Shown: positions 1 through 64,000, counted from the first letter of the stretch. The stretch is DNA of 64,000 bases from Anaeramoeba ignava BMAN (GCA_028826165.1 JAPDFW010000011.1:310001-374000); one strand, 5' to 3'. Made by a program: numbers and translations. The notes: generated from the letters alone by a model not told the origin.

Positions 1-3000
1 CGTTGAAAAATGGATTTTAGAAGAAAAAGATCGTCTTGTTGTTATTCATTCTAAAACTGGGAATGTATTTATTTTGATCCACCCAAAAAAAATAATCTTT
101 AATAATATTTAATAAAAACAATCACCAAAAAATAAAATTAAAATTAAAATTAAAATCAAAAATTAAAAATAAAATTAAAATTAAATTTAAAAATTAAAAT
201 TAAAAATAAAATTAAAATTAAAATTAAAATTAAAATTAAAATTTAAATTAAAATTAATATTAAAATTAAAAATTAAAATTAAAATTAAAATTAAAATTAA
301 AATTAAAATTAAAATTAAAATTAAAATTAAAATTAAAATTAAAATTAAAATTAAAATTAAAATCAAAATTAAAATTAAAATTAAAATCAAAATTAAAATT
401 AAAATTAAAATTAAATAGAGAAGAACAAGTGTAATGGTTTGCTGTTATTTACTTTATAATAAAACTGTTTCAACAGCAGAAGATGCAATATCATTTTTTG
501 AAACTTTAAGATCAACAGATAATAAAGTTTGGGATTAAATTAAGAAATAATGCAAAAGAAAAAAAACTCTATTAAACATTTTATAATAAATAGGAAAAAC
601 CAAATCCAAGTCAAATTCGTTATATTCATTATTTTGAAGATTTAGTTAAAAATGGAGTTAAACCAAAAAAAATTTGTTATTTTCAAAGAATTGTTGTTGG
701 ACCTTTAAAGAAAGTTGATATAAATTCACATGATAAATGTAAATCCAAAATAAATATTTAAAATAAAATATTTAAAATCCAAAATAAAATATTTAAAATC
801 CAAAATAAAATATTTAAAATCCAAAATAAATATTTAAAATCCAAAATAAATATTTAAAATCCAAAATAAATATTTAAAATCCAAAATAAAATATTTAAAA
901 TAATATATTATTTAAAATAAATATTTAAAAATAAATACTTAAAATCAAAAATATTTAAAATCAAAAAGGTCCAAATGTTTCTGTTCATACATTAAATGGA
1001 AAACTTTTATATTCAAGTCATGTAATATTTTAATAAAAATATTTCTTATTCAAAATAAAATTTTTTTTGAATATTTATTAATTAATCATGAATTTAAAAA
1101 AAAAATAGGAAAAAAATAAAGAAGGTTATGTTTCTGTTGATTCAAAAAAAAAAGTTTTAATAATCCTTCCTGATCCTGTTCCGTTAATTGGAGATTATAA
1201 GATCACTTTTTATAATTATAACGTACTTGACATTTTTTATTCAAATTTAATTTTTCCAATTAATTATTTTTTATCCGATTTTTGGTTCATATTTTTTTAT
1301 ATTTAGTCAACAATTTTTGTTTGTTGTTTTAATACTTCTTATATTAAGCAAAATTATATTAAATTTAGACAAGATGAACTTGATTCATTTGATAAGAAAC
1401 ATCAAAAAAAAGAAGGTGTTTCAGTTGAATTATTTTTTTCTTATTCTGAGAATGCTCAGAATAAATCAGGTTAAACATCTAAAAAATTCAAATTCAATAT
1501 TAAATTCAAATCCAAATTAAATATTAAATTAAATATAAAATTCAATATTAAAATTCAATATTAAAATTAAATATAAAATTAAATATAAAATTAAATATAA
1601 AATTAAATATAAAATTAAATATTAAATTAAATATAAAATTAAATATAAAATTAAATATAAAAATTAAATATAAAATTCAATATTAAATTAAATATAAAAT
1701 TCAATATAAAATTTAATATAAAATTCAATATAAAATTCAATATAAAATTCAATATTAAAATTCAATATTAAAATTAAATATAAAATTCAATATAAAATTC
1801 AATATAAAATTCAATATAAAATTCAATATTACACCTTTTCAACTTTGGTTTAAACCTTTTGCAAAAATATTTAAACCTTTTGCAAAAATATTTAAACCTT
1901 TTGCAAAAATATTTAAACCTTTTGCAAAAATATTTAAACCTTTTGCAAAAATATTTAAACCTTTTACAAAAATATTTAAACCTTTTGCAAAAATTTTAAA
2001 CCTTTTTTTTTAATTTAAACCCTTGTCGATTTCAGTATTTGGTTTCAACTTTTTTGACTCTCAATAAATAACAGGTTGAATTTTTTTTTGAAGATATCTA
2101 ATTTTTATTTTTTCTTCCAAATAATGATACAATCTCAAAGAGATGAAAGTGAACCAAATTTTGGATTAATTCAATCCAAGATTCAAATTGGTGCATTTAA
2201 TTCTATTGACTTTATTGACTTTTTACCATATTGTTTTCATGTATTACTTAAAGATGAAGGCTTTAAATTTATCTCTTATAATGTTATATTTTCATCACTC
2301 TAATATGACCACAGAAATATTGGAACATCTTCTCCCTTCTATACATTTTCTTTCATCTTATTCTCCTTTTCTTAATCGTGGTGAAAATGTTTATTTAACA
2401 GTGAAAAATTGTGTTGCTTTTCAACAATTCACAAATCAATAATCTCTGCTTGATTTGATCAAAGAAAGTTAACAAGAACTCTGGAGAAATCCCCAAATTG
2501 ATTATCATATATCAGTAGAAATATTATTCCCAAAACTTTGAACAAAGAATATATTCTTGATTTTTGAAAATCAAAATGAATTGAGATTTTGTATTCTCAT
2601 TTTCAATTCACAATCTTTTTCATCATCTTCCAAATTTTTTTCAAAAAAGAAAAATAAAAGTTTAGATGAAACTTTCAAAAGTCAAGGGTTTAAATAAAAA
2701 AAAGGTTTAAAATTTTTGCAAAAGGTTTAAATATTTTTGCAAAAGGTTTAAATATTTTTGCAAAAGGTTTAAATATTTTTGTAAAAGGTTTAAATATTTT
2801 TGCAAAAGGTTTAAATATTTTTGCAAAAGGTTTAAACCAAAGTTGAAAAGGTGTAAATTAAATATTAAATATAATATAAAATTAAATATAAAATTTAATA
2901 TAAAAATTAAATATAAAAATTAAATATAAAAATTAAATATAAAATTAAATATAAAATTCAATATAAAATTAAATATAAAATTCAATATAAAATTAAATAT

Positions 3001-4573
3001 AAAATTAAATATAAAATTAAATATTAAATTAAATATAAAATTTAATATAAAATTAAATATTAAATTAAATATAAAATTAAATATAAAATTAAATATTAAA
3101 TTAAATATAAAATTTAATATAAAATTAAATATAAAATTCAATATTAATTAAATATAAAATTCAATATAAAATTTAATATTATTAGAAATTTTAGCAACAA
3201 TCCACGATCTTGAAAAAACAAATCAATTTAGTTCTACTCCTGATTCAAATGAAAATAATAAAAAACAAAAAAGAAGAGTTAGATTTTCTTTTGATGGACA
3301 AAATAAAACAAATGATTTCAAAGTTGATGAAATTAACGCTAATGAGAATGATAATGATAATATTAACTTTCAAAAAATAAGTGAATCTAATGAAGATGAA
3401 ACACAATCAGGATATAAAGAAGATCGGCATGTTCGTTTTAATATTCCACAAGAAAATCAAAATGAAAACCAAAATAATAAAGAAAATCAAAATCAAAATC
3501 AAAATCAAAATCAAAATGAAAATCAAAATGAAAATCAAAATAAAGAAAATCAAAATCAAAATAAAAATCAAAATCAAGATGAAAATTCAGATGAAATTGA
3601 AATTGATTTAAATCAAAAAATTACTGATGATTTTTATTATCATGAAAATTCTAATTTAATTGAAGAAAAAAATTTAGAGGATTTAATTAAACAAAATTCT
3701 GATTCAGGATCTGATCAAGAATCAATGGAAGCAAAAATTCGTTTTGTTGAACAATTTTTATTATCAGGAAAATCATTAGAAAGTAATTCTGAAGATGAAT
3801 CAAAAAGCAATTCAAATGAAAAATTAAATCAAGATTCAAATGAAAATTTAATTGAGAATCTAATTTCAAATCGAGATTCAGATGAAAATTTAAATGAAAA
3901 TCAAAATCAAGATCAAGATGAAAATTTAAATCAAAATGAAAATGAAAATTTAAATGAAAATCAAAATTCAGATGGAAATGAAAATCAAAATTCAAATGAA
4001 GATGAAATTGAAAGATCAATTCAAGAATCATTTGAAAAATTAATTTTAGAATCAATTCAAGAATCAATTCAAAATTCAAATGAAGATTCAAATGAAGAGT
4101 TACAAGAATTAAAAGATATAAATGATTTAAATGAACTACTTGAAAAACAAAATCCAAAAGAAGATGAAATTAAAAATGAAATTAAAATTGAAAATGAAAA
4201 TCAAAATGAAAATCAAAATGAAAATGAAAATGAAAATGAAAATGAAAATGAAAATGAAAATCAAAATGAAAATCAAAATGAAAATGAAATTAAAAATGAA
4301 AATCAAATTAAAAATGAAAATGAAAATGAAAATCAAAATCAAAATCAAAATGAAAATGAAAATCAAAATGAAATTGAAAATCAAAATCAAATTAAAAATG
4401 AAAATCAAATTCAAATTGAAATTGAAAATCAAAATGAAAAACAAGATTTGGAATTTTTAATAAAACAAAGTCCAAAACCAAAAAAATCAAAAGCTAATAA
4501 AACTTCAAATTCACCAAAAAAAGTTAGATTTGAAAAAAAAGTTCGATTTCAATTTTCAAGTGATGATGATTAA
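1..4573 (+). CDS. PTEN/tensin-type phosphatase + C2 domain protein with long acidic ENQ-rich tail (5' partial; probable pseudophosphatase)
   Basis: Spliced exons ~<1-64, 419-526, 594-738, 969-1021, 1109-~1221, 1307-1469, 3186-4573 with GT-AG introns. They give VVIHSKTGN|RRTSVMVCCYLL, PSQIRYIHYF, PVPLIGDYKITF and FVCCFNTSYI...DELD, colinear with PTEN PTP and C2 motifs. The last exon is in frame with ORF 3725..4573. Confidence 0.85.
1832..2853. mobile_element. Non-autonomous IS630/Tc1-mariner-type DNA transposon with long TIRs, inserted at TA in a PTEN intron
   Basis: Ends CACCTTTTCAACTTTGGTTTAAACC... and ...GGTTTAAACCAAAGTTGAAAAGGTG are exact inverted repeats. TA flanks both sides (1830-1831, 2854-2855). 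TIRs ~1832-2025 and ~2683-2853 are built from a 21-bp unit (7 copies left, 6 right). Confidence 0.92.
2124..2540 (+). pseudogene. Degenerate DDE (IS630/Tc1, DDE_3-like) transposase C-terminal remnant
   Basis: Two overlapping frames give GLIQSKIQIGAFNSIDFIDFL...ISYNV / FHHSNMTTEILEHLLPSIHFLSSYSPFLNRGENVYLTVK, matching the DN..FHHS...FLPPYSPFLNPIE..K pattern. There is a frameshift, in-frame stops and loss of the second catalytic Asp. Confidence 0.75.
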
Positions 4574-4802
4574 AAAATAAAAAGAAATAAAAAGAAGAAA
4601 TTTAAAAACAGAAAAAAGTTAAAAAAGAAAAATAATAATAATAAAAAAACCATTTTGTTTTCAAATCAAAATTGTTTTTATTTTTGTTTTTTTTATTTGA
4701 TTCAAAATTGATTCCAAAAAAAAATAATAAATCAAAAATTATTTAATTTTGGATTTTGATTTTCAATTTTAATTCAATTTTTAATTCAATTCAATTTTTA
4801 AT

Positions 4803-7800
4803 TTAATTTAATTTAAAAGAAAGATTATCAAACCAATTATTAAAATCTTGAGTTGAATTAAAAGAAAAAAACCATTCTTTAGAATCACCAAGTGTTAAAC
4901 AAATTATTTTTTCTCTTTTCTTAAAAATATCCATAAATTTTGTAGAATTTATCAATTCTTTATTTTTAGAATTAAAGAAAATATCTTCATTAAAAGCAGT
5001 TATTTTTGCTCCATAAAGACTAAATCTATCTTGAATTTGAGTTCCATCAACATCTCTTGAAAAGTAAATATTTTGTGAAGAAAGAGTTAAATAACAATTA
5101 ACCCAATTATGAAGAGAATTATCAAAAACCTCAGCAGCACCACCAATATCTATAAAATATTTAAAATTATTAAATAAAAATTATTTAGAATCAATATTAA
5201 ATAATAAATATTTAAAATCAATATTAAATAATAAATATTTAAAATATTTAAAATAAATTTAATTAAATTGATAATCTACATAAACTTGATCCTCGATTTC
5301 TAGAATCATTTTTTTTCGTATTTTGTTTCTCTTGTGAAACTTCTTTTGATTCATTAATACTTTCTTGATCATTTTTCGAAATATTTTTGTTATTTTTTGT
5401 TTCTTGATTTTCTGGAAATTGAAATAATTTTATAGAATCCTTTTCAGAATCAAATTGTTTAAAAAGAAATTCAGCAGGAATTGAATTAAGTTCCCAAAAA
5501 TTAACAATTCTCATTACTCTTTCAGAATCCCTAAAAACTCTAATGGAAGTGGGAAGTTTTTCAAACATTTTGTATTTCCAATTATTTGAAGGATCAATGC
5601 GAGATTTTTTGCAAATCATTTCAACGCATTCTCCACAAGTCATTGTTTCATCAACAAAAATGGTTTTAAAAGAACCATCTTCTGCACAAACTCTAACAAG
5701 TGTTTTCGAGCCTGTCTTTAACATTTTAGACTCTTCAATGTTCAGTTTTGATTTGTAAAGTAAATGATAGAAATTATCGCTATTATCTCCTTTCCATCGA
5801 CTTTTCACAAACCAAATTTTCAAATTGGGATTTAATATACTTTCTTGAGATCCTATTTTTTCAACCATAACATAATTTTGTATATCCTTTTTGGAAGCAA
5901 GATTTTGCTGCAATAATCTCTTTTTCACAAATTCGCAGGCATCCGAAATTGTGTGTTCTTGGTTGAATCGAAGAGTTTTAAAAGATTTATCTTCAAAAAA
6001 TATTTTTAGCACTCCAAAAAATGTTTTTTCATGTTCTTGATGCATTTGATCCATTTTAGTATTTGTATTCGAAGATTTGGAGCCAATTATAGAAAGCTCG
6101 TTTAATAGAGTATCACTCACAAATCTGAGTGATTTTCTTCGATTTTCAATTTCTTTCTTTTTTTGCAATTCTTTTTGTTGCCTTTTGTTCTTGTTTCTGT
6201 TTTTTTTCCTGCTTTTCTTGTATCATAAATTTTATTTTTTTTGGATCTTGAGTGTTTTTCTCGTCTGAATAATCTTTTGCTTTTGAAATATTTTCGTAGT
6301 CTAATTCCTTTCTGATATTCAAGAAGGTTTCCAGTTGTTGGAAATTAAACTCTACTTTTTGTTCAAACTGAATAATTTGTTCCTTCATAATTTCAAGAAG
6401 TTTTTTGATTTCTTCCTTGATTTTTTGCAATTCTTGTGTTTTATTTTCTGGGATTATATTTTTTTCAAGATCAACACTTGACTCGTAAATTTCCAGAAGA
6501 TGATCAACTTTTTCTCGGAATTTTTCATTATTTTCTGAGACAATCAATTTTTTGTATTCATTAAAATATAAATCTTCGCTTTCATGGAAATAAAAGAAGT
6601 ATCTTTTGATTTCATTATCAGAATAAACAGCCTCATCAAAAGATTGATCGGCAACTTGGACAAGAGTTGATAATAAAATATTTGCATCCTCAAATAAATT
6701 GTCTTCAATATACACAAAAGATTGATCTATAATTTCCTCAAGTGTTTCTAATAATTGATATAATTCATCGTGATGAGTGATTGCTGATTCGAGATTTTCA
6801 TTTTCGGTTAATTCATATTTAATGATTCCTAGTTTGTCAAGTAATTTGATTTGTTTTAATAATTCTTTTTCCTTTGTGCTTAATGTTTCGATAAATTCTT
6901 TTTGATGAAGTGATATTTTTAAAAGATCTGGTTCAACATCGAAAATGAGTTGACAAAATTTTTGTAAGTAATATGGGATGTTATCTTCAAGTGAATGATT
7001 TCCTTGATAATTTTTTTCCATTTCTTCTCTATCAATGATAGCTTTTTGGATAAATTCTTCAGTTTTTTTATCTAATTTTCTTTTAAGTTCATCATCTATT
7101 TCAATATTATTTTCAATATTATTTTGATTTTCATTTTCAATATTATTTTCATTTTCAATATTATTTTCAATATTATTTTCATTTTCAATATTATTTTCAA
7201 TATTATTTTCATTTTCATTTTCATTTTTATTTTCATTTTTATTTTCAATTTTCATTTTCATTTTTAATATTATTTTGATTTTCATTTTCAATATTATTTT
7301 GATTTTCATTTTTATTTTTAATATCATTTTCAATATCATTTTTATTTTTATTTTCATTTTCATTTTCATTTTCATTTTCATTTTCAATATCATTTTCATT
7401 TTCATTTTCAATATTATTTTGATTTTCAATATTATTTTGATTTTCAATATTATTTTCATTTCCATTTTCATTTTCAATATCATTTTTATTTTTAATATCA
7501 TTTTCAATATTATTTTCATTTTCAATATTATTTTGATTTTCAATATTATTTTCATTTTCAATTTCATTTTCATTTTCATTTTCAATATTTTCAATATTAT
7601 TTTCAATATTATTTTCATTTTCAATATTATTTTTATTTTCATTTTCAATATTATTTTCAATATTATTTTGATTTTCAATATTATTTTCATTTTCATTTTC
7701 AATATTATTTTCATTTTCAATATTATTTTCAATATTATTTTCAATATTATTTTGATTTTCATTTCCATTATCATTTTTATTTCCATTTTCAATATTATTT

Positions 7801-8174
7801 TCATTTTCAATATTATTTTCATTTTCAATATTATTTTCATTTTCAATATTATTTTCATTTTCAATATTATTTTGATTTTGATTATTATTTTCAATATTAT
7901 TTTCATTTTCAATATTATTTTCATTTTGATTTTGATTTTCATTATCATTTTCAATATCATTTTCAAATTGATTATTTGAATCTTTTAATTGTTTTTTTTC
8001 TTCATTTTCCAAATTTGAAGAAACTGAATTTTGAAATCTTGTTTTTATAAATTTTCTTTGTGTTCGTTGATTCTGAGATGTTTTTTGATTTGAATTATAA
8101 GTTTTTCTTCTGTTTAAATTTCTTTTATGTTTTATTTTATTTTTCCATAAAGAAATTTGATCATTAGAAGACAT
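4803..8174 (-). CDS. Adaptor protein: EN-rich repeat, helical region, two Ras-associating/ubiquitin-like domains, C-terminal PH domain (2 apparent frameshifts)
   Basis: ORFs 7245..8174, 6146..7966 and 5263..6168 overlap in different frames. RA-like segments: LKIFFEDKSFKTLRF... and LVRVCAEDGSFKTIFVDETMTCGECVEMICKK. An intron at ~5150-5279 joins a last exon reading HNWVNCYLTLSSQNIYF...EWFFSFNSTQDFNNWFDNL (PH-like); stop at 4803. Confidence 0.7.
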
Positions 8175-8525
8175 TTTTAAAAGAATTTAAATAGAAATTA
8201 ATTATGAATTAATTAATAAGAAAAAAAAAAGTGGAAAAAAACAAAAGAAAAAGAAAAAGAAAAAGAAAAAAGAATAAAAATGAAATTAAATTTTTTTTAA
8301 TTAAAAATTTTTTTTTTGTTTATTATTAGTAAAAATTTTAATAAAATGAATAATTTTTATTAAAAATGAAATAATTTTTTTAATTTTAATTTAATTTGCT
8401 TTTTTTTTTATTTTTTTTTAATTTCATTTTTTTTTTTTGCTTTTTTTGCTTTTTGAAAAATTTATTTTATTTTTTTCAATTATTTTTTCCGTTAATTTTT
8501 AAATTTAAATAATTTTATTAACTTT

Positions 8526-11500
8526 ATGACAAACATTCCAGATTTTTTAAAACCAAAAGTTGAAGAAAAAAAAGAATCAGATTTTTTTTATATTCCTGAA
8601 AAAAAATCAAACAATGAATTTTCAACTGATTTAATACCTCCTCCAATTATAGAATCAATTGAACCTCCAAAATTTTTAGATAATTCAAATTTTGATAATA
8701 TTCCTCCTCCTATTATTGATAATATACCTCCTCCAATTATTGATGATGATATACCTCCTCCTATTATTGAAGAATCTCCACCAAAAGAAATTGATTCTTT
8801 TGAAATGAATGGTTATTTGAATATTTTTTTTAAATAAAAATTTATATTGAAAATTAAAATTCATTTCGAAATTAAAATTAAAATTAAAATTCATTTCAAA
8901 ATTAAAATTAAAATTAAAATTAAAATTAAAATTAAAATTCATTTCGAAATTAAAATTAAAATTCATTTATAAAATTAAAATTAAAATTGATTTATAAAAT
9001 TAAAATTAAAATTGATTTATAAAATTAAAATTAAAATTTATTTCGAAATTAAAATTAAAATTAAAATTCATTTATAAAATTAAAATTAAAATTAAAATTC
9101 ATTTATAAAATTAAAATTAAAATTGAAATTAAAATTAAAATTCATTTCGAAATTAAAATTAAAATTAAAATTAAAATTAAAATTCATTTCGAAATTAAAA
9201 TTAAAATTAAAATTCATTTATAAAATTTTTATTGAAAATTTTTATAGAAAATAAACCGAAAAAAGAAAAACCTAAAAAGCAAAGAAAAGTTGTTCCACAA
9301 TCAACACAAGAACAATTTGAAAAAGGTTAAAAAAAAATAAAAAGCATTTCAAAAACAAAAAAAAAATAATTTACATTTTATTATAATTATTTAATAAACA
9401 TAAACATAAAGATCTTGAAAAACTTAAAGAAATGAGACAATTAATATCATTGGAAAGCAAAAAAAACTTTGAAGTTGAAAAAGAAATTAAATCATTAGAT
9501 CAAAAAATGGTACTTGTTGAACAAAATAAAATATCAATTGAAGATTTACAAGTTTCAATAATTGATCCTGATCAAATTGAAAACAAAATTATTGAAGATG
9601 AAAAAATAAGCAAAAAATATGGAGCATTTTTCTTTTTATTATTTCAAGAACCAAAATATCTTGCTGGATTAGCAAGATTTATTAATACGAAGGAATGCGA
9701 TGATTTTCTAGAAACAATAATGTTTACTATTTATGGAAATCATTATAATCAACATGAAGAAAGACAATTATTAATTCTATTTGAATTGGCACTTAGAAAT
9801 GAATTCAAAAATTGCTCACATATTAATATACTTTTGAGAGCAAATACAACAGTAACAAAGCTACTATTTACTTATACAAGAAGAGGTCCTGGGCAGCTTT
9901 ATTTAAAGGATGTTTTAGCTAATCAAATTGAAGAAATTATTCAAAATGATGATTTGAATCTTGAAATTAATCCTGTTTTAATTTATGAAGAATGGTTGAA
10001 AAAAGAAGAACAATCAAATAATGAACAATCAGGTTTGAAAAGGAAATTAACTCATGATGAAGCTGTTCAAAATCCAAAAGTTATGGAGTTATTAAGACCA
10101 CGAGTTGTTAAATTGAAGGGAGTTTTTGATAAAGTAATAAAAAATATTTCAAAAATTAAATTAAAAATTAAAAAATATTTCAAAAATTAAATATATATAT
10201 TTATCTTTAGTTGCTAAAAGTTATATCAGACCATATAGAAGAAGTTCCTTACGGAATAAGGCTAATCTGCAAACAAATCAAAAAATTAACACTTGAATTC
10301 TTTCCAAATGCAGAACAAAATGAAATATCAGCATTAATAGGAGGATTTTTCATATTAAGATTTGTAAATCCAGCATTAGCAACACCAACAGCATTCCATT
10401 TGATTGAAGGAAAACTAACCGAATCAGCAAGAAGAAACCTCACATTACTAGCAAAAATGCTCCAATTATTGTCAAATATGGTCAGTGTTTTTGGCAAAAA
10501 GGAAATTTATATGGATATTCTTCGAGATTTTATGAAAGAAAAGAAAAAACAATTAACTCACTTTTTGGATCGACTTTGTGAAGTTGAAGATCTTGATTTT
10601 AGCCAAGCAATGAATAATGAAATATCAACAAATCGAGAAAAATTATTCATCAATATTCGATTGAATGAAATTTATAATTTTCATGATCTTATGAAGAAAT
10701 ATTGTGAAAGAATATCGGATGATCCAGAAGATCCAATGAAATCCATTATTTCTACAATTGGCGATGCACCAAAACAAGTTGTAAGAGAGCAAAATTTCAC
10801 ACTTGAACTTGAACTAGTGAACCAATTTTCAAACGTTAAGCAAAAAAAGGAAAAATCAAAGCTTTATAACCAAACAAAAGAAATGTTGGCAACAGTTTAT
10901 CAGCAATTGACTGCAGGATTTACTGAACAAGAAATGGAACAAATTAACTTTGTCAAATCTATTCAAAGATTACGAGCAGAAGCCAAATCAGCAAAAGATA
11001 GAAAAGCAAACCGTAAACTCAAGAAAATTTTATTGAATATGAAAAAACTTCTTCAGGAAAAAACCATTTCAAAACATGGAAATTATAAAAAACTTAGAGA
11101 AGATATTGCCAATTACATTTCACAAAGAAATCAAGAACATGGAAAAATTGTGATGGAACTTGAAACATTATCATCAGTTCAAGAATATGTCGATATCCAC
11201 ACAGAATATCTAAGAAATCAAGTCAAAATATATCAAGAATATTTGAAAACAAGAAAAATGTCAATTGAATCAAAACAATCAGAAGATTTACAAAAAAAGA
11301 AAAAAGCAGCAATTAAATATTCGTTTAAGGAATTCGATAAAACAGGTGCTTTGGCTAATAGTCAAATCCCAAAAGAGCGCCAAAGATTTGTTTTTTTTAC
11401 AATCACTCCTGGTTTGTTAAATGGTTCCGTTGTTTTTGAAGCTGCTTATCGAAATCGTCCAAATCCTATTTGCTCAAAAACTATTCGTTTGGAAGAATTA

Positions 11501-11599
11501 ATGGAATTACATCAAAAAGCTCAAAATGTTTTGGATTTGGATTCTATTGGTTTGAATGTGAATGGAATGATTAATCTTTTAAAAAAAAATTTTCTTTAA
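8526..11599 (+). CDS. Ras GTPase-activating protein, IQGAP-related Sar1/DGAP1 type (RasGAP + RasGAP_C)
   Basis: Exons 8526-8811, 9248-9325, 9412-10133, 10211-11599. Motifs LLRANT...TYTRRGPGQ, LEINP, VPYGIRLICKQI, GGFFILRFVNPALATP, RRNLTLLAKMLQ. Confidence 0.9.
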
Positions 11600-11967
11600 A
11601 TTTCATTGATTTCTTTCATTCTCCTTTTTTTTTTTAAAATTGATATTTTTTTTTCTCTTTTACTTTTTACTTTTTTTTCAAATCATTTCCTTTCAATTCA
11701 AATTTGTTTTGTGGCACTAATTAACCATAAAACCAAAAAATCAAAAAAAAAAAAAAGAATTAAAAATTAAAAAGAAAAAATTAAAAAATTAAAAAATTTT
11801 TAAAGTTGTTTCATTTCAAATCATTTCAAATCAAAAAAAAGAAATTCAAAAAAAAAAAAAAAGATTTGAATTTAAATTGATTCTTAAAAAAAAAATTAAA
11901 GGAAAAAAAAAGTGGAATGAAAAAATTTTTTTTTCTTTTTCTTTTTTCTTTTTTTCTTTTTGAGAAT

Positions 11968-14797
11968 TTAACAACATTTCTTTTTTTTAATTGTTGTTCC
12001 TGTTGTAACACTAACTGTTTTTTCTTGTGTTTTTGAATCATCATCCCAAGTTGATAAAGATTTAAGAATTTCTCCAGCAAGAATTTGAAAAGCTTCTTCA
12101 ATATTTGTTGAATTTTTTGCACTTGTTTCAAGAAATGGAATTCGATATTTCTCTGAAAAAGCCTTTTTTTTTTTTAAACCAATATTAATTTTAAATTTAA
12201 TTTCGATTTAGATTTTAAATTTAATTTTAATTTTGATTTTAATTTTAATTTTAATTTTAATTTTAATATTAATTTTGATTTTAATTTTAATTTTTTAATT
12301 TTAAATTTAATTTCGAAATAAATTTTAATTTTAATTTTAATTTTAATTTTAATTTCGAAATGAATTTTAATTTTAATTACTTTTGCTTCTTCTGTTTTAA
12401 CTACTCGTTTTTCAACTAAATCAGCTTTATTTCCAACAAGTAAAATTTTTGCTTTTGTTTCTCCATATTGTTCCACTTCTTTTAACCAAGTTGGAACACT
12501 TTCAAAACTATCTCTATTTGTTAAATCATAAACAATAATAATTCCATGACATCCTCTTTTATTTTTTTTTATTTGAATTTTTAAATGTTTAAATTTTGAA
12601 TTTTTTCAATTTTAAAAATAAATATCAACCTGTAATAAGTTCTTGTAATTGTTCTAAATCTTTCTTGACCTAAAAAATTTTTGAATCAATTAAATTTGGA
12701 ATTATATTTGTAATTAAATTTGAAATTAGAATTAAAATTAAATTTGTAATTAAATTTGAAATTAAATTTGTAATTAAATTTGAAATTAAATTTGTAATTA
12801 AATTTGAAATTAAATTTGTAATTAAATTTGTAATTAAATTTGTAATTAAATTTGAAATTAAATTTGTAATTAAATTTGAAATTAAATTTGTAATTAAATT
12901 TGAAATTAAATTTGTAATTAAATTTGTAATTAAATTTGTAATTAAATTTGTAATTAAATTTGTAATTAAATTTGAAATTAAATTTGTAATTAAATTTGAA
13001 ATTAAATTTGTAATTAAATTTGTAATTAAATTTGTAATTAAAATTGTAATTAAATTTGTAATTAAAATTGTAATTAAATTTGTAATTAAATTTGTAATTA
13101 AATTAAATTTGTAATTAAATTTTAATTAAAAATTAAATTGTAATTAAATTTGTAATTAAATTTGTAATTAAATTTGTAATTAAATTTAAAATTAAATTTG
13201 AAATTAAATTTGTAATTAAATTTGTAATTAAATTTGTAATTAAATTTGTAATTAAATTTGTAATTAAATTTTAAAATTAAATTTGTAATTAAATTTGTAA
13301 TTAAATTTGAAATTAAATTTGTAATTAAATTTGAAATTAAATTTGAAATTAAATTTGTAATTAAATTTTAATTAAATTTGAAATTAAATTTGTAATTAAA
13401 TTTGAAATTAAATTTGAAATTAAATTTGAAATTAAATTTGAAATTTGTATATCAATTAAATTTGAAATTATATTTGAAATTATATTTGAAATTATATTTG
13501 AAATTAAATTTGTAATTAAAAATTAAATTTGTAATTAAATTTAATTAAATTTGTAATTAAATTTGTAATTAAATTTGAAATTAAATTTGTAATTAAATTT
13601 GTAATTAAATTTGAAATTAAATTTGAAATTAAATTTGAAATTAAATTTGTAATTAAATTTGTAATTAAATTTAAATTAAATTTGTAATTAAAATTGTGAA
13701 ATTAAATTTGTAATTAAATTTGAAATTAAATTTGAAATTAAATTTGAAATTAAATTTTGAAATTAAATTTGAAATTAAATTTGAAATTAAATTTGTAATT
13801 AAATTTGAAATTAAATTTTGAAAATTAAATTTGTAATTTGAAATTAAAATTAAATTTAAATTAAATTTGTAAATTAAATTTGAAATTAAATTTGAAATTA
13901 AAATTGAAATTAAATTTGTAATTAAATTTGTAATTAAATTTGAAATTAAATTTGTAATTAAATTTGAAATTAAATTTGTAATTAAATTTGTAATTAAATT
14001 TGAAATTAAATTTGTAATTAAATTTGTAATTAAATTTGAAATTAAATTTGTAATTAAATTTGAAATTAAAATTGTAATTAAATTTGTAATTAAATTTGTA
14101 ATTAAATTTGTAATTAAATTTGTAATTAAATTTGTAATTAAATTTGTAATTAAATTTGTAATTAAATTTGTAATTAAATTTGTAATTAAATTTGTAATTA
14201 AATTTGTAATTAAAATTGAAATTAAATTTGTAATTAAAATTGAAATTAAATACCAGCAGTATCCCACTAAATAAAAATTAAAATAAAAATTAAAATAAAA
14301 ATTAAAATTAAAAAAATTAAAATTAAAATTTAAATTAAGATCTAAATTAAATAACTTACAATTTGCATTTTAACATGTTTTCCTTCTCTTTCAATTGTTC
14401 TAATTTTCTTTTTATTTTATTTTAAAAAAAATATATAAATTTTTATTAAATTAATTAAAATTAATATTTAACTTACAAAATCAACTCCAATTGTTGAAAG
14501 ATAAACTTCTGAAAATGTATCATCCTATTTATTTTATTTATTTAATTCATTTTGAATTTGAATTTGAATTTTATTTTGAATTTGATTTTATTTATTTTAT
14601 ATAAAGAAAAAAGATTAAAAACAAACAGTAAATCTAAGCAAAATGCAACTTTTTCCAACATCTATTTTAAAATTATTTAAAAAACGTTTTATATTTTTAT
14701 TATTTTTATTTTTATTATTTTTATTTTTATTTTTTTTACTAAAATTCCCAACTAATAAAATCTTAAATAAATAATCATGTCCATCAAATTCAGTCAT
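11968..14797 (-). CDS. Rab GTPase, Rab1/Ypt1-like
   Basis: 8 exons give DYLFKILLVGNFNVGKSCILLRF, TIGVDF|KIRT, WDTAG|QERFRTIT, GNKADL, FLETSAK and C-terminal KKKKCC*. Confidence 0.93.
12670..14253. repeat. Rab intron filled with 12-bp repeat (TAATTAAATTTG / AAATTAAATTTG)
   Basis: ~1.55 kb array running almost from donor to acceptor. Confidence 0.95.
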
Positions 14798-14978
14798 TTT
14801 TATTGTTTTTGATTTTGATTTTTGTTGTTTTTGTTTTTGTTTTTGTTTTTGTTTTTGTTTTTAAAATTATAAGAAAAAAAAAAAGGAAAAAAAGGAAAAA
14901 GCAAAAATATAAAAAAATAATAAAAATAAAAATAAAAAAATGAAAATAAAAAATGAAAAAAAATGTTTTGTTTTTAAA

Positions 14979-15660
14979 TTAATTCTTTTTTAAATCAAAA
15001 AAATTATTAAATTCTGGAAAAGAAAGATGAAAAAAAGAAAAGATTTTTTCTCGAATTTCTTGTTTTGTTTCTAAATTATAAATAGAATTTAAAATTTTTG
15101 TAAAATTAAATAAAGTTGTCATTTTTTGGATTGAATTAAAAATATCATCCAAAGAAACAAATTCTTCTTTCAATTCAATTAATTCAATCATTATTTTTAT
15201 GAATCTATTTGTTATTTGTGTTAGACCTTGAAATGAATCAAATCCATGAATACATAATTTTACAAAAAAATTGAACCATTTTTCATCCGATAAAGAAAGT
15301 TGTTTAAAAATTGAAGTTAAATTTTGTAAATTAATATCTCTTGCGATTGAATGTTCAAAGAAGGGTATTTCATTTTGCAAAATTGAATAAAGATTTTCTT
15401 GTTGATGTCGATTATTTATTGCAAGATTTCGAACATAATAATAAAGAATATCAATTGAATTGAATGCATTTTTAATTCTAACTTCTGAATTATCAATCAT
15501 TCCAAAAATATTTGAAATATTTAATGAGTTTATAAATAAATTACTAAAATTCTGGTCTTTCATTTTAATAAAGAAAATTAAAAGTTCAGTCATTCGAATT
15601 TTTCTTTCATCTTCTAAATTATTAAACTAAAAAAATTATAAAAGGATTTTTTAATTAAAA

Positions 15661-15694
<34 letters not shown>

Positions 15695-18600
15695 GGATTA
15701 TTTAGAAATATTATTTTTTAATTTGTTACCAAATTAATGCAATATTTAATCAAATTTTCTACATTGATTATTCTTTTTTGTAATTCATTTTGAGCTGAAT
15801 TTTTTATGGTGTTTTGGTTGTTATTTGTTTCATATTCTTCAATACTTAAAGATGTTGCTTTTTTAATCAAATCCACATATTTCAGATGAATTTCAATTGA
15901 TTTATGAAATATAAAGTCAGAAATCCAAGAACAATTTTCGTTAATATTTTCTGAAATGAACCAATCACAAAATTTTTGGGATCTGAATTTGTCATCAATA
16001 TAATTAAATATTTTCTCAAACACATTTTCAATTTGTGATATTTTAGATAGAGAATTTAGTAAAAAACATGATTGTAATTGAATATCATCGAAATTTTGAT
16101 TAAATTGAGAGGCTTCATTTAACAAATAAATATAAAACTGCTGAAGAACATTTTCAATCATATTCTTATTTGAAATTTTTTCATCTGGAATATTATTTTC
16201 ATTTTCAATTATATTTTCATTTGAAATATTATTTTCATTTTCAATTATATTTTCATTTGAAATATTATTTTCATTTGAAATATCTTTGAAAATCTTTTCA
16301 TAAAATAAAACATAAGCACTCTTCTCCATTTTATATCCAAATGATATCTCAGGAATTTCCTTCTGCTTAATAAATTGTATCTTTTCATCACTAATCTTAA
16401 CCCAATCATCACTTTTTTGATCACCTATTTTAATTAAAGAAATATAATGACCGTTTGAAATTGTGCCATGATGATTTATAATCCCAATTAATTTATAATC
16501 CTCTTTTTTAATGTTTTTCTTCTTGAAATTAGTTAAACTAAGAAGAAAAGGAAATTCAAAAATTGAATTCAATTTCACTGAATCATTTGTTTTTCGATCT
16601 GAAACAAAACGCTTTAAATGTATAATAAGAATATTTGGGAAATTTTGGATATTTTCATATCTAAGTGCATTAACTTTGATTCCACAAGATTCACAAAAAT
16701 ATTGATTTTCATTGATAAATAAATTTCTATCAAAATAATCATTAAATGCCTGCTGCATGTTCTGATTTCCTTGAATGTTCAAAGATAACAATGAAAATAA
16801 TTCTGATTTATGTGATTTGTGTCCATTTCGAAGACACTTAATGTTTTGTTGAAGTTTGCCAAAGAATATTTTTTCCAATAAATATTTCCGGTCAGTATTT
16901 ATTAATATTTTTTGTATTTCTTCAAAAATTAAATGAAGACATTCACTTGCATCTTGTTGATTTGATAATTTCAAATAGTTATTTTGTTTAAAATCTAATA
17001 AACAGGAAATATTATGAGCATCACAAGATTGATTTGATTTAGTATTTAAAAGTTTTTGAAATAATTTTTTTAGTTCATATATAAAATCAGCTTCAGAATA
17101 ATAAAAATAATAATAAAAATAATAATAAAAATAATAAAAATAAAAATAAATTGAATTAATTTTTGATTTTTGATTTTGATTTTGATTTTTTTTAGAAGGT
17201 TTGATTACTTTTTTCATTTGGTTTCTCGTATTTTAAAATTTCATCTCGAAATGATTTAATAAAGAATAGTTGTTGAATAACAGAATTTAAATAACAATTT
17301 TCCTTAAGATTATTTAATCCAACAATTTTAATTTTCTCTTTTAAATTAATTTTCTCTTTTAAATTAATTTTCTCTTTTAAATTAATTTTCTCTTTTAAAT
17401 TAATTTTCTCTTTTAAATTAATTTTCTCTTTTAAATTAATTTTCTCTTTTAAATTAATTTTCTGTTTTAAATTAATTTTCTGTTTTAAATTAATTTTCTC
17501 TTTTAAAATTTTCTCTCTGAAATTAATTTTCTGTTTTAAATAAATTTTCTCTTTTTTTTCATTTTCATTTTGATTTTTGATTTTGATTTTGATTTTGATT
17601 TTCATTTTGATTTTCATTTTCATTTTCATTTTCATTTTGATTTTGATTTTCATTTTCATTTTGATTTTCATTTTGAATTTGAATTTCATTTTGTTTTTCA
17701 TTTTGTTGTTTTGAAATGATAAATTTTGGATCAAATGTTTCTGAAATTCTATCTAAAAATTGATTTTGAAATTCTTGTCTTGAAAGAATTATTTCAAGAG
17801 AAACAATTTTAATTTGATTTGAAAAAGAAAGATTCAAATTATGATTTTGAATCATGATTTGAATTAAAAGTTGAAAAGTTTCAAAATTAATTATTGAATG
17901 CAAATTATTAAGTGAAATTGATTTTTCAAAGCGAAGTAAAATGAATACAATTTTGAGAAATAAAATATTAAACGAAATATTTTCATTGAAAACTTGATTT
18001 TTGGCTAAGCGATTAAGAAAAGGAATCCCAATAAAATGATCTGAATATTTCTTTTTTTGTTGAATCAATTCTTTTGATAAACTGCTTGGTTGCAAAGTAA
18101 ACAATTGAAAAAATATTTTGTAGTATCTTTCTGTTGAAATTTTTTGATCACCATTTTCAATTTTTTGCATAAAATCAGATAATTGAATAAAGAGTGTTTT
18201 TTGAAATTCATGTTTATAAAAAAAGTATTCAAAATAAAGAAGTATTGAAAGGAGAATTTCAGCAATTTTCTCAGAACCAATTGTCAAAATTGCATTTAAA
18301 ATGATGTTTGTGGGTTTATATTCAGGATTTTTTGAATATTTTTTTGTGAAATCATTTGATTCAGATCTTTCATCAGCTTTGAAATCTTGTGAAATATTGA
18401 GAAACATATCTTGCCAATAATCCAGTTTGTCATTATGACTGAAAAAGAATAGAAACATTTTTTTTATTGATTCATAAAAAGAATTAAATGTTCTATTTTT
18501 TGAATTATGCATTTCAGGATAGAAATCCAGCAACTTGATGATTAACTCCATTAAAGATTGAATAAAGGGATGTATTTCATTTAAATCAAAAAAGAATTTG

Positions 18601-21600
18601 GTTTGACTTGTTGATATTGTTTTAAAGATTTCCTGGAAAATTAGAAACGGATTCAGAACAAATATTAGTTGTCTAAGAATTAAATCAAAAAAATAAATCA
18701 TTTTTTCCAACTGATAAATTTGAATTTTTGTTTGCGTAATATTTTGAGAATAGTGGGAAAACAACTTCATAAATTGAATCATTTTGTTTGAGTTGTTTTT
18801 TTCATTATTGAAATTATTTGTTATCCAAGATTCATTATGGAAAATATAGGCATTAATTTTCTCTATAACATTGGGATTATATGAAATTGAATTGATTCTT
18901 AAATGGTTATTTTCGAAAATATTTCCATCCTTTTTATATTGAAAGGAGCAAATATTAATTGCCTGTATAATGTAAATAAGTTGATAAATATTTGATTTTT
19001 TTTTAAAAAAGTCATTCAAAACTGGAATAGTGAATGAATCTTTGAGAGCATCTCCTTGAGTTTCGGAATTTATTTGATTTTTATTCTCATTTTCATTTTC
19101 ATTTTGATAAAAGCGATTTGGATTAAATAGAGGAACATCAGTAGAATAATCTATTTTTTTGAAAATGGAATAAAAAGATGGAAGTTGTTGAATCAATAAA
19201 AAAACTTCTTCCGCAACTTCAGGATAATCAAGTAAGTTGAAGAAAATTTCAAAATTTTTTGGGAAAGACAAATATCTTGCAGTAAATCTTTTCATTTCAA
19301 AAGAATCTTCTTTCATTCTGCACATTTGAGGACCAACAGCACACTTATTTTTGTCCAATAAAAACAAAATGAAAAGAAAATTAAGTTAAATAAACGAATA
19401 TTAATATGAATCATAATTTTTGTTGTTTTGTTTTGTTTTGTTTTCATACAAATTTTTGGAAACTAAAACTTTTTTGCTGATTTTGTTTTGAATCATTCAA
19501 ATTTTTTATATCATCCAAATTTTTGATATTGTTTAAATTGCTTATATTATTTGAATTTTTGATATTATTTGAGTTATTTATATTATTTGAATTTTTGATA
19601 CTGTCTGAATTGTTGGCTTGATCAAGAATAAAAAATGTAACTAAACCATCTTCTTCGTTTGCTAAGGAATCAATTCTGTTTAAATTTTGGTTTGAAGGAA
19701 TTGGATCTTTTTGATAAATTTCAAAAGAGTTTAATTTTCTTCTTGATTCAAAAGCAATAATTTGAGCAATTGTGGAAATTGTTAAATGATCAAGAGCAAG
19801 AAAACTAAATTCATGAGGTTTTTTCACAAGAATCTTAATTGGACGAAATTTCGAAATTCGTTTCTCGTGAGCTTTTAATTCTTCATATGGAAAATTTTGG
19901 GATTCAATTTTATCAGATTCAATGATAATTTGAGAAAGTAATTGGATGTTTCTTTTGACAAAATGGAAATTTGAAAAATATTCTGAAACAATATTTCCTT
20001 TGTGTGGAAGTTTGAGGAGAATATCCTGTAAAATTGAAACTTTGTCTTGAGAATTCATTTTAGCAGAAATTTGAGAATAAAACAAAATGGCATTTTGACT
20101 AATTTCTTCATTTTCTGTTTTTTCGATAATTGCTTGTATTTTTGCTAATCCAATTAGTTGATTTGTGCTAATTTTGATAATTGAATCTATTATTGGATCT
20201 GAATATTGAAGAATATGAAACTGGTTTGAACTGATCATTTTATTTTCATTTTGATTTACCAAAAGAAAGACTTTTTTGAATAATTTAAAAAATTGGTTTG
20301 TGATCATTTTTTCATCGACTAAATTCAAAATATCAGTCAAGAAAAAAGCAAGAAATTTTTTGGATGTGAAAATTGTATTTGGGATATTTTGTTTTGAATA
20401 ATATTCAAGGGGAGTTTTATGATAACTCTCATAATCATCTTGTGTATTTTTTTCATATCCAACTAAACTTTGAATCCATTTTATTAATTCTTCTTGATTT
20501 TTTCCTTTAAAATTCATTATAATTTTCCAAAGTTCTTGAATAAATTGAAAATTCACATCAAATTTTAATAATAAATGATTGATAATTTGAATCCATTCTG
20601 ATAAATTTTTGTGAATTTCTAAAAGAAAGAATAAGAAGAATATTAAGAATAAAAAAAAGCATTTAATTAATTAATTGATTAATTGTTTTTTTTTTTCAAG
20701 AATGAAAACCTATTTCCGATATTTGATCATCAGTTGAAAAATCTTCAAAATTTTGAAGTAAATGAGAATATAATTGGTATTTCTTATTGAGTTTTAAAGG
20801 TTGTGCAACCATTGATTTCTTTTCAGAATAATGACTTTTAAGTAAAATCATTTCATTCAATAATTTCAATGAAGAAACGGGAAACTGTTTGCTTTCAATA
20901 TTTTTAAGACATTTGAACATGAAAAAATGATAGAAAAAATTTGATTTATCGTGAAGAATTGCTGAATGAAAAAGATTGATTGATGGAAGATTTGAATTTA
21001 TTTTGAATTGGAAATGAATAGGATCCCATATCAAAGATAGTCCAAAAAGTGGTAAATCTTGAAAATCACCAGTAAAAGATTCATAATCTAAAAGCTTCTT
21101 TTTATATTCAGAAAGAATAAGAGTTGAATTTTCATTTCTTAAAATTTGAAGTGTGATTTTGATCCAAATTTTTTGTAAACTTTCTGGCGGTGAATAAATA
21201 TTTTGCTTTTCGGTTTGATGGAACAAATTAATAAACATTTCAACTACATTTTTTCCTCCATGATTTGCAATGAAATAGAGGCAATGCTTTAAGCCTTTTT
21301 TTGTTCTTTTTTGATCTGGATTTCGGAATATTCTGAAGAAATATTTCCATAAATTTTCTAAGATTGTTAATATTTTGGAATGGTCTATTAAAATGGGTAG
21401 TATTTTGAGTAGATATTTTGATATTTCTTCATGTAAAAAAGTATCTGTTTTTTCCAGCAAATGGAAAAGTTTTGTGAAATTTTTACGAAACATTGAAGTT
21501 AAAAAATTGTTGTTTATATTCTTGGAATCATTTTTTGGTTGATTTGAACAAGTAGATAAAATTTTAATTATTTCATTCAGATTATATAATGCAAAAAGAA

Positions 21601-22727
21601 TAGAATCTGGATTTATGATCTGGATATAATAATTGAAAATTTCATTATATTTTTGAATAAGTAATGTTTGTGGTTGATCTTTTGGATAATGTTTAGCAAT
21701 TTCTTGAAAAATTGTAACGAATTTTTCCTTTCAAAATTTTTATCTTTTTTAAATTTATCAAATAATTTAAATAAGGTTATTGCAATTTGATTCCAATAAT
21801 AATCATAAAATGGAGGGAAAATATGGTATTTTATCTAAAAACCAAGATTTTTTTTTTAATAAAAAAGAAAAAAATTTCCAAGTTTTGTTTTAAATAGAAG
21901 ATTGATTACTAAATCAAGAAAACTAAGTGCAAATTGTATTTTTTTTAATTGAAATTTTGCGAAATATTGTTGTAATAATTTTAAAAATTGAGAGAATCCA
22001 TAGTATTCACCAAAATATTGGATGTTGAAAACTTTAAGAAGGAAATGTTTTGAGTTTCTTGTCTATTAAATTTTAATTTTTAAATTTTAATTTTTAATTT
22101 TAATTTTAATTTGAATTTGAATTTTAATTTTAATTTTAATTTTAATTTTTAATTTTTAATTTTAATTTTAATTTTAATTTTAATTTTAATTTGAATTTAA
22201 ATTTTATATTGAATTTTAATTTGAATTTGAATTTGAATTTGAATTTAAAAATCTACTTCAAGCCAAGAAAATCTTTTATTTTTTCTTTTCCCATTAAATT
22301 TTTCTTGAGCAAATTCATGAATTGTACTTGAATAAATATTTTTTTTAGAAAAAGATAAATTCATAATTTTAAGATCAGGAATTTGTTTATTTCTAAGTGA
22401 ATAAGATTTTCTTAAATTTCGATAATCTTTATTTGAAAGAAATGAATCAACATCTTCAAATTTATAAGAATCATCTTGAAAAATAATTTTCAATCCAGTT
22501 AAAGAAGTTAACGAATTTATAGGTAAATTTGTAATATATATATCAATTAAAAGAATAAAAATTTCTTGTAAAGTTGAAAAAAGAAAATTTCTAAATTTCA
22601 ATTTGAAATCCAATTAAAATTCATTTTTTAATTAAAGTTTGAATTATAAATTTTTAAGATATAAACCTTTCTGGTAGATTTAAAATAAAAAAAGGTAAAG
22701 TTTCTTTTGTAAAAAAATGGAATTCAT
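14979..22727 (-). CDS. Large ubiquitin-specific protease (C19 family, USP9/24/34-like architecture)
   Basis: Cys box VGLNNLKENCYLNSVIQQLF, QQDASE, ILIIHLKRF, His box GIINHHGTISNGHYISLI, WVKISDE, SAYVLFYEK. Long helical N-terminus spread over several exons (introns e.g. 17091-17208, 19344-19449). Probable indel errors near 17575 and 22715, so the 5' end is uncertain. Confidence 0.82.
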
Positions 22728-23000
22728 ATAAAGAAAAACTTGAGAATTTTTGAAAATTTTCAATAAAAATTGAATAAAATTCTTTTTGATTTGATTCTTT
22801 TTTTTTTTTTAATAAAGAAATTAATTTAAAAAATTGAAATTGTTTTGTTTTTGATTTTTACTCATTAATTTTTTTAAATCATTTAAAATTTTCCAATTTC
22901 CTTTATTAAAATCAATTTGTTCCCAAATAATTTTATTAGACATTTATTAAATAAAGAAAAAAATGAAAAAAAAAATGAAAATGAAAATGAAAAAAATATA

Positions 23001-23081
23001 TGACAGTAGTGGGATTCGAACCCACGTCCTAAATGGAACCGTACCTGAAACGATCGCCTTAGACCACTCGGCCATACTGTC
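23001..23081 (-). tRNA. tRNA-Leu (anticodon CAG), no intron
   Basis: GACAGTA acceptor stem pairs with TACTGTC, discriminator A. D arm GCCGAGTGGTCTAAGGC; anticodon arm ATCGT-TTCAGGT-ACGGT; long variable arm TCC-ATTTA-GGA; T arm GTGGG-TTCGAAT-CCCAC. Confidence 0.95.
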
Positions 23082-23149
23082 AAATTTAAATTTAATTTTT
23101 TAATTAAAATTTTAAATCAAAAAAATTTTTAAAATTTTCTTCTTTTATA

Positions 23150-25255
23150 TATAAATTAAAATATTTAATTAAATTTATATCATTATTTTTAATTATTTTA
23201 TATTAATATTTATAATTATTTTTATTTATAAATTAAATTTAAAAATATTTAATGAAATAAAATAAATAATTTATTAATAAAATAATTATAAAATATTAAT
23301 TAAAATATTTAATTAATTTTATATTATTATTTTTAATTATTTTATATTATTATTTATAATTATTTTTTTTTATAAATTATATTTAAATTTAAAAATAATT
23401 AAAATATTTATAAATAAAAATTAAATAAATTTATAAAATAAAATAATTATAAAATATTAATTAAAATATTTAATTAATTTTTATATTATTATTTTTAATT
23501 TTTTTTATATTAATATTTTTAATTATTTTTATTTATAAATTAAATTTAAAAATATTTAATAATATAAAATAAATAATTTATTAATAAAATAATTATAAAA
23601 TATTAATTAAAATATTTAATTAATTTTATATTATTATTTTTAATTATTTTATATTAATATTTATAATTATTTTTATTTATAAATTAAATTTAAAAATATT
23701 TAATAAAAATAAAATTAATAATTTATTAATAAAATAATTATAAAATATTAATTAAAATATTTAATTAAATTTATATCAATATTTTTAATTATTTTATATT
23801 AATATTTTTAATTATTTTTTATTTATAAATTAATTTTAAAAATATTTAATGAAATAAAATTAATAATTTATTAATAAAATATTTATAAAATATTAATTAA
23901 AAATATTTAATTAAATTTATATTATTATTTTTAATTATTTTATATTATTATTTATAATTATTTTTATTTATAAATTAAATTTAAAAATATTTAATGAAAT
24001 AAAATTAATAATTTATTAATAAAATAATTATAAAATATTAATTAAAATATTTAATTAATTTTATATTATTATTTTTAATTATTTTATATTATTATTTTTA
24101 ATTATTTTTATTTATAAATTAAATTTAAAAATATTTAATGATATATAATAAATAATTTATTAATAAAATATTTATAAATTATTAATTAAAATATTTAATT
24201 AATTTTATATCATTATTTTTAATTATTTTATATTAATATTTATAATTATTTTTATTTATAAATTAAATTTAAAAATATTTAATGATATAAAATTAATAAT
24301 TTATTAATAAAATAATTATAAAATATTAATTAAAAAATATTTAATTAAATTTATATTATTATTTTTTAATTATTTTTATATTAATATTTATAATTATTTT
24401 TATTTATAAATTAAATTTAAAAATATTTAATGATATAAAATTAATAATTTATTAATAAAATAATTATAAAATAATAATTAAAATATTTAATTAAATTTAT
24501 ATTATTATTTTTAATTATTTTATATTATTATTTATAATTATTTTTATTTATAAATTAAATTTAAAAATATTTAATGAAATAAAATAAATAATTTATTAAT
24601 AATTTAATTATAAAATATAAATTAAAATATTTAATTAAATTTATATTATTATTTTTTAATTATTTTTATATTAATATTTTTTAATTATTTTTATTTATAA
24701 ATTAAATTTAAAAATATTTAATGAAATAAAATAAATAATTTAATTTATTAATAAAATAAATTAAAATAATAATTAAAATATTTAATTAATTTTATATTAA
24801 TATTTTTATTTATTTTATATTATTATTTATAATTATTTTTATTTATAAATTAAATTTAAAAATATTTAATGATATAAAATTAATAATTTATTAATAAAAT
24901 AATTATAAAAATATTAATTAAAATATTTAATTAAATTTTATATTATTATTTTTAATTATTTTATATTATTATTTATAATTATTTTTATTTATAAATTAAA
25001 TTTAAAAATATTTAATGATATATAATAAATAATTTATTAATAAAATATTTATAAATTATTAATTAAAATATTTAATTAAATTTATATTATTATTTTTAAT
25101 TATTTTATATTATTATTTTTAATTATTTTTATTTACAAATTAAATTTAAAAATATTTAATGAAATAAAATAAATAATTTATTAATAAAATAATTATAAAA
25201 TATTAATTAAAATATTTAATTAATTTTATATTATTATTTTTAATTATTTTTAATA
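23150..25255. repeat. ~143-148 bp AT-only tandem satellite, ~14 copies, with internal inverted repeat
   Basis: Marker aatga(a/t)at recurs near 23251, 23848, 23994, 24137, 24281, 24429, 24573, 24720, 24868, 25014, 25158. Confidence 0.88.
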
Positions 25256-25389
25256 AGAAATTATTTTTAAAAATGTGTGTCAAAGTCAAATATAAATAAT
25301 TTTAATTCTATTTTTGTTTTTTATTAAAATTTAAAAAAAAAAATTTTTTTTTTCATTTCATTTTTTTTTTGGTTTTTTGGATAATTGAA

Positions 25390-26195
25390 ATGGAGAATGA
25401 AGATGAAATAATTGATCAATTTTTTTGTTATGAAGATTATTTAGATTCTCAAATTACTCCAACAATTTCAAAATTTCTTTCTGATAAAGTTTGAAATTTT
25501 AAAAAAAAAAAAAAAAAATATTCCAATTTATTATTTTATTTATTCTTAATTTTTTAATTTTTTATTTAAAGAAAATGATTAGAAATTTAATTTCAAATGG
25601 AATTTTTGGAGATGTTTTAAGTCAAAAAGAATTTGAAATAAGAAAAAAAAACAAGAAAAACAAATTAAAAACAAAAAAAGAAACACAAAAAAAACAAGAT
25701 CAAATAGAAACAAATTTAGATAAAAATCCACTTTTATCTTATTTATTTGAAAAAGAAAAATTTGTGAGAAAAAAAGAAATTTCAATTTTACTTTTTATTC
25801 AATATAAAAATCCAAAAACAAATGAAGAAATTTCAGGAATAATTGATTTTTTTCAAAGATTAAATACAGAAAATTTTGAAGATTATTATTTAGGAAAAAA
25901 AATCCTTATTCCAAATCAAAATGATATAAGTTACTTTGAATTTGAAACTAAAAAATTAAATATTGGAATTCCTTCAAAATATTCTTCTTTTAAAACAATT
26001 ATTAATATTGAAGATCAAAATGAAAATTTTCTACTTTTCCAAAATATTTTTGATCAGAAAATTATTGATCTTGGTTTTAATTTGAATTTTGAAAAAGAAA
26101 ATGATCCAAAAAAAGATCAAACAGAAAAAATAATTAGAAATAGTTTAGATGATTCAATTTATTCAATTATTTTTGAACATAAAATTAGAAAGTAA
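25390..26195 (+). CDS. CFAP299: Cilia- and flagella-associated protein 299 (DUF4464/C4orf22-like)
   Basis: Exons 25390-25488 and 25572-26195. Motifs YEDYLDSQI, VLSQKEFE.RK, ILLFIQYKN..NEEISGIIDFFQRLNTENFEDYYLGKKILIP..NDISYF. Confidence 0.85.
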
Positions 26196-26290
26196 TTAAA
26201 AACAAACAAAAAAATAATTTCATTTTTTTCATTTTTCATTTTTCATTTTTCTTTTTTCTTTTTTCTTTCATTTTTTTTTCCCTATTTTTA

Positions 26291-29200
26291 ATGCAAAATT
26301 ATTCAGTTTGGAAATTAAGAAGAAAAACTACACATTTAGTTGTTCAAAGCGAAGATAAATGTGTAAAAAAGAATTAAACAAAAAAGGAAAAAAATTTTTT
26401 TATCAAAACTGGAAACTGATTAAAAAATTTTTCATTTGCATTCTTATAGTATATCATCTCATCACTATCAACAAGAAAAGATACGCAAATCATTTCTATT
26501 GATTCAGTTGTTGGAGGTCTTCATTATTCAGCTCATCAAAATATTGATCTTTTTAAAAATGAAGAAGATGCTTTAAAATTTTTAGTTGAAAAAAAAGGTG
26601 TGCAAATTAAAACTTCCATAAGAGCTAGTGCTTTAATTGGTTATAAAATTATTGGAAAGCATGCTTATGTGATTCTTGGTACTCATGTATCTAATAAGAA
26701 TAAATGTTTATGATTTAGATTCCTTAAAAAAATTTTTTTTTTTTTTAAAATTTAAACAAATTTTTAGGTAAAACCAACTGCAGAATTATTTGAAGGTCAT
26801 TTAATTTATACAATTTTAACAAGTTATTGGGTTGAAATTAAATTATCTTATCCAATTAAAAAGGACAAGTAATAATTTAGATTAATCAAAACAAAAAGAA
26901 AAACAAAAAGAAAAAGAAAATAATTTAATTTAATTTGATTTGATTTGATTTCGATTATTTAGAAATACAATTAGGGTTGCAAAAAGTTTTTGTGAATTTC
27001 CACTTGATGGACTTCATTATTATTGTGAAACTATGGATATTTCTCGACCTTTTCCTTCTAAATTTTCAACAAATAAGTATTTATATATTTATATATTTAT
27101 ATATTTATTGGAAAGAAAAAAAAATCTTTTAACAAAAATAAATAAAAAGTTATCATCCAAATTATTGTTATAACAAGGAATTATCAAAAGCCTTTTGAAG
27201 AAATCGGACTAATTGGTTGGTGTGTTGTTTTATTTCAAGGTGTTGCTTATGGAAGAAGAATTAATCCAGATTCTTTACCACCCCAACAAAGTCCAAGAGC
27301 AACAAGAAAAATGTTAAACAAAAGAAAAACTACCAAAAAAGATTTAAATAAAATGGAACAATTAAATAAACAAAATTTGGGACAGCCTCAAAAGAAGAAA
27401 AAAGACCAAAAGTCTAAAAAAGTTATCCACATGTTTTTCGAGGATGAAATTGCTCAACAAGAACTTGATAATGTTGGGAATGTTAATGACGAACTATCTA
27501 ATCTTCATTTTTTGGATTCGAAAAGTGGAGACTCGGAAAAAAGTGAAATGGAACAAGAAAATCCGAATGCAGATACAGCAAATGGAAAGATATTTAATAT
27601 TGTTTTGATTACCAAAAAAACAAATCTCAATCCTGGAACAAGGTATTATGCGCGTGGATTAAATGAAACAGGAGGTAAATCAACTTGAATTAATTTAAAT
27701 TTTAATTTAAAAATTAATTAATTAATTAATTTATTTGAAGAACCTGGAAATGAAATGGAATGTGAACTGATTTGTTTTTTTCGAGATAAAAACAAAATAC
27801 AATGGTTTTCGTTAATTTGGCTTCGAGGTACAGTTCCAGTATGGTGGGAAACTTCATTAAAATCATCTCTTGGAGATCCTGAATTCAACATAAAACCTGA
27901 TCCATATAAAGACTCTGAAAAATATTATTCAAGAATAATCAACAGATTTTCAACACATAACATCACTTGCGTCAATTTACTCAGACAAGGACATACAAGT
28001 TCGGAATCTGAGTTGAGCTATCATTACGAGGAGTCGCATAAATATGTTAGAAAAATTCTGGATGTAAATCTTCAGCTTATTAATTTCGATTGGCATGCAC
28101 ATGCAAAGAATTTAAATGAATGTGCCAAGGAATTATGGTCACTTTTAAAACAACCAATGACAGATTATGATTTGAACTCTGGAGTAATTATGGTTATTGA
28201 TCCTCCAAATGGATTTTCAATAACAAACCAACGAAATCCAAAATTATTTGATTTTGGAGCAAATAATCCTTTTGGGCCTTCAGCTTGTCCAAATGGGAAG
28301 TGGGCAATGTTTCAAAGTATAAATCGCCAAAAGGGAGTTTTACGTTTTAATTGCGCCGATTCTTTAGACAGAACAAATATAGCTTCTTTTTTTTGTTGTC
28401 ATCAAATCATTGCTGAAATTTTAAGAAAATTTGATTGTGGATTAATTCAACAACGAAATGTTACAGAAAAATGGGGATTTTTTCATTATTCACTTGATGA
28501 ACTGCGCAAATTCATTTCGGATTCAGTTTTAGATCCATTTGGAAGAATGTTTGTGTTGAATGGAGATGTGTGTTCATTTTTGTATACAAATTCGCAAGCA
28601 ATGCTAACAAAGATGATCCGTGAATATTCTCCATCTCTTTCTTCTGCTCCAAATAACATTCTAATCACAATCAAAAGAAGATATCAGAATGTGATTCATG
28701 ATCATCTTCGCCAAATGCAATATGAATTGTTTCTTGGTCTCAATGAAGAAAAATATTATTCGAAAAGTTCAAACCCAAGTTTTTTACTTGTTAGTGAATA
28801 CCCTTCTTGGTGTTTAAAACCTGTTCCTTATGATTATGTAATGCCTCTAAAAATAGATGAAAAAAATAGACCTGAACGTATTTTTAATGAAACAGATATT
28901 TGTTGGGTTTGCTCTTCAAAGCATCCAGTTGTTCAAGTATAAATTATAATTTCAAAAGAAAGAAAAACAAAATTACAAATTAATTTGAATTTAAACAAAA
29001 ACAAAAACAAAATTCTTAATCTTAATCTTATTCTTAGATTTATTTATATTTAAATCAACCTTGCCAAATTACAGAAATATCAATTAATATGAATTCTGGA
29101 AACCAACTTACTCAAACCCCTTTGTTAATGGATCTTTTTGCTGGCGATTATATTGATAATATGAAAATATTGTTTCATCGAATTCAATTACCTACTTGCA

Positions 29201-32200
29201 AAAATGGAATAACACTTTATTATCCAATTTCCTCACATTACACTGATTCTTCTTTTCATTCAAAATCTCAACCAACAGCAAAAGAATATTATGATTTTGA
29301 ACGCAATGTAGACGATAAAGGATCCTTTTCGCGTTTTGTGCTCATTTCGTTTTATTATTTTTTTAACCAAGATTATCAAAAAAAATCAATTTCATTTGGG
29401 AAAGTTAATATTTTTGGAATAAATGCACAGAAGATTATTGAAGAACCAAAAAAAGAAGTTGCCCTTTCAAATTTGCCAAAGCAATTATCTTCTTTTTCCA
29501 AGATGGATGTTTCTCAATGGTGTGATTCTTTTGTTTTAGAAACTCCTCAGAACAAGAATAACAATACACGAATTAAAATTAATCTAGAAAATTTAAAAGA
29601 CAAAATTTCTCGAGAAATTATTTCTGGAGATACTAACACAACCCCAAAAGAAAACTCAAAAGAAAAATCAAAAGAAATCCCAACCCAAATTGATTTTATT
29701 CAAACCACTCATTCACTTCAATTCCATGAAAGAGTGCTTTCATCTCCTCCCTTTTATATTTTGAAGAATTATCTTGATCATTTATCTGTAGACAAAAAAA
29801 TACTTCCATCAGCACTTGTTACATCAGTTCCTCTTTCAAATTCAATAAATACCGAATCTGTAAATTATTATTATTTATTCAAAAACACAAAAAACTAATA
29901 TTTTCATTTTCATTTTCATTTTCATTTTCATTTTCAAATTTATTTCAGAAAAATGATTCTTTAAATGAAAATCAAAAAGAACATGATTCCCAAGAAAATG
30001 ATCTCCTTCAATCATCAAAACAATATGAAGAAAAATTAAAAAAATTAATAATCGAAATGAGAAATGGAAAAAAACAACCAACTTTAAGTGATGCCTTAAA
30101 TCTTGAGGTTGAGAGACTAAAACTAAATTTAACAGCTGCAGAAAGAAATTTTATTTTCCAAAAACTTAATATGCCTTCTTATGAATTGAGTCCTGAAAGA
30201 TATATTTTTAAAAGAGAAGAAAATATTATTCGAGAAATTATGAAAGATAAAAAATTTAAAACCAAAACTTGTTCAAATCCAAACTGTAAAGCTTCTCTTA
30301 GGTTTAATTCTCAACAATGTTTTTATTGTTTGCATAGATTTTGTTCTAATTGTATGAATACTCAAAAAATGAAAGTAAGCAAAAAATACAAAATTTCAAA
30401 TTCCAAAATCAAATTTAAAATCAAATTTCATTTTTAGATTCTTGAATATATTTGGAAAAAGCCACGTCCAGTTTGTAAATCATGTGCCAAAATTATTTTA
30501 GATCAACAGAAGAAAATGAATTTAATTGCTGATTTATTTGCAAATCAAAATAAAAATGAAAACAGCAAATTGAATAAATTGAGACAAAAACAAAAACAAA
30601 AAGCAGTTATTCAAATTATTAATCAACAAAAAATAATTCCACAAATTAAGTGGATCAAAAGTATTAAAGATAAAACTAAAAACAATGAAATTAATGAAAA
30701 CAATGAAATTAATAAAAACAATGAAATTAATGAAATTAATAAAAACAATGAAAATAATGAAAACAATGAAAATAATGAAAACAATGAAAACAATGAAATT
30801 AATGAAATTAATAAAAACAATGAAAATAATGAAAACAATGAAAATAATGAAAACAATGAAAACAATGAAATTAATGAAATTAATAAAAACAATGAAAATA
30901 ATGAAAACAATGAAAATAATGAAAACAATGAAAACAATGAAATCAATGAAATTAATAAAAACAATGAAATTAATAAAAACAATGAAAATAATGAAAACAA
31001 TGAAAACAATGAAAATAATGAAAACAATAAAAACAATAAAAACAATAAAAACAATGGAAATAATGAAATTAAAAATGAAATTAAAAATCAAAATAAAAAT
31101 CAAAATGAAAATGAAAATCAAAATGAAAATCAAAATGAAAATAAAAATATAAATCAAAATGAAATTAAAAATCAAAATGAAAATCAAAATCAAAAAAATA
31201 TGCAAGTTTTAACAATTACCCAAATTCCTTTTATTGGAGTACTTAAAAAAGTTCCAACAGATTTAAACTCAATTCCTATAGAATCAATATTTGCTCCAAA
31301 AGAAGAAAATAAGGCTGAATATTGGTTTGCTCCATTAGGAGTTAAAAAAGTTGAAATTATGATTTCTTTATCTTTTCCTGCTTTTATTCAAAGTTTTACA
31401 TTTATTGCAGATTCAAAAGGTTATACAATTAATGATGCTCCAATTATATCTTTATTTGGTGGAATAAGTTATTCAAAATACAGTAATTTTCTTGGAAAAT
31501 GGAATTTAAAAGATTATTTATCTGGAAAAGAAAATGATAAAATGAAAAGAAAAATCAAACCATTTACAAAAATCAAACTTTTTTTGAAAAAAGAAACAAA
31601 ATGTAAAATTATTTCTTTTAATATTGAATTACCAGAAAATAATCAAGAAAATAATCAAGAAAATAATCAAGAAAATAACCAAGAAAATAATCAAGAAAAT
31701 AATCAAGAAAATAATAGAGAAATATTACATTTAGGTCAAATTTTTGTTAAAGGAATTCCATATTTTATTCATCCAAAGAAAGAATCAAAAGAAAAAGAAT
31801 TCCAAAAAGAAATAGAAAAAGTAAAAGAAAAAGTAAAAGAAAAAAAAATAGAAAAAAAAATAACAAGAAAATCTACAGAAATGACTATGAATTTAAAAAA
31901 TGAAAACAAAAGCAAACATCAAACTATAATTCCTAAAAAAAATAACATCAAAATAACTTGGACTGATTTTAATTCAAATCGAAGAATAATAAGAATTGGA
32001 TTTGAAAATGAAATTATTTCAGGTTTTTGTTTTACTATTGCTCATTCTTCTGAAGGTTTTGTTTCTCAGCCTAAAAATATATTAATTACAATGATAGTTG
32101 TTAATGAAATTGGTGAAATTCAAGGTCAAATTATGGTTGGAAAATATTTTATTCCAAAATGTCCAGATGGAACACTTTTGAATTATGATCTTGAAGAAAA

Positions 32201-32285
32201 ATTAAGAGCTCAAGTTATTGAAATTTCTTTTTTATCAAATTATGGAGGAGATACTTTATCATGTGGTCATTTTTCATTTTATTAA
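26291..32285 (+). CDS. SAC9: SAC9-like phosphoinositide phosphatase with FYVE-like Cys cluster
   Basis: Multi-exon. Motifs YIISSLSTRKDTQII.ID, NPGTRYYARGLNE..GNEMECE, RGTVPVWW, catalytic RFNCADSLDRTN, LEVERLKLNLTAAER, YWFAP...GY..DAP. One apparent +1 indel near 27190. Confidence 0.9.
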
Positions 32286-32462
32286 AAAAGAATTAAATAA
32301 GAATTAAAAAAGAATTAAATAAGAATTAAATAAGAATTAAAAAGAATTAAATAAGAATAAATAAGAAATAAATAAGAATTAAATAAGAATTAAAAAGAAT
32401 TAAAAAAGAATTAAATAAGAATTAAATAAGAATTAAATAAGAATTAAATAAGAATTAAATAA
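32286..32462. repeat. 11-bp tandem repeat (AAGAATTAAAT) directly after the SAC9 stop
   Basis: Direct inspection. Confidence 0.85.
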
Positions 32463-32600
32463 GGAATGTGAATTTTGTTTTGTATAAAAAGTTAACAATT
32501 AAAATTTAAAATTTAAAAAAAATAGAATTTTAATTTGTTTTACTTTTACTTATTAATGGAAAATTGAAAAGAAAAAAGAAAAAAGAAACAAAAGAAATCT

Positions 32601-34394
32601 TATTTAAATTGATTTTTAAATTGATATTTAAATTAATATTTAAATTGATATTTAAATTGATATTTAAAATTGATATTTAATTTGATATTTAAATTGATAT
32701 TTAAATTAATTTTTAAATTGATTTTTAAATTGATTTTTAAATTAATATTTAAATTGATTTTTAAATTGATATTTAAATTGATATTTAAATTGATATTTAA
32801 ATTAATATTTAAATTAATATTTAAATTGATATTTAAATTAATATTTAAATTAATATTTAAATTGATATTTTAAATTAATATTTAAATTGATATTTAAATT
32901 GATATTTAAATTGATATTTAAATTAATATTTAAATTGATATTTAAATTGATATTTAAATTGATATTTAAATTGATATTTAAATTGATATTTAAATTGATA
33001 TTTAAATTGATATTTAAATTGATATTTAAATTGATATTTAAATTGATATTTAAATTTGATATTTAAATTGATATTTAAATTAATATTTAAATTGATATTT
33101 AAATTGATATTTAAATTAATATTTAAAATTGATATTTAAATTGATATTTAAATTGATATTTAAAATTGATATTTAAATTGATATTTAAATTGATATTTAA
33201 ATTGATTTTTAAATTGATATTTAAATTGATATTTAAATTGATATTTAAATTGATTTTTAAATTGATATTTAAATTGATATTTAAATTGATATTTAAATTG
33301 ATATTTAAATTGATATTTTTAAATTAATATTTAAATTGATATTTTAATTGATATTTAAATTGATATTTAAATTCTTTATTTTGATATTTTTTGATATTTA
33401 AATTGATATTTAAATTAATATTTAAATTGATATTTAAATTGATATTTAAATTAATATTTAAAATTGATATTTTAAATTAATATTTTTTAAATTGATATTT
33501 AAATTGATATTTAAATTAATATTTAAATTAATATTTTAAATTGATATTTAAATTGATTTTTAAATTGATATTTAAATTGTTGATATTTAAATTGATATTT
33601 AAATTGATTTTAAAATTTTTAAATTGATATTTAAATTGATTTTTAAATTGATATTTTAAATTGATATTTAAATTGATTTTTAAATTAATATTTAAATTGA
33701 TATTTAAATTGATTTTAAATTGATATTTAAATTGATTTTTAAATTGATATTTAAATTGATTTTAAATTGATTTTTAAATTGATTTTTAAATTGATTTTTA
33801 AAATGATTTTTAAATTGATATTTAAAATTGATTTTTAAATTAATATTTAAATTGATATTTAAATTGATATATTTAAATTAATATTTAAATTGATATTTAA
33901 ATTAATATTTAAATTGATATTTAAATTAATATTTAAATTGATATTTAAATTGATATTTAAATTGATATTAATATTTAAAATTGATATTTTAAATTAATAT
34001 TTTAAATTAATATTTAAATTGATATTTAAATTGATATTTAAATTAATATTTAAATTAATATTTTAAATTGATATTTTTAAATTAATATTTTTAAATTTTA
34101 AATATTTTTAAATTGATATTTAAATTGATATTTAAATTAATATTTAAATTAATATTTAAATTAATATTTAAATTAATATTTAAATTGATTTTTAAATTGA
34201 TATTTTAATTGATATTTAAATTGATATTTAAATTGATTTTTAAATTGATTTTTAAATTAATATTTTTAAATTGATATTTAAATTGATTTTTAAATTGATA
34301 TTTAAATTGATATTTAAATTGATTTTTAAATTAATATTTAAATTGATTTTTAAATTGATTTTTAAATTAATTTTTAAATTGATTTTTAAATTAA
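32601..34394. repeat. 12-bp tandem repeat (AAATTGATATTT), ~1.8 kb
   Basis: Direct inspection; lies between the convergent SAC9 and Kelch-BTB genes. Confidence 0.95.
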
Positions 34395-37375
34395 TTAAAC
34401 TTTCAATCGATACATTTTGGCAAGCATTGGAAACCAATCAGTTTTAATCAATTTTTGATACATTTTTGAACGTTTAATCTTTTCTTTAAATTTTGAATAA
34501 AAAACAAAATTAACAATAAACTGTTCCAAATCCTCAAACAAACGTTCACCAAAAATATATTCCAACAAAGGAAACCAATTATCAGAATTCAAATTTCTTT
34601 TCAAAATACTCAAACAATCAAAAGTAAGATCATTAGTAGTGAGTTCATAAAAATCAGGAGCATTCAAAAGCTCCATAGCAACAGTTAAATCGCCTTTTTT
34701 AGCGAAATTTTGAATATGTGAAATTTTATCAGTATAAAAATAATCAACAAGAGCTTGAATTGATTTTGGACGCTTTCCTGTAAAATCAGGAACAGTGTTT
34801 GATTCATCTTGAACAGAAACAAGCATATTACGATATAAACCACTTCGCAATGCTAATACAAATTTATGCGCCCGAATATTCACATCATTTTCATCTTCAT
34901 CCTTCACTATAATAACAAAATCCTTTGACTCATTATCTTTTTGAAATTCCAAAAAATCCTTTTCAATTTCATTTTTTTCAAAAATATGTTTTCCTCTTGA
35001 TAACTGCATGAATAATTGTTGCGTGCTTTTCGCCGCATCTATTTTATCCATTTGTTTTGTTTGTTCATTTGTTGAAAATGAATCCATGTCGAATTCATAA
35101 GGACATCCATAAATATAATGCAGGCAATTAGTGACAACAATTGAGTTTTCATGAAGACATAAATTTGAGAATTTGGTGATTTCTTGTTCAGATCCCAATC
35201 TCAATTGAACCAATGCCTTATGGGCTTTATGGGGTATGCCAGCTGCATCCATAAACTCGATATCAAAGAGTTCTCCACTCTTCAGAATCTGTGATAAATC
35301 CTCTTTTAAATTCGATCCAAAATGTAATTCATATAAATCCTTTATATATTGTCTAGTTGATAATTCTCCTCCAAATAATACAAGTCTATTATTATGCACT
35401 GATAGACTGCTGTTGTATATTAAAGGCACTTCAAATTTTGGATCGATTTCAATCTTATTCCAATTATCAGTGCCAAATGTATGTGAATATAATTGTCCCG
35501 ATGATAAACAGAATAGTTTGTTATTGATCAATTCAACAACTAGTTTTTTTTCATCATTCAAAATTGATTAAAATCAATGTAATTTTCTTGTTTCTTTCTA
35601 ATATTTACCATAATTAGAGTCAAATTTTATTCCTTGTTTCTTAAATTGAATTGGCTCAAATTTACATGTATTGAAATCGAATTTTGTCATTTCTAAATCT
35701 TTCTCTACATAATGGATAATATATGCAAATCCTCGATAACTAAATGCGTAATCTCTTATATCATTTGAATAGTAACCATATTCTGCTGATTTTAATTTAG
35801 TCCAACTTAAAGTTACTTTTGAAATTATAATTTAATTAATTTATAAATTATTTATTTAGAAAATTATGATTTAATTTATAATTTAATTTATTATTTTATT
35901 TATAATTTTAATTTATAATTTTATTTATAATTTTAATTTATAATTTTATTTATAATTTAATTTATAATTTAATTTATAATTTAATTTATAATTTAATTTA
36001 TAATTTAATTTATAATTTAATTTATAATTTAATTTATATTTTTATTTATAATTTAATTTATAATTTAATTTATAATTTAATTTATAATTTAATATATATT
36101 TTATTTATAATTTTTTATTTATAATTTTATTAATAATTTTATTTATAATTTAATTTATAATTTTATTTATAATTTTATTTATAATTTTATTTATAATTTA
36201 ATTTATAATTTAATTTATAATTTAATTTATAATTTAATTTATTTATAATTTTATTTATAATTTTTATTTATAATTTTTATTTATAATTTAATTTATAATT
36301 TGATTTATAATTTTATTTATTATTTATTTATAATTTTATTTATAATTTTATTTTATAATTTAATTTATAATTTTATTTATAATTTTAATTTATAATTTTA
36401 TTAATAATTTTATTTATAATTTAATTTATAATTTAATTTATAATTTAATTTATAATTTTTATTTTATAATTTAATTTATAATTTAATTTATAATTTAATT
36501 TATAATTTTATTTTAATTTATTTATAATTTAATTTTATTTATAATTTTAATTTTATTTATAATTTTATTTATTTAATTTATTTATAATTTTATTTATAAT
36601 TTTATTTATAATTTAATTTATAATTTTATTTATAATTTTATTTATAATTTAATTTATAATTTTATTTAATTTATAATTTAATTTATAATTTTTATTTATA
36701 ATTTAATTTATAATTTAATTTATAATTTTATTTATAATTTAATTTATAATTTTAATTTATAAATTTTATTTATAATTTTATTTATAATTTTAATTTATAA
36801 TTTAATTTATAATTTTATTTATAATTTAATTTATAATTTAATTTATAATTTAATTTATATTTTTATTTATATTTTTATTTATAATTTAATTTATAATTTA
36901 ATTTATAATTTAAATGAATACAAAAATCGAATTCCCAAGCTTGTTTCCAACCAAAAAGATACATTTTATCCTGATGAACAACGCAAGCATGATGAGAATT
37001 ATTATGAATAAGATTAGAAACTTTTGAAGGGAAATCACCTTTCATAGGAATTTCCTCCCAACAAGAATCATTAAAAGAGAACGCGAACATAGAATTACCA
37101 TAATTTCCACCGTAAGTATACATGCGTGATTTATAGATTACAGTTGAGTGAAAAGCTCTACAAGTGGGTTTAAGTTTTCCGTTTATGGAAACTCTGGACC
37201 ATTGGCCAAGCTCAAAATCAAAAGAATGAAGGTCATTCAACATGTCTCCATCATCCGTTCGTCCTGCAAATATTATTAGCTTGTTGTTGTGTATAATCGC
37301 TGTGTGTGCTGAACGCGGATATGGTGACATTTTGGATTCAGTTCCAATTTTGATCCATCGTGCTTTTTGAAGCAT
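34395..37375 (-). CDS. Kelch-repeat + BTB/POZ protein (LZTR1-like)
   Basis: Kelch: PYPRSAHTAIIHNNKLIIFAG..LNDLHSFD, PTCRAFHSTVIYKSRMYTYGG. BTB-like: HKAHKALVQLR and DFVIIV..IRAHKFVLALRSGLYRNM..LVDYFYTD. Introns 35816-36921 and ~35540-35608. Confidence 0.87.
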
Positions 37376-37504
37376 TTTTTTTTTGAATAATGAAAAAGAA
37401 AAATTAATTAAAAAAAGAAAAAAAATGATTTTTGAAAATTATAAAAAAAATCGTTTTGTTTGTTGTTAAAGCCAAATGTTTTTGTTTTTAAAAAAATATT
37501 TTTT

Positions 37505-37545
37505 CAAATTCATTTTTCATTTTTCATTTTTCATTTTTCATTATT
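37505..37545 (+). promoter_or_regulatory. Tandem TCATTTT initiator-like motif upstream of RapGAP (example of a window-wide motif)
   Basis: (TTCATTTT)x5 ending ~15 nt before the ATG; the same sense-strand motif precedes most genes here. Confidence 0.5.
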
Positions 37546-37558
37546 TTTTTAAATCTTT

Positions 37559-37697
37559 ATGTATTCAGATAAAGAAAAAGAAGAAAACAATTTTGTTTAT
37601 CACAGATTTTCAGATTCAAATTCTGATGAAAAACATACTAAATTAATTTTAACAACGAATGATAAAGAAATTTCTTTAGATGAAAAAACTGAAAAGA

Positions 37698-37728
<31 letters not shown>

Positions 37729-39738
37729 ATCAAAAAAATTTATTAAATTTGGTGATGAAAAAGATCCTCAAAAACCAAATAATTTATTTTTAGTTACTTC
37801 TGATGAATGGAAACTTGAGGAATCTGATGATGAAGATGATGAAATTCATAATAATGAGGATATATTTAATTTTGAAGAAAAACCAACAATTTTTTCTACA
37901 AATTTTCAAGGAAAAGGTTAATATTAATATTAATTTTAATATTAATTTAAATTTTAATTTTAATTTTAATTTTGATATTAATAATAATTTTAATTTTAAT
38001 TTTAATTTTAATATTAATTTTAATTTTAATTTTAATTTTAATATTAATTTTAATTTTTAATTTTAAATTTAATATTAATTTTAATTTTAATTTTAATATT
38101 AATTTTAATATTAATTTTAATTTTAATTTTAATATTAATTTTAATTTTAATTTTAATTTTAATTTTGATTTTAATTTTAATTTCAATTCCGAATTCTTGT
38201 TCAAATTTTTAATTTAAATTCCGAATTCTTGTTTAAATTTTTAGAGTATAGTACATTTGTAACTTATCATCCGAATAAAAAATATATGTTATTCTGTATT
38301 ACGGAATCACCAATAGAAGACAGTGAATTATATAAATTATTAATAATTTCAAAAGAAGAACCAAAATATCAAACAATTCATGAGTCACAAGTATCGAAAT
38401 CATGTTGGAGAAGTTGTTGTTGTATGAGTCCTGGTTATAAAGATATAATTAAGCATACTGATAGTTTATTAAAAAATGCAAATATTTTAAAAACTGATTG
38501 CAGTGAAGAAGATTTAATTGCTTTAGAAAACCCAACAGTAATTATTTTAATTTAAATTTTAATTAATTTTAATTTTCATTTTCATTTTCAAAAGACAGCA
38601 ACAAAATTTAAATTTGGAGTTATTTATGTCAAACCAGGACAAACAGATGAATATAAAATTTTAGCAAATTGTATCTACAATTTATTTAATTATTTAAAAT
38701 TTTTTTATTAATTTAAAATTTATTATAAAAAAAGCACAAACATCTGAAGAATTTGAAATTTTTTTACAAGAAATTGGAGAAAAAATTGAATTGAAAACGT
38801 TTACAGGTTATGTTGGAGGATTAGATCAAAAATGTATATATATTTATATATATTTAAAGCAACAAATTTAAATCAAAACAAAATCTCATAAGGAATTATT
38901 TTAATTAATATTTTTAGTTGGAAGTGCTGGAACTCATAGTATTTATACAAAATGGCATGATTTGGATATTATGTTTCATGTTTCAACTTTATTTCCTGTT
39001 TCAGAAGACAATTATCAACAAGTATTAATTAAATAATAAGATGATTATTATTATTATTTTTGAAATTTCAATTTATAAACAAATATTTTTATTTCATTTT
39101 GTATTAAAGCTTGATAAAAAAAGGCATATTGGAAATGATGTTGTAGTTATTGTTTTTATGGAGCCAAATGCTCAATATAATCCAGAAACAATGCCTTCTC
39201 AACAAAATCGTAAACAGATTTAGAAAAACCAATTCAATTTTAATTTTAATTTTAATTTTAATTTTAATTTTAATTTTAATTCAATTTTAAATTTAATTTT
39301 AATTCAATTTTAAATTTAATTTTAATTCAATTTTAAATTTAATTTTAAATTTTAATTCCAATTTAATTTTAAATTTCAATTTAATTTCAATTTTTAATTT
39401 CAATTCTAAAAAGATGTTTTAATTGGAATTCAACCTGTTAGACTTTCAAACAAAAAAGATCTTTATTTTAGGTAAAAAATTTCAATTTAAAAAAATTTTT
39501 CAATTTAATTAAAATTCTTTTCATTTTTAGAATTCAAATTGCATCAAAATCATGTGTTCCTGAATTTTTTCCAAAACTTCCTTCACAAACATTAATTTCT
39601 CAAAAGAATTTAAAAGATTTTCTTTTAACAAAAGCAATTAGAGGAGATCAAGCTGCACTTAAATCAGGAGTTTTTGCTCAAAGATTTGATAAATTTAAAA
39701 AATTTAAATTAAAAAGTCTTTTATTAAACAAAAATTAA
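37559..39738 (+). CDS. Rap GTPase-activating protein (Rap/Ran-GAP domain)
   Basis: Spliced motifs FKFGVIYVKPGQT, FTGYVGGLD, IMFHVSTLFP, KKRHIGNDVVVIVF (Asn thumb intact), FLLTKAI. Confidence 0.92.
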
Positions 39739-40058
39739 AAATTAAATTAAATTAAAATTAAAAATCAAAAATTAAATTAAAGTAAATTAAAGTAAATTAA
39801 ATCAAATCAAAAAGTAAATTAAATTAAATCAAAAATTAAAAAGTAAATTAAATTAAATCAAATTAAATAAAATTAAAAAGTAAATCAAATTAAATCAAAA
39901 ATTAAAAAGGAAAAGATGAAATTTTTTTTTTGGAAAATTTTTGATTTACTTTTTTCGTTTAAAATAATTAAACGAATTTAACTTTTTTTTTAAAAAAAAA
40001 AGAAAGAAAAAGAAAAAAATTTTTTCCGATTTTAATTTTTTAAATTGAAAATTTTGAA

Positions 40059-43000
40059 TTAATCCTTCCATTTTGTTTTTGGATCAGCAAGAGCAGATTG
40101 AATTGCAACTAAATATTTTTCAGCATCTTGAGTAGGAAGAGCTTTTTGAATAATGGGTCGTAAATCATTTAATTTCTGACGATGACGAAGTTTAACAGCA
40201 GCATTAATAGCAACATAAAACAATTTATAATGAACAGCAATTTTGAATCTACTTTCATCATTTTCAATTTCTGAAGCAAAAAATTCAAGAACATCTTGAG
40301 GAGCACGATTCACAGCAGCAACAAAGACAAAGGGTTCGAATCCAATCGGTGATTTAAGTTTGGATTTAAATCTTGTTTTTTTTGGTATTTTCTTTAAAAT
40401 ATCCCAGTTTCTTTGTTCTGCTTTTGCGTGAAGTTGAATCCATGTTGATCTTTTACTTGGAACATCAAATCTTTTGCATAAATTTTTCCAATCAAATTGT
40501 TTCTTTTCTCCATAATGATATAAACTGCAATAATGTAAAGTTCGATTAACTGATGAAAATGTGATTCTTGGTTTTCTAAAAAATTAAAAAACGAAAATCG
40601 GATAATTTTATAAATAATTTTGTAAATAATTTTATAAATAATTTTATAAATAATTTTATAAATAATTTTATAAATAATTTTATAAATAATTTTATATTTA
40701 ATTTTATAATTAATTTTATAATTAATTTTATAAATAATTTTATAAATAATTTAATATATAATTTTATAATTAATTTTATAATTAATTTTATAAATAATTT
40801 AATAAATAAATTTATAAATAATTTTATAATTAATTTTATAATTAATTTTATATTTAATTTTATATTTAATTTTATAAATAATTTTATAATTAATTTTATA
40901 AATAATTTTATAAATAATTTTATATTTAATTTTATAAATAATTTTATATTTAATTTTATAAATAATTTTATAAATAATTTTATAAATAATTTTATAAATA
41001 ATTTTATAAATAATTTTATAAATAATTTTATATTTAATTTTATAAATAATTTTGTAAATAATTTTGTATTTAATTTTATAAATAATTTTATAAATAATTT
41101 TATATTTAATTTTGTAAATAATTTTGTATTTAATTTTATAAATAATTTTATAAATAATTTTATAAATAATTTTTTGTAAATAATTTTATAAATAATTTTA
41201 TAAATAATTTTATAAATAATTTTATAAATAATTTTATAAATAATTTTATAAATAATTTTATAAATAATTTTATAAATAATTTTATAAATAATTTTATATT
41301 TAATTTTGTAAATAATTTTGTATTTAATTTTATAAATAATTTTATAAATAATTTTATAAATAATTTTGTAAATAATTTTATAAATAATTTTATAAATAAT
41401 TTTGTAAATAATTTTATAAATAATTTTATATTTAATTTTATAAATAATTTAATAATTAATTTTATATTTAATTTTATATTTAATTTTATAATTAATTTTA
41501 TATATAATTTTATAATTAATTTTATATATAATTTTATAATTTAATTTTATAATTAATTTTATATTTAATTTTATAAATAATTTTATAAATAATTTTATAA
41601 ATAATTTTATAAATAATTTTATATTTAATTTTATAATTAATTTTATAATTAATTTTATAAATAATTTTATAAATAATTTAATATAATTTTATAATTAATT
41701 TTATAATTAATTTTATAAATAATTTAATAAATAAATTTATAAATAATTTTATATTTAATTTAATAAATAATTTAATAAATAATTTTATAAATGATTTTAT
41801 AAACAATTTTATAAATAATTTTATAAATAATTTTATAAATGATTTTTATAATTAATTTTGTATATAATTTTATAATTAATTTTATAAATAATTTTATAAA
41901 TAATTTTATAAATAATTTTATAATTAATTTTATCAATAATTTTATAAATAATTTTATAATTAATTTTATAAATGATTTTATAATTAATTTTATAAATAAT
42001 TTTATATTTAATTTTATAATTAATTTTATAAATGAATTTTATAAATAATTTTATAAATAATTTTATAAATAATTTCATAATTAATTTTATAAATAATTTT
42101 ATAATTAATTTTATAAATAATTTAATAAATAATTTTATAAATAATTTTATAAATAATTTTATAAATAATTTTATAAATAATTTTGTAAATTAAAAATACC
42201 TTGGAAGATTTCTTATAAGTGGACTTTTTGAATTTGCATCTTCCATATCAATTGAAGATTGAATCTTAATTAAATCAATTTGATCTTTAATTTGATTTGG
42301 ATAAAAATTTGAACTTATAGAGAATTTATCTTTGTGTTCAACACAATAATCAAAAATACCTTCTAAATGAAGGATTCTTGCTTTTGGATCATTTACTGCA
42401 AATGATCTTTTGTAACGAAGTAATATATATTCTTCATGCATTTTTAATGATTTATAAAGTTTTGTTAAAATATCAATTTCATATTTTGTTGTTAAATAAT
42501 TAATATATAATTGCAATCCATCTCGATATTCAGGTTTTCCAATAATTTGAAAGAAAAGTTTTTGTTTCAAAGTTTTCTAAAAAATATTTAATTTAAATAT
42601 TTAATTTAAATATTTGATTTAAATATTAGATTTAAATATTAATTTAAATATTGATTTAAATATTTAATTTAAATATTGATTTAAATATTGATTTAAATAT
42701 TGATTTAAATATTTGATTTAAATATTGATTTAAATATTAATTTAAATATTGATTTAAATATTTGATTTAAATATTGATTTAAATATTAATTTAAATATTA
42801 ATTTAAATATTTGATTTAAATATTAGATTTAAATATTGATTTAAATATTGATATAAATATTGATATAAATATTAATTTAAATATTAATTTAAATATTAAT
42901 TTAAATATTAATTTAAATATTAATTTAAATATTGATTTAAATATTTATTTAAATATTGATTTAAATATTGATTTAAATATTTGATTTAAATATTTGATTT

Positions 43001-44145
43001 AAATATTTAATTTAAATATTGATTTAAATATTAATTTAAATATTTAAATATTTGATTTAAATATTGATTTAAATATTGATTTAAAATTAATTTAAATATT
43101 TGATTTAAATATTAATTTAAATATTTGATTTAAATATTTGATTTAAATATTTGATTTAAATATTAATTTAAATATTTGATTTAAATATTAATTTAAATAT
43201 TTGATTTAAATATTTGATTTAAATATTGATTTAAATATTGATTTAAATATTTGATTTAAATATTAGATTTAAATATTGATTTAAATATTAATTTAAATAT
43301 TTATTTAAATTTTGATTTATTTGATTTAAGTAATTAATTTAAATATTGATTTAAATATTTGATTTAAATTTTGTTTTAAAAATTGTTTTAAATACTTGAA
43401 TAAATAATAAAACTGTCATAATAGCATTAAAATCATGAGATTGAATGGCATATTTCATCAATTCATCTTTCTGAGTTAAAGATTTGCATTGAGTTAAATC
43501 ACAAGGAATATGCTTAACAAGAAAGTAAACAATTTGTTCTGGAGAAAGAACACCAACAACCTTTTCATTAGACAACTTTTCCTTTTTCAATTTAGCAATC
43601 TCAAGCCTAAGAGAATAAATTTCATCATCACGTTTTTTAATTTCTTCTCTCAAAACAATATTTTCTGCATTTTTTGAATTTGAAGTTGAATATTTAGTTG
43701 AATCAAAAGAAATGTTGCTATTCATAGATTCCTTATCAGACACTTTTTTGGGAGTGAAATCTTTTGATTCGTTGTTAGGACTTGATTTAGATGAATCTTG
43801 TAGTTTTCTTGATGATTTTTTCCTTTTGTTTTCTTTATTTGAAGTTGTTTTCACTGTTTCTTGTTGTTTTGTTTCTTCTAAAATTTCTTTATTTCTTTCC
43901 CATTGATTTTCTTTTTGCTTTTTCTTTTCTTCTTGAAAAATGGGATTTTCAAAAGGTAATGATTCTATATTTTCATCTTCTGATTCTGGATTTGATTCAT
44001 AATTTTGATCTCCAAATTGTTGTTTTTTTCGTTTTTCTTCAGTGTCTTCATTTTTTGCAAATGGATCTTCTGGAATTTCAAACATTGAAGAAAAAGTGTG
44101 TTCAAGCATTTTTTCTTTCTTTTTTTTTCCCCAACCGAATTTCAT
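40059..44145 (-). CDS. VIPAS39/SPE-39 (VPS16B)-like tethering subunit
   Basis: Exons 43396-44145, 42200-42576, 40059-40575. Motifs CDLTQCKSLTQKDELM.YAI.SHDFNAIMTVLLFIQKTL, TLHYCSLYHYGE, KRFDVP, KSPIGFEPFV resemble VIPAS39. Confidence 0.72.
40576..42199. repeat. Intron filled with 12-bp repeat (TTTTATAAATAA)
   Basis: Direct inspection; GT-AG bounded on the minus strand. Confidence 0.93.
42577..43395. repeat. Intron filled with 12-13-bp repeat (GATTTAAATATT[T])
   Basis: Direct inspection; GT-AG bounded on the minus strand. Confidence 0.9.
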
Positions 44146-44284
44146 TTTTGCTTTTATATTTTTTAAAATGAAAAAAATGAAAAAAATGAAAAAAATTTCT
44201 TTTATTTTTTTTTTTGGATTTTGATTTTAAAAAAATTAAAGAAAATTAAAAAAATTCTTATTCTTTTGCTTCGTTTTGCAAAAT

Positions 44285-45771
44285 TTAATTTGAAATTTCC
44301 CTCAAATGTTCCAAAATCAAATCAATAAGATCAGAATAACTAGTTTCATGCTGTAAAATTTGAAGAATTCCTTCGGGAAACTTTGTGCCGATAAGATATT
44401 CTTCAACCAAATAAAGTTTATAAAAGTCTTGATTAGCAGGAATTAAAAGTTGATTTGTTTTATTCAAAAATTGATTGATTTTCATGATATTTTCGCGAAT
44501 ATTCTTTCTTATCAAGAAATTATTCATCTGAATTTGCTTGAGATTCTGCGCCCACTCTTCACAAAACAGGCTCTTGATATGAAGATTTTCTTTGATAATT
44601 TCTGCTTTTGAATTTTCGTTGATTTTCAAAATTAAATCCTCTTCTTTTTCTTCTTGTTTGGGAACTTGTCTTGCATCAAGAAGACGAATAAACATTGAGA
44701 AATCTTGAATTAATGATTCATCTCCCTCAATCTTGATTTTATTCCCGACAATTCCATGATAAAGGAAAATTGACAGAACGGAAACGTCTTCTTGATTAAT
44801 TAAATAATTTAAACATCTTTTTTGCCAAGTTATAAAATCTTGGAATTGATTGATAATTTTCTCAATAAATTCTTTGCTTGTTTTTCCTTGAATCAATTCT
44901 TCAAATATTATTTTCGAATATTTTTCAACATCTTCAATTAATAAAGAATAATCATAATCAACTTGTTCGTTTCCTACTTCCTTTAACAAAATCACAATTA
45001 CAATTCCTTTTTTATTCACAATTTGTTGTTTATTTTCTTTTTCAACTTCTTTTTCTTGATTTTCTTGGCTCTTTTCTTGAACCTCTTGTTCTTGTTGTAA
45101 ATTTGTTTTTGTTCGTGAACTTTTTCTTGATGTTCCTCTTTGTTTTCGGTTTCTTTCCTCTCTATGTGGCTTTTTTGTCTTAGTTTTGGAGTTATGTTGT
45201 TCCGAATCATCCTTTTTCACCATCCTTTTTTTCAATTTTTTTTCATCAATTTTTTCCTTTTCAATTTTTTTTTCATCAATTTTTTCCTTTTCAATTTTTC
45301 CTTTTTCTTTTCAATTTTTTCATCTTTTTTTTCTTCAACTTTTTTCTCTTCAATTTTCTCTTCATCTTTTTCTTCTTCATCTTTTTTCTTTTCATCTTTT
45401 TTCTCTTCATCTTTTTTTTCTTCATCTTTTTTTTCTTCATCTTTTTTTTCTTCAATTTTTTCTTCTATTTTTTCTTCAACTTTTTCTTCTATTTTTTCTT
45501 CAACTTTATTTTGAGTTGTATTTTCATCTGGAGATGTTTTGGATTCTTCTTGAGGCGCCGGTTTTAATGTAGCATCTTCATATAAAGTTATTAAATATAC
45601 TTTTTTCTCTTGTTTTTCTATCTTGCATGTTTGTGTAATTAAACTGTTTCTTGTCTTTTTTAAAATTGTTTTTGTTTCTTCAATTTCATTTTCTTCAAAA
45701 TTTGTTGAAATTAATTCAATATTTTCATTTAATTCAAATGTAGAAAATTTAATTTCATGAGTTGATTCCAT
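44285..45771 (-). CDS. Hypothetical protein with EEKKD repeats (apparent homopolymer frameshift)
   Basis: ORFs 45232..45771 and 44285..45235 join if an A-run near 45295 is one base longer, as in neighbouring repeat copies. No family recognised. Confidence 0.6.
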
Positions 45772-46056
45772 TTGTTTTTAATTTTAAAAATGAAAAAAAT
45801 GAAAAAAATGAAAAAAAATGAAAAAAATAAAAAGAAGAAAAATAAAAAAAGGAGAAAAAAATATTTTTATTTATTTTTATTTTTTTATTATTTACCGTTA
45901 ATTCTCCTTTTTTTAATTTAAATTAAAAATTAAAAATACATTTTAAAAGAATTTCCAAAAAATTTTTTTTCACTTTTTCCCTCTTTTCTTTCTTTTTATT
46001 TATTAAATAATTCAATTTAAATTCCTTTTCATTTTAATCAAAAAAAAAACAAAATT

Positions 46057-46946
46057 ATGCAAACCGATATAAATCAAAATGATTCTCTTCTTGAAAATTC
46101 AATTAATCCAATTGATTCAATTCAAGAAAAAATTTTTCTCATTGTAAAAAAAAACAAATAAATTTAATAATAAATTCAAATTTAAATAATAATTTTTTTA
46201 AATTGTTTTTGTTTTAGTATCAAAAATGTGAAAAATTACAAGAATTTGTTACTACAAAATTAATTACAAAAATCCAAAAACTTTCAAAAGGCAAAATTCA
46301 ATTAGAAAAAACGTTAAGAAAAAATAATATTATCCATTTAATTGATAAAAAGTCAAATATTAATAAACAATTTGCAAAAGTGGATCAAATTTTCACAGAG
46401 ACTCAAAATCAAATTTCAGAATTACAGAAAATTTTAGTTCAAACTGAAAAAAAAAATCCTTTTAATTTTTGTAGAAAAAAACTTAATTTTACAAAAGTGG
46501 AACAAAATCTTTCCGAAATGAATCTAAAAAAAGAACAGTCTTTTGATAAGGATGAAGTGGATGAAATTTTCTTTGAATATTATCAAAAAAGCATTCAAAT
46601 ACAATTTGATTATAAAATGATGACACAGAATAAAGTTTTAATTGAAAAAAATATCAAGAAAATCGCATTTGTATTGAAACAAATTCATTCAAAATATCTC
46701 CAATTTATTAAAGAAAACCCATCCTTTAAACAACAAAATCAAACCCAAGAAACCCTTTCAGATCGAATTACTAATCAAGAACCTAAAATAATTCATCGGA
46801 AAAAACTGGAATCAATTGAAATTAATTTGATTCAAACAAGAAGTGAATTTGATAAATCTTCTTTAAATTTCAAAAAGAAAATTTATCCAAAAAGTCCACT
46901 TAGATTTGAATCAAAAATCAATCAAAATGATTCAGGAGTGAATTAA
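46057..46946 (+). CDS. Hypothetical coiled-coil protein
   Basis: ATG 46057 (MQTDINQND...), probable introns ~46144-46217 and ~46312-46380, then ORF 46380..46946. Confidence 0.55.
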
Positions 46947-47246
46947 AAGAAAAAATTTGAAACAATTTTTATTCCACTTTTTTTTTTCTTTAATCAAAAT
47001 AAAAATATTTGAATTAATTTTTTGTTTTGTTTTTATTCCTCCAAATATGAAAAAAAGTAAAGAAAAAAAAAATGTTTTTGTTTGAATGAATTAAAAAAAA
47101 AGAAAGAAAAAGAAAGTGAAAAAAAAAGTATTTTTTTCTTGCGTTTTAAGAATTTTGTTTGTTGATTTTTTTTGACAACAAACTTTTGAATTTTTCGTTT
47201 TTATCAACGCAAAAAAAAAAAAAAAGAAATTTGAATTTAAAAATGA

Positions 47247-49104
47247 TTAAAAGAAAGAGCAGAAGAAAATGAGGACAAGCTAATTTAAATTTTAATATAA
47301 ATTTTTAAATTATTTATTAATTTATTTATTAATATATTTATTAAATTATTTATTAAATTATTTATTAATTTATTTATTAATTTATTTATTAAATTATTTA
47401 TTAAATTATTTATTAATTTATTTATTAAATTATTTATTAGTTTATTTATTAAATTATTTATTAATTTATTTATTAAATTATTTATTAATTTATTTATTAA
47501 TTTATTTATTAAATTATTTATTAATTTATTTATTAATTTATTTATTAAATTATTTATTAAATTATTTATTAAATTATTTATTAATTTATTTATTAATTTA
47601 TTTATTAATTTATTTATTAAATTTATTTATTAATTTATTTATTAAATTTATTTATTAAAATTATTTATATTAATTTTATTTATTTATTAATTTATTTATT
47701 AATTTATTTATTAATTTATTAATTTATTTATTAATTTATTTATTAAATTTATTTATTAAATTATTTATTAATTTATTTATTAATTTATTTATTAATTTAT
47801 TTATTAAATTTATTTATTAATTTATTTATTAAATTATTTATTAATTTATTTATTAAATTATTTATTAATTTATTTATTAATTTATTTATAAATTTATTTA
47901 TTAATTTATTTATTAATTTATTAATTTATTTATTAATTTATTTATTAATTTATTTATTAATTTATTTATTAATTTATTTATTAATTTATTTATTAAATTT
48001 ATTTATTAATTTATTTATTAATTTATTTATTAATTTATTTATTAATTTATTTATTAATTTATTTATTAATTTATTTATTAATTTATTTATTAATTTATTT
48101 ATTAATTTATTTATTAAATTATTTATTAATTTATTTATTAATTTATTAATTAATTTATTTATTAATTTATTTATTAAATTATTTATTAATTTTATTTATT
48201 AATTTATTTATTAATTTATTTATTAATTTATTTATTAAATTATTTATTAAATTATTTATTAATTATTTATTAAATTATTTATTAATTTATTTATTAATTT
48301 ATTTATTTTATTTATTAATTTATTTATTAATTTATTTATTTAATTTATACCATTTATTTAGTTTTATTTATTAATTTGTTTATTAATTTATTTTTAAATT
48401 ATTTATTAATTTATTTATTAATTTATTAATTAATTTATTTATTAATTTATTTATTTATTTATTAATTTATTTTATTAAATTATTTATTAAATTATTTATT
48501 AAATTATTTATTAATTTATTTATTAATTTATTTATAAATTGCTAATTTTATTTATTAATTTATTTATTAATTTATATTTTATTAATTTATTTATTCAATT
48601 ATTTATTAATTTATTTAATTAATTTATTTTTAATTTTTATTTATTTTTTATTTTTAATTTATTTATTAATTTATAATTTTATTTATTAAATTTTGTTTAA
48701 ATTTTATTTTTAAATTTTTAATATTTATTAATTTATTTATTAATTTATTATTAATAATTTTTAAATTTATTAAAATTTTTTAATTTATTTAAAATTTTTT
48801 TATTTATTAATTTATTTATTAATTAATTTATTTAATTTATTTATTAAATTATTTATTAATTTATTTATTAATTTATTTATTAATTTATTTATTAAATTAT
48901 TTATTAAATTTATTTATTAAATTATTTATTAATTTATTTATTAAATTATTTATTAAATTATTTATTAATTTATTTATTAAATTATTTATTAATTTATTTA
49001 TTAATTTATTTATTAATTTATTTATTAATTTATTAATTTAATTATTTATTAATTTATTTATTAATTTATTTATTAATTTATTTATTAATTTATTTATTAT
49101 TAAT

Positions 49105-49139
<35 letters not shown>

Positions 49140-49651
49140 TTAATTAATACCATTCCACCAAGTTGAAATAATGAACCAGCAGTATAAGTTCTACTTTTAT
49201 TCATACATTCACCACCAGGATAGAGAGTAGGACCTATACAATAACCTGTATAAATTGCATTAATACCTTCAAGAAGTAAAATAGAGCCTAGAACTGAAAA
49301 ACCAGCAACAAAAATTTTTCCTCTATGACCGAATCTTCTTAAAATTTGAAGGAGAAAAGTAACAACAGAGATTCCCAAAACAAAGAAAGTTGTTACAAAC
49401 CAAAGACCTAATGTTTTTTGTGTTTGCTTTTCAAAGGAACCAAGTGCTCCAATCGCAAAGAAAAATCCAAACTATATTGGAAATTTTTTTTGTTTTAATT
49501 TTTTTTTGTTTTAATTTTTTTTGTTTTAATTTTTTTTGTTTTAATTTTTTTTGTTTTAATTTTTTTTGTTTTAATTTTTTTTGTTTTAATTTTTTTTTTG
49601 TTTTACTCCATTAGCAACATGAGCTGCAAGAGGAATAATTTGTTCAATCAT
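47247..49651 (-). CDS. Small four-transmembrane protein (132 aa), LCI1/Sho1-TM-like
   Basis: Exons 49607-49651, 49151-49471, 47247-47279, all joined by phase-0 GT-AG introns; four hydrophobic segments. Confidence 0.75.
47280..49150. repeat. Intron filled with 12-bp repeat (TTAATTTATTTA)
   Basis: Direct inspection; 1.87 kb. Confidence 0.93.
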
Positions 49652-49789
49652 TTTAAAATCTTAAAAAGAATTTGTAAAAAAAAAAAATTTTTTTTAAAAA
49701 GAAAAGAAAAATGAAAAAAAAAAATGAAAAAAAAAAAAACAATTTTTTCTTCTTTTTTAAAATCAACTTTATTTCCAATTTCTCTTCAA

Positions 49790-51050
49790 TATTTAATTTA
49801 AATATTTGGATATTTATTTAAATATTGATTTAAATATTGATTTAAATATTGATTTAAATATTTGATTTAAATATTTGATTTGAATATTTGATTTAAATAT
49901 TTAATTTAAATATTTGATTTAATTATTTAATTTAAATATTTAATTTAAATATTTGATTTAATTATTTGATTTAAATATTTAATTTAAATATTTGATTTAA
50001 ATATTTGGATATTTATTTAAATAATGATTTGGATATTTATTTGAATATTTGATTTAAATATTTGGATATTTATTTAAATATTTAATTTGAATATTTGATT
50101 TAAATATTTGGATATTAATTTAAATATTTAATTTTAAATATTTGATTTAAATATTTGATTTAAATATTGATTTAATTATTTGATTTAAATATTTGATTTG
50201 ATTATTTGATTTAAATATTTGATTTAAATATTTGATTTAAATATTGATTTAAATATTGATTTAAATATTTGATATAAATATTTGATTTAAATATTTGAAT
50301 CAAATATTTGATTTAAATATTTGAATCAAATATTTGATTTTAAATATTTGAATCAAATATTTGATTTAAATATTGATTTGAATATTTGATTTAAATACTT
50401 GATTTAAATATTTGATTTAAATATTGATTTAAATATTTGATTTAAATATTTGATTTAAATATTTGATTTAAATATTTGATTTAAATATTTGATTTAAATA
50501 TTTATTTAAGTATTTGGTTTAAATATTTGATTTAATTATTTGGATATTTATTTGATTTAAATATTTGGATATTTATTTAATTATTTGATTTAAATATTTG
50601 ATTTAAATATTTGGATATTTGGATATTTATTTGATTTGGATATTGATTTGAATATTTGATTTAATTATTTTTATTTTAAATATTTGATTTATTTGATTTA
50701 ATTAAATTTGAATATTGATTTAAATATTTGATTTAAATATTTGATTTAAATATTGATTTAATTATTTGATTTAAATATTTATTTAAGTATTGATTTAAAT
50801 ATTTGATTTAAATATTTGATTTAAATATTTGATTTAAATATTTGATTTAAATATTTGGATATTTATTTGATTTAAATATTTGATTTAAATATTTGATTTA
50901 AATATTTAATTTAAATATTTGGATATTTATTTGATTTAAATATTTGATTTAAATATTTGATTTAAATATTTGATTTAAATATTTGGGTATTGATTTGAAT
51001 ATTTGATTTATTTAAATTTGATTTAATTATATATTTTGGATATTTATTTA
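49790..51050. repeat. 13-bp tandem repeat (GATTTAAATATTT), intergenic or 3' flank of the GPCR
   Basis: Direct inspection. Confidence 0.9.
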
Positions 51051-51121
51051 AAAAATGTCATTTCAATTTCCAAACAAATTGGAAACAAAAAGAAAAGAAA
51101 AGAAAAGAAAACAAATTTTCT

Positions 51122-52643
51122 TTAATCATTTTCAGTATCAAATTCATCAGAAAAATAAGATTCCCTAACTAAAGGAATAACAAGTGAACGATCTTGATTT
51201 TTTCGACAACATTTAAAAAGTGAATCAATAATTTTTTTACGAACAATTCGAACAAAGAAAACAAAAATAAAACAATCAAAAATTCCTTGACTTGGCAAAA
51301 AAAGTGCTTGAAGAACATCAAGAATTTTTAAATCACTTGCATTTGGTTGAAAATAATCTCTTGCTCTTTTAATTGATGATGGAATTGATGTTAAAATATA
51401 AACAATTGGAATAAGTGTCATTCTTAATTGTATTTTAAGTTTTTCTTTTTTTCTTAGTTTTTCCATTTGAGATGCTATTTTCATTATTGCTTTATATGCT
51501 TGTCTTATTTTAATTAAGCAAAGGATATAAAATATTAAAATAACTAATAGAAAAAACCACCAAATACAATAGATTCCAAATAGAAGATTTGCTTCCTTTT
51601 CAAAGCACCTTTTTTTTATTTTAAATATTTTATTTAAATATTTGATTTGAATATTGATTTATTTAATTTTAATATTTGATTTAAATATTTTATTTAAATA
51701 TTGATTTAAATATTTGATTTATTTGATTTAATTATTTGATTTGAATATTTAATTTTGAATATTTGATTTGAATATTTGATTTGAATATTTGATTTGAATA
51801 TTTGATTTGAATATTTGATTTAAATATTTAATTTGAATATTTATTTAATTTAAATATTTAATTTGAATATTTAATTTAAATATTTGATTTAATTATTTAA
51901 TTTAAATATTTGATTTAAATATTTGATTTGAATATTTATTTAATTTAAATATTTTATTTGAATATTTGATTTAAATATTTGATTTTGAATATTTGATTTG
52001 AATATTGGATTTAAATATTTGATTTGAATATTTAATTTTGAATATTTGATTTAAACATTTGGATATTGATTTATTTGATTTAGATATTTAAATTAAATAT
52101 TTGATTTGAATATTTGATTTATTTGATTTGAATATTTGATTTAAATATTTGATTTTGAATATTTGATTTATTTAATTTGAATATTTTATTTAAATATTTA
52201 ATTTAATCAAAAAATAAAACAAACCAATAAGCTTCTTTAACTTCTGGTCGAGAAAAAATAATCCAAATAATACAAATAACAAGAGAAATAAATATAGTAA
52301 AGAAATGAAGCCAACGTTGAATATAATCAACTTTTGAATCAGAAACAGATTTAACAATTTTAAGATAAGTAATAAATGAAATAGTAGCTGTCCAAGAAGG
52401 AGTAGCAGTCATTAAGACAGATCCCCAAACAGTTTGTATCCTGCAGAGTATATGGTTACTAGGACCGTTTATCAAAAATCCAATGGATAAAAGTAGATCG
52501 TAAATAGAAAGTATGAATATTAATTTTCGAAAAAAATTCCGAATTGAAGGATAAGCAATATGAACTATCATGATTACTAAAGATCCAAAAAGTCCTAATG
52601 TTCCCCCAATTATTGCTGGTAATACTTCTCTTCCATGTGCCAT
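51122..52643 (-). CDS. G protein-coupled receptor, cAMP-receptor-like/GPR157/Git3 family
   Basis: Exons 52225-52643 and 51122-51608. Motifs LGLFGSLVI, RKLIFILSIYDLL, LCRIQ, SWTATISF, YW|C, RMTLIPIVYILTSIPSSIKR, PSQGIFDCFIF; 7 TM segments. Confidence 0.88.
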
Positions 52644-52930
52644 TGAGTTTGGTTTTGTGATTAATTTAATTATTTTTTTTTTATTAATTAATAAAAATTA
52701 AATCAAGTTAAATTAACAAATTAAAAAGAAAAAAGAAAAAAGAAAAAAGAAAAATGAAAAAAATAATTTGGTTTTGAAAAAAGTTTTGTTCGGTTTTTTA
52801 TTTTGTTTTTTGTAATTCTTCTCTTTTCTTTTTGTTTTATTTTTTATCTTTTTAATCTTAAATCTTTTTTTTTTGTTTTTTTTTGTGTTTGAAAAAATTT
52901 TTTTTGTTTTTAGGAAAGTGAAAAAAAAAT

Positions 52931-54510
52931 TTAATTTTCTGTTAATTCTCCTGATGCAACAATTTTGCATTCTTTCAAAGGTTTTCCTGATCCAGTTCCT
53001 TGTTTTTCAATTTTTTCAACAACCTAATTTTTAATTTTAATTTTAATTTTAATTTTAATTTTGATTTAATTTTTATAATGATTTTAATTTTAATTTTTAA
53101 TTTTAATTTTAATTTTAATTTTAATTTTGATTTTAATTTTAATTTTAATTTTAATTTTTATTTTAATTTTAATTTTTGATTTTAATTTTAATTTTAATTT
53201 TAATTTTGATTTTAATTTTGATTTTAATTTTAATTTTGATTTTAATTTTGATTTTAATTTTAATTTTAATTTTAATTTTAATTTTAATTTTTAATTTTTG
53301 ATTTTTAATTTTAATTTTAATTTTAATTTTAATTTTTAATTTTAATTTTGATTTTCATTTTAATTTTAATTTTAATTTTAATTTTGATTTTTAATTTTGA
53401 ATTTTAATTTTAATTTTATTTTTAATTATAATTTTGATATTAATTTTAATTTTAATTTTAATTTTAATTTTAATTATAATTTTGATATTAATTTTAATTT
53501 TAATTTGAATTTTTAATTTTGATTTTAATTTTAATTTTAATTTTATAAATGAATTTTAATTTTAAAAATAACTACATCATAACCACTAATAACTTGACCA
53601 AAAACAACATGTTTTCCATCTAACCAAGGGGTTTTAACTGTAGTAATAAAGAATTGAGAGCCATTAGTATTTACACCAGCATTAGCCATTGATAATAAAC
53701 CAGGTTTAGTATGTTTAACTTTAAAGTTTTCATCATTAAATTTTCCACCATAAATACTTTCACCACCTCTTCCATCTCCCATAGTTATATCACCTCCTTG
53801 AACCATAAATTGTGGAATGATTCGGTGAAATTTAGACCCTTTATAATGGAGTGGCTTTCCTGATTGTCCAACTCCTTTCTCTCCTGTGCATAATGCTCGG
53901 AAATTCTCGGCTGTTTTGGGTACTATGTCACTGAATAATTCAAATACTATTCTTCCTGCTGATTCTCCATCAATTTCTACATCAAAAAATACTTTTGGAT
54001 TGTTATTTTTCTTCTTTTTCTTTTTGGCTTCTACTGACTAAATTAAATTAAATCAAATCAAATAAAATCAAATCAAATTAAATTAAATTAAATTAAATTA
54101 AATTAAATCTATTAATTAAATTAAATTAAATTAAATTAAATTAAATTAAATTAAATTAAATTAAATTAAATTAAATTAAATTAAATTAAATTAAATCAAA
54201 TTAAATTAAATCTATTAACTAAATCAAATTAAATTAAATCTATAAATTAAATTAAATCTATAAATTAAATTAAATCTATAAATTAAATTAAATTAAATTA
54301 ATAAATTAAATCAATAAAACTTACACTAAGAAGAAGAATTGAAATGACTTGTGGTTATTTGTATCATTAAATAAATAAATAAATGTATAAATAAATTGAT
54401 AATTTGGAATAATTTTTAAAAGAGTTTATTTTTTGTTTTTTTGTTGTTTTTTTTTTGTTGTTTTAAAATATTAAAAACTTACATAATACTAACCAGATTG
54501 ATAATTTCAT
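52931..54510 (-). CDS. Cyclophilin-type peptidyl-prolyl cis-trans isomerase with signal peptide (CypB-like)
   Basis: [21 protein letters not shown] signal spread over small exons, then [57 protein letters not shown]. Confidence 0.95.
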
Positions 54511-54624
54511 TTTCAAATAAATTGTTTTCTGTTTGTTTTTCTTTTTCTTTTTTTTTTGGAAAAGGAAAAAAATGAAAATGGAAAAAAGAAAAAAAAATTT
54601 TTTTGATAAACTTTTTATTAATTT

Positions 54625-55350
54625 TGATTTGATTTTAATTTTGATTTTCATTTTCATTTTCATTTTAATTTTGATTTTCAATTTTGATTTTGATTTTAAT
54701 TTTGATTAAAATTTTGATTTTGATATTAATTTTGATTTTGATTTTGATTTTAATTTTGATTTTGATTTTGATTTTGATTTTAATTTTGATTTTGATTTTA
54801 ATTTGATTTTAATTTGATTTTGATTTTGATTTTGATTTTGATTTTAATTTTGATTTTAATTTTAATTTTGATTTTGATTTTGATTTTAATTTTGATTTTG
54901 ATTTTGATTTTAATTTATATTTTAATTTTGATTTTGATTTTGATTTTAATTTCAATTTGATTTTGATTTTAAATTTTAATTTTGATTTTGATTTTGATTT
55001 TAATTTTGATTTTGATTTTGATTTTGATTTTGATTTTGATTTTGATTTTGATTTTGATTTTGATTTTGATTTTGATTTTGATTTTGATTTTGATTTTAAT
55101 TTTAATTTTAATTTATATTTTAATTTTGATTTTGATTTTCATTTTGATTTTGATTTTGATTTTGATTTAAATTTTGATTTTGATTTTGATTTTAATTTTA
55201 AATTTGATTTTGATTTTGATTTTGATTTTGATTTTAATTTTGATTTCAATTTTGATTTTGATTTTGATTTTAATTTTAATTTTGATTTTGATTTTAATTT
55301 AATTTTGATTTTGATTTTGATTTTCATTTTGATTTGAATTTGATTTTGAA
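54625..55350. repeat. (TTTTGA/TTTTAA)n hexamer array directly after the PMM stop
   Basis: Direct inspection. Confidence 0.9.
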
Positions 55351-55351
55351 T

Positions 55352-56870
55352 TTAATTTTTGTTTTCTTCTTCAAAAAAAAGTTTAGTGGCAATTTGTATT
55401 GTTTCTTCAGGATTTTTAACAGCAATACCAATAGTATCAACGGAAGTAAAAATTTCATAATCATTTTCACCAGGATTAGTTTTATCACCAAAAAAGTAAA
55501 TTTTTTTATAACCTTCATTTTTAACAAATCTCAAACAAAATGTCTTATCCCAACCTTCAGGAAAAGCATCAAAACTAATTTGACCACCAATAGAAAATCT
55601 CATGTTCATATCCGAAAAATTTTTATTCATTTCATCAACCATTGTTTGTCTAATTTTATGTTCTTTATCATAATTAAAAAAATCAATTCTTTCTTGTTGA
55701 CTACAATTTCTTCCAATTGGTGAAATATTTAACATTCCATTACGGAACTCTATAAAAGTTCCTCTTTTTATTGGTATTTTCAAATTCGCAATATAATTCA
55801 ATGAAAAATTAATTATTTTTTGAAGTTTTTCTTCTCCTAAATAATCAGTAATACTTTGTTTTCCAATTAATTTTCCGTGTTTATAAGCAACAAGTCCATT
55901 TTCAGCAAAACTATAATCCACAATATCCAAAACTGGTTTGATTTTTGAAATTTAATTTTAATTTTAATTTTGATTTTTATTTTAATTTTGATTTTGATTT
56001 TGATTTTGATTTTGATTTTAATTTTAATTTTGATTTTGATTTTAATTTTGATTTGAATTTTGATTTTAATTTTAATTTTGAATTTAATTTTGAATTTTGA
56101 TTTTAATTTTGATTTTGATTTTGATTTTAATTTTAATTTTAATTTTAAATTTTAATTTTAATTTTGATTTTAATTTTAATTTTAATTTTAATTTTGATTT
56201 TGATTTTAATTTTAATTTTGATTTGAATTTTGATTTTAATTTTGAATTTAATTTTGATTTTGATTTTAATTTTGATTTTGATTTTAATTTTGATTTTAAT
56301 TTTGATTTTAATTTTGATTTTAATTTTAATTTTGATTTTTATTTTAATTTTAATTTTAATTTTAATTTAAATTTTAATTTTAATTTTGAATTTTGATTTT
56401 GATTTTGATTTTGATTTTAATTTTGATTTTAATTTTGATTTTGATTTTAATTTTGATTTTGATTTTGATTTTAATTTTAATTTTGATTTTGATTTTGATT
56501 TTGATTTTAATTTTGATTTTAATTTTAATTTTAATTTTGATTTTGATTTTGATTTTGATTTTAATTTTGATTTTGATTTTGATTTCAATTTTATAAATGA
56601 ATTTTAATTTTTTAAACCATTTTTGCCAAGTTGTTCTTGTTGTTTTACAAAATCAGATCCTCCAACAACTCCTACATCAACTTTAGTACGCAATTTTTGT
56701 AAGAATTCTAACATTTCTTTTGAAGCTGACTGAAAAAAAAAAAGAAATTTTAATTGAAAAATTAATTTGAAAAAAAAATAATATTATTTTTTTACTTGTC
56801 TAGCTGGTGTTAAAGTTCCATCAATATCAAATAAAGCTAATATTTCTTTATTTTTAATTTCAGTTGTCAT
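55352..56870 (-). CDS. PMM: Eukaryotic phosphomannomutase (HAD family)
   Basis: 3 exons: [85 protein letters not shown]. Confidence 0.96.
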
Positions 56871-57692
56871 TATTAAAAGTAAAAAAATGAAATCAAAAAA
56901 ATGGAAAAAAAAATTTTTTTTAACAAAAAAAAAAACTCAAAATTCAAATTTTCTTTTTTAAATTTTCACTTTAATTTTCTACTCAAAATTCAAAAGGAAT
57001 ACAATTAAAATTAATTACAAAACTAATTTAGAATTTACAATAAAAATTAAATTAAGTTAAATCTAAGTTTCAAATTAAGTTTCAAATTAAGTTTCAATTT
57101 AAATTAAGTTTCAAGTTCAAATTAAATCAAGTTTCAATTTAAATTTAAATTTGAAATTAAATTAAGTTTCAAGTTCAAATTAAATTAAGTTATTTTTAAG
57201 TCAAGTTTCAGATCAAGTTATTTTTAAGTCAAATTAATTCAAATTAAATTAAGTTATTTTTAAGTTTCAAATTAAGTTTCAAATTAAGTTCAAATCAAAT
57301 TAAATTAAGTTATTTTTTAAGTTGCTCTAAAAAGAATCAAAAGTATTAGTTTTTTTTTTTGGAGTTTTCCCAAAAAGAATGAGAATCAGAATCAGAAGAA
57401 ATGAAGTTTTTTGCAAAAGTAACAAAAAAAGATTCAAAAAAAAAAGAAGATTTTTTATCAAAATATTAAGAATGTGAAGAGAATCAAATATTTAAATATT
57501 GAAAAATTGACCACCAAAGAAATTGAATCAAATGAAAATCAAAATAAGGAAAAAAAGGAAATGAAGAGCATAAATATAAGCTTTAACCTTCGTTGTTTTT
57601 ATTGTGAGATAACAACAGAAGTATGATAAAATGGATAAAATTTGAAGAAATAAATCTGAGTTGAAAAGAATATTGAATTGTAATTAATTAAA

Positions 57693-61457
<3,765 letters not shown>

Positions 61458-61530
61458 TTAAAAAAAAGAAGAAGAAAAATGAAAAAATGAAAAAAATGAA
61501 AAAAAAAAGTTTTTTATTTTTTTTTTTAAA

Positions 61531-63822
61531 ATGGAAAAACAAAATGATAAAAAAAATAATAAATTGTCCCCGTTTATTAAATCAATTAAAAATTTATCAA
61601 TGGATTCTTTTCTTTCTCAAGTAATTGATTTGTATCCAGAAATAAATTGGTTAATGAATGATTGTGAACATTCTCCTGATTATAATAAAAGCTCAATTTA
61701 TTCAAATAAAAGACCTTCGATTCAAATCAATGGAAAACCTTCAATAGAATTTGACAGAACAGTTATTGGAATATCTTGCATAAAACTTGTTTTGGATCGA
61801 AATTATGAAGCATTTGTTGAAACTCAAAATGAAGAAAAAAAACTAACAAAAGAAAATTTTGAGCAATTATGCAATTATGTTGATTCAATTTTAAATCAAG
61901 ATGAAGACAAAATTGATAGTTTGATTGTTTACATTGCAATAAATGATCTCGGCAAAATCAATTCTTTTGTCGAAAAAGTCAAATCTCATCTTCAAATCAC
62001 AGAAATTGCAAATCACGATGAAATATTATTTTTAGCGTTAGAAAAATGTTCCGAATTTGTTCCCAGTTTTTCTCGACTTTCTGAGAAGTTTCAAAAAATG
62101 ATTCTCAACACATCGATGGTAGAATGTAACATCGGGCAAATTACGCAAGCAGAAGCACCCGAATACCCTTTAACGCAACTTAGTAGTTTAACAGAAGAAG
62201 AATATCATTTTTTCATGATTCATTTTTTATTTGATATTTCTGGTGCAGCTGGTCATATTTTTCCTTTTGGATCTTTTGTTGTTTCAAATTTCTTTTGGAT
62301 CCGTTTTTATACTTTGAATAATTTATTAATAGATTTTTTCAAATCTTCTTTTTCAGATGTTGAGGATATTTATTCGAGATATTTAAGGAAACAAATTGAA
62401 AATTTCAATTTAAATCAAAATGAAAATGAAAATCAAAATCAAAATCAAAATCAAAATCAAAATTTAAATCAAAATCAAAATCAAAATCAAAATCAAAATC
62501 AAAATCAAAATTTGAAAATTCACGCTCTTTCTAGAATTTTTTTATTGGCAAGATTGTCAACTCAACAAGAATTTGATTTTGTCTGCAAAAGTTTTGATCA
62601 ACAACACGATTTAGTCAAAGAAATCCTTATTCAAGAATTGAATATTTCAGGTCTTTCTCAAAAAATGGCAATTATTCCTTATTATGCACCTGCTTTAATC
62701 AACTCAATTTTAGAAAATGAAAAAGCAAATGGAAAAGGAATTCAAGATGGATTAAATATTGTTTTATTAACTCTTGCAAGAATTTTTTTTGAAGTGAGAC
62801 TAGGAATTTTAAATAAGAAAAATAATGGAATTGTAAATGCTAATATAAGAAAACTTGCTTTGAATTCTTCAAAAATTCTCACTTCGGATTTTGGAGTAAA
62901 TTGGATCACAAATCATGATGCAGAAATTTTTTTTGTGGATTTTACAAAAATAGACCATCAAAATTTTCCCATAAAACCAACACTTTCAGAATTTTTCACA
63001 GATGAAAAACTTGCAGTTATTGGGATTGGAGGAGGTTCTGATGGTGTTCAAGCAGGATTATTAGCGCATCTTTTGAAAAAACAAGGAAAACAAATTGAGT
63101 GTTTGATTTCAGTCAGAACAGGGATACAAGGAAATGGGAAAGAAAGAAAGGTTGAGAACCACGGAGGAATGATTTACAAGAATGTGTATAAAATCAATCC
63201 TACGAGCGGAGGTTCTGGAAGATTTCTGGAAAATATTCCTTCAATTGATTTTCCAATGTATCTTGTTTTGGATTTTGAGGATGAACAACTCACAGATCAA
63301 ATACAAGCAGTTTTAAACCAATACAAAGACCTCAAAACATTGATATCAGTCGATACTGGCGGGGATTGTCTGTATCCTTTTGACCAAGATGTTGCTCAAG
63401 TCAAAGCAACTCCTGACCAAGATTTGAGAGTTTTAAATGCTTTATCAAAACTTTCAAATGAAATTAAAGTGATTTCAAGTGTGATCGCAGCAGGAATAGA
63501 TTCACCACCAAATGCAGAAGAAATTTTGCATAAATCAAACGCAGAATATTATCAACTTGATGATAAAGAAGCCAATTTTGTTGTTCAAAAATATATTGAT
63601 TGGGGTTTTGATAGTTCAAATGAGAAAATTTTTGGATTGACTCCTCTTGTTTGGAAAAAATCACTTCAGAATGATTTGGGTTTACAAGTTGTTTCTCTTC
63701 CAAAAAATGTTGTGATTTCGGACTCTCCTTGGAAACCTTTTGTTTTTGTCCGAGAAAGTATGAAAGGGATTTTTTTTATGAAACTTGAAGATCATTTGAA
63801 ACAAATCAAATCAAAAAAATAG
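61531..63822 (+). CDS. Intronless 763-aa two-domain protein: HD-like (DUF6829-like) domain + DUF1152-like domain
   Basis: N-terminal EFDRT, AINDLGK, NHDEIL, NIGQITQAEAP, FDISGAAGH. C-terminal VIGIGGGSD, SGRFLE, VDTGGD, PDQDLRV, AAGIDSP. Family names are from recalled motifs. Confidence 0.75.
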   Translation: MEKQNDKKNNKLSPFIKSIKNLSMDSFLSQVIDLYPEINWLMNDCEHSPDYNKSSIYSNKRPSIQINGKPSIEFDRTVIGISCIKLVLDRNYEAFVETQNEEKKLTKENFEQLCNYVDSILNQDEDKIDSLIVYIAINDLGKINSFVEKVKSHLQITEIANHDEILFLALEKCSEFVPSFSRLSEKFQKMILNTSMVECNIGQITQAEAPEYPLTQLSSLTEEEYHFFMIHFLFDISGAAGHIFPFGSFVVSNFFWIRFYTLNNLLIDFFKSSFSDVEDIYSRYLRKQIENFNLNQNENENQNQNQNQNQNLNQNQNQNQNQNQNQNLKIHALSRIFLLARLSTQQEFDFVCKSFDQQHDLVKEILIQELNISGLSQKMAIIPYYAPALINSILENEKANGKGIQDGLNIVLLTLARIFFEVRLGILNKKNNGIVNANIRKLALNSSKILTSDFGVNWITNHDAEIFFVDFTKIDHQNFPIKPTLSEFFTDEKLAVIGIGGGSDGVQAGLLAHLLKKQGKQIECLISVRTGIQGNGKERKVENHGGMIYKNVYKINPTSGGSGRFLENIPSIDFPMYLVLDFEDEQLTDQIQAVLNQYKDLKTLISVDTGGDCLYPFDQDVAQVKATPDQDLRVLNALSKLSNEIKVISSVIAAGIDSPPNAEEILHKSNAEYYQLDDKEANFVVQKYIDWGFDSSNEKIFGLTPLVWKKSLQNDLGLQVVSLPKNVVISDSPWKPFVFVRESMKGIFFMKLEDHLKQIKSKK

Positions 63823-63880
63823 AAAAGAAATAATTTCTCTTTATTTTTTTTAAAAACAAATCCAAAATTTTTCTCTAAAA

Positions 63881-64000
63881 TTAAATAACCAATTCATCTA
63901 CTTCTTCGAATTGATTTAAAATTTCATCAGCAGTTTTATTTTCTTTTTTTTTATTTTGAGAATCTTGAACTGAATGAATTAAACTTCTTTTTTCTTCTCT
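63881..64000 (-). CDS. 3' end of a gene continuing beyond the window
   Basis: Open frame REEKRSLIHSVQDSQNKKKENKTADEILNQFEEVDELVI* ending at TAA 63881. Confidence 0.5.
   Translation of the reverse strand, partial: REEKRSLIHSVQDSQNKKKENKTADEILNQFEEVDELVI

Follow-up and report, generated by a model that had tools for sequence, protein, structure and literature searches.

A probable non-autonomous Tc1/IS630-type transposon family with Foldback-like modular ends in Anaeramoeba ignava

Transposons of the Tc1/mariner group move by means of a DDE transposase, which binds the ends of the element through a helix-turn-helix domain and both excises and integrates it. Duplication of a TA dinucleotide at the target is the hallmark of the Tc1/IS630 superfamily, and in the IR-DR elements the outer and inner sites stand well apart. 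In Tc1 elements of the IR-DR type, the transposase binds two to three direct repeats within ends of about 250 bp (PMC4120734). Foldback-like ends have been described for Tetris (PMC4079207), for Galileo of the P superfamily (PMC3573991) and Tm1 of the Mutator superfamily (PMC3169594). The Anaeramoeba genome paper reports an extreme A+T content for Anaeramoeba ignava and gives no description of nuclear transposons (PMC11550330), and our literature search found no paper on nuclear transposons of Anaeramoeba.

The sequence analysed here, referred to as the window, is a 64,000-nucleotide stretch (C2:310001-374000) of the A. ignava assembly, which comprises 42.8 Mb in 147 contigs. The GC content of the window is 17%. 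An element body of 1,022 bp was delimited at positions 1832–2853, with TA at 1830–1831 and 2854–2855, and both strands of the element start CACCTTTTCAACTTTGG. The ends are composed of the following features.

1830–1831, no strand: TA target-site duplication, left copy; all five complete copies read T-TA/CACC...GGTG/TA-A
1832–2025, + strand: left terminal inverted repeat of about 194 nt, with a 20-nt terminus CACCTTTTCAACTTTGGTTT, seven modules and, innermost, a degenerate unit that ends in AAACCCTTG
1852–1998, + strand: seven tandem 21-bp modules AAACCTTTTGCAAAAATATTT of the left arm, each with palindromes TTTTGCAAAA and AAATATTT
2681–2853, − strand: right terminal inverted repeat of about 173 nt, from comparison of the ends
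2708–2833, − strand: six tandem 21-bp modules of the right arm, inverted, from Tandem Repeats Finder and sequence reading
2854–2855, no strand: TA target-site duplication, right copy, from sequence reading

The identity of the two ends was unbroken over 73 nt, TA included; past this point the arms were one G/A change and one whole 21-nt module apart, and were then identical through AAACCCTTG. Depending on the register, the inverted repeat could be aligned over 158 nt at 96% or over 141 nt at 99% identity. Tandem Repeats Finder assigned a period of 21 to the arms, with 7.6 and 6.6 copies and 97% matches. The left modules comprised five perfect units, one G>A variant (1957–1977) and one truncated inner variant, and the right modules four perfect units, one G>A variant (2771–2791) and one inner variant; the TTTTACAAAA variant occurred once per arm, at differing positions, and each arm also contained a truncated inner unit. 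The two palindromes of the module are 10 bp (TTTTGCAAAA) and 8 bp (AAATATTT) long. The junction between the terminus and the first module was read as GGTTTAAACC, and the terminal 20-mer has a module-like core, ACCTTTT-CAA, a weak likeness that 4.6% of shuffles reach. The predicted RNA fold of the whole element had an energy of -345 kcal/mol, with the stem almost fully paired; if transcribed within an intron, the element would fold into a hairpin whose stem measures about 170 bp. A previous sequence-only reading of the window had claimed a TA duplication and arms of about 170–195 bp, with seven modules on the left, six on the right and one G-to-A change in each at a different position, all of which agrees with the structure described here (arms of 194 and 173 nt). 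It had also proposed identical termini of about 40 bp, which was correct as to identity and an underestimate as to length.

The element interrupts a host minisatellite, which itself lies in a putative intron.

1470–3185, + strand: inferred intron of a PTEN-like gene holding the element, with GT at 1470 and AG at 3184–3185 (an alternative acceptor would place the end at 3194)
1490–1829, no strand: host minisatellite with 12-bp units (AAATTCAATATA), portion of the array to the left of the element, from Tandem Repeats Finder
2856–3179, no strand: host minisatellite with 12-bp units (AAATTAAATATA), portion of the array to the right of the element, from Tandem Repeats Finder

When the element and one TA were deleted in silico, the sequence read ...AAATTCAATAT-TA-AATTAAATAT..., which could plausibly continue the 12-bp array, as the sequence-only reading had held. 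The reconstructed junction is ...CAATAT-TA-AATTAAAT..., and a 13-bp variant unit ending in ATTA was found elsewhere in the interrupted array. A TTAA or 3-bp (PIF-like) duplication was ruled out, the flanks TTA/.../TAA representing a TA duplication inside TTAA.

That the element lies within an intron, the last one of the PTEN-like gene, is plausible from the arrangement of the flanking exons; the sequence-only reading had likewise called it intronic. The exon at 1307–1471 passed the curated cut-off of Pfam PTEN_C2 (E 1.6e-6), aligning with the final part of the PTEN C2 domain, and joining GT 1470 to the AG at either 3184–3185 or 3193–3194 preserves the frame from this exon into the downstream ORF. 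This ORF (3170–4570) spans 467 codons without a stop, and 185 codons precede its first ATG, at 3725. Of the trinucleotides in the window, 8.6% are stops; with this value as the per-codon stop chance, we estimate a probability of about 6e-8 for 185 open codons. Since so long an open run without a start is very unlikely by chance, the ORF at 3170–4570 would be an internal exon. With the element removed, the inferred intron is 3.6% GC and consists mostly of the interrupted 12-bp array. A protein search with the tail exon for an annotated model, covering 8,000 low-complexity candidates, gave no match at E <= 1e-20. The host gene (window 2–1471 plus 3170–4570) is PTEN-like, with a long N/E/Q-rich tail and microsatellite-filled introns, and in the phosphatase P-loop of its upstream exons Ser replaces the catalytic Cys (VVIHSKTG, by eye).

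A genome-wide search with the exact 19-nt TA-plus-terminus sequence gave 12 occurrences. With three mismatches allowed, 13 matches were obtained versus 22 for a reversed-pattern control, and hence no excess. Modules were likewise absent from the assembly outside family members, apart from the relic listed below. Because termini and modules are confined to the element family and 12 termini are exact, a chance origin of these matches is excluded. The family members are as follows.

C2 (the window), C146:101777-102760, C10:20042-21006, C117:65074-66015 and C101:13565-14750: five complete copies, from the terminus search
C126 and C71: two half copies, with TA present at the surviving end of both
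C66: module relic of 2.5 units, from the module search

All five complete copies were TA-flanked, each within a different AT-rich satellite, and the identity between copies ended exactly at TA/CACC...GGTG/TA. As five different flanks each carry a TA duplication, the copies represent independent insertions, not a segmental duplication. The interiors of all five are 684 bp long and 99.0–99.7% identical, and the window copy equals the family consensus across these 684 bp, with no private substitution. At least five very recent insertions have taken place, one of them into the 12-bp minisatellite, in line with the recent insertion previously proposed for the window copy. The order of terminus, modules and truncated inner variant was kept in every copy, with the arms inverted. 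The number of modules per arm ranged from 3 to 7 and differed between near-identical copies as well as between the arms of one copy; no complete copy had fewer than three per arm. It is this construction from 3 to 7 tandem 21-base modules that makes the ends of the element unusual.

Several copies and their surroundings showed individual features. An apparent 28-bp duplication around the C146 copy reflects the period of the host array and was rejected as a long target-site duplication. In the C101 copy, the right arm is interrupted by 288 bp of foreign sequence (C101:14445-14732; L005:2362-2649), between GGTTTAA and ACCAAAG; the palindromic motif GGAAATAATTTCC(TTTCC) occurs three times in this insert, which has one relative, 75% identical, at C1:780900-781229. 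The half copy at C126:~710985-712081 (L006 ~1440-2435) is older. Its right ~390 bp are about 98% identical to the window copy, and its left 60% is a patchwork of blocks that are either fully conserved or converted into TTTTTATTAAA-like simple sequence, containing indels and numerous transversions, which does not resemble a plain RIP-like pattern; the left terminus is gone. Among host satellites, one with the 21-bp unit AATTGATTTAAATATTTTTTA forms about 79 copies at C1:139052-140629 (L020:1359-2918), and similar arrays are present on C74, C22, C24, C82, C93, C77, C75 and C58. These host 21-bp satellites have the core TTTAAATATTTTT and the period in common with the transposon module, at 72–77% identity, a resemblance that may stem from chance in AT-rich DNA or from a relationship between transposon and satellite.

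A target preference for satellites was rejected. Tandem arrays hold 61% of the TA sites of the window, a proportion at which five of five insertions in arrays has P ~0.08, so that no preference is needed. Positions 746–785 of the window also sit within a tandem array, of 20-bp period.

Between the arms, the element contains what appears to be the residue of a transposase gene.

2125–2560, + strand: decayed transposase remnant, from reading frames and family matches
2188–2442, + strand: 84-codon ORF, putatively the second-Asp to Glu part of a DDE_3/IS630 catalytic domain, from Pfam, NCBIfam and ESM Atlas

A DES motif in frame 0 at ~2137–2145, within QRDESEPNFGL, is a possible first Asp. A frameshift lies near 2270, beyond which frame 1 reads LSLIMLYFHHS...FLSSYSPFLNRGENVYLTVK. 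The position of the second Asp is taken by Leu (LIMLYFHHS), the Glu is kept (SYSPFLNRGE), and the interval between the putative first and second Asp is shortened. The C-terminal tail, SLLDLIKES*QELWRNPQIDY..., is broken by three in-frame stops, and in every copy the ORF has lost its N-terminal, DNA-binding half. The 84-codon ORF matched Pfam DDE_3 with E 0.028 and 14.7 bits (cut-off 28.6; profile positions 88–134 of 146) and the NCBIfam IS630 transposase NF033545 with E 3e-4 and 20.3 bits (cut-off 100; positions 234–282 of 299). In ESM Atlas, DDE_3 accounted for 24 of the 30 best named clusters, with a top score of 0.94 and 187 features in common. None of the transposase-family matches passed a curated cut-off; all three methods point to one family and to one position within the domain. 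These weak, concordant matches suggest that the remnant is a decayed C-terminal piece of a DDE_3/IS630-type transposase. As in IS630/DDE_3 transposases, the residues around its catalytic Glu form a YSP-LN--E motif. No other transposase signal was found within the element, and a phmmer search of 1.84 billion protein representatives matched the ORF of the element alone. The ORF is 96% identical to GenBank KAJ5069960.1, an 87-aa hypothetical protein of A. ignava (M0811_11325) that corresponds to the ORF of one copy of the family and is probably a mis-annotated decayed transposase fragment.

Judging from its reading frames, the element cannot encode a working enzyme. The description of the element as internally deleted and non-autonomous is borne out by the missing N-terminus, the frameshift and the stops, and its assignment to the IS630/Tc1 type is upheld by the TA duplication in 5/5 complete copies, the CA...TG termini and the internal, putatively DDE_3/IS630-type remnant. 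Because the ORF is defective, mobilisation in trans, as the sequence-only reading suggested, is plausible. That reading had suggested a genome-wide check for copies, TA duplications and an autonomous partner; the terminus search yielded the first two, and an autonomous partner was not found.

The assembly contained no further termini or modules that could mark an autonomous relative, and a protein search of it with the remnant returned the copies of the element itself and no related protein. A match on C83 was spurious, coming from an unrelated 360-aa ORF. Metagenome contigs scanned with the terminus and a module dimer gave no match. The genome does contain four intact DDE_3/IS630-type ORFs of 400–700 codons with complete D, D and E motifs, which are 38–45% identical to one another.

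C26:54591-55010, C51:11603-12013, C40:52572-52979 and C36:17920-18333: intact DDE_3 ORFs (loci L038-L041, L051-L058)

By manual count, the second Asp and the Glu are 36 residues apart in the four intact ORFs (DD36E-type), versus 32 in the decayed remnant. A tblastn search with the four ORFs against the element gave nothing, and hhalign of the remnant against them gave E 0.06 over 22 columns. By neither method is the remnant detectably related to the A. ignava DD36E ORFs, and these ORFs were rejected as autonomous members of the family. No flanking inverted repeats or module-like words were found within 10 kb on each side of them, the downstream search being shorter for the C40 ORF, whose contig ends about 4.6 kb past it; one chance terminus-like word occurred within the C36 ORF. 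A broken duplicate of the C40 gene, with the same neighbour, is located at C146:12569. The four ORFs are candidates for domesticated or immobilised transposases. It would be tempting to picture a Tc1/IS630 lineage in which the IR-DR arrangement has turned into a Foldback-like array of helically phased palindromic binding modules, cross-mobilised by such an immobilised or domesticated DD36E gene; we consider this scenario unlikely.

As a whole, we assign a probability of about 0.72 to the reading that the element is a non-autonomous, internally deleted IS630/Tc1/mariner DNA transposon, which inserts by cut-and-paste into TA and whose modules serve as iterated binding sites. On this account the element would target TA dinucleotides, in the present case within T-TA-A, and would be moved by a transposase acting in trans, one that no copy encodes and that is not recognisable in the assembly. 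Each end would be an exaggerated form of the IR-DR arrangement, with a terminal 20-mer containing the module-like core, followed by 3–7 head-to-tail 21-bp repeats. The palindrome-bearing (TTTTGCAAAA) repeats are putative iterated sites for the DNA-binding domain of the transposase, and since 21 bp correspond to about two helical turns, such sites would share one helix face. In this genome, which is highly prone to tandem repetition, module number may drift by slippage during replication or by unequal exchange. We hold the proposed binding role of the modules, which the sequence-only reading had also considered, with moderate confidence; in its favour are the order and orientation kept in both arms of all copies, the period of two helical turns and the weakly module-like core of the terminus.

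The main alternative, possible if doubtful, retains the same non-autonomous Tc1/IS630 derivative and regards the 21-bp arrays as neutral minisatellite expansions without a role in transposition, tolerated because the outer ~20–40 bp alone would be needed. The abundance of tandem arrays in the window (40% of its length) fits this alternative, as does the presence at many loci, e.g. C1:139052-140629, of a host 21-bp satellite with a similar core (TTTAAATATTTTT). The palindromes of the module favour slippage, and a module number that shifts from 3 to 7 among >99% identical copies and between arms suits neutral minisatellite behaviour equally well. However, module, inverted orientation and order are alike in both arms of every copy, and every complete copy has at least three modules per arm. 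A period of 21 bp and a terminus whose core resembles the module are also in keeping with phased binding sites, and repeated sites are used in known Tc1 IR-DR ends (PMC4120734).

It is very improbable that the element is of the Foldback or another non-Tc1 type (MULE- or P-related, like Tm1 or Galileo) and has captured a Tc1/IS630 transposase fragment. Long tandem-repeat ends are a Foldback hallmark and occur in the P and Mutator superfamilies (PMC3573991, PMC3169594), and the transposase match is weak; yet the target-site duplication is TA in 5/5 copies, not 7–9 bp, and the remnant lies between the ends, positioned and oriented as in a deletion derivative, in an element without any other transposase signal. 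Spread of the copies through segmental duplication or gene conversion deserves next to no credence, for although the low copy number speaks for it, as does the location of every copy in AT-rich satellites, which are prone to ectopic exchange, each of the five flanks is a different satellite unit, the 2-bp duplication is precise in every case, identity stops at the TA-flanked termini, and no pair of copies has flanking sequence beyond TA in common.

On the transposon reading, Anaeramoeba, a deep-branching anaerobic lineage, has a DNA transposon family with sharp boundaries that was active recently. Its natural series of three to seven modules in otherwise identical copies could be used to test the effect of multiplied binding sites on Tc1-type transposition, and the annotation of GenBank KAJ5069960.1 would be corrected from ‘hypothetical protein’ to decayed transposase fragment. 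Modular ends and annotation aside, the element is an ordinary non-autonomous one.

Compared with the ITm superfamily, the family displays TA duplication, inverted ends and mobility, the last seen in its five different satellite contexts; the transposase remnant fits weakly, and no autonomous member with matching ends was found in the assembly. With the IR-DR group (Sleeping Beauty, Minos, Paris, S, Bari1/Bari3) it has in common the TA duplication, long ends (~170–250 bp) and repeated motifs. The length of its ends (173–194 nt) fits that group, but where IR-DR elements have two to three spaced repeats, this element has 3–7 units of 21 bp that adjoin one another head to tail, immediately inside the terminus. 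The IR-DR group is further characterised by a DD34E transposase with a paired-like DNA-binding domain, and it is the N-terminal half of the ORF that all copies of this element have lost. Its many repeats, arranged in tandem and differing in number, set the element apart from the classical IR-DR type. With the Foldback-like elements (Drosophila FB, Galileo, Tetris, Tm1) it has in common tandem-repeat ends, a shifting repeat number and fold-back of the whole element. Those elements, however, make 7–9-bp duplications and belong to other transposase superfamilies, whereas the ends of this element are much shorter (<200 nt) and have a single module type; its TA duplication and DDE_3-like remnant exclude it from Foldback, P and MULE elements. 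The TA duplication, a transposase acting in trans and an origin by internal deletion are features in common with the non-autonomous derivatives and MITEs of Tc1/mariner (Stowaway-like, mariner-derived). At 1,022 bp and 5–8 copies, however, the element is neither miniature nor amplified and keeps ~435 bp of recognisable transposase sequence, and its size and copy number separate it from MITEs. The previous proposal of an undescribed family holds in the weak sense that no paper on Anaeramoeba nuclear transposons was found, but Foldback-like ends and IR-DR repeats are already known. Because Foldback-like ends are documented elsewhere, the design is unusual rather than unprecedented: this small, non-autonomous family is new within the Tc1/IS630 elements, and its Foldback-like modular ends extend the IR-DR scheme, but it does not amount to a new kind of element.
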